Assembly (NCBI GenBank): GCA_016214565.1
Contig: JACROE010000002.1
Span: 1 to 35,819, forward strand
DNA from: Candidatus Kerfeldbacteria bacterium
GTDB taxonomy: Bacteria; Patescibacteriota; Patescibacteriia; UBA10025; JAHIVO01
DNA length: 35,819 nt
Reading direction: 5' to 3'
Shown: in pieces, positions 1 through 35,819 of the stretch
Numbering within the stretch: the stretch's first letter is position 1
Layout of the letters: each line of letters starts with the position of its first letter
Made by a program: the position numbers and the translations under genes
The notes under the pieces: generated by a model
Database searches by the model: none
Told to the model about the DNA's origin: nothing
Seen by the model: the letters and a program-made list of their open reading frames with translations, nothing else

Positions 1-1643
1 ACCCTGACATGAGGAGCGCCACCGGCGCCTGCGCCCGTAATAATTTCATCAACGCCATCACCATTGACATCTCCAGCCGCCACATTCACCCCACCCCGAA
101 ACGTCGTGGCGTAGGCGAAGAAACTGTAGAGCGAATTCCCGCGTGCATCAAAAGCCCTGACATGAGGAGCGCCACCGGCGCCTGCGCCAGTAATAATTTC
201 ATATATACCATTACCATCAATATCACCAGTTGCTACATTCACCCCACCCCGAAACGTCGTGGCATAGGCGAAAAATTGGGACTGCAGAACGCCACCAGTA
301 TTAAACAGGCGTACGTGCGGACCGCCCCCCTTGCCAGCCGCAGTAATAATCGGGTGCGAAGAGGGTAATAGCCAACCAACGCTTGCCGCGATATTGACCA
401 GTCCCGATCCCATTTGACCACGGTAGTCAGGATTGACAGAATCTAAACCACGAGCATTTTGCTTCAAAATCTGAATAAGCTGATCAGGGGTGAGACTGGC
501 ATTATATGATTTCAATAAAGCGGCAGCGCCAGCAATAATCGGACTGGCAAACGAAGTGCCCGACCACCCCCCGAGGTAATAATCATCCAATCTCACACCT
601 GTCACTGGATGTGTCTTACTGGGCTCATACACACCCGTAGAAAAAATATTTTTTGCTGGAGCCACCAGATCAATACACGCGCTCCCATAATTAGACCCTC
701 CGATCACTTCACCTTGGCTCGTAAAGAGAGCAAGATGATTTTGCGCATCAACGCCACCTACTGTTAAAACATGTTGCAAACAAGCAGGATAGACTGGAAA
801 TTCATCGAGATCAAGTAAGTCATTCCCCGCAGCAGCCACCACTAAAACGCCCGCAGCATAAGCGTCATTGATCGCGAGCGCTAAAAATGGGTCCAATTCA
901 GCGCCGACGAGACTCAAATTAATAATGTGCGCGCCATTTGCTATTGCATATTGGATGCCGTTGTATACATCGACTGTATAACCACTCCCAGTGCTGTCGA
1001 GCACCCGAACGGGCATAATGCGGGTAGCCCAGGCAACCCCGGAAACACCGATACCATTATTTCCAACCGCACCAATGATGCCAGCTACCGCTGTCCCATG
1101 ATGCACGCCTGATTCAACCCACCCGGGATCAAAATCAGGATTAGGATCGCCAGAATCATCTATGGCGTTCCAACCATTACGATCATCGATATACCCATTC
1201 ACATCATCATCAATACCATTAGTAGGAATCTCACCCGTGTTTACCCAAATATTCTTAGCAAGATCAGGATGATTCGTGTCTACCCCCGTATCTAATACCG
1301 CAACCACCACGCTTCGGGAGCCGATCGTCTGATCCCAGCTTGGGGGTGTATTAACATAGCGCAAATAATTTTGCGACGAATAATATGCATCATTGGGAAT
1401 GCGAACCGCTTCATAGCGATAATTACCCCCTACCATCGCAACTTCCGGCTGCATGGCTAACCAGGCTCGAACCGCTTCTGTATCGCCTGCCTCAATAATG
1501 GGGACCGCAACTGCCTGCTTTTCGCCGACAAAGCTAACTACCAATGAATCGCCAGTTTGCCCATATACCGGTTTTATTAGGCATACGGAAATTACAATAA
1601 TGACCCCCAATAGACTAATAATCTGCCACACGCGTAATTGCAT
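1..1643 (-). CDS. Secreted subtilisin-like (peptidase S8) protease with C-terminal FG-GAP-type repeats; C-terminus runs off the left edge (partial)
   Basis: Absent from the ORF track because it is open at the window edge. My translation from the ATG at 1643-1641 gives MQLRVWQIISLLGVIIVISVCL (signal/TM). S8 triad motifs follow: VAVLDTGVD (Asp), HHGTAVAGIIG (His) and GWSGTSFASPIIAGAAALL (Ser). From roughly residue 420 there are at least three ~51-aa repeats FFAYATTFRGGVNVAxGDxxGxGxxEIITGAGAGGAPHVR. The start lies 5 nt after the stop of the upstream gene. Confidence 0.85.
   Translation of the reverse strand, partial: MQLRVWQIISLLGVIIVISVCLIKPVYGQTGDSLVVSFVGEKQAVAVPIIEAGDTEAVRAWLAMQPEVAMVGGNYRYEAVRIPNDAYYSSQNYLRYVNTPPSWDQTIGSRSVVVAVLDTGVDTNHPDLAKNIWVNTGEIPTNGIDDDVNGYIDDRNGWNAIDDSGDPNPDFDPGWVESGVHHGTAVAGIIGAVGNNGIGVSGVAWATRIMPVRVLDSTGSGYTVDVYNGIQYAIANGAHIINLSLVGAELDPFLALAINDAYAAGVLVVAAAGNDLLDLDEFPVYPACLQHVLTVGGVDAQNHLALFTSQGEVIGGSNYGSACIDLVAPAKNIFSTGVYEPSKTHPVTGVRLDDYYLGGWSGTSFASPIIAGAAALLKSYNASLTPDQLIQILKQNARGLDSVNPDYRGQMGSGLVNIAASVGWLLPSSHPIITAAGKGGGPHVRLFNTGGVLQSQFFAYATTFRGGVNVATGDIDGNGIYEIITGAGAGGAPHVRAFDARGNSLYSFFAYATTFRGGVNVAAGDVNGDGVDEIITGAGAGGAPHVR
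2..310 (-). repeat. Intragenic tandem repeat, period 153 nt, encoding FG-GAP-type repeats of the S8 protease
   Basis: 2-35 is identical to 155-188 (34 nt). 37-49 is identical to 190-202. 82-110 is identical to 235-263 (29 nt). Substitutions cluster between these blocks. Confidence 0.9.
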
Positions 1644-1648
1644 GAACA

Positions 1649-2884
1649 TTACTCAATAGTCAAATTTATTTTTTGTGAGGTCCCATCCCGTATCAGCGTC
1701 ACTGCTAACGTATCGCCTGCCTCATGATTAAGAATGAGTTCGCTTAATGTTTCAGACTCGGTCAGTGGTGTGCTATTAATTTCGGTTATGATATCACCTA
1801 TCTGAATGCCTGCTTTTTCAGCAAGGCTACCGCTGACGACCCCTGACTCGGAACCGAAGCTAGTAATATAGGCGCCTTGGGATGCCCCATCAGCTATACG
1901 GCTTCCGTCAGCAAGCATATCCAGCGTAACATAATGTACTCCAAACGATGGGCGGATAATCCGTCCGCTTACGAAGCTTGATTCGAGAATGTTTGATACG
2001 TATGAAAATGGAACAACCACATAGGTATCATGTTCTCGCACCAAAATGCCTAAGGCTTTTTTATCTAGAGTAAAAACAACGGCATGCAGAAAATCAGAAT
2101 CAAGCGCGCTGCCGAGCAGCACCCGTGCTTGATAACGATCAGTTGAAAAATAAAGATCGGCGCCCGTCGATACTGGGTAATACCTAGTCTGCTGGATCGA
2201 CGTTTTTAAAATTCGCGGGCCACGGCTGCCAGTATCACGCGCTAAAGCGACCACCTCTTCAGAATTTCTGATGCTATCAATGTCGCTAAATGCAACCGTA
2301 GATAGTTTATTCGCATCTAATTTTAATATAGCGTACGGCGTAGCTGAATCGCGCATTACGCTCGAAACAGCGTACACGCTTCCATCATAGCCAATGGCTA
2401 CATACGACTGATCATCGACAACGGTAGTTGCGTCAATAATGACGTATCCATCCTCTGTAATGACAAATCCTTCACCGACTTTTTCACTGCTTACATACTG
2501 GTTTTCTAAGCCCGCGCTTGAGGTGTGTGCGGGGTAGATAGTCACCAGCGTATGGTCGAGGTCCTGAGCGATCGTCTCTACCTGCTCGGCGGTTAGAACG
2601 CGATCTTTATTCCGTGAAGTCAAGACAACTGAGGGGGAATCACTCGAAGAAAACCCTAATTGCTCAAGAAAAGGTAGTTCGTTCGAGAACCAAATCAGTG
2701 ATAACTGCCCAACAATACCAGCCGCAAATCCAATAATCAAAATCATCATAAGCCACACCATTGACGGACGTGGGGCGACACGCGGACGATCAAATGATTT
2801 TAATTGAGTTCCATATAATTTTTCAATGTCACTGCCTTCTTCGGCAATGACTTTAGGTGAGGTCGGACTCGTGCGTGGTTTCAT
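1649..2884 (-). CDS. Membrane-anchored HtrA/DegP-like protein with C-terminal PDZ domain; catalytic triad apparently degenerate
   Basis: 411-aa ORF with an N-terminal TM (VWLMMILIIGFAAGIVGQLSLIWF). Trypsin-fold-like core: GEGFVITEDGYVIIDATTVV ... PYAILKLD. PDZ-like tail: GAYITSFGSESGVVSGSLAEKAGIQIGDIITEINSTPL ... GDTLAVTLIRDG. Confidence 0.65.
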   Translation of the reverse strand: MKPRTSPTSPKVIAEEGSDIEKLYGTQLKSFDRPRVAPRPSMVWLMMILIIGFAAGIVGQLSLIWFSNELPFLEQLGFSSSDSPSVVLTSRNKDRVLTAEQVETIAQDLDHTLVTIYPAHTSSAGLENQYVSSEKVGEGFVITEDGYVIIDATTVVDDQSYVAIGYDGSVYAVSSVMRDSATPYAILKLDANKLSTVAFSDIDSIRNSEEVVALARDTGSRGPRILKTSIQQTRYYPVSTGADLYFSTDRYQARVLLGSALDSDFLHAVVFTLDKKALGILVREHDTYVVVPFSYVSNILESSFVSGRIIRPSFGVHYVTLDMLADGSRIADGASQGAYITSFGSESGVVSGSLAEKAGIQIGDIITEINSTPLTESETLSELILNHEAGDTLAVTLIRDGTSQKINLTIE

Positions 2885-2888
2885 GCTG

Positions 2889-3656
2889 TTAGATCCATTT
2901 AGTAGTTAAAAATACGGCCAAAATAATTCCTCCGGCGATGAGCACATACGCGCGTACCCCGCTCGCAGATAAAGAATCCTTTAGGTAATCTTTAGAAATA
3001 TTCATAAATAAATAATACGCGCAGGTAACGGTAATAGCGCTCACCACGTAACTCACTGGTAAAAAACTCAACACATACGCCAATTCAGCCATAGTTAACC
3101 CGGCGATCAATGTGAAAAAGCGGCCGGCTTTCCATGAAATCTTATACGACCAAAGGGTTCGTGAATAAAGAAATCCACTTGCAAACAAAATAATCAAAAA
3201 AAGCGGCCAAAATCGCCAGCCAATCAAAATGTTTGCCCCAAAGGCACTCCCATATAATAAAAATAAGGCTAGGAGATTACTATAACTATATATATTCTCC
3301 AACGCGTATGGCTGATACTTTTCCGTTTGATGAAGAAATGAAAAAATATTTTTCAATAAAAGAGTAAATATAATCGAAATGCCTCCAACAAATATCCACC
3401 GCACTACATCATTATCAATAAATACGAAAAAGCAAGTGGCGCAAATTATTAACGCAAGCGGTGTAGTAATGAATTGAAAAAAGTGTGTATCCCCTGACTG
3501 TTCGTGAGTTAATGACCAAACTGAGCCGAATGCTATGAGTAAAAATGTAATTCCTACTCCAACAATCCAGGTTGGACGAATCGACCAAATAGCAAATGTC
3601 GAGGCAATAAGGATTGCGCTTATATATGGAACAAATCTATTAAATAAATACAACAT
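2889..3656 (-). CDS. Polytopic integral membrane protein, function unknown
   Basis: 255-aa ORF that is almost entirely hydrophobic helices (about 8 by eye). It is tightly packed between neighbouring genes of the same operon. Confidence 0.6.
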   Translation of the reverse strand: MLYLFNRFVPYISAILIASTFAIWSIRPTWIVGVGITFLLIAFGSVWSLTHEQSGDTHFFQFITTPLALIICATCFFVFIDNDVVRWIFVGGISIIFTLLLKNIFSFLHQTEKYQPYALENIYSYSNLLALFLLYGSAFGANILIGWRFWPLFLIILFASGFLYSRTLWSYKISWKAGRFFTLIAGLTMAELAYVLSFLPVSYVVSAITVTCAYYLFMNISKDYLKDSLSASGVRAYVLIAGGIILAVFLTTKWI

Positions 3657-3657
3657 G

Positions 3658-4185
3658 CTAACTGGTTGAATTATCGGTTGATGTTTCAGCTTCTTGATGC
3701 GACCGTTGCACGCTGATAATGCTTTGCTGGACTAATTCTGGATTTTTCACTCCGTGCAGCTCAATATTTGCCTGATTGCCTGCCGTCTGAATGATGACAC
3801 TACCGTAATGAAATACAGTCTGGGCAATACCTTTAATACGTATGCTGACGTCTTGAATTTTCTCGTAGGTCGTTTCAGAAACAGTTCGATCGAAAAAACC
3901 GCGTTGGTCAAGATCGATAATACGATCTTCCGTGATAACAAATACGTTAAACGTATATACATAGCCGATCCGCGCTCCAAGAAATACTCCGATGCAGAGG
4001 GTTACTACAAATATTACGATTCCCGGTAATCCCCAGCGCACCAGTGGCACCATAAAGAAAAATGGTGCTATAATAAACCCTGCAGCTATCACCACGCTTC
4101 CCGTGAACACCAGCGCGTATTTACGCACGATCATCACCACAAGTTCCTCAGCTTTCAGCATTTTTTGTAACCGCTGTTCAAACAT
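3658..4185 (-). CDS. Membrane protein with bacterial PH (bPH_2 / YdbS-YdbT-like) domain
   Basis: 175 aa with two N-terminal TM helices (LVFTGSVVIAAGFIIAPFFFMV, GIVIFVVTLCIGVFLGARIGYV). These are followed by ITEDRIIDLDQRGFFDRTVSETTYEKIQDVSIRIKGIAQTVFHYGSVIIQTAG, which matches my memory of the bPH_2 fold. Confidence 0.55.
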   Translation of the reverse strand: MFEQRLQKMLKAEELVVMIVRKYALVFTGSVVIAAGFIIAPFFFMVPLVRWGLPGIVIFVVTLCIGVFLGARIGYVYTFNVFVITEDRIIDLDQRGFFDRTVSETTYEKIQDVSIRIKGIAQTVFHYGSVIIQTAGNQANIELHGVKNPELVQQSIISVQRSHQEAETSTDNSTS

Positions 4186-4192
4186 GGGTAAT

Positions 4193-4198
4193 ACTATA
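4193..4198 (-). promoter_or_regulatory. -10 box TATAGT, 7 nt upstream of the bPH-protein ATG (leaderless-type)
   Basis: Minus strand reads TATAGT-attaccc-ATG. The box sits in the palindrome ACTATAGT, so TATAGT also reads on the plus strand at 4195-4200. No convincing -35. Confidence 0.35.
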
Positions 4199-4211
4199 GT
4201 AAATAGATACT

Positions 4212-4322
4212 ATGCATAAAAAAACAATTCGAATCATCTGGCTCATCATCGTCATCATAGGCGTCCTCAGTATGCTCTTCTTTACTTTCCTGCCAGCCTT
4301 TTCTGGTTCATCAGCGTTTTAG
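4212..4322 (+). CDS. Possible 36-aa single-pass membrane peptide
   Basis: ATG at 4212 gives MHKKTIRIIWLIIVIIGVLSMLFFTFLPAFSGSSAF, a basic N-terminus followed by one TM. Its 3' end overlaps the lepA stop convergently by 12 nt. Too short for the ORF track, and I have no homology evidence. Confidence 0.25.
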   Translation: MHKKTIRIIWLIIVIIGVLSMLFFTFLPAFSGSSAF

Positions 4323-6134
4323 GACGGCCCGATACGCCTCGGGTGGGATATCCACTGTACCCATACTCCGCATGCGCTGCTTGCCTTTTTTCTGTTTCTC
4401 TAGGAGTTTGCGTTTTCTAGTGACATCACCACCATAGAGTTTGGCGGTAACGTCTTTTCGCATTGCGGATATGCGGCTGGATGCAATAATCTTTCCACCA
4501 AGGCTGGCCTGAATCTTAACCTCAAACATCTGCCGCGGGATTACTTCCTTTAATTGATCAACAACGGTACGGCCAATCCGATAAGCATCAGCGCTATATA
4601 CAATCGATGCCAATGCCTCGACGGGATCTTCGGCTACAATGATATCCATGCGCTGAACCACACAAGGACGATAGTTCAGAAAATCATAATTTAATGAAGC
4701 ATAACCAGCACTGATACTCTTCAGTGTATCATAAAAATCAACCAAGAGACTAGCTAAGGGCACTTCATAATGAAGCACTGCTTTCTCGGCATCTAAATAC
4801 TCGGTGGTGCTAAAAACACCGCGTTTTTCCTGTACCATAGTCATGATGGGCCCAATGGAGCTACTCGGGGTAACAATGTCAACGCGCATCCATGGCTCTT
4901 CCACCCGATCAATATGAGTGGCTTCGGGTAATTCATGCGGATTGGTGACAACGATGGTTGTGCCGGAAAACCGTTTGTCTTTGCGCTGACGGTTGTGGAT
5001 CCCCGCCTTACTGAGCGTAACGCGATATGCGACCGAAGGCGCGGTCACAACAATTGCTACATGGTGTTCCCGACGTATGCGTTCTTGAAATATTTCTAAA
5101 TGTAACATCCCGAGGAATCCGCAACGGAACCCAAACCCCAGTGCTTCTGAGTGATCCGGCTCGTACACGAGTGAAGCGTCAGTCAAGGCGACCTTGCTTA
5201 TAGCATCACGCAGTTCTTCATACGCATCCCCCTCTTTGCAATAGATTCCGGCAAAAACCATAGGCTTCAGTTCTCGGTACCCAGGCACCGCCTGGGTAGC
5301 AGGTTGACGCACCGTCGTCACTGTATCGCCAACACGACTGTGCTGAATGTCGCGCAGTCCGGTAACAATGTACCCGATTTCACCCGCCTGAAGCGATTCA
5401 CGCGGAGTAAGCCCCGGCTTGAAATAACCAATTTCCTCAACATCGGAAACAACACTACGTGCCATTAATTTGAGTTGTTCATGGTGTTGGATGGTACCAT
5501 TAAAGACACGTCCATATACCACCACCCCCTTATAGGTATCATAGAATGAATCAAACACCAGCATTTGCACTGGCGCTGTAGTATCGCCCACGGGCGGCGG
5601 TACTCGTCCAATTACTGCAGCAATTATTTGTTCAACATTGAGCCCGGTTTTTGCTGACACAGCTAAAATTTCTTCTGGACGACACCCGAGCAATTGCACC
5701 AAATCTGCACGAACTTGATCAACATTAGCATTTGGTAAATCAATTTTATTAATGACCGGTATAATGGTCAAATTTTGATCAAGTGCTAAATACAAATTCG
5801 CCAGTGTCTGTGCCTCGATCCCCTGACTCGCGTCAACCAATAGCAAGGCGCCCTCAACCGCAGCCAGCGAACGCGAGACTTCATAGGTAAAATCGACATG
5901 CCCGGGCGTATCAATAAGATTCAAAATATAACCATTATACTCCATGCGCACCGGCTGTAGTTTGATAGTTATCCCACGCTCACGCTCGAGCTCCATCTGG
6001 TCCAATAATTGCGCTTTCATGTGACGCGGGTCAACCGTTTTCGTCAATTCTAATAGTCGATCCGCAAGTGTTGATTTGCCATGATCGATATGCGCAATGA
6101 TGCAAAAATTTCGAATTTGCTTCAAGGGAATCAT
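4311..6134 (-). CDS. lepA: Translation elongation factor 4 (LepA)
   Basis: 607 aa with GTPase motifs AHIDHGKST, DTPGHVDF and NKIDL. Overall EF-G-like layout with a LepA-type C-terminal region. Confidence 0.95.
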   Translation of the reverse strand: MIPLKQIRNFCIIAHIDHGKSTLADRLLELTKTVDPRHMKAQLLDQMELERERGITIKLQPVRMEYNGYILNLIDTPGHVDFTYEVSRSLAAVEGALLLVDASQGIEAQTLANLYLALDQNLTIIPVINKIDLPNANVDQVRADLVQLLGCRPEEILAVSAKTGLNVEQIIAAVIGRVPPPVGDTTAPVQMLVFDSFYDTYKGVVVYGRVFNGTIQHHEQLKLMARSVVSDVEEIGYFKPGLTPRESLQAGEIGYIVTGLRDIQHSRVGDTVTTVRQPATQAVPGYRELKPMVFAGIYCKEGDAYEELRDAISKVALTDASLVYEPDHSEALGFGFRCGFLGMLHLEIFQERIRREHHVAIVVTAPSVAYRVTLSKAGIHNRQRKDKRFSGTTIVVTNPHELPEATHIDRVEEPWMRVDIVTPSSSIGPIMTMVQEKRGVFSTTEYLDAEKAVLHYEVPLASLLVDFYDTLKSISAGYASLNYDFLNYRPCVVQRMDIIVAEDPVEALASIVYSADAYRIGRTVVDQLKEVIPRQMFEVKIQASLGGKIIASSRISAMRKDVTAKLYGGDVTRKRKLLEKQKKGKQRMRSMGTVDIPPEAYRAVLKR

Positions 6135-7744
6135 TCGGTTGGCCTCCCATTACTTAATTGTTGACGCGCTCGTCGGAACCAATGCGTAATAATAGTTATT
6201 TCGTCACAGCGAAAAACGAGGGCAAATATGAGGTACGAAACTACGCCTACTACGGTGGCTCCAATGCCTTGCACCATTATGCCGACAAAAGTTTGCATAT
6301 TAACCCCCAAAGCAAGTATGTATTTAGCAGCAATAACGACTGCTGCCATCATCGCAGAAATCACCAATATTTTCAGAACCGAATTAATAATCTTTCTGTC
6401 ATCGAGATACCCTCGGGCACGACGAAGCAGCATTAGAAGCACCGCCATTTGTACGAAGCTGGTGATGGAAAAAGACAGCGCTAGTCCCATCACACCCATC
6501 ATCCGGCTAAGCATAATGCCACCAACTACATTTAATATCATCGTCCAAATTCCAATCTTGACGGGCGTCTTCGAATCGTGCCAGGCGTAAAACGAACGAG
6601 TTAATAATGGTATGGTACTCTGAGCGAATAAAGACAATGCAAAAAAACCCAACGCTTGAGCAGTTAAATATGTATCAGACCAATCAAACGCGCCAGCTCC
6701 CAGCACGACTCGAACAATTTGAGCACGCAGCAATAATATGAGAACAGAGGTAGGAATAATGAGGAATAAAATTCGTCGAAACGTTGTAGAAAAATGCATC
6801 ACAAACATGTCACTGTCTTTTCTCGCTGAGGCTTCACTAAAAAAGGGGTAAGACGCAACGGCTAGTGAAACGCCAAATACGTTGATCGGAAAATGCTGAA
6901 GGTTTGAAGCAAAATTAAAAATTGCGACTGAACCGGCTGCCAGGGTCGAACCTATGATAACACTAATCAATTGGTCAATCTGATTAACCGCTAAACCAAA
7001 TGTTCGCGGTAGCATGAGTCGTCCAATTTCTCGTACTCCGGGATGTTTACGATCAACTACAAATGCATACCGATATCCGAGCTTCAGTACACTTGGTACC
7101 TGAACAAGCAGATGCAATAATGAACCAAAAACAACTCCATAAGCAAGTCCATAGATACCATAATCGGGCACCCAAAAAATAATACCTACGATAATGCCAA
7201 CATTGTACAGCACCGGCGCAAATGCAAAACTAACATAGCGTTTAAAAGAATTAAGAATGCCGGTCAGTATATTACTGGCACCAAAAAAGATTATTGATAA
7301 AAGCATAATTCGTGTCATCTGAGCCACCATATGCTGTTTTTCTGGCGTAAAGCCAGGTGCGATAAACGGGACTAATTGCGGCGCAAAAATAAATAACACA
7401 ATCCCAAATACAACTAAACCAAACAGTAGAATATTCATCATTGCGTTGGCTAAATACCAAACTGACTGCCGTTCAGAAGGATCAATTTTTGCACGCTCAA
7501 TGTACTGTACAAACACAGGGATAAAAGCAGCCGAAAGTGCTCCCAGTACCAGTACATTAAAAATCAAATCAGGAATACGGAACGCAGTGTAATACACATC
7601 CAGTGTATCCCCGGCTCCAAATTGGGAAGCGAGTAAGCGATCGCGAATCAATCCAAAAAGCCGGCTGACAACTGAGGCGCCGGCGATAATAATTGCCCCA
7701 CCGGTAAGGGTGGTGGTTAGCTTTCGCCAAATCTTCACAAACAT
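6131..7744 (-). CDS. murJ: Lipid II flippase MurJ (MviN family)
   Basis: 537 aa and polytopic. The N-terminus SRLFGLIRDRLLASQFGAGDTLDVYYTAFRIPDLIFNVLVLGALSAAFIPVF is typical of MurJ. 4-nt overlap with the lepA start. Confidence 0.9.
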   Translation of the reverse strand: MFVKIWRKLTTTLTGGAIIIAGASVVSRLFGLIRDRLLASQFGAGDTLDVYYTAFRIPDLIFNVLVLGALSAAFIPVFVQYIERAKIDPSERQSVWYLANAMMNILLFGLVVFGIVLFIFAPQLVPFIAPGFTPEKQHMVAQMTRIMLLSIIFFGASNILTGILNSFKRYVSFAFAPVLYNVGIIVGIIFWVPDYGIYGLAYGVVFGSLLHLLVQVPSVLKLGYRYAFVVDRKHPGVREIGRLMLPRTFGLAVNQIDQLISVIIGSTLAAGSVAIFNFASNLQHFPINVFGVSLAVASYPFFSEASARKDSDMFVMHFSTTFRRILFLIIPTSVLILLLRAQIVRVVLGAGAFDWSDTYLTAQALGFFALSLFAQSTIPLLTRSFYAWHDSKTPVKIGIWTMILNVVGGIMLSRMMGVMGLALSFSITSFVQMAVLLMLLRRARGYLDDRKIINSVLKILVISAMMAAVVIAAKYILALGVNMQTFVGIMVQGIGATVVGVVSYLIFALVFRCDEITIITHWFRRARQQLSNGRPTE

Positions 7745-7753
7745 AGTAAAAAA

Positions 7754-7782
7754 ATTATACCAACTTTATTAACATTTTTCAA
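7754..7782 (-). promoter_or_regulatory. Sigma-70-type promoter of murJ-lepA; leaderless-type spacing
   Basis: Minus strand reads TTGAAA (7782-7777), a 17-nt spacer, then TATAAT (7759-7754), then 9 nt (ttttttact) to the murJ ATG. Confidence 0.65.
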
Positions 7783-8138
7783 GTCTTGTTATCCTTTAGT
7801 GTGTCGTAAAATGGTTTGCAATGCAAACCATCCTGAGCGTAGCGAAGGACCTCAAGGTCGCCCTGAGTCAGAGAAGGGTCTCAGGCAAACCAAAAAGCTG
7901 CCGACAAGCGACAAGCCCAATTGGTACCTCTGATTATTGGAAATGTCCTAAATACAATTTTTAGAACATTTGAGGAGAGAGATTTTCCAAAACCAGTGGT
8001 TGTGGACTCGTCTATTACATTACTTGCCGACAGCTTGCTGATGCGTACACACAGGTAAGCACGATATTTGGTATAGTTGCGATTTAGTAAAATGTCAAGA
8101 TACTGCTTTTTTGAGCATTGAAACCTTATTCAATATTC

Positions 8139-8193
8139 AAAAAAGGAGTGGAGGGCAATCAATGCAAGTGGTTAAAATGCATTGACGCCCTCC
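8139..8193 (-). terminator. Rho-independent terminator after the 134-aa membrane-protein gene
   Basis: Minus strand reads ggagggcgtcaatgca-ttttaaccact-tgcattgattgccctcc followed by actccTTTTTTg. It starts 7 nt after the TAA at 8200-8202. Confidence 0.8.
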
Positions 8194-8199
8194 GATAAC

Positions 8200-8604
8200 T
8201 TAGTGAGTGTAGAAGTAGAAGTATGTTATTGGTACTCCTACGCCCCATCCGATGAGGAATGTGGCGATTGTTTGAAACACCTTTTTTTCAGATGCTGCGT
8301 TGATAGGAACCACAGTTCCTGTATACACACTGAGTACCATACCGACCAGCCAAAACGGAACCGGCATCAGATGAGTGCCAATATCGCGGATGTAGTATTT
8401 CATAAATCCACTGGTTGGCCACTGATGATCAATCGCCGGCAACGGTACTACGAGATAGATCCCCCAAAAAAGAAAAAACCCAATAGTCCACGCCCAGGCT
8501 GTCTGCTTCTTTCCGCTATGCCACTTGACGATGAACCAGTACACGGTACAGATACTGGTAACAAGTATTGCGGACGTTACAATCCGCAAAGGTTCATAAG
8601 ACAT
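8200..8604 (-). CDS. Small 4-TM membrane protein, function unknown
   Basis: The track ORF 8200..8637 starts at a GTG. I prefer the ATG at 8604 (MSYEPLRIV...), which is preceded by GAGGA-tggt. Four hydrophobic helices by eye. No motif I recognise, and it lacks CrcB and SMR signatures. Confidence 0.6.
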   Translation of the reverse strand: MSYEPLRIVTSAILVTSICTVYWFIVKWHSGKKQTAWAWTIGFFLFWGIYLVVPLPAIDHQWPTSGFMKYYIRDIGTHLMPVPFWLVGMVLSVYTGTVVPINAASEKKVFQTIATFLIGWGVGVPITYFYFYTH

Positions 8605-8649
8605 ACCATCCTCACTTTCTATTATTACAATGAACACGTTCTATCTAAC

Positions 8650-8786
8650 CACCGAAGTGGAGGCGAGCCGCCCGCCTTATGTCCGATAAATCGGACTGAC
8701 GGACAACGGCATATCCAGGCACATAACGCAGTGGGTACCGCGCAGCATATGCCAGGTGTATACCAGACTACCCCTCCATTTCGGTG
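8650..8786 (-). promoter_or_regulatory. Structured 137-nt leader element X (closing helix plus two internal hairpins) upstream of the 4-TM gene
   Basis: A 14-bp closing helix joins 8650-8663 (caccgaagtggagg) and 8773-8786 (cctccatttcggtg). Internal hairpins are gtccga-taaa-tcggac (8681-8696) and ggcatat ... atatgcc (8708-8753), the latter with a nested 6-bp hairpin. The element ends 45 nt before the ATG at 8604. The strand is assigned from gene context only. Confidence 0.35.
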
Positions 8787-8805
8787 ACTAGTTTGTAAAA
8801 AACTC

Positions 8806-8888
8806 CTTTCTTCAACAATCAACGGGTTACCCATTTATCGCTGGAGAAAGTAGGCCAGTAATAAATCCTAAGATTTACGACTGGCCTA
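8806..8888 (-). repeat. Two-hairpin module U1: conserved hairpin C1 (8806-8850) plus variable hairpin V1 (8851-8888)
   Basis: C1 (minus strand) reads ctttctccagcgataaatgggtaacccgttgattgttgaagaaag and is followed by agTTTTTTac. V1 pairs taggccagt with actggccta around an inner stem taaatc/gattta. Confidence 0.75.
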
Positions 8889-8907
8889 AGGACGGGCGGG
8901 CGGAGCG

Positions 8908-9057
8908 TCAATGAGGTTTGTTCGGCACCGTCTTTACGGTTCCATGCACATACTGGCTCCGACGAACCATGTCTCGTAGTTCCTGCTGCAACCGACGAGG
9001 GATGAGATCCCCCAGACGATGTGTGGATACTGACGACGGATGATTCCATCTTTTCAT
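8908..9057 (-). CDS. Possible 49-aa basic protein
   Basis: ATG at 9057 is preceded by GAGG-ttgcc. Translation: MKRWNHPSSVSTHRLGDLIPRRLQQELRDMVRRSQYVHGTVKTVPNKPH, ending in TGA at 8908-8910. The start lies 42 nt after hairpin C2, mirroring the 38-nt spacing between C3 and the 61-aa ORF. Too short for the track and I have no homology evidence; it could instead be non-coding. Confidence 0.3.
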   Translation of the reverse strand: MKRWNHPSSVSTHRLGDLIPRRLQQELRDMVRRSQYVHGTVKTVPNKPH

Positions 9058-9099
9058 GGCAACCTCAGTTGTTAAGGTTAGAGCACTTTAGTTAATTTC

Positions 9100-9182
9100 C
9101 TTTCTTCAGCAATCAACCAGATAACCGATTAATCGCTGGAGAAAGTGGATGATGGAAATACGAAGCGTATTTTTCATCATCC
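9100..9182 (-). repeat. Two-hairpin module U2: conserved hairpin C2 (9100-9145) plus variable hairpin V2 (9147-9182)
   Basis: C2 (minus strand) reads ctttctccagcgattaatcggttatctggttgattgctgaagaaag: 21 pairs, one C-A mismatch, four G-U pairs, loop UUAU. V2 pairs ggatgatg with catcatcc, with an inner stem aaatacg/cgtattt. Confidence 0.75.
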
Positions 9183-9233
9183 ATAAACTGACGATGCTTA
9201 ACTGCTGACATTGTGGCAGGTCTTGTTAACAAT

Positions 9234-9419
9234 TTACTTGCTAACTTTTATTACTTTGTACTCATAGAGTACTGCCAGCAGCATTACATTGAATAACATC
9301 AAACCGTTAATATCAAACGGCCTAGTTTGGCTAAAAAGCCAAGAGCCAATAAAATGAGCAATGACTTGCTCAAGTACAAATGCGGCTCCAATCAACAGAA
9401 CCTTAATGGACGTACTCAT
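9234..9419 (-). CDS. 61-aa two-helix membrane protein, function unknown
   Basis: A strong SD (AAGGAG-taagtc) precedes the ATG at 9419. Translation: MSTSIKVLLIGAAFVLEQVIAHFIGSWLFSQTRPFDINGLMLFNVMLLAVLYEYKVIKVSK, with two hydrophobic segments. Confidence 0.55.
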   Translation of the reverse strand: MSTSIKVLLIGAAFVLEQVIAHFIGSWLFSQTRPFDINGLMLFNVMLLAVLYEYKVIKVSK

Positions 9420-9457
9420 GACTTACTCCTTACTTAAAGTCAAAGATCATTCAGTTT

Positions 9458-9543
9458 CCCTCCTTCAGCAATTAATGAGATAACCCATTAACCGCTGAAG
9501 GAGGGAGGGCACGTAATTCATCAAAAGATGCGTTAGGTGCCCT
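9458..9543 (-). repeat. Two-hairpin module U3: conserved hairpin C3 (9458-9505) plus variable hairpin V3 (9506-9543)
   Basis: C3 (minus strand) reads ccctccttcagcggttaatgggttatctcattaattgctgaaggaggg: 22 pairs, no mismatch, three G-U pairs, loop UUAU. V3 pairs agggcac with gtgccct, with an inner stem catc-tttt-gatg. Confidence 0.8.
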
Positions 9544-9575
9544 AGGGCGGATGATAGAAGATAAGGGATGTGCAA

Positions 9576-9730
9576 TTTGTGTGTAGGGAGAAGGATTCGA
9601 GAGGCGCGCCTTTGGTCACCGAGGTGACCGACGCACCGAATGCCAGAGGTAGTTATGTTCCAGTCGAAACCGGATCACGACTATCTCATGGTGGCACCCA
9701 TTACTCGTCCTCCTTTTCCCTACGAACAAA
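9576..9730. ncRNA. Candidate structured RNA or inverted-repeat element Y (155 nt)
   Basis: 9576-9601 (tttgtgtgtagggagaaggattcgag) pairs with 9704-9730 (ctcgtcctccttttccctacgaacaaa). That gives about 23 bp with small internal loops. The one wobble (g9590:t9716) is a pair only on the plus strand. The interior contains ggtcac-cgag-gtgacc (9613-9628). No ORF respects the element's boundaries. Confidence 0.3.
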
Positions 9731-9832
9731 CTGTTGAAGCATCGCGAGCATCGACTTTATGTCGGGCAAGCGATACTGCAGCTTTGCGGAAAGCATTGAA
9801 AACTACTTTCTTAAAGGAGTTTTTAAGTTTAC

Positions 9833-9872
9833 AAAAAACGTCTTTCCGTGATTTGAGGGAGAGACGTTTTTT
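9833..9872. terminator. Bidirectional rho-independent terminator
   Basis: Reads AAAAAAcgtctttcc-gtgatttga-gggagagacgTTTTTT: a 9-10 bp stem with an A-tract before it and a T-tract after it. Confidence 0.65.
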
Positions 9873-10141
9873 GCTTGAGTTATTGGTTGTTATAACCAAC
9901 GTGAACGCAATACTACGATAGTACGCTATTCATGGCTTGTACCAAACGCATTTCCACCGGCGTTTGCGGTGACTCTCTCCTCAAAGAGTTTATTGATAAT
10001 GTAAAAGAATCAATAGCGTAACAGAAGAGTATATCGCGAAGGCTGTACACCGTCAAGGGTTGGCTGGGGATATTAGAAATGCTTTTTTTCGATCATTAGC
10101 CAAAAAGTTATCCACAATGAATTATTCATGGCTAATATTAG

Positions 10142-10169
10142 ATAAAACAAAAAGGCCCTCAATAGGCCT
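10142..10169 (-). terminator. Probable terminator after the DUF4012 gene
   Basis: Minus strand reads aggcc-tattgag-ggcct followed by TTTTTgTTTTatc. The stem is 16 nt after the stop codon at 10186-10188 and is only 5 bp long. Confidence 0.45.
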
Positions 10170-10185
10170 CAAACTAGCTATCGTT

Positions 10186-12507
10186 CTAGCCCTCGATGAG
10201 CGTCCTAATAACTCGGTCGCCAAGCAAATCTTCTCTCCAGGTGGCGGTATGGGTATCGGTATCCACGTCTCCAGAAGTCCAGCGAATATCCAAGTCGGGA
10301 TTAGTCGTCACCCGGCTAATCACACCGGAAACTGGCGCGCCTGGCTGCTGCTGTAGATACAATGAATAGACATCAGTCGGATTCCACCAACCGCTGAAAT
10401 CTAAGCGCCCGGGAAGTCGATAGGTAATGGTCATCGTTTGAGACTCTCCTGGATCAATACTCATCCAATTTCCAAAAACTGTTTTGCCAAATTCATTCGT
10501 AATGCGTGTATTTGTTTGTTCGTTAATAATTGAATCAGTTTCAATCGTCGCAAGGTCCGCATCCTCCTTCGCATCAGTATCGGGTAACTTGAAACGCGAG
10601 CTAACCATCTCATCAAATCCCTCGGCGGTTAAGAATTCGCTCCCCTGCGGTACATATAATCGCACATAGGACACGTTTGCCTGCCCGGCAAATTTATCAA
10701 ACGGGCTACCGGTATGACTACGCGTGATGCGCACCGTATCGATTACTGAACCGTCAGATTCGATTGTTGCGGTATGCTCGATCAGCTGGTCAATGACTTG
10801 ATCGGTCTTTCCCCCGCCGATATTAGTATTGACCACCGCCAAATAATCACCATCGGGTTGTGCCAGTGCGCCATCCCAGCCTTGTTCATGAATTGCCGCC
10901 TGCGCATCAGCGTCAGTGAAATACACGAGCATATTGCGATCCTGCAATGAATTGAGCATGACTTCAACAACAGATAATAGCTGCGCTGGCTCCGCATTAA
11001 ATACTTTATTCATCAATAGCGGCATCATGTCTCCAATAAATCGTTTCGGCTGATTTTCTTCGCGATCATAGGTCACTTCTGCCCAGACCTGCGCCTCACG
11101 CACAAAATTACTGGCATCAACCGTCACGCCATATCGCTCCTGCATATCCAGTGGTCCAGTGATTTCCAAGAGCCGCTCAATGACCGTAGGAGTGAGTGTC
11201 AGGACTCCGTCAACAGAGGTGCCACCGGTACGCTCAAAAAACCACATGGTTTTCTTCGCTGAGGTGGGAAAATCAGGAAACCAATTACTATCTTGTATAT
11301 TCCAGTGTGGATTTACGATCCAGAGTGGCTTCGGGGAAATCAATTTGTCCTTGAGCTGGCCGGCAATGTCATAAATACCGCCACCAGGTACCGCAATTTC
11401 CTGTACTGCACCGCGATACATATCAACCAGAGCGATTGAACCCATGAATCCACCGGTGGGACGAAGTTCGCGATTATTTTGGAACACTAATAAATATCGA
11501 CGAGGTGCGTCATGACCCAAAATATATAGTAACACATCGGACAATTCAGACGCATCACGAAGCCGCTGGTTGAGCTGTGGTGCACTCTCCTGCAGCGCCT
11601 GAATCGGAGCTCGGTACTCCTCGGGCAAATCATTAATCCGAACATTTGCCAGTGCTGCTGTCCCCGCTTCAATTTCTCCAATAATTGGATCAAGCTGGCC
11701 ACTGGCGATTGCTAAATACGACGTCAGTGTAGAATCATCAGAAACCCCAGCGGTGCCTGGTGTTTGCGCTTGAAGCAGGCTTATTAATTCGGTGATCTGT
11801 GCCCCGGCTTGACTCAGATGGGTGCCTGCTTCCAGTAGCGCTGAAGCGCTCTTCACTTTTCCTGGCAATGCAGTCGCAATGCTGGTAACAACGCCCCCCG
11901 CAGCATCTAGTTCGGTTGAAGCAGCGGAAAATTCTGTCGCGGCATTGCGGAAACGCTCAGCGGCTGAAATAAAATCCGTGTCTGTTACTGCTCCACCGGC
12001 AGCTTGCAGTTCATCATAGGCATTTGAAGAAATACCAAGTACCGTACCCTCCGCCCGCACTGCACGCTGGTAGACGGTGAAACCTATAATCGGCAAAATA
12101 ATAACGAGGCACATGGTAGCAAAACCAACCAGTCGTTTTGGCCACCCGGCAGGCAACGTAAAATGCATTAAACGGACTTGATTCGATGTTGTTGTAACGG
12201 TCGGCACAGGTGCCTTTGGCTGTGCTATCGGCTGTGACAATGACGCATGAGGATACCGTGAAACGATCACCGATTCCCGAGTCTGTCGCCCCTCTTCAAT
12301 TACCCGCTTCGTTCGTCGTGCGGTCCACCACGTTGTCGCACGCTCGATCAGCTGTTTCCAGCGTGATTCGCGGGGCTGATCAATATGCTGCAATTCCTGC
12401 TTGCGCATCGCACGCAAGTCAATTACATTCTCTCGCGGCACTCCGGTAAAACCGGATCGTGGTCGAATAGGCATAGATTGTGGCTGATGTTGGCGAACGC
12501 GTGGCAT
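10186..12507 (-). CDS. DUF4012-type large membrane-anchored extracytoplasmic protein
   Basis: 773 aa. It has a long basic N-terminal tail and a single TM (LVGFATMCLVIILPIIGFTVY). Core block: RYLLVFQNNRELRPTGGFMGSIALVDM, which I recall as typical of DUF4012 proteins found beside polysaccharide loci. AGGA SD upstream. Confidence 0.6.
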   Translation of the reverse strand: MPRVRQHQPQSMPIRPRSGFTGVPRENVIDLRAMRKQELQHIDQPRESRWKQLIERATTWWTARRTKRVIEEGRQTRESVIVSRYPHASLSQPIAQPKAPVPTVTTTSNQVRLMHFTLPAGWPKRLVGFATMCLVIILPIIGFTVYQRAVRAEGTVLGISSNAYDELQAAGGAVTDTDFISAAERFRNAATEFSAASTELDAAGGVVTSIATALPGKVKSASALLEAGTHLSQAGAQITELISLLQAQTPGTAGVSDDSTLTSYLAIASGQLDPIIGEIEAGTAALANVRINDLPEEYRAPIQALQESAPQLNQRLRDASELSDVLLYILGHDAPRRYLLVFQNNRELRPTGGFMGSIALVDMYRGAVQEIAVPGGGIYDIAGQLKDKLISPKPLWIVNPHWNIQDSNWFPDFPTSAKKTMWFFERTGGTSVDGVLTLTPTVIERLLEITGPLDMQERYGVTVDASNFVREAQVWAEVTYDREENQPKRFIGDMMPLLMNKVFNAEPAQLLSVVEVMLNSLQDRNMLVYFTDADAQAAIHEQGWDGALAQPDGDYLAVVNTNIGGGKTDQVIDQLIEHTATIESDGSVIDTVRITRSHTGSPFDKFAGQANVSYVRLYVPQGSEFLTAEGFDEMVSSRFKLPDTDAKEDADLATIETDSIINEQTNTRITNEFGKTVFGNWMSIDPGESQTMTITYRLPGRLDFSGWWNPTDVYSLYLQQQPGAPVSGVISRVTTNPDLDIRWTSGDVDTDTHTATWREDLLGDRVIRTLIEG

Positions 12508-12534
12508 AATTTCCTAGAATATTACTCTATAGTA

Positions 12535-13653
12535 TCACGCTGCTTCATACAAGTCACGCGTTCGTTCGGCCATTATGTCCCAGCTAAATTGCCGAATCCG
12601 CTTATAACCCCGCTCGCGCATATCTGCAGCTACGTGGGCATTATCAAGTAAGACGGATACTTGCCGAGCAATATCTTCATGATTATGCGGATCAAAATAT
12701 AATGCCGCATCACCTAATATCTCCGGCAAGCAAGAATTGTCGCTGGCGGCCACCGGCACACCAAACGCGCACGCCTCCAATCCCGGCAAACCGAATCCTT
12801 CGCAAAAAGAAGGGAAAACGTATGCGGCAGCATGGCGATATAATGATGGCAGTTCTCCATCAGGCACATACCCCGTGAAACGTACGGCGTGCGCAATACC
12901 GCTGGCCTCAACAATTTTTTGTAAACGTTTCACAAAATAATCCTGTCTACCAACCAAAACTAGTTGAACGTTCGGATGGGTCTGGCGCAGCTGAATAAAT
13001 GCTTCAATAAGACCTTCGCTATTTTTGTGCGGATAAACATTTCCAACGTACAAAATATATGGCTGCTTGATTGAATACTGTTCGAGAACGTTCAGGTCGC
13101 TGGCTGCCTCTTGCATGGGAGTATCTACCGCTTCATACGTTACGCTAATATGCTGAGGGTCAACGCCAAAATGGTGCACAATTTCTTGTTTAGTATATTT
13201 CGACACTGCAATAATACGACGCGCCTGACGCACAGCTCGGCGAATAATGATATGGTATGCCCAGTGCTTTATTCGATATAGGAGCGGCCCCAGTGTTGTG
13301 GCGCGTTGTGTGGGGTACTTCGTTAAGATAAGATCGTGAATCGTAACTACAAACGGTCGCCGATATAATAAAGGAACATTAAAATGCGGAAAATGCATCA
13401 GGTCCAGCCGCGCACGCCACAGCACCCACGGTAACCATATTTGCTCAATGATGGTATACCAACGAAAATTAGCTAATCTTTTTTCAAACCGAGGATTGCG
13501 CGGAGTATATTCGTCCCAATTTTCTTTGCGCAAAAAAATTACATATTCATTATGATCATCGATCTTCTCAAGGTGAGTTACTAATTTTTCTGTATACCGA
13601 CCCAAACCCTTCGCGCCGGTGCCATAAAATCGAGCGTCAATCCCTATTTTCAT
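12535..13653 (-). CDS. Glycosyltransferase family 4 (GT-B, GT1 superfamily)
   Basis: I prefer the start MKIGIDARFYG at 13653, which makes an ATGA overlap with the upstream stop, over the track start at 13707. The C-terminal sugar-donor motif is present: AAAYVFPSFCEGFGLPGLEACAFGVPVAAS. Confidence 0.8.
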   Translation of the reverse strand: MKIGIDARFYGTGAKGLGRYTEKLVTHLEKIDDHNEYVIFLRKENWDEYTPRNPRFEKRLANFRWYTIIEQIWLPWVLWRARLDLMHFPHFNVPLLYRRPFVVTIHDLILTKYPTQRATTLGPLLYRIKHWAYHIIIRRAVRQARRIIAVSKYTKQEIVHHFGVDPQHISVTYEAVDTPMQEAASDLNVLEQYSIKQPYILYVGNVYPHKNSEGLIEAFIQLRQTHPNVQLVLVGRQDYFVKRLQKIVEASGIAHAVRFTGYVPDGELPSLYRHAAAYVFPSFCEGFGLPGLEACAFGVPVAASDNSCLPEILGDAALYFDPHNHEDIARQVSVLLDNAHVAADMRERGYKRIRQFSWDIMAERTRDLYEAA

Positions 13654-14774
13654 AATTTTGATGCTGTCATTAATGTCGCCAGAGTAGCCTGAGCCGCCCG
13701 CTCCCAAGAAAACTGCTGTACGCGAGCTGACCCACGAGCTATCAAAGCGCGACGGAGATCATGATCCTGTAATACCCGAAATATTGCCTCGGCCAACCCG
13801 GCAGCATCATAGGGATCAGTCATTAAAACTCCGTCTGACCCTACTTCCCCGAGCGCAGGTGCGGCGCTGGTGACCACGGGGACGCGTGCAGCCATTGCTT
13901 CAAGAATGGGAAGTCCAAATCCTTCAAAGTACGAAGGATAGACAAACGCCGCCGCACCGCGATACCAGGCTGGCTTGTCAGCTTCTGGCACGTAATCAAC
14001 GAAACGAACACGGGATAACTGCGCATTGCTACGCGACATGCCAGCGTGTCCTGCAATAATTAATTCGTACGCTCCTTGAGTTTGACGAGTAACAATTCCC
14101 CATGCAGCAATCAATCCGTCAATATTCTTCCGCGGATTAACTGTTCCAATTGACAATACATACGGCCGTTCCAAATGATAACGATTACGTATTTTTTCAA
14201 CTGCCTGGTCTGGTACCGCCGCAAATAATTGTGCTTCAATGCCCAGCTGAATCACCGTTATACGTTCAGGAGCGATGCCATAGGTCGCCACGATATCTCG
14301 CTTGGTATTTTCCGAGACGCTGATGATCCGCTGGGACTGTCGCATAAGATGTCCGGGCCGCACCAGCCGATGCCACCAATTTCCTCGGTGGTTAAAAAAA
14401 TTTGGATAGCGAAATGATAAATCATGCACCGTTAAAACAAGTGGGGTGTGTCGGGATACCTGGCCAAACATCATATTGGGCATAAACCATACATCCACAC
14501 CTCCGACAGCCGTATCGAGGTACGGTCGTCCTAAACCGATATGGATCAGGTTAGAAAGCTTATTTGGCCAGCGCTGGTGCGTCAGTGTAACCCGGGGTTC
14601 AGCGGTTAGCCAATGTGTAATCGATCTCGGCAGCGACGTTAAGCCACTACAAAACAAGTGAAACGTATGTTCACTACCGATTCGGACCATGGCACGAAGG
14701 AGTTTTTCGGTATACACGCTGACTCCCGAGGGATATGGTTCGATCAATGATCGAATATCGACGCCAATGCGCAT
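13650..14774 (-). CDS. Glycosyltransferase family 4
   Basis: I prefer the start MRIGVDIRSL at 14774, 7 nt after the upstream stop, over the track start at 14825. Motif: AAAFVYPSYFEGFGLPILEAMAARVPVVTS. Confidence 0.8.
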   Translation of the reverse strand: MRIGVDIRSLIEPYPSGVSVYTEKLLRAMVRIGSEHTFHLFCSGLTSLPRSITHWLTAEPRVTLTHQRWPNKLSNLIHIGLGRPYLDTAVGGVDVWFMPNMMFGQVSRHTPLVLTVHDLSFRYPNFFNHRGNWWHRLVRPGHLMRQSQRIISVSENTKRDIVATYGIAPERITVIQLGIEAQLFAAVPDQAVEKIRNRYHLERPYVLSIGTVNPRKNIDGLIAAWGIVTRQTQGAYELIIAGHAGMSRSNAQLSRVRFVDYVPEADKPAWYRGAAAFVYPSYFEGFGLPILEAMAARVPVVTSAAPALGEVGSDGVLMTDPYDAAGLAEAIFRVLQDHDLRRALIARGSARVQQFSWERAAQATLATLMTASKL

Positions 14775-14781
14775 CGCGTAT

Positions 14782-15414
14782 TTATGATTGGGTCGGAACA
14801 GCGCCCGGACGACGAATATACTCAAAACTGTATACTGTCACCACGCTTAATACAAATCCAGCGACCAATCCAATAATCGTATTAATAATTGCAGATGGCT
14901 TTTTCTCCACAATAACGGGCGTACCGCCCTTAACCTCAAAAAGTGCCTCCTGTTCGATAGTCTTATTGGCTTCGGCAGCGCGCTGTTCAACGACTGCAGT
15001 TATTGCCTGAGCAATGCGGTCCGCGGTTGGCCGATCCCTTTCTTGATACCGCACCACGATATTCTGAGGTGAGTATTTGCGCGTTTTAAATCGGGAGGTT
15101 AATTCTTCAATTGACGAAATATTTGGGTCAATCTCAGCACTGTCATATATCTCGAGTAGTACGGAGGGTGTCAAAAACCAACTCATGACAGTCTGGGAAA
15201 ATAAATCAGATGCTTGAATGGCATAATACCCATCGTATTGATATTGCTGGGTTTCGAGAGTATTGGTTCGATTTATCGAAAACGAAATGGATGTATCAAA
15301 TTGGACTGCTGCGGTCAGCGCAAATAACAGCGCGATAACACCGCCGAGCAATGTCATGCCAATGATGAGAAAACGGAATTTTACCAAAGGAATGGTTGTT
15401 TGCATAATAATCAT
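14782..15414 (-). CDS. Wzz-like polysaccharide chain-length-determinant-type membrane protein
   Basis: I prefer the start MIIMQTTIPLVKFRF at 15414, 4 nt after the upstream TAA; the track start at 15588 would overlap the GT gene by 170 nt. TM helices sit at both ends (FLIIGMTLLGGVIALLFALTAAV and IIGLVAGFVLSVVTVYSF) around a soluble loop, which is the Wzz topology. Confidence 0.5.
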   Translation of the reverse strand: MIIMQTTIPLVKFRFLIIGMTLLGGVIALLFALTAAVQFDTSISFSINRTNTLETQQYQYDGYYAIQASDLFSQTVMSWFLTPSVLLEIYDSAEIDPNISSIEELTSRFKTRKYSPQNIVVRYQERDRPTADRIAQAITAVVEQRAAEANKTIEQEALFEVKGGTPVIVEKKPSAIINTIIGLVAGFVLSVVTVYSFEYIRRPGAVPTQS

Positions 15415-15418
15415 AGTA

Positions 15419-16519
15419 TTACTTTTTTTTAAAGTTTTGCCAAGCCTCACGTACCGCTGCGTCAATTCGTTCCTTAAATCTCCGGACATCGTACTGAAGT
15501 GCATGATTACGAATTTCCTCGGGATGAAACTGCTCTTGTTTAAAATGAATAATCGTATCAGCCAACGCTTCCCAGCTTTGTTCGTCAAACAATGTCCCGG
15601 TTTTCCCAGGGATTACCGTCTCCACCGCGCCGCCTACTCCGTAGGCGATCACCGGTCGTCCCGACGCCATTGCTTCCACCGGCGTAATTCCAAAATCCTC
15701 TTCTTGAGGATGAATAAACGCTCGGCAACGAGATAAATATTTGCTTTTTTCTGCATCAGAGACGTAACCAAGAAACTTGATTGTCGGCCCAGCCATCGCG
15801 CGCAAGCGCTCCTCTTCCTCACCATCGCCAATAATATAGAGTGGCAACCCTAATTTATTAAAGGCCTGAATCGCCAGGTCAACTCGCTTATAAGGGCGCA
15901 AACGTGACACAATTAAAAAATAGTCGTCAATCTCTGAACTTATCTGAAACTGATCGGCGTAAACCGGCGGCTCTATGACCAGACTCTCCTTTCGATAATA
16001 TTTCTTAATGCGATCGGCGACAAATTTTGAATTCGCAATAAATAAATCCACACGATCAGCGGCCATCCGATCCCACATCCGCAAATAGCTCCGATACAGC
16101 AGCGACATACGACCGACGAGCCGATTACGCTCTAATTTATCAATCACTTCATTATGATCGCTCCATAAATAGCGAGTTGGTGTATGGCAATAACATACAT
16201 GAAATGTATCGGGCGACGTAAGGACACCCTTGGCGAGCCCAGAGCTATCCGAGAGTACCACATCGTATTTATTTAGATCGTAACTTTCGGTTGCGGCAAC
16301 CATCATCGGTAAATACCACCGAAACTTCCGGCGAGCAAAAGGCATGCGCGCAATAAATGATTCGTGAATAGTAACACCGTCAAACTCGTGATTTGTTTTT
16401 GCTGCATCGTAAATCAGCGTATACAGCGGTGCATCTGGATACAATTCCACCAATGACCGCAATACGCGTTCTGCCCCTCCAAGCTGATTCAGATGATCAT
16501 GGACAAGTGCGAGTTTCAT
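15419..16519 (-). CDS. Glycosyltransferase family 4
   Basis: 366 aa, starting MKLALVHDHLNQLGGAERV. Motif: RAFIHPQEEDFGITPVEAMASGRPVIAYGVGGAVETV. Confidence 0.85.
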   Translation of the reverse strand: MKLALVHDHLNQLGGAERVLRSLVELYPDAPLYTLIYDAAKTNHEFDGVTIHESFIARMPFARRKFRWYLPMMVAATESYDLNKYDVVLSDSSGLAKGVLTSPDTFHVCYCHTPTRYLWSDHNEVIDKLERNRLVGRMSLLYRSYLRMWDRMAADRVDLFIANSKFVADRIKKYYRKESLVIEPPVYADQFQISSEIDDYFLIVSRLRPYKRVDLAIQAFNKLGLPLYIIGDGEEEERLRAMAGPTIKFLGYVSDAEKSKYLSRCRAFIHPQEEDFGITPVEAMASGRPVIAYGVGGAVETVIPGKTGTLFDEQSWEALADTIIHFKQEQFHPEEIRNHALQYDVRRFKERIDAAVREAWQNFKKK

Positions 16520-16523
16520 GACG

Positions 16524-17915
16524 TTATGCTGCGGATTTGCCGGTCACGACGACCCACGGGGTTTTAATAATAATGCGAATATCCAGCGCAGGTGACCAAT
16601 TCTCCACATAGTAGAGATCAAGCCGAGCTTCTTCCTCAAAACGCAATTCTGAACGGCCTGAAATCTGCGCCAATCCGGTCATACCTGGTTTTATCATCAA
16701 TAACTTCCGCTGCCAGCGCTCATACCGAGACACCTCTTCTGGTTCATGCGGACGTGGCCCTACCAGGCTCATCTCCCCGCGCAAAACATTATACAGTTGC
16801 GGCAATTCATCGAGGCTTGTCTTGCGCAAAAATCGGCCCACGCGAGTAATTCGCGGATCGTTCTTGATTTTAAATAACGGTCCATCAGCGCGTTCATTCA
16901 ACTCAACCAAATCCTTTTTCAGCGTTTCTGCATTGCGCACCATGGAGCGGAACTTATATAGCCGAAATCGCTTTCCTTTGTACCCAATTCGTTCCAATCG
17001 AACAAAGATGCCACCCTGAGAATCGATCATGACAATCAAAGAAATTAACAAAAATACTGGAGAAAGTATGATCAAACCAAGACTCGAACATACGAGGTCG
17101 ACGCTCCGTTTCGCAATTTTCCCCCATCCATCCAGCTTGGTTCGACGAACTTCAATGATGGGTATGTCTGCAATGGTATTGATTTCCACATGCGTGGGCT
17201 GTACTTCAAAGAGGTCGGTGGCGTATTTATAAATCAGATGATGATCCGTACAAAAATTTCGCATAGCGAGCACCTGCTGACGATCGATGGTGGGATTGCC
17301 GAGAATCAATTCATCAATATGGGTTGATTTCATTTTTTCAATCAATCGAGCTTGAAATTCTTCGTCAAACTGAGCACTCCGCTCAACAATGCGATACCCG
17401 AGCGTCGGCCGCTGATAAATCTGTTTCACAATATCTTCCGTGGTCGCGTCATCGCCGACAATAATGACATTATGCAAACCGATCCCGCGCTTCAAAAAAT
17501 ATCGCTGTACCATGCGTACCAGCGAACGGCCAATAATTACCATAATAATGGTAAGAATCCAGCCAGATAAAATAATAAAGCGGGATGAAAATAGCTCCCG
17601 CTGAAAAAAGATGATAATAATAACTATGGCAATTGCCGCAGAGCCGGCCACAATAACTTTCGACACCTCATCAATTAACCGGCGAGTGCTTTTGATAGCA
17701 TACAGACCTGACATGGCAAATGTAATGACGTAAATGCCGGCCACGACCAATATAATGGTAAAAAATTCACGAAAATCAATTTCGTAAAACACTGGCCGGA
17801 TTTCCGTGAAAAACGAAAAAAAACGGAGATTGTATGCAAAAATGCCCGCGATGACTACCATACAGTAGTCGACGGGCACTAAAATTGCGCTAAACAGCAG
17901 CTCTGATTTTTTCAT
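16524..17915 (-). CDS. Polyprenyl-phosphate glycosyl-1-phosphate transferase (WbaP/EpsB-type priming sugar transferase)
   Basis: 463 aa with N-terminal TM helices. The C-terminal bacterial sugar-transferase domain reads KRFRLYKFRSM ... GPLFKIKNDPRITRVGRFLRKTSLDELPQLYNVLRGEMSLVGPRP. Confidence 0.85.
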   Translation of the reverse strand: MKKSELLFSAILVPVDYCMVVIAGIFAYNLRFFSFFTEIRPVFYEIDFREFFTIILVVAGIYVITFAMSGLYAIKSTRRLIDEVSKVIVAGSAAIAIVIIIIFFQRELFSSRFIILSGWILTIIMVIIGRSLVRMVQRYFLKRGIGLHNVIIVGDDATTEDIVKQIYQRPTLGYRIVERSAQFDEEFQARLIEKMKSTHIDELILGNPTIDRQQVLAMRNFCTDHHLIYKYATDLFEVQPTHVEINTIADIPIIEVRRTKLDGWGKIAKRSVDLVCSSLGLIILSPVFLLISLIVMIDSQGGIFVRLERIGYKGKRFRLYKFRSMVRNAETLKKDLVELNERADGPLFKIKNDPRITRVGRFLRKTSLDELPQLYNVLRGEMSLVGPRPHEPEEVSRYERWQRKLLMIKPGMTGLAQISGRSELRFEEEARLDLYYVENWSPALDIRIIIKTPWVVVTGKSAA

Positions 17916-17958
17916 GCCTGGCCGACTGGATTAGTAAATTATTCATAGATTTGGTTGT

Positions 17959-18365
17959 GCCCAAGCAAACCTATAAGCCGAATTCTGTGTCTCGCCAAAG
18001 GCGGACGGTGACTATCTATCTTGTCCTGACGTTGCCATCAGGATCATGCGACCAACCCATCCCGACGAATCGTCGGAATCTACTTGGTCTTGCACCGGAT
18101 AGGGTTTTTCACGTTCGGCCGTCACCGACCAAACCTGTGGGCTCTTACCCCACTTCTTTTCACCCTTACCCCGAAATTGCTTCCGAGGCGGTATTGTCTC
18201 TGTGACACTATTCCCTAAAGGCAACATCCAGAAGACTTAAGACCTTCTAATTGCTGACTTCGGTCGTCTTTCACGACTATCCTTGGCTCCGTTTTTAATG
18301 ACGGAGGGTGTTCGGACTTTCCTCACATTACAAATGCAATGTGCAATCACCCGGTTCACTTGGGC
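17959..18365 (-). ncRNA. rnpB: RNase P RNA, bacterial type A
   Basis: The minus-strand read contains the conserved blocks GAGGAAAGTCCGAAC (P4 5' strand), GGTAAGGGTGAAA, GGTAAGAGCCCAC and ACAGAATTCGGCTTATAGG (P4 3' strand). A 13-bp P1 joins GCCCAAGTGAACC (18365-18353) and GGTTTGCTTGGGC (17971-17959). A consensus promoter places the TSS at about 18365. Confidence 0.9.
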
Positions 18366-18372
18366 ATGGTGG

Positions 18373-18401
18373 AGTATATGAAAAAAGGCCATTTTTGTCA
18401 A
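18373..18401 (-). promoter_or_regulatory. rnpB promoter
   Basis: Minus strand reads TTGACA (18401-18396), a 17-nt spacer, then TATACT (18378-18373). P1 begins about 7 nt downstream. Confidence 0.7.
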
Positions 18402-18424
18402 TATCCCCCCATTCCTGATATAGT
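18395..18424 (+). promoter_or_regulatory. Promoter of the GDPD gene; leaderless-type spacing
   Basis: Plus strand reads TTGTCA (18395-18400), an 18-nt spacer, then TATAGT (18419-18424), then 8 nt to the ATG at 18433. Its -35 overlaps the rnpB -35 on the other strand. Confidence 0.55.
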
Positions 18425-18432
18425 AATCCTAT

Positions 18433-19131
18433 ATGACTAAACCACTCATTATCGGCCACCGTGGGGCTGCCGGCACCCACCCCGAAAACACCCTCAGTTC
18501 ATTTGCCGCTGCCATAACCAGTGGGGTCCCCATGGTTGAATGCGATGTCCACGTGTGCAAGAGTAACCAGCTCGTCGTTATTCACGACGATTCAGTTGAT
18601 CGCACCACCAATGGTACAGGACCAATTGCTAACCTGACACTCTCAGCACTCCAACAGTTAGACGCGGGTAATGGCGAACGCATCCCAACGCTTGACGAAT
18701 TACTGCAACTCATTAACCACCGATGCTCCATCAATATTGAACTGAAGGGGGTTAATACTGCATTACCAGTAGCACAAAAAATTACCCAATACATACAAAC
18801 ACACGGCTGGAGCTTGGATCAATTTCTTGTTTCGTCATTTGACCACCCACAACTGCGTGCAATAAAAAAAATACTGCCCGATGTTAACATCGGGGTACTC
18901 TTTAGTAATGAGCTGCCAGTAGAACCAACCACCTACGCTCGTAGCATGCGCGCGTACTCTATCAATCCTGATAAAAAGTCAGTAACAGAGGAACTAGTAT
19001 CGACAGCCCATCAAGCGGGCCTGAAAGTATTCACCTACACCGTCAATGAACCTACTGACTATGATCGAGTCACTGGTTGCCGGGTGGATGGTATCTTTAC
19101 TGACTTTCCGGAACGCTATCTAGTGCAATAA
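18433..19131 (+). CDS. Glycerophosphodiester phosphodiesterase (GDPD / UgpQ-GlpQ family)
   Basis: 232 aa. It reads LIIGHRGAAGTHPENTLSSFAAAITSGVPMVECDVHVCKSNQLVVIHDDSVDRTTNGTG, containing the HRG, E.D and HD motifs. No signal peptide. Confidence 0.85.
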   Translation: MTKPLIIGHRGAAGTHPENTLSSFAAAITSGVPMVECDVHVCKSNQLVVIHDDSVDRTTNGTGPIANLTLSALQQLDAGNGERIPTLDELLQLINHRCSINIELKGVNTALPVAQKITQYIQTHGWSLDQFLVSSFDHPQLRAIKKILPDVNIGVLFSNELPVEPTTYARSMRAYSINPDKKSVTEELVSTAHQAGLKVFTYTVNEPTDYDRVTGCRVDGIFTDFPERYLVQ

Positions 19132-19998
19132 AAACTTCCGGAAAAAACCAAGTACTTTATGTTCGTACTCGTCTTTAGTCATGGTATACGTATTACTGTG
19201 GTCTGCATTTTTGACCAGCCAAAATTCCTTAAGCCAAGGTGCGGTCCGATGAAATTCCATAGCGTCCTCTACCGGTATCCGCTTATCATGCGCACCATGA
19301 ATAACCATGAGTGGCCGCGCCTCGAGGGCTTTCAGTCGGGAAATCGGATTGATGCCGGCATAATAAATACCGGTTCTAAATTTCATTACCAATAACGTAA
19401 GGTAGCCTAACGGAAAAAAGGGGATGCCTTTTAGGTACAGCTGAAAATTTTGCCAAATCACTGATTTAAACCGGGCAAACGTAGAATTGACCACCACCGC
19501 TCGAATATCCTCGATTTCACCGGATTTCAACAACGCCACGGCGCCTCCCATAGAAAAACCTAGTACGCCGATCCGCTGCATATTGATATCACCACGGCCA
19601 CGCAGGTATTGAATGGCGCCTTCGAGATCAGCCACCTCCCGAGAGCCGAAGGTAATAAACTTACCCTCACTCTTTCCTGAGGCACGAAAATCAAACATAA
19701 ACACCGTATACCCAGCATCATTTAAAAATTGAGCTTGGGGTAACATCTGTTCTTTAGAACGGCCATAGCCATGGAGTAGAATAACCGTCGCGCCATTTGA
19801 GCCGGGCACCAAGGCTCCATCTAGTTTTAATTCGTCAGCGGACTGAAACGTTACTCGCTCGGGATGTAAGTTATAGTTCTTCCATTCGTCATCCTTGATT
19901 TCACGGGGCTGCATAATAATGCGTGACGAAATATGCCACGCCATGCCAATAGCGAGGAATAACAAAATAACTACGCCCAATATAATATCGACGATCAT
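19120..19998 (-). CDS. Membrane-anchored alpha/beta-fold hydrolase
   Basis: 292 aa with an N-terminal TM. Nucleophile elbow GFSMGG, and later HGAHDKRIP and ADH (candidate Asp/His). Converges on the GDPD gene with a 12-nt overlap. Confidence 0.7.
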   Translation of the reverse strand: MIVDIILGVVILLFLAIGMAWHISSRIIMQPREIKDDEWKNYNLHPERVTFQSADELKLDGALVPGSNGATVILLHGYGRSKEQMLPQAQFLNDAGYTVFMFDFRASGKSEGKFITFGSREVADLEGAIQYLRGRGDINMQRIGVLGFSMGGAVALLKSGEIEDIRAVVVNSTFARFKSVIWQNFQLYLKGIPFFPLGYLTLLVMKFRTGIYYAGINPISRLKALEARPLMVIHGAHDKRIPVEDAMEFHRTAPWLKEFWLVKNADHSNTYTMTKDEYEHKVLGFFRKFLLH

Positions 19999-20402
19999 GC
20001 GCCGTGATCTATAGCTTGGTTAACTAAACGGTCCGCTTCAGCATTTTCTTCGCGTGGAATATGACTGAAGGTAACGCGGCCCAATGTTTGGACAATATTC
20101 CAGGCTTGGATAAAAAGTTTGCCTAATGCAGCGTCCTTTACTCGATAGGTACGCCGCATCTGATTAACAATTAATTCGCTGTCCATATATACATCCACAT
20201 CACGCTCACCCAAGGCCACAACTTTTTTCATTCCATCAATGAGCGCGGCGTATTCTGCTTGATTATTTGTTGCCTCGCCTAAATACCGAGCGCCTTCGGC
20301 AACCCGTTCAGATCCGCGATACAGCACAAAACCAGCTCCCGCCGGACCTGGGTTGCCCCGGGCTCCTCCATCCGTATATAATCGAACCACTTCAGGCGTC
20401 AT
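19995..20402 (-). CDS. rnhA: Ribonuclease HI
   Basis: 135 aa. It reads LYTDGGARGNPGPAGAGFVL ... EATNNQAEYAALIDGMK ... YMDSELIVNQM ... REENAEADRL, which supplies the DEDD-type RNase H1 residues. 4-nt overlaps on both sides. Confidence 0.85.
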   Translation of the reverse strand: MTPEVVRLYTDGGARGNPGPAGAGFVLYRGSERVAEGARYLGEATNNQAEYAALIDGMKKVVALGERDVDVYMDSELIVNQMRRTYRVKDAALGKLFIQAWNIVQTLGRVTFSHIPREENAEADRLVNQAIDHGA

Positions 20403-22105
20403 ACGTTTGATTTCCGCATATCTACTAATTTAAGCTGCAACTCACGGCTGCCATTCCATTCATTGATAGACAACTCAAAAACAATATCGACCATTTCGCC
20501 AATGCTCAAATCATTACCCCACGTGGCTCCTTTGCCAAAGGCAATCACCTTCTTAGTGACGCCACTTTGGACAACCTGAAGCCGCAAATGTTTGCCTTCA
20601 GCACCAACTTTTTGAAAATCAACAACTTCAAGCTTTTCTGCAAGCAGACGAACGGTAGGATTTCCCTGACCGCAGGGCTCAAAGCCCTCCAATTGGCTAA
20701 CGAGCTCCCAATTGATATCAGCCAATACGGCGCGGGCATCGACTACTAGTCGCTTAGTTAAATCCTCCAGGCGCAATGCTTCGCCAGCTAATGCGGTCAT
20801 GGATGACTTAAATGCTTCCAATGCGCCTGGCTTCAGGGTAAAACCGCAGGCACTGGCATGGCCGCCATACCGGTCAAGATACTGACTGCTTTTAACTAAT
20901 GCGGCGGTTATATCAAAACCAGGAATTGATCGTCCCGAACCCATGATTTCACCATCGCGCTCGCCCATGACGATGACGGGCCGATCAAATTGATCCATGA
21001 TGCGGCCAGCGACTAGACCGACTAATCCTGCTGACCAATCTTTGCCCATGGCAAATAGTATGCGCGCGTCACCAACCTCGCCCAGTTGCCGCTTTGATTC
21101 TTGTACCATTGATTCAGTCACCCGCTGGCGTTCTTTATTATTCTTATCTAAATTTTCCGCGACTTGTTTTGCTTCATCGCTATCCTCGGTCATCAACAAT
21201 TCGTAGGCTGTATTGGCATGGTCAATCCGACCCGCTGCATTTAAGCGCGGTACCAATCCAAATCCAACGCCGGTGCCATCCACCGACGGGAGGTTGATGC
21301 GAGCTGACTGCGCCAAAGCCTGAATGCCCAAGCGACGAGTTTTGCGCAACACAATGAGACCATACTTAGTCAGTGTACGATTTTCACCAATCAATGGAAC
21401 CATATCAGCGATAGTGCCGAGCGCTACTAAATCTAACAGCCATTTTTCAAAACCCTCTTTTAATTTTTTTCCTGCATCCTCTTTAATAAGTGCCTGAGCA
21501 AATTTAAAAGCGACTCCCGAGCCAGCTAATGCACGAAATGGGTACTCATCTGCGGCAACGCTGGGATTGATGATGGCAAATGCAGTTGGCAATGACGGTG
21601 GTTCTTCATGATGGTCAGTTACGATAATATCAATGCCGCGCTTCTCGGCCTCGGCAATTTCCGGAGCGTTACTAATGCCACAGTCAACCGTGATAACCAA
21701 ACATACTTTCTGTTTCTGCAGCTCCGCCACGGTGTTCATATTCAAGCCGTACCCCTCAGACATGCGATGTGGAATATAAACCGAGACGTCGGCACCAAGT
21801 GCCTGGAGCGTCGAAACCATGATGGCCGAGGCGCATACCCCATCGGCATCATAGTCGCCATGCACCACAATCTTCTCGCCCGCCTCAATCGCTTTCATGG
21901 TGCGATCAATGGCGCGATGCATGTGACGAAACAAAAATGGATCATGGGTGTCCTGTCCATAATCCGGATTAAGAAATTCATCAATTTCCGCTTGATCAGA
22001 CAATCCTCGATTGACCAATAACTGCAGTACTAAGGGATGAATCTCAGGAAATGAATTTCTGATCGTATCAGATACTGCTGGGGCGATCTGCCAAATACGT
22101 TCCAT
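20399..22105 (-). CDS. recJ: Single-stranded-DNA-specific exonuclease RecJ
   Basis: 568 aa. DHH-family motifs are VVHGDYDADGV, ITVDCG and IVTDHH. DHHA1 motif: GGHASACG. Confidence 0.9.
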   Translation of the reverse strand: MERIWQIAPAVSDTIRNSFPEIHPLVLQLLVNRGLSDQAEIDEFLNPDYGQDTHDPFLFRHMHRAIDRTMKAIEAGEKIVVHGDYDADGVCASAIMVSTLQALGADVSVYIPHRMSEGYGLNMNTVAELQKQKVCLVITVDCGISNAPEIAEAEKRGIDIIVTDHHEEPPSLPTAFAIINPSVAADEYPFRALAGSGVAFKFAQALIKEDAGKKLKEGFEKWLLDLVALGTIADMVPLIGENRTLTKYGLIVLRKTRRLGIQALAQSARINLPSVDGTGVGFGLVPRLNAAGRIDHANTAYELLMTEDSDEAKQVAENLDKNNKERQRVTESMVQESKRQLGEVGDARILFAMGKDWSAGLVGLVAGRIMDQFDRPVIVMGERDGEIMGSGRSIPGFDITAALVKSSQYLDRYGGHASACGFTLKPGALEAFKSSMTALAGEALRLEDLTKRLVVDARAVLADINWELVSQLEGFEPCGQGNPTVRLLAEKLEVVDFQKVGAEGKHLRLQVVQSGVTKKVIAFGKGATWGNDLSIGEMVDIVFELSINEWNGSRELQLKLVDMRKSNV

Positions 22106-22118
22106 AGAATTGAGTATG

Positions 22119-22148
22119 AGTATACCATTTACTGACCATTTGCCGCAA
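22119..22148 (-). promoter_or_regulatory. Candidate recJ operon promoter
   Basis: Minus strand reads TTGCGG (22148-22143), an 18-nt spacer, then TATACT (22124-22119), then 13 nt to the ATG at 22105. Confidence 0.45.
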
Positions 22149-22155
22149 CGCTGCC

Positions 22156-22184
22156 TTGTGCCGGCTACTATTAACCCGTATACT
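22156..22184 (+). promoter_or_regulatory. Candidate promoter of the ATP-grasp/GNAT cassette
   Basis: Plus strand reads TTGTGC (22156-22161), a 17-nt spacer, then TATACT (22179-22184), 29 nt before the ATG at 22214. No SD is visible. It lies back to back with the recJ promoter. Confidence 0.4.
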
Positions 22185-22213
22185 TAAAGTATTATTGATA
22201 CCCATATACGCCT

Positions 22214-23059
22214 ATGGAATTTGTTACAATTACCAATTCGACAAATCCCCGAACCAACGAGCTGCTTTCGGCTGCCTGCCAGCAGCGAAAAATATCCTAT
22301 CGGGAGCTGGACGCCGACCGTCATTCAACGACGGAATTGCCGCCCCTCGCTCCCGGGACACTCCTCTATCGAGTGGCAACCGGCATTAGACCAGCAACAA
22401 TGGAACGGATGCTTCTCCGTTCTAATATTGTGACACTGTACCGCGACCCGCTCTATCTGCGTAATGACCGCTACGCCACGCTCACCCTATTCCACGCCGG
22501 CATCCCGATGCCCCGCACGATATTCTCCCCATTGCGCCAGTCGATTGACGCGGATGTCCGATACCTCGGCGGATACCCGGTCATTATCAAAATCATCGGC
22601 GGCAGTCATGGCATCGGCGTACTCCGTGCTGACTCACGCGAATCACTGTTATCCTTCATGGATTATCTAGATCAAGAAGAAATGTATTATATTCTGCGCA
22701 GTTATATTCATGTGCCAAATTCAGCTCGATTGATTGTCTTGGGTGCGCAGGTCATAGACAGCATTGAATACCAGGTTCCCGAAGGTGACTTCCGATCAAA
22801 CGTCGGTGAAGCTCCAAAAGTACAACCTAAAAAATTTGATGCAACATTAGAACGATCGGCGGTAGCCGCCGTTCAGGCGCTGGGCCTAGAATTTGGTGGC
22901 GTCGACATTCTCTATGATACGCAGTCTCATTATGTCGTTGAAGTTAATTTCCCGTGCTATTTCGGACGGGCCCAAGACGCCACTGGATTTAATACGGCGG
23001 GTGCAGTGATTGATTATCTAAAAGCAAAAGCTGAAAAAAATGGCTACCTTGAGACTTGA
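22214..23059 (+). CDS. RimK-like ATP-grasp ligase
   Basis: 281 aa. It reads YPVIIKIIGGSHGIGVLRADSRESLLSFMDYL ... ARLIVLGAQVIDSIEYQVPEGDFRSNV ... GLEFGGVDILYD ... YVVEVNFPCYF, which is the RimK/alpha-L-glutamate-ligase pattern. Confidence 0.6.
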   Translation: MEFVTITNSTNPRTNELLSAACQQRKISYRELDADRHSTTELPPLAPGTLLYRVATGIRPATMERMLLRSNIVTLYRDPLYLRNDRYATLTLFHAGIPMPRTIFSPLRQSIDADVRYLGGYPVIIKIIGGSHGIGVLRADSRESLLSFMDYLDQEEMYYILRSYIHVPNSARLIVLGAQVIDSIEYQVPEGDFRSNVGEAPKVQPKKFDATLERSAVAAVQALGLEFGGVDILYDTQSHYVVEVNFPCYFGRAQDATGFNTAGAVIDYLKAKAEKNGYLET

Positions 23060-23567
23060 GCCACTGCGTGAATCAATGCGCGAAGCATATTTGGATATCG
23101 CTCTCGAGATGATACAGCATCGAGAGCCAAATACTGAATGGCATTTTGATCGAGCCTTGAATGATTTTACTGGTTTACTGAAGTACTACCAAGAGCGAGC
23201 GCGCGGCATCAATCTACCGCCTGGCTTTAGTCCTGAAACAAAACTATTCGGCGTCGTCGATGGTATTATCATCGGCCGAGTGGGCATCCGACACAGCCTC
23301 ACCCCAACCCAAACTGAAACGCTGGGGCATATCGGCTATATCGTCCGTCCGACGTGGCGAGGAAAAGGCTATGGTAAACAGCTTTTTTCACTCGCCTTGA
23401 CTCATGCTCGTGAATTCGGCCTGGATAAAATCCACATCGTCTCTCGCCGAGATAATTACCCGTCACTCAGAATTCTCGCCCAGGTGAGCGCCACTCCCCA
23501 AAGTATCATTCGAGACGCACACGGAATAGAACGCAGCAGATTTATTATTGATTTAAAACGAACATGA
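23040..23567 (+). CDS. GNAT-family N-acetyltransferase
   Basis: 175 aa. The acetyl-CoA-binding motif A region is GHIGYIVRPTWRGKGYGKQLFSLALTHAREFG. It overlaps the upstream gene by 20 nt and the downstream gene by 4 nt. Confidence 0.7.
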   Translation: MATLRLEPLRESMREAYLDIALEMIQHREPNTEWHFDRALNDFTGLLKYYQERARGINLPPGFSPETKLFGVVDGIIIGRVGIRHSLTPTQTETLGHIGYIVRPTWRGKGYGKQLFSLALTHAREFGLDKIHIVSRRDNYPSLRILAQVSATPQSIIRDAHGIERSRFIIDLKRT

Positions 23568-24529
23568 AACGACTTCGGACGTATGCTCGTATCTATACGC
23601 GCGCTGCTCGATCACTAGGACTCCGGACCACGCAAATCAATGACCAGACGGTCGATATTACCTATCGAAATACAACTATCCGTTTTTACTATGCCATGAA
23701 TAGTTTAAATGATAGTGTCGCGGCATCGCTCAGCCAAAATAAATCCGGGACAAATGCATTGTTGCGACGCGCTCGGTTACCGGTTTTTGACCAAGCGTGG
23801 TTTTCTCGCCATACCCGCAAGAGTATCAAAGACTACATTAAGAAAATTCATTATCCCGTCGTCGTCAAACCAGCCAGCGGCCTTCAGGGTCACGGCATAA
23901 CGGTTAATGTGCGAGATGAGCAAACCCTAACATTTGCGATTGATCACGCGTTTGAATATGGCCAACGGGTTATTATTGAGAAATATTATCCGGGAACTGA
24001 TTACCGAGTATTGATTTGCCAGGATAAAGTTCTCGCGCTGACCCACCGATTACCTGCTCAGGTTATTGGTGATGGGATACATACGATTGAAGAACTGATT
24101 AATCATGCAAATGAAATATTACCAAAAAAAATACTACTTGATCAGGAAATAAAAAATCGATTGCGAGAGCACGATGCAACGCTTCACACCATCCTTGAGC
24201 CTGGCCAACAAGTTGTTCTCCGATATCGCGCAAACGCTGCCCTTGGTGGAACAACAATCAACATTGATCCAAAGCAAGCTCATCCAGACAACCTACGTGC
24301 TTGTATAAAAGCAGTACACACCGTAGGCCTTAAACTTGCGGGAGTTGATTTTATGACTACCGACATAACACAATCCTACCTCAAAACTAAAGGCGGTATT
24401 ACCGAAATTAATCATAACCCGGCGATAGATATTCATAGTAATGCAAGCAACCCCATTACTAATATTGCGGAACAAGTAGTACAAATATTGTTTGGTATGA
24501 AACGTGCGTTGCCTAAAAAACGAGTATAG
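23564..24529 (+). CDS. Stand-alone ATP-grasp ligase resembling the cyanophycin synthetase G-domain
   Basis: 321 aa. It reads NSLNDSVAASLSQNKSGTNALLRRARLPV ... YPVVVKPASGLQGHGITVNVRDEQTL ... VIIEKYYPGTDYRVLICQDKVLALTHRLPAQVIGDGIHTIEELI ... LAGVDFMT ... ITEINHNP. The match to the CphA/Ngg ATP-grasp pattern is from memory. Confidence 0.55.
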   Translation: MKRLRTYARIYTRAARSLGLRTTQINDQTVDITYRNTTIRFYYAMNSLNDSVAASLSQNKSGTNALLRRARLPVFDQAWFSRHTRKSIKDYIKKIHYPVVVKPASGLQGHGITVNVRDEQTLTFAIDHAFEYGQRVIIEKYYPGTDYRVLICQDKVLALTHRLPAQVIGDGIHTIEELINHANEILPKKILLDQEIKNRLREHDATLHTILEPGQQVVLRYRANAALGGTTINIDPKQAHPDNLRACIKAVHTVGLKLAGVDFMTTDITQSYLKTKGGITEINHNPAIDIHSNASNPITNIAEQVVQILFGMKRALPKKRV

Positions 24530-24597
24530 TATAAACTGATAATCAGTATCAATAATAATTAAGCCCTGAATACGGCCCCTTACATACATTTCCTTCC

Positions 24598-25458
24598 ATG
24601 GCCGCAAGCTTTCTCATCACCATTCGCGAATCACTTGAAGCAGCATTGATTGTGGGCATTGTTATCAGTTATTTGCGCCGCACTTCCCAAACAACCTACA
24701 TCCGTGTGGCCTGGCTGGGAGTAATCGCCGGTGTCGCATTCAGCGTTTTCTGCGCAATCCTCTTCCAGCGGCTACTGGGAGGCTTTGTTGGACGTACCGA
24801 AGCAATTTTTGAAGGCTTTGCCATGTTAGCTGGCGGCCTACTCATAACCACACTGATTTTCTGGATGATGCAACGCTACCAGAGCAGTGCCAAATTAAAA
24901 AAACAGATTGATCAACATGTGACTGCTGCCTACCCCTGGGGCATTTTTTGGTTAACCGGTGTCGCGGTCATGCGCGAAGGCATAGAAACCGTTATTTTTC
25001 TCCAGTCAGCCCGCTTCACTTCCCCCGACCACAATTTGATCGGAGCCCTCCTCGGGATTGCCGCAGGCATTGCTCTCGGTTATGCAGTATATACGGGTAC
25101 TCTCAAAATGAACCTAAAGCGCTTCTTTACCGTTACCGCCATATTACTGATGTTTATTGCGGCTGGACTTATTGCGCACGGCGTGCACGAATTGCAAGAA
25201 GCACACCTGCTTCCCTGGGGTACTGACGAACTATGGAATATTAATCCCACGCAATTGGCAGATGGGACCCTTCCATTTTGGCACGAAAATGGAACCGTCG
25301 GTAGTTTTCTGAAAAGCCTCTTTGGATTTAATGGCAATCCCTCTTTGTTAGAAGTGCTGGCATATGGTATTTATCTATCAGGTATCGCCGTGCTGTGGTA
25401 TCTCATGCGCGGGTCAACCCAGACTAAAAAACCCGTTGACGCAGCAGAATCAGCGTGA
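24598..25458 (+). CDS. FTR1/EfeU-family high-affinity iron permease
   Basis: 286 aa with about 7 TM helices. Two REXXE motifs are present: RESLEAALIVG at the N-terminus and REGIETVIFLQ mid-protein. Confidence 0.8.
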   Translation: MAASFLITIRESLEAALIVGIVISYLRRTSQTTYIRVAWLGVIAGVAFSVFCAILFQRLLGGFVGRTEAIFEGFAMLAGGLLITTLIFWMMQRYQSSAKLKKQIDQHVTAAYPWGIFWLTGVAVMREGIETVIFLQSARFTSPDHNLIGALLGIAAGIALGYAVYTGTLKMNLKRFFTVTAILLMFIAAGLIAHGVHELQEAHLLPWGTDELWNINPTQLADGTLPFWHENGTVGSFLKSLFGFNGNPSLLEVLAYGIYLSGIAVLWYLMRGSTQTKKPVDAAESA

Positions 25459-25470
25459 TACCGTAGTGCC

Positions 25471-26457
25471 ATGTCGCACAAATCAATCTGGAAAACATTG
25501 CCACGGCCGATTATCGGCCTCTCCCCGATGGATGGCTATACCGATAGCGCTTTTCGACGTGTGTGCAAATCCGTCAATCCATCGGTTTTGGTATACACCG
25601 AATTTTCTTCAGCCGACGGTGTCCACCATGAGGCACGTCGGGTACTTGAGAAATTTACGTATCATCCGTCAGAACACCCAATCATTGCCCAAATATTTGG
25701 CAAAGATCCGGAGACCTTCGCCACAGCGGCAAAATATTTGGAAGCACAAGGCTTCGACGGAATCGACATAAATATGGGCTGCCCCTCAAAAAGCGTGGTG
25801 CGCTCCGAGCATGGCGTGGCACTACGTAAAAACTGCGATCGTGCGTTTCATTTGATTGAAACAGTAGCCAAAGCTACTTCCCTGCCAGTTTCTGTCAAAA
25901 CACGCCTTGGCTGGAGTGACGCATCTGACCTGATATCATTTGGCAAGGGTTGCGAGAATGCCGGGGCGCAAGCCATTGCTATTCACGGCCGCACCTATAC
26001 TGAGCCCTATAATTGTCCAGCTCGCTTTGAACCAATTTATGAACTGAAGAAAGCCGTCGCCATCCCTGTCCTCGGTAATGGCGGCATCACGTCCATTGCC
26101 GATGGAAAAGCGAAATTGGACAATCTGGACGGTTTCTTAATTGGCCAGGCCGCCATCGGCAACCCATGGGTATTTAGTGAACAACCCGCGCCGAGTTTTA
26201 TTGAAAAAATACCCCTCATTAAAGAACACGCTCGGCTGCTTTTCGAACTGAAGGGCGAAAAATGGGCAGCCTTCGAAGTGCGCAAACATCTACTCGCCTA
26301 CGTGCGTAATATCCCGCATGCCACTCAGTATCGTTCTCAATTAGTGCGCGTCACCAGCCTGACTGAAGTCAATGCCGCACTTGATGCAATTGGCGCGCAG
26401 GTGCACACTGAATCCATAGCAGCAAGCCAACAACCCATTCCCAGCTATGCCACCTAA
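25471..26457 (+). CDS. tRNA-dihydrouridine synthase (Dus family)
   Basis: 328 aa. It reads LSPMDGYTDSAFRRVC ... AQIFG ... FDGIDINMGCP ... GVALRKN ... VSVKTRLGW ... AIAIHGRT, the conserved Dus TIM-barrel motifs including the catalytic Cys. Confidence 0.85.
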   Translation: MSHKSIWKTLPRPIIGLSPMDGYTDSAFRRVCKSVNPSVLVYTEFSSADGVHHEARRVLEKFTYHPSEHPIIAQIFGKDPETFATAAKYLEAQGFDGIDINMGCPSKSVVRSEHGVALRKNCDRAFHLIETVAKATSLPVSVKTRLGWSDASDLISFGKGCENAGAQAIAIHGRTYTEPYNCPARFEPIYELKKAVAIPVLGNGGITSIADGKAKLDNLDGFLIGQAAIGNPWVFSEQPAPSFIEKIPLIKEHARLLFELKGEKWAAFEVRKHLLAYVRNIPHATQYRSQLVRVTSLTEVNAALDAIGAQVHTESIAASQQPIPSYAT

Positions 26458-26866
26458 ATTATTCATTGCCACCAAAGCATTTATCCTCCACCAGGGCAAA
26501 ATATTAATCGTGCGTGAAGCACCAACCTACGCCACCGGCACCCAAATCGGCAAATATGACGTGGTGGGTGGCCGTTTGCAGGCTGGGGAACATTTTGACG
26601 ATGGCCTGAAACGTGAAGCCCGAGAAGAGGTTGGTTTGGAAATCGAAGTGGGCAGCCCATTTTTTGTCAACGAATCATGGCCAACCATTAACGGTGAACA
26701 ACATCAAATCGTTCGAGTTTTTTTCCGTTGCACCGCAAAAACGACCGCGGTACAACTGAGCCACGATCATGATGATTTCCAGTGGATAGAACCTCACTAC
26801 TATTTTCAATACCCTATTATTGAAAATCTAATTCCGGCATTTCAATCATTAATTACAAAGCGATGA
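26447..26866 (+). CDS. Nudix hydrolase
   Basis: 139 aa. The Nudix box is GGRLQAGEHFDDGLKREAREEVGLEI. It overlaps the dus stop by 11 nt. Confidence 0.8.
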   Translation: MPPKLFIATKAFILHQGKILIVREAPTYATGTQIGKYDVVGGRLQAGEHFDDGLKREAREEVGLEIEVGSPFFVNESWPTINGEQHQIVRVFFRCTAKTTAVQLSHDHDDFQWIEPHYYFQYPIIENLIPAFQSLITKR

Positions 26867-27300
26867 ACAATACGTTACTTATTTTCGCTTGGATCTGGGC
26901 GGCCATGATTGCTACGGCCTTTTGGGAAGCGTACGTCGAGGGCCGCAATGCCTGGGATAAGGGAAAGCTGGGCTGGAAAATCACGTTTGGAAAATATAGC
27001 CTCACGGGGTACCACTTTTTCTTATTCTATGTGATGTGGCCGCTCCTCCTCACACTTCCCTTTATCATGTTTGGCTGGGACACCCGGAAATTTGGCATTG
27101 TAGTTAGTGCCTTTACCTCAGGATCGGTTATTGAAGACTTTATGTGGTACGTGGTAAATCCAGTTGTCAAAGTATCAGAACTTAACACTGATTTTGCGAA
27201 TTACTACCCTCGTGTGCGCCTCGGAAAAATTCGCATTCCCCTGTACTACTTTATTGGCATTGGGCTGGCCATACTTTCCTGGTATTTTTTGTGGCGATAA
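26863..27300 (+). CDS. Small membrane protein, function unknown
   Basis: 145 aa with about 4 hydrophobic helices. ATGA overlap with the Nudix gene. A strong terminator follows. Confidence 0.55.
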   Translation: MNNTLLIFAWIWAAMIATAFWEAYVEGRNAWDKGKLGWKITFGKYSLTGYHFFLFYVMWPLLLTLPFIMFGWDTRKFGIVVSAFTSGSVIEDFMWYVVNPVVKVSELNTDFANYYPRVRLGKIRIPLYYFIGIGLAILSWYFLWR

Positions 27301-27315
27301 CGTATTGAGAGAACG

Positions 27316-27346
27316 AAAAACAGCCCGGCCAAGCCGGGCTGTTTTA
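27316..27346. terminator. Strong bidirectional rho-independent terminator
   Basis: Reads AAAAAcagcccgg-ccaag-ccgggctgTTTT: a perfect GC-rich stem with an A-tract on one side and a T-tract on the other. It sits between convergent genes. Confidence 0.85.
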
Positions 27347-27356
27347 TCATTTATGA

Positions 27357-27515
27357 TTATGCAAGTTGATCTCGGTCAATGACACCAGTTCCATTTAACA
27401 GCGCCTTATGTTTATCCATTTCAATCTTGAAGAGCTTCAACTCATCAGTAACTTCGTCAAATATGCCTTGAAACTTGCCATTGGGTTGTCGCTCATTAAG
27501 TGTTTGGTAGTCCAT
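27357..27515 (-). CDS. Stand-alone 52-aa acidic soluble protein (or an sRNA carrying a chance ORF)
   Basis: ATG at 27515 gives MDYQTLNERQPNGKFQGIFDEVTDELKLFKIEMDKHKALLNGTGVIDRDQLA, ending in TAA at 27357-27359. It has its own near-consensus promoter and ends at the 27316-27346 terminator. No SD is visible. Too short for the track. Confidence 0.4.
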   Translation of the reverse strand: MDYQTLNERQPNGKFQGIFDEVTDELKLFKIEMDKHKALLNGTGVIDRDQLA

Positions 27516-27553
27516 ATATTATTGAAATTATGCTTATATTAAAATAACTGAGC

Positions 27554-27582
27554 ATAATAACATGGCCCCTATTCATTGTCAA
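27554..27582 (-). promoter_or_regulatory. Near-consensus sigma-70-type promoter for the 52-codon gene
   Basis: Minus strand reads TTGACA (27582-27577), a 17-nt spacer, then TATTAT (27559-27554). The predicted TSS is about 30 nt before the ATG at 27515. The -35 lies inside a hairpin (cccctatt/aatagggg, 27566-27588) that could also act as a weak terminator for the upstream operon. Confidence 0.6.
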
Positions 27583-27618
27583 TAGGGGGCGCTGCGGGCG
27601 TATGCAAACAATGGATGG

Positions 27619-28953
27619 CTACTTCAGGCCAATGTACAGCGCGTCATATAATTGGCGCTCAACAAACTCAAGCACCACAACATCTGGTTGCTCTATTTCG
27701 ACAATGGTCTGATCAATCGGATAATTGCGAATAAAGACCGATCGACTAAAATTTTCCGAAATAAATGGCGCCATGGCATTCGTAAAAGAATCACGAAACA
27801 TCAAAAGCCGTGGTAAGTCTGATGCGGTGATCTCTTTTGCTAAAACAGATTTTTCCGGATCGGGATTTGGATTCTCAAAGGCGAACGACGCATTTACAGC
27901 CTGGCGCGGCGCTTTTGGGATTAGTTTAATTTGCTCTTCTTGCAAGTCCTCTTGGAGTGACAGCATAATGGCCAAATCAGCTCCACCAGCTATCTGTGTT
28001 TTGATAGTAAAATCTTCAATTGAGGGTATTGAAATTGCAGGAAAATCTTTTTGAATAGCTCGTAGTAACGCACGATATCCGATATAAGCCCCATATTCAT
28101 TCCAATGCGTTCCGGTTTTCTCATACAGTCGACTGGCTGGCTTAGCTGCTAATAAATCAGCTCGTGGATCAATAATGGTTATGTCAGTGTGCTGCTCTAA
28201 ATACTGTATCGTCTGGTCGAGGCGAGTCAAAGGTCCAACCCGATTGTAAATGTCGGGCATGTATTCACCATAAATCGTGTGTTTGTCAGGTGCCGCCATC
28301 ACATAAAATGCAATCCCCTGCGCCGCGAGGTCATCTTTTGTTTTAATAATATTATCGGCAATAGTTTTTAATTCTGCATCAGATAACGGTTGCGTGGCGC
28401 GATAATCATCAATGGTCGTCCCGGCTGAATAAAAATACCAACCATCTTTTCCTAAAATAGCATTCGTCTCGATGGTAACATGTTCTCGCGGCAGCGTTTC
28501 AGGTTGTGGCTCCGGCTGTGCCGTGTTGGTTTGCGAGGTATTTGTCGCAGGTTGTACGACTTCGTCTGCGTCGGGTAACGTAGGTGTTTCCGCAGTCGGA
28601 ATCGTCGGTGCCTGGTCAGTTGCGGTTTGGTGCACCGCTACGCCCCGAATCGGCACGGTCTTAAACCACTTCACGTACATGCGCAAGTGCCAACCAACGA
28701 GAACATTCCGAAATCCAAAATGATCATTTAAGTATGATTCAAACGAACGGCGAAATGGCGCCGTATAAAAAGTTTTAACTGCAAATTCTGGCAGTTCGGC
28801 CAATCGTCGATTTTCCGTATTGCTGGTTGGCACTGACCAACCGGCTGCTACCATGATCCCAGGCACGGCTAATGCAGCCAAAAATACAACTACCAATACA
28901 TACTCCCCCCAGACTGGCATGATCTCTTTATGCTCGTGGTGCATGAGCGGCAT
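27619..28953 (-). CDS. AlgJ/AlgX-like (DHHW-type) extracytoplasmic O-acyltransferase partner protein
   Basis: 444 aa with an N-terminal TM. A Pro/Thr/Gln-rich linker reads TATDQAPTIPTAETPTLPDADEVVQPATNTSQTNTAQPEPQPETLP. It then reads YVMAAPDKHTIYGEYMP and KTGTHWNEYGAYIGY, matching the D.HW motif region of AlgJ-like proteins. It lies 2 nt after the MBOAT gene. Confidence 0.55.
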   Translation of the reverse strand: MPLMHHEHKEIMPVWGEYVLVVVFLAALAVPGIMVAAGWSVPTSNTENRRLAELPEFAVKTFYTAPFRRSFESYLNDHFGFRNVLVGWHLRMYVKWFKTVPIRGVAVHQTATDQAPTIPTAETPTLPDADEVVQPATNTSQTNTAQPEPQPETLPREHVTIETNAILGKDGWYFYSAGTTIDDYRATQPLSDAELKTIADNIIKTKDDLAAQGIAFYVMAAPDKHTIYGEYMPDIYNRVGPLTRLDQTIQYLEQHTDITIIDPRADLLAAKPASRLYEKTGTHWNEYGAYIGYRALLRAIQKDFPAISIPSIEDFTIKTQIAGGADLAIMLSLQEDLQEEQIKLIPKAPRQAVNASFAFENPNPDPEKSVLAKEITASDLPRLLMFRDSFTNAMAPFISENFSRSVFIRNYPIDQTIVEIEQPDVVVLEFVERQLYDALYIGLK

Positions 28954-28955
28954 AG

Positions 28956-30467
28956 TTAAAACCTGAAATAAATAAATGGATTGTAGGTATCATTCGCCAT
29001 ATGCATGACCGTCAGTAAGAAAATTCCCGCCAATGCAATGAAGACTGCCGTAGTCCACGAAACTTGGATAATACGCCCACTCACGTGAGCGCTTTGTTCC
29101 CACCAGCGACGAATGTGGCCGTGCAACCACGGGATAACTGGCGTGCAACCAATAATACCAGCAACAAACGCCCATAGAATCACCGGGGTAACAAATAAGC
29201 CTAGGTGGTACTCTGTTTGACCGGCAGTACCAAATCTGAACATGGCTATAATAAACTGCCACGCCTCCCCTAATGTTTCGGCACGAAAGAAAACCCAACC
29301 AATTAAGACAACGAAGAGTACATACAGTTGTCGGATCGGCCACCAGACTCGGCCAAGCAACTCACCGAAACGAGTTCGCTCAAGTAGCAAAAAAACCCCG
29401 TGAAATAATCCCCAAACGATAAAATTCCAACTAGAACCGTGCCACAAACCGGTCACAAAAAATACAAAGAGTAAATTAAAATATACTCGTCCGCGAGAGC
29501 GTTTATTACCACCCAACGGAATATACAAATAGTCACGAAACCAAGTGGACAATGAAATATGCCATCGACGCCAGAAATCTCGGATTGATTTTGCTACATA
29601 GGGAAAATTAAAATTCTCAAGAAAGTTGAAACCAAGCATGCGTCCCATGCCAATCGCCATATCCGAGTATCCGGAAAAATCAAAATAAATTTGCAGTGCA
29701 TAACAGACAGCCCCAAACCACGTCATCGGAGCGGTCAGTGCCTCAGCGGGTAAGGCAAAAATTGCATCTGCCGGAACAGCTACTAAATTGGCAATGAGCA
29801 TTTTCTTGCCCAGCCCCATAACAAACCGACGTATGCCATAGGCAAATCCGTTGCGCGTGACAATACGGTCAATCAGCTCGCGTGCCACCACTTCATAGCG
29901 TACAATCGGCCCAGCTACCAGCTGAGGAAACATGGTGACGAATGCCATAAAATCGATGTAGCTCGTCGTTGCCTTAACCGTACCGCGGTATACATCAATG
30001 GTATAGCTCATTGATTGGAAAGTATAGAAGCTAATGCCCAAAGGTAGCACTATCTGCCACATGCCCGAGAGGGTAATTGTCTGCCAGCCAAAAAATTCAA
30101 AAATGGCATTAAGATTATCAATGCCAAAATTAAAATATTTAAAAAACCCAAGTAACGCCAAATTAGAAACTACGGAGAGTACCAAAAATACAGTCTGGGA
30201 TCGGCTCCGATGGGTCGTGATAAATGCCCGTGCTGCCCGTGGCCGAAAGATTCCTCGAAATCCCCGCTCAATTCCTAAACCAGCAACGTAATCAATCCCA
30301 GAGGTCAGAAGCATAATCATAACTAATTTTCCCTCACCCCAAGTATAAAAAATCAAGCTGACGATGAGTAGCCACAGGTTACGCAACCGCTGTGTACGCA
30401 GCGAAAAATATATAATAAAAAAAATTGGAAGAAACGCGAATAAGAAAATTGGCGAACTAAACAGCAT
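28956..30467 (-). CDS. MBOAT-family membrane-bound O-acyltransferase (AlgI/DltB/PatA-like)
   Basis: 503 aa and polytopic. The conserved MBOAT block is FWRRWHISLSTWFRDYLYIPLGGNKRS, which includes the catalytic His. Confidence 0.85.
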   Translation of the reverse strand: MLFSSPIFLFAFLPIFFIIYFSLRTQRLRNLWLLIVSLIFYTWGEGKLVMIMLLTSGIDYVAGLGIERGFRGIFRPRAARAFITTHRSRSQTVFLVLSVVSNLALLGFFKYFNFGIDNLNAIFEFFGWQTITLSGMWQIVLPLGISFYTFQSMSYTIDVYRGTVKATTSYIDFMAFVTMFPQLVAGPIVRYEVVARELIDRIVTRNGFAYGIRRFVMGLGKKMLIANLVAVPADAIFALPAEALTAPMTWFGAVCYALQIYFDFSGYSDMAIGMGRMLGFNFLENFNFPYVAKSIRDFWRRWHISLSTWFRDYLYIPLGGNKRSRGRVYFNLLFVFFVTGLWHGSSWNFIVWGLFHGVFLLLERTRFGELLGRVWWPIRQLYVLFVVLIGWVFFRAETLGEAWQFIIAMFRFGTAGQTEYHLGLFVTPVILWAFVAGIIGCTPVIPWLHGHIRRWWEQSAHVSGRIIQVSWTTAVFIALAGIFLLTVMHMANDTYNPFIYFRF

Positions 30468-30470
30468 ACG

Positions 30471-31406
30471 TTATTCCAGGGTGTGACCAAATGCTTGATT
30501 AAATCTCTGACGAATCGTCGTACTCGTAAAACGATAGGTCTGTGTTCCATACTGCTCGACGGCATGGACGGCCACCGTAGCAGCGAATCGACCAATTGTT
30601 TCAATCGAATACCCGCGGAGCAAACCAGCGATGAATCCCGCTCGATACGCGTCCCCCGCGCCTGTGGGATCGACCAGTCGTCGCGGCTTCACAATCGGAA
30701 TTCGATACTGCTCCCCACCCGCGTACACGTCAGAACCCGCCCCACCCCGCGTCACGATTAACAATTCAAGTCGCTTCCGCAGTTGAGGAAGCGGTAATGA
30801 GGTTTTTGAAACAATCATGGCTAATTCATAATCGTTGCAAAACATCCCCAGTGCGCCGCTAATCCCCTGCAAGAGTGTAGCTTTTGACAGCGCCGTGGTT
30901 ACCTGTCCCGGATCGAAAAAATACAACACCTGATGCTTATGAAGTTCGCGTGGCAATCGATCCATATCTACGAGATTCCCCGGGGATATAATTGCCAAAC
31001 CGACATCGGTAAATAATGATTTCGGAAAACTACCGTAGGATCGCCCCAAGGCGCCGGGGAAAAATCCGGTAATTTGATTATCGTCCTGATCAGTAATAAT
31101 ATGCGCGGCGGCGGTTGCCTGAAGATCGGTACGAATGGTCGCCTGCGAGATCCGATGACGAGAAAGCCAAGTGCGATATGCCCCAAAATCACTCCCCGAT
31201 CGAGCTATGATGCGCGGCTCGACGCCTAAAAGACGTAACCCGTACGCAATATTGCCAGCGGTTCCGCCAAATTCCTGACGAAATGTCGATACATTGAAAC
31301 TCACATTCAACTGGTGGATTTTCTTGGGAAGAATATGATCACCAAAATGTCCCGGAAAATCCATAATCCGATCATAGGCTAGTGATCCTGAAACGATAAC
31401 GCGCAT
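30471..31406 (-). CDS. PfkB-family carbohydrate/nucleoside kinase
   Basis: I prefer the start MRVIVSGSLAYD at 31406, 1 nt after the upstream stop, over the track start at 31442. Motifs: GGTAGNIAYGL and VDPTGAGDAYRAGFIAG (the PfkB anion hole). Confidence 0.8.
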   Translation of the reverse strand: MRVIVSGSLAYDRIMDFPGHFGDHILPKKIHQLNVSFNVSTFRQEFGGTAGNIAYGLRLLGVEPRIIARSGSDFGAYRTWLSRHRISQATIRTDLQATAAAHIITDQDDNQITGFFPGALGRSYGSFPKSLFTDVGLAIISPGNLVDMDRLPRELHKHQVLYFFDPGQVTTALSKATLLQGISGALGMFCNDYELAMIVSKTSLPLPQLRKRLELLIVTRGGAGSDVYAGGEQYRIPIVKPRRLVDPTGAGDAYRAGFIAGLLRGYSIETIGRFAATVAVHAVEQYGTQTYRFTSTTIRQRFNQAFGHTLE

Positions 31407-31407
31407 G

Positions 31408-32274
31408 CTATCGGTATATTTCAAGTGATCGAGTAATATCAATGCGATCTATTCGATGCTTCACCAATGGTGTTTTCAGTTGCTCGAGTCGATCGTGGTA
31501 CGTCGGCTTCTCAATTTGGTAAAACACCCCCAGGGGAATTTTCCCATCGGTCCGCACTGCTTGCATCAGTGCTGCTTGATAATCTGAGGTGTTATGCTTT
31601 TCGTCTTCTAGCTTTATCACCCGCTCCTTGTACCAAGGAAATTCATTTAATTTATTAAATGTCGGGCAGAGCTGCATAATATTGATAAATGAAAACCCTC
31701 GGTGCTTGATCGCTTGCTTGATCAGCTCTTTGAGTTGCGGAATGTCAGAAGAGAACCCCTGCGCCACAAACGTCGCGCCATTCAGTATGGCGGTAGCAAT
31801 AGGATTAAAAGGATGATCAATATTACCAAACGGCGCTGATTTCGTTTTCATGCCCTCCTCCGATGTTGGCGAGGTTTGGCCAGTCGTTAAACTATACAAA
31901 TGATTGTCGTGCACTAAATAGGTAATATCAATGTTGGTCCGGGCGGTATGGACAAAATGACTGATCCCCTCACCATACGCATCGCCGTCACCCGAATCAG
32001 CCACCACGGTCAATTCGCTATTAGCCAGCTTCACACCAGATGCCACCGGCAATGAACGGCCATGAATGCCATGAAAGGCATAGACGTTATAAAAATTTGA
32101 TCCGTTGGAAGAACAGCCGATGCCGAAAATCATAGCTATCTGGTGCGGCGGAATGCCAAGCTCAGCAAAGGCGCCTTTGGTGGCAGGCATAATGCCAAAA
32201 TTGCCACAACCCGGACACCAGCTGGGGGTGTATTTCGTCGTGTAATCGCGCTGAGTTAGGGGTGTGGTCGCCAT
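31408..32274 (-). CDS. 2-oxoacid:ferredoxin oxidoreductase, beta (TPP-binding) subunit
   Basis: 288 aa. It reads WCPGCGNFGI ... GIGCS ... VVADSGDGDAYGEG, the TPP and Fe-S ligand region typical of OFOR beta subunits. Confidence 0.85.
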   Translation of the reverse strand: MATTPLTQRDYTTKYTPSWCPGCGNFGIMPATKGAFAELGIPPHQIAMIFGIGCSSNGSNFYNVYAFHGIHGRSLPVASGVKLANSELTVVADSGDGDAYGEGISHFVHTARTNIDITYLVHDNHLYSLTTGQTSPTSEEGMKTKSAPFGNIDHPFNPIATAILNGATFVAQGFSSDIPQLKELIKQAIKHRGFSFINIMQLCPTFNKLNEFPWYKERVIKLEDEKHNTSDYQAALMQAVRTDGKIPLGVFYQIEKPTYHDRLEQLKTPLVKHRIDRIDITRSLEIYR

Positions 32275-32276
32275 AC

Positions 32277-34013
32277 TTATTTCATGTCTTTCACTGATTG
32301 GACAATCTCATGCGGAAAAAACGGTCGCCCATCATACTTCAATATTTTATAATCAGACGCTAAGCCGGTCTGCTCGCGAATCCAACCGGCTAATTGGCCA
32401 GTTTTATTTCCTTCTACTATGGCTATCTTTTTTGCTTTGGTAAATACTTCGCGAATCTTTTTGACGGGTAACGGGCTAATATATAGAATCTGCAAAAAAT
32501 TAACTTTCATGCCTGCGGCGCGTAAATCCTCCATCGCTTCGAGAATGGCACCTCGGGTAGAGCCCCAGGACACGAATGTCAGGTCAGCATGTGCGTCGCC
32601 CTCCAGTTCAGGATCAGGCAACAACCGGGCGGCTGCATCAATTTTCTTATATCGCTTATCCATTTGGCGTACGCGCATCTCTGAACCCTCTTCACTAAAT
32701 CCTTCTTCCGTATGTTCATCGCTATTTTGAATATGTTCACCGCCTGGCGTACCCGGTAACGTGCGTGGGGAAATGCCATGCTCGACGTCTAAGGCGTATC
32801 GTTTGTAAGGTTTATGCTTTTCTACATCACCTGCATCATAGATCAACCCGCGATCCAACGTGCGTGGTTTGAGATCAAGTTTGTCCACCCAGATGTTACA
32901 TTCCGCCAACTGCTTATCAGTCAAAATGACGACCGGCGTCTGATATCGCTCCGCCAGATCAAACGCAGTCTGGGTCATTTCAAAACATTGCTCAATACTA
33001 CCAGGGGCTAATACAAATCGAGGAAATTCATCCTGGGACGAGTGCAACACAAATCGTAAATCTCCCTGGCCGGTCCAGGTGGGCATACCGGTCGAAGGAC
33101 CAGGGCGGATAGCGTTCACCATCACTACCGGGACCTCCATCATGCCAGCCATGCCATAGGTCTCTGACATCAGAGAAAATCCGCCACCTGACGTACCGGT
33201 CATTGCGCGCAGTCCCGCATAGCCGGCACCGACGGCGACATTCACCGCGGAGATTTCATCTTCACAGTGCTTGACCACCATTTGATAGTTTCGCGCTTGC
33301 AACGCTAAGTTATGCAAAATTGAAGTGGCCGGCGTCATGGGATATGCAGCGTACAACTTGCAACCAGCTTTTATCGCTCCCCAAGCAATCGCTTCATTGC
33401 CCGTCATAAAGAGTCGGTTGGGATTTTTCTGAGTCTTTACTAAAAATGGCGACGGTTGGGACATGTGCGATTTGATGTAATCATACCCAGCTTTAGCCAG
33501 GCGTACATTCAAATCAACTTCTTTGCCCTTATTTCCAAAATTAAATTCTATAATATCGTTGAGCGGCCCAAATTCTACCCCCAGCACGGCAATACTTGCA
33601 CCCAGCGCTACAACATTGCGCATGACTTTTTCGCCACCGTTTTCTTCCACTAGTTGATCCATCGGAATCACATGCACAGTTGCCTTACTGGGTAATTGCG
33701 CCACTGGAGCAGTGACTTGGCTGTCATTAATAATGACAATCGCATTCTCGGCTAATTCCTGGTGGTGCTCATCAAAAGTCATTTGATCCAAACACACCAA
33801 AATGCTCACTGGCCGTCGTGTGGTATAGATCGGCTGAGGCGATACGGTAATTTCGTAGGTATTGTGGCCGCCACGAATCAACGATGGATATTCATCATAT
33901 GCAAAAACATACTGCCCCAATCGAAGCATGGCTCGGGCAAACATAGCGCCGACTGACTTGATGCCAAAGCCGGCTGGGCCTCCAATTTTCCAATTAATCC
34001 AAGTACGTTCCAT
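32277..34013 (-). CDS. 2-oxoacid:ferredoxin oxidoreductase, alpha subunit with fused N-terminal gamma domain
   Basis: 578 aa. The N-terminus IGGPAGFGIKSVGAMFARA ... YPSLIRGGHNTYE is the gamma domain. FMTGNEAIAWGAIKAGCKLYAAYPMTPATSI follows as the alpha domain. Confidence 0.85.
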   Translation of the reverse strand: MERTWINWKIGGPAGFGIKSVGAMFARAMLRLGQYVFAYDEYPSLIRGGHNTYEITVSPQPIYTTRRPVSILVCLDQMTFDEHHQELAENAIVIINDSQVTAPVAQLPSKATVHVIPMDQLVEENGGEKVMRNVVALGASIAVLGVEFGPLNDIIEFNFGNKGKEVDLNVRLAKAGYDYIKSHMSQPSPFLVKTQKNPNRLFMTGNEAIAWGAIKAGCKLYAAYPMTPATSILHNLALQARNYQMVVKHCEDEISAVNVAVGAGYAGLRAMTGTSGGGFSLMSETYGMAGMMEVPVVMVNAIRPGPSTGMPTWTGQGDLRFVLHSSQDEFPRFVLAPGSIEQCFEMTQTAFDLAERYQTPVVILTDKQLAECNIWVDKLDLKPRTLDRGLIYDAGDVEKHKPYKRYALDVEHGISPRTLPGTPGGEHIQNSDEHTEEGFSEEGSEMRVRQMDKRYKKIDAAARLLPDPELEGDAHADLTFVSWGSTRGAILEAMEDLRAAGMKVNFLQILYISPLPVKKIREVFTKAKKIAIVEGNKTGQLAGWIREQTGLASDYKILKYDGRPFFPHEIVQSVKDMK

Positions 34014-34019
34014 TCATCT

Positions 34020-34047
34020 AGTATACACGAAATCAACCAAAATTCAA
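34020..34047 (-). promoter_or_regulatory. Candidate OFOR operon promoter; leaderless-type spacing
   Basis: Minus strand reads TTGAAT (34047-34042), a 16-nt spacer, then TATACT (34025-34020), then 6 nt (agatga) to the ATG at 34013. Confidence 0.5.
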
Positions 34048-34050
34048 AAA

Positions 34051-34353
34051 TTATTGCAGGCTTTTGAGGTATGTATCAATGCGTTCAGCCTCTGCCAGCA
34101 CCAGATCGCCATCGTACTGCCCCGAGTGGGCGTGCGACCCAGCGTATGACGGACGTTTCTCATCATAATGCAGCTTGAGACTGACCCCTGACCGAGTAGT
34201 ATGCGGGTAGATATGAAATCGCGGATACCCTAAACTGTGCAACCGCCTAATAAAGGACGTGTCGCCTTGGCGATTGCGGTTTTCATGATACCCAAGTCGA
34301 CCCATCAGGACTTTCAGATTTTCCGGCAATGTGCCTGTTAAGCGTATCTCCAT
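34051..34353 (-). CDS. 100-aa conserved-looking protein of unknown function
   Basis: I prefer the start MEIRLTGTLPENL at 34353, preceded by GGGGA. The track start at 34443 would overlap the ACD gene by 83 nt. His/Tyr-rich blocks are PRFHIYPH and SYAGSHAHSGQYDGDL. I do not recognise the family. Confidence 0.55.
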   Translation of the reverse strand: MEIRLTGTLPENLKVLMGRLGYHENRNRQGDTSFIRRLHSLGYPRFHIYPHTTRSGVSLKLHYDEKRPSYAGSHAHSGQYDGDLVLAEAERIDTYLKSLQ

Positions 34354-34360
34354 AGTTCCC

Positions 34361-35819
34361 CTAGCGACGCACGACAATGCGTAGATCAGCAATTTCAATC
34401 CTCCCCGCAGATAACAATACCGGATTGGCGTCAAATTCCTCAAGGCGCGGCGTGGCGAGCATCATCCGTGAAATACCGAGCGCGCACTGTATAATATCTT
34501 TTTTCGGAATCCGCGCGCCTCGTGCGGTACTGAGCAGACCCTGGAGCGATCGATCAAGCGCGCGTTCAATCTCTGCCCGCGACGCAGGGATCGGCACAAT
34601 CACTTGGCCGCCGATTGATTCCACAAAAATACCACCCAAGCCTATCACTAAATACGCGCCTAATTCCGGGTCACGCTTTGCACCAATAATCATTTCAATC
34701 ATACCCGGACGATACGGTTGCAAGAGAAACCCTTCATCCTTAGCAAATGCAAGCTTGAATTGGGTCTGCCAGGAGCGGAGCGTACGGCGCAGTTGTTCAG
34801 GTCCGGTAATATTTATCTGAACACCGCCGCGTTCAGTCTTATGGATGAACTCCTGGCTGATAATTTTTGCTACGACGGGATAGCGTAGGCGCGCCGCTTG
34901 TTTCAGGGCAGCCTCAATGCTCGAAGCCAGCCGTGACGGCATAACATACGGAACAAACCGTTTGACCATGCGCTCGGCCCGCGTGCCCAATACGATTTGG
35001 GTGGCTTGAGACGTTCGATACGTCATTTCTGGAAAACGACGCAATTCAGTGCGTGCCATCACATCATGTCTCAGCATGGCGATAGCTGCCACCGCGTGTT
35101 CAGGGTAGGCAAAGGTAATAATTCCGGCCTTGGTCAATATCTGTCGTGACGCACGCATCGCTGCACCACCAATAAATGAAACGGCAATCGGCTTACCTGG
35201 GTGCGCCCGCTGTTCTCGAATTATTATTTTTGCGATGGCATCGCTGTCAGTCACGTACTGATGGGTCAATAATGCCACCACCGCATCAACGCCCCGATCG
35301 CGCATCAAAGCGCGTAAAGCAATCTGATACCGCGCCGGGGTAGCATCACCAATCACATCCACGGGGTTACCAGTGGCTGCCGCTTCTGGTAATTTTTTCT
35401 TAAGTTCGGCGATCGTCTGTGGCGCGAGCGTCGCCATGCGTAAATTCGTCGCAGCCACAACAGCGTCAGTCGCGATGATGCCTGGACCACCCGCATTCGT
35501 CACAATCGCTACCCGATTACCGGACAACTTATGACGATTTTCAAATAGCTGGGTAAAAAGGAATAATTCCTGAAGCGTATCCACTACTACGGCACCCGCT
35601 GATTGCAGCATGGCCTGCTGAACCGCATGAGCCCCGGCAATCGCTCCGGTGTGCGAAGCCACCGCGCGCTGAGCCTCCAAACTCTTGCCTGGCTTGAGAA
35701 TAATAATCGGCGTTTTTTTGGAAACACGCTGGATAGTGCGAAGCAGCGCGCGACCCGTCTTCAGGCTTTCGAGATACATAACGATTACGTGCGTTCGTTT
35801 GTCCGCTCCAAAATATTTA
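34361..35819 (-). CDS. Acetate--CoA ligase (ADP-forming) / acyl-CoA synthetase, NDP-forming; N-terminus beyond the right edge (partial)
   Basis: The track ORF starts at 35779, but the frame stays open to the window edge (KYFGADKRTHVIVMYLESLKTGR...). It has the succinyl-CoA-synthetase-like flavodoxin region PIIILKPGKSLEAQRAVASHTGAIAG and a C-terminal ATP-grasp region YPVVAKIISQEFIHKTERGGVQ. Confidence 0.8.
   Translation of the reverse strand, partial: KYFGADKRTHVIVMYLESLKTGRALLRTIQRVSKKTPIIILKPGKSLEAQRAVASHTGAIAGAHAVQQAMLQSAGAVVVDTLQELFLFTQLFENRHKLSGNRVAIVTNAGGPGIIATDAVVAATNLRMATLAPQTIAELKKKLPEAAATGNPVDVIGDATPARYQIALRALMRDRGVDAVVALLTHQYVTDSDAIAKIIIREQRAHPGKPIAVSFIGGAAMRASRQILTKAGIITFAYPEHAVAAIAMLRHDVMARTELRRFPEMTYRTSQATQIVLGTRAERMVKRFVPYVMPSRLASSIEAALKQAARLRYPVVAKIISQEFIHKTERGGVQINITGPEQLRRTLRSWQTQFKLAFAKDEGFLLQPYRPGMIEMIIGAKRDPELGAYLVIGLGGIFVESIGGQVIVPIPASRAEIERALDRSLQGLLSTARGARIPKKDIIQCALGISRMMLATPRLEEFDANPVLLSAGRIEIADLRIVVRR

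Follow-up and report, generated by a model that had tools for sequence, protein, structure and literature searches.

Gene island and flanking features

The 35.8-kb stretch of DNA analysed here (the window) carries, on its minus strand, an island of small genes bounded upstream by a DUF4012 gene and downstream by a murJ-type flippase gene. The genes of the cluster (glycosyltransferases, a Wzz-like protein, DUF4012 and the flippase) are of the envelope-polysaccharide type. The island genes are accompanied by modules of two adjoining hairpins, which we term V, variable in sequence, and C, conserved; two further modules are core-less, that is, without the conserved core of C. In gene-sense order, the features of the island are as follows.

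10186–12507, minus strand: DUF4012 gene, conserved upstream border of the island (Pfam E = 2e-28, synteny)
10080–10170, minus strand: fifth module, core-less, directly after the DUF4012 stop codon (terminator scan and fold)
9830–10056, minus strand: promoter and leader or sRNA of about 190 nt (TTGACG-17-TATACT at 10028–10056; terminator hairpin at 9832–9873)
9583–9723, minus strand: element Y, closed structured RNA upstream of V3–C3, context of the module (z = −7.45)
9507–9542, minus strand: hairpin V3, unrelated in sequence to the other Vs, adjoining C3 with a 0-nt spacer (fold)
9457–9506, minus strand: hairpin C3, 23 bp including 3 G·U, perfectly paired, UUAU loop (fold)
9234–9419, minus strand: 61-aa ORF, cargo gene 1, between modules 3 and 2, called as a gene
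9146–9183, minus strand: hairpin V2, beginning about 50 nt past the 61-aa ORF's stop codon and leading into the tract CUUUCUCC (fold)
9100–9145, minus strand: hairpin C2, with the conserved C·A mismatch and CAGC:GCUG / G·U core (fold, covariance model, alignment)
8908–9057, minus strand: 49-aa ORF, cargo gene 2, between modules 2 and 1
8851–8888, minus strand: hairpin V1, beginning 19 nt past the stop codon of the 49-aa ORF (fold)
8806–8850, minus strand: hairpin C1, same core as C2, UAA loop, followed by UUUUUU (fold, covariance model)
8646–8791, minus strand: element X, closed structured leader between C1 and the 134-aa ORF, context outside the module (z = −6.65)
8200–8604, minus strand: 134-aa multi-transmembrane ORF, cargo gene 3, preceded by element X
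8102–8193, minus strand: fourth module, core-less, after the 134-aa ORF (inverted repeat and fold)
6131–7744, minus strand: murJ-type flippase gene, conserved downstream border of the island, with its own promoter at 7754–7782 (synteny)

Two transmembrane helices are suggested by the sequence of the 61-aa ORF, which is weakly similar to the first cargo gene of a related locus, L052, and has an SQTR motif in common with it; the 49-aa ORF has no counterpart in the relatives' loci; and the 134-aa protein, which matched only itself in a database search, is weakly similar to a 163-aa protein of L052. The promoter at 10028–10056 is probably the transcription start of the island, and blocks of the promoter–leader/sRNA region are conserved in L036, L052, L053, L055, L056 and L058. 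The closing stem of element Y covaries with L052, and Y has a partial blastn match in L053 and L058. Multi-transmembrane genes of L052, L055, L056 and L057 are likewise preceded by the closing motif of element X, AUGGRGGG...CYCCA, and the order sRNA–Y...X–multi-transmembrane gene is vertically conserved. The region also holds a tmRNA-like sequence, GGTTTCGAC, and L015 a T-arm-like one, GGGTTCAACTCCC; ARAGORN found no tRNA or tmRNA.

Two-hairpin modules in the window

A sequence-only reading of this DNA had described three two-hairpin modules on the minus strand, each consisting of a hairpin C adjoined on its 5′ side by a hairpin V that is unrelated in sequence to the other Vs, and folding confirmed this architecture, with a 0-nt spacer between the two hairpins. 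The minus-strand (gene-sense) folding energies of the three modules were −43.4, −42.9 and −57.4 kcal/mol (z = −7.4, −8.5 and −11.2), none of 200 shuffles folded as well, and the plus-strand folds were 6–12 kcal/mol worse. The pairing details held as well: C3 pairs perfectly and is the only copy with a U–A pair at the usual C·A position, C2 has the one C·A mismatch, and C1 has extra mismatches at the base of its stem. A degenerate C pattern allowing up to three mismatches matched only at C2 and C3, on both strands, and missed C1, with an expectation of 0.00 from 100 shuffles.

The two core-less modules are additional to these three. In the module at 8102–8193, V0 (8150–8193) is followed by a C0-like hairpin (8102–8149) whose arms are a U tract (5′) and an A tract (3′) and which is without the CCAG/CUGAA core. 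In the module at 10080–10170, a terminator-like hairpin (10152–10170) and a U tract come before a long hairpin, at the base of which this U tract pairs with an A tract lying further downstream.

Copies in relatives and placement

Eight other Patescibacteria assemblies have syntenic loci in which the module again lies between the DUF4012 gene and murJ. These relatives were recovered by synteny via DUF4012 homologues, exact patterns being too strict for a covarying hairpin: exact-pattern scans for C gave 19 matches in genome contigs, one of them real (L015), 29 in metagenome contigs, again with one real (L036), and none in viral contigs. More than 120 chance matches came from a looser scan of the viral contigs; the model kept one weak match (L124), which we rejected as having no V and lying inside a coding region. 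The covariance-model search that the sequence-only reading had called for found 23 copies in the island loci, all on the coding strand, and 0 copies elsewhere in the window or in the flanks, which span about 90 kb. C3 scored 80.9 bits with model R1 and 72.8 bits with model R2, and its central 35 nt are identical in the copy of L036/L015.

Island gene content differs in every genome, and the borders and modules are conserved. The module-flanked cargo of the relatives includes 300–370-aa secreted proteins and an FHA-domain protein. Copies within a genome are more alike than copies of different genomes; L060 has two near-identical modules, V and flanks included, as well as a module without the conserved core at 8346–8410. 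A number of metagenome contigs have their breaks precisely at modules, among them L002, which begins in V3, and L053 and L036, which both end within C.

Across the nine loci, modules stand at nearly every island gene boundary, 10–50 nt past the stop codon of the preceding gene, and the last gene of the island and (in the window, in core-less form) DUF4012 are included. The sequence-only reading had placed the modules upstream of small ORFs and had considered a cis-regulatory leader. Its distances to the next ORF stand, at about 37–40 nt from the ends of C3 and C2 and about 199 nt, spanning element X, from C1, but the leader frame is wrong, the constant relation being to the stop codons.

Structure, covariation and folded strand of hairpin C

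In an alignment of 10 copies of hairpin C, 89.6% of cells were paired and double changes occurred at 14 of 23 pairs; with 19 copies the values were 88.7% and 19 of 23. The covariation score of the 19-copy alignment was 0.574 versus 0.225 in shuffles, a value that none of 500 shuffles reached, and slid-alignment controls gave only 44–52% pairing. The compensatory changes that had been listed between the window copies are present, and the homologues multiply them.

The stem of C, about 20–23 bp long (predicted stems are 18–23 bp across all copies), consists of a variable, covarying upper stem, a core comprising the C·A mismatch, CAGC:GCUG and a G·U pair, and a lower stem with a pyrimidine 5′ arm and a purine 3′ arm (94% pyrimidine and 96% purine, respectively). 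Its ends read YYUYYCCAGCG ... UGCUGAARRRR. The core is near-invariant among the 19 copies, with C–G in 19/19, A–U in 18/19 and the C·A mismatch in 15/19; its G·U pair is present in all 10 well-aligned copies and in 13 of 19 overall. The upper stems are wholly different and yet remain paired through compensatory changes, which indicates selection on structure. Hairpin C is a conserved structure under selection.

Counted outside the two conserved non-Watson–Crick positions, G·U pairs outnumber A·C by 38 to 9, and therefore the sense strand is the one that folds, as had been claimed for the minus strand of the window. In 17 of 20 modules, the sense strand also gave C the more stable fold.

Searches for a known identity

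The claim that the module matches no known RNA family was upheld. Rfam 15 at the gathering threshold returned only RNase P for the whole window, and likewise only RNase P for seven related loci; at E values up to 10, positions 8000–10300 gave only sub-threshold matches of the miRNA hairpin type. The V+C module belongs to no Rfam family; it is a previously undescribed, lineage-specific and strongly covarying module. A blastn search with positions 8700–9700 found no match in phage and plasmid collections. Neither Pfam scans of the ORFs of the 35.8-kb window nor the annotated gene lists of the eight syntenic loci contained an integrase, recombinase or transposase.

Three DNA-level identities were rejected. 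A dsDNA operator is at odds with the varying spacing of the conserved half-sites and with a spacer that itself stays self-complementary. A dif/Xer site at the replication terminus was discarded because the GC skew has no sign switch here, and duplication of att sites by repeated integration into the 3′ end of an RNA gene was discarded because no integrase was found and there is a module behind nearly every gene of the nine loci.

The sequence-only reading had also offered a multi-copy sRNA or a type I toxin–antitoxin arrangement, in which small hydrophobic toxins would be under the control of the hairpins, acting as sRNA genes or as fold-back elements. Two of the products, of 61 and 134 aa, are indeed small and hydrophobic, but promoter-like sites in the window are at chance level on both strands (6 found versus 5.0 expected), and the cargo extends to small membrane or secreted proteins of any kind, the modules of relatives also flanking the large secreted proteins and the FHA-domain protein described above. 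A promoter inside C (TTGCTG −35 with TAnnnT −10) was rejected, occurring in 3 of 21 copies. We regard this arrangement as extremely improbable.

It is also very unlikely that the module is a selfish or neutral repeat, either REP/BIME-like or a miniature inverted-repeat element, which has spread between genes and is merely tolerated. Such repeats are palindromic, multi-copy and intergenic with conserved ends, as the module is, and the duplicated copies in L060 would suit them; REP/BIME and Neisseria Correia elements are repeated intergenic palindromes that are co-transcribed, their hairpins either stabilising upstream mRNA or being cut by RNase III. Those elements, however, are spread over the whole genome in either orientation and are mobile or linked to a transposase, whereas the module, within the window and about 90 kb of the relatives' flanks, is confined to one island, is always in sense orientation at a fixed position relative to stop codons, and keeps its interior pairing by compensatory substitutions although the upper stems differ completely. 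No target-site duplications or transposase were seen.

Hairpin V and the opening tract of C resemble a terminator

An unrelated, stable hairpin V was found 0–1 nt upstream of C in 19 of 20 modules; V is conserved as a hairpin structure and is free in sequence. V lies within the 45–99 nt that separate C from the stop codon. Of the opening 12 nt of C, 4–7 are U in post-ORF copies, with 5–7 in those of many relatives, and the three window copies and other 'first-position' copies have C-rich tracts with 2–5 U in 12 nt, so that they would be weak terminators. An independent scan called four V hairpins of L060 terminator-like (10 found versus 2.4 expected); none of the three in the window was flagged, where the tracts are interrupted (CUUUCUCC, UCCCUCCU).

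Because V lies 10–50 nt past stop codons and is followed by the U/C tract that forms the 5′ arm of C, V plus tract looks like an intrinsic terminator in its anatomy. The tract CUUUCUCC after V2, for instance, is the 5′ arm of C2. Since the tract is part of C, hairpin C would be formable only in read-through RNA. The likeness to intrinsic terminators, including tandem-hairpin ones, lies in a stable, often GC-rich hairpin 10–50 nt past the stop codon and then a U/C-rich tract; the module differs from them in that its U tract is, as a rule, taken up again in a second hairpin, which covaries and has a conserved core, by pairing with purines further downstream. It also differs from a bidirectional terminator, as its A tract lies downstream, which is the reversed polarity. 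V–C as the general terminator type of this genome was not supported, the terminators outside the island being ordinary; one such terminator lies at 27317–27345.

A candidate punctuation signal in island messages

The V+C module most likely serves as punctuation in a hypervariable island of genes for small membrane and secreted proteins in one Patescibacteria clade, ending each message and setting it apart from the next. As to how, we favour, at a little under an even chance, a cis-acting sense-strand RNA that provides terminator-coupled punctuation, probably as a processing or stability site for double-stranded RNA of the RNase III type. V together with the U/C tract opening C would act as a leaky intrinsic terminator and would provide the upstream message with its 3′-end hairpin. 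In transcripts that RNA polymerase extends past this point, the purine tract downstream would pair back to the U/C tract, and only then would the full C duplex form. A dsRNA-binding factor, RNase III being the most plausible one, would recognise this read-through-specific duplex by the conserved core. Cleavage would part the cistrons, leaving V as a 3′ stabiliser on the upstream message and giving the downstream mRNA a defined 5′ end.

The predicted, covariation-supported stems of 18–23 bp correspond to the near-continuous dsRNA of at least about 20 bp (two helical turns) expected of an RNase III substrate. E. coli RNase III substrates are marked by a base-pair pattern around the cut sites, with G–C/C–G preferred between the cuts (PMC6212723). 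By analogy, the stem length and sequence-specific core of C would fit RNase III. The core could equally be an anti-determinant that shields the duplex from RNase III, and the existence of core-less modules (8102–8193, 10080–10170 and L060 8346–8410) means that a core-reading factor cannot explain every copy.

Among known systems, the RNase III sites of phage T7 offer one parallel: intercistronic processing sites of this kind, or stability sites, the first suggestion of the sequence-only reading, would be compatible with all of the findings and are the mechanism that we prefer. In T7, several related hairpins of about two turns lie between the cistrons of one transcript, and RNase III processing there leaves a 3′ hairpin on the upstream message. 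The T7 sites belong to a phage and are cleaved, whereas the module lies in a bacterial chromosomal island and its cleavage is a prediction. They also have an internal loop and no abutting terminator-like hairpin, unlike the module, with its near-continuous stem and terminator-like V. Retroregulation at lambda tI/sib offers a second likeness, as the proposed duplex would exist solely in terminator read-through RNA and would then be recognised by RNase III. At tI/sib, the terminator hairpin is itself part of the extended duplex, and the cut makes the int mRNA upstream less stable; the V of the module, in contrast, would stay intact and should be protective, and the element is repeated at every gene boundary.

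The same anatomical evidence would serve a passive composite of terminator and stabiliser, a somewhat unlikely alternative, in which V and the tract terminate and C, uncut, masks the RNase-sensitive U-rich tract in read-through RNA. V and C would then form a stacked 'dumbbell' that blocks exonucleases and insulates cistrons, and the core would be an RNase III anti-determinant or a structural feature. The core-less modules retain the pairing of U tract with A tract, which suggests that the pairing itself is the common denominator, and a module also stands after the last island gene, where there is no downstream cistron to separate. The near-invariant core, however, exceeds the needs of mere masking, and total stem length is held near two helical turns.

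Two adjacent hairpins with a sequence-specific core might instead be the site of a regulatory RNA-binding protein, acting in put/EAR-type antitermination or as a translational operator and co-regulating the envelope island. The setting suits this, as processive antitermination is common in clusters of the envelope-polysaccharide type, and the purine arm is often Shine–Dalgarno-like. Yet the modules come after genes rather than promoters, one of them after the last gene; no Rfam family matched, although Rfam includes EAR; the real ribosome-binding sites lie at least 25–30 nt downstream of C; and no candidate protein was identified. We consider such a regulatory site improbable.

A DNA-level reading, which we judge unlikely, makes C an attC-like ssDNA hairpin or recombination site that ends each promoterless cassette, with the island an integrase-less cassette array in which a recombinase encoded elsewhere gains, loses and shuffles surface-protein genes. 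Like attC sites of integrons, the module stands at the 3′ end of each small, promoterless, function-unassigned gene of an array, and it has conserved ends, a variable centre, a conserved mismatch, strand-asymmetric folding and likeness between copies within a genome. Cargo that differs from genome to genome between conserved borders and modules, the near-identical pair of L060 and the breaks of metagenome contigs L002, L053 and L036 at modules would all agree with cassettes. Against this, the module lacks intI, as it does any integrase, recombinase or transposase in the 35.8 kb and the eight syntenic gene lists, and it lacks the R″/R′ boxes, the consensus RYYYAAC / GTTRRRY being absent from the ends of the copies. 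Classical attC folds from the bottom strand, whereas here both the G·U excess and the fold energies favour the ORF-sense strand. The module has in V an extra, terminator-like hairpin whose anatomy is tied to the polarity of transcription, and gene order is partly conserved by vertical descent. The suggestion of an ssDNA hairpin recognised by a recombinase, made from the sequence at the outset, thus lost ground on all three counts of recombinase, core boxes and strand.

Both kinds of function might be combined. The V–C module would then be a composite terminator with a dual-role core hairpin, serving as an RNA processing site and as an ssDNA or homology junction of a new Patescibacteria cassette system; we hold this to be a long shot. 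Surface-protein cassettes could in that case be exchanged through natural transformation or by a recombinase encoded elsewhere, and the dual role, if true, would explain a conserved, module-punctuated island that holds different cargo in each genome.

Under the preferred reading as a signal of terminator-coupled punctuation, the module would couple a terminator to a duplex that forms only on read-through, and it recurs at essentially every gene junction of an island whose envelope-protein genes evolve fast. The ultra-small Patescibacteria (the candidate phyla radiation) account for a sizeable part of bacterial diversity and, to our knowledge, next to nothing is known of their gene regulation. 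Should the module serve as a processing or punctuation signal, a concrete rule would be gained for the message ends and stoichiometry of surface-protein mRNAs, along with a compact natural 'insulator' part; if it marks cassette exchange, it would point to a new route to surface variation. The surface proteins of the island probably mediate contact with hosts or phages. With three more unannotated structured RNAs around the module (the leader/sRNA, Y and X), the locus is a rich target for RNA discovery.

A conserved hairpin pair at the gene ends of one island

The V–C module, a hairpin V followed by a hairpin C, is real and conserved, and this composite pair recurs at almost all gene boundaries within a single hypervariable island, the small-protein gene region between the DUF4012 gene and murJ. 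On re-folding of the minus strand, the coordinates, stem lengths, loops, mismatches and ORF distances of the three modules in the sequence-only reading proved correct. Modules 1, 2 and 3 folded with energies of −43.4, −42.9 and −57.4 kcal/mol (z-scores −7.4, −8.5 and −11.2; 0 of 200 shuffles equally stable), and their complementary strand folded 6–12 kcal/mol more weakly. The matches of a degenerate C pattern, 0.00 of them expected, were limited to C2 and, on both strands, C3; C1 was missed. Folding of gene ends where the covariance model gave no match added two modules without the CCAG/CUGAA core, so that the window holds five modules rather than three.

Modules in the window
C1, 8806–8850, minus strand: hairpin, related to C2 and C3
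V1, 8851–8888, minus strand: stable hairpin, sequence unrelated to the other Vs, abuts C1 without spacer
C2, 9100–9145, minus strand: hairpin, related to C1 and C3
V2, 9146–9183, minus strand: stable hairpin, sequence unrelated to the other Vs, abuts C2 without spacer
C3, 9457–9506, minus strand: hairpin, related to C1 and C2
V3, 9507–9542, minus strand: stable hairpin, sequence unrelated to the other Vs, abuts C3 without spacer
Core-less V–C-type module, 8102–8193, minus strand: after the 134-aa ORF; from folding of the gene end
Core-less V–C-type module, 10080–10170, minus strand: after the DUF4012 gene; from folding of the gene end

When the 55 nt upstream of each C copy were folded, 19 of the 20 had an unrelated stable hairpin V, 0–1 nt ahead of C. 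Mapped on called genes, V starts 10–50 nt past the upstream gene's stop codon. C begins with a pyrimidine tract, which in post-ORF copies is rich in U (CUCUUUUCC and CUUUUUUUC are examples), and its lower stem has a 5′ arm that is 94% pyrimidine and a 3′ arm that is 96% purine. Judged from sequence, V and the tract together are terminator-like, with the apparent anatomy of an intrinsic terminator; an independent consensus scan scored four V hairpins of the related locus L060 as terminator-like, with 10 found overall versus 2.4 expected. The earlier framing of the modules as elements upstream of small ORFs, possibly leaders, needs correcting: because V follows stop codons, core-less modules lie at further gene ends and terminators in the rest of the window are of ordinary type, the module is better described as gene-end punctuation of the island. 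That the modules form a type I toxin–antitoxin or sRNA arrangement is scarcely credible.

Rfam 15 reported RNase P only over the whole window, and only sub-threshold miRNA-type hairpin matches around the modules; the V–C module is absent from Rfam, in line with the earlier failure to place it in a known family. ARAGORN found nothing. The RNase P RNA (bacterial class A, 17958–18362, minus strand, 219.9 bits) has its own promoter, TTGACA-17-TATACT, at 18373–18401.

Hairpin C covaries and folds on the sense strand

The compensatory changes noticed among three copies extend to an alignment of 19 C copies, in which both sides had changed in 19 of 23 pairs. Standard pairs filled 88.7% of cells, versus 69.4% in shuffles and 44–52% with slid partners, and the covariation score was 0.574 versus 0.225 for shuffles (0 of 500 as high); an alignment of ten copies agreed on covariation. 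The sequence of the upper stem varies freely, with pairing always kept. The core is nearly invariant and contains a C–G pair (19/19), an A–U pair (18/19), a C·A mismatch (15/19) and a G·U pair (10/10 in the well-aligned set). Outside the C·A-mismatch and G·U core positions, G·U outnumbered A·C by 38 to 9 (binomial p 2.5e-5, with copies treated without phylogenetic correction), and in 17 of 20 modules the sense strand gave the more stable C, from which it follows that the folded strand is the gene-sense strand, bearing out the minus-strand folding first proposed. A double-stranded DNA operator was considered and rejected, since the conserved half-sites are variably spaced and the spacer is self-complementary. 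That the module serves to bind a regulatory protein, for instance in antitermination of the put/EAR type, is unlikely.

Modules recur in a syntenic island with variable cargo

Exact-pattern scans of genome and metagenome collections returned one true relative each, L015 and L036, which are the same sequence. Its module lies at the same site downstream of DUF4012, with an unrelated V before C, and shares 35 identical central nt with window C3; the DUF4012 proteins of that organism and of the window have an identity of only 45%, and the gene after the module encodes a non-homologous 337-aa secreted protein. Syntenic loci obtained via DUF4012 homologues (40–56% identity) all have the gene order glycosyltransferase cluster, DUF4012, small-ORFan region, murJ, lepA, with 2–5 kb of small ORFan genes, for membrane or secreted proteins, between DUF4012 and murJ. 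Searching the window and related loci with covariance models, as had been proposed, first R1 from window copies and then R2 from ten copies, yielded 23 C copies in nine loci, all on the sense strand and all within the DUF4012–murJ region; there were none in the flanks of related loci or the rest of the window, and no match in L059 (DUF4012 identity 40%). In a control search of viral sequences chosen in advance for the core pattern (720 kb), only one weak match emerged (L124, a contig of 225 kb, 833–883, plus strand, 31 bits), dismissed as chance because it has no V hairpin and lies inside a predicted coding region.

Gene-end folding in L060 gave four more core-less modules, two of them near-identical duplicates including V and flanks. 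Two near-identical segments of L060 (9600–9700 and 10850–10950, ~110 nt each, flank, V, C, flank) differ by few substitutions, one within the C stem, and thus demonstrate duplication of entire modules inside an island.

The window is a piece of unremarkable chromosome from an organism of Patescibacteria type with a small genome; its genes include lepA, murJ, a glycosyltransferase cluster, DUF4012, RNase HI, recJ, dus and PFOR. The module region is not mobile DNA: it has no similarity to phage and plasmid records, and the window contains no integrase, recombinase or transposase. Selfish REP/MITE repeats are a very improbable explanation of the modules. An attC-like cassette junction would fit cargo that is different in each genome, copies that are more alike within than between genomes and several contigs that break at modules; it is nevertheless improbable, given that there is no recombinase in the window, the attC core boxes are absent, the folded strand is the sense strand, the V anatomy is polarised with transcription, and the order leader/sRNA, element Y, ... 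element X, multi-transmembrane gene is partly vertically conserved. Contigs begin or end in or next to a V–C module or just past DUF4012 at the L002 start, L053 9045–9075, L036 4284–4356 and the L054 end; such ends in independent metagenome contigs hint at repeats or strain heterogeneity there.

A proposed read-through duplex

The U/C tract is transcribed before the 3′ arm of C, and a complete C duplex is therefore possible only when transcription has continued past V. Our preferred model, the likeliest of the readings although short of even odds, is that a leaky terminator V and an RNase III-type read-through duplex C separate the cistrons. The data establish conservation, covariation, strand, position and terminator-like anatomy; from these we infer termination, read-through and cleavage at the module. 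V and the tract would act as a leaky terminator and also as a 3′ stabiliser; C would form a duplex of about two helical turns specific to read-through, whose conserved core may be recognised by a factor specific for dsRNA, with RNase III the most plausible candidate; and cleavage would separate the cistrons and give uniform ends. C could instead be a passive stabiliser or mask of the U tract, a possible though doubtful reading. The cleavage model has parallels in the lambda tI/sib hairpin and in the intercistronic RNase III sites of phage T7. RNA hairpins that lie between cistrons or accompany terminators are a well-known general kind; to our knowledge, the present composite, in which a covarying conserved-core hairpin re-pairs the U tract of a terminator hairpin, is undescribed. 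E. coli RNase III substrates are set apart by the base-pair pattern around their cut sites (PMC6212723), so a conserved core within a long stem would be in character for such a substrate.

Other structured RNAs in the island

At 9830–10056 (minus strand), a canonical promoter, TTGACG-17-TATACT, precedes a ~190-nt multi-hairpin RNA that ends in a strong terminator (9832–9873). In six related loci the blocks ACTCTTTGAGGAGAGAGT and TAACAACCAATAAC are conserved and the stem of the terminator carries compensatory changes. Rfam has no match for this RNA, whose possible roles are that of an sRNA or, for the island as a whole, of a riboswitch-like attenuating leader. Element Y (9583–9723, minus strand; z = −7.45), recognised by neither ARAGORN nor Rfam, is a closed multi-branch structure whose closing stem GGGAAAAGGAGGA/UCCUUCUCCC covaries with L052, and it contains a perfect Shine–Dalgarno sequence with a 3–8-codon mini-ORF and a tmRNA-like motif, GGUUUCGAC. 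Within the Y region, L015 194–310 (= L036 ~2908–3024) carries, compared with the window, an insertion of 125 nt that is closed by AUGCCGG/CCGGCAU and has a tRNA-like T arm GGGUUCAACUCCC; ARAGORN did not call it.

Element X (8646–8791, minus strand; z = −6.65), a closed structured leader of ~145 nt between C1 and the 134-aa ORF, has no Rfam match and may be a cis-regulatory RNA; the motif that closes it, AUGGRGGG ... CYCCA, is found again 5′ of genes for 147–163-aa multi-transmembrane proteins in L052, L055, L056 and L057. A short conserved motif, GAUCNUUGACUU, follows 'first-position' C copies (window 9420–9452, minus strand; L058 ~8567–8600; L036 ~3160–3180), and its pairing with AAGUCA in the window presents the 61-aa ORF's Shine–Dalgarno sequence in a small loop immediately 5′ of the AUG.
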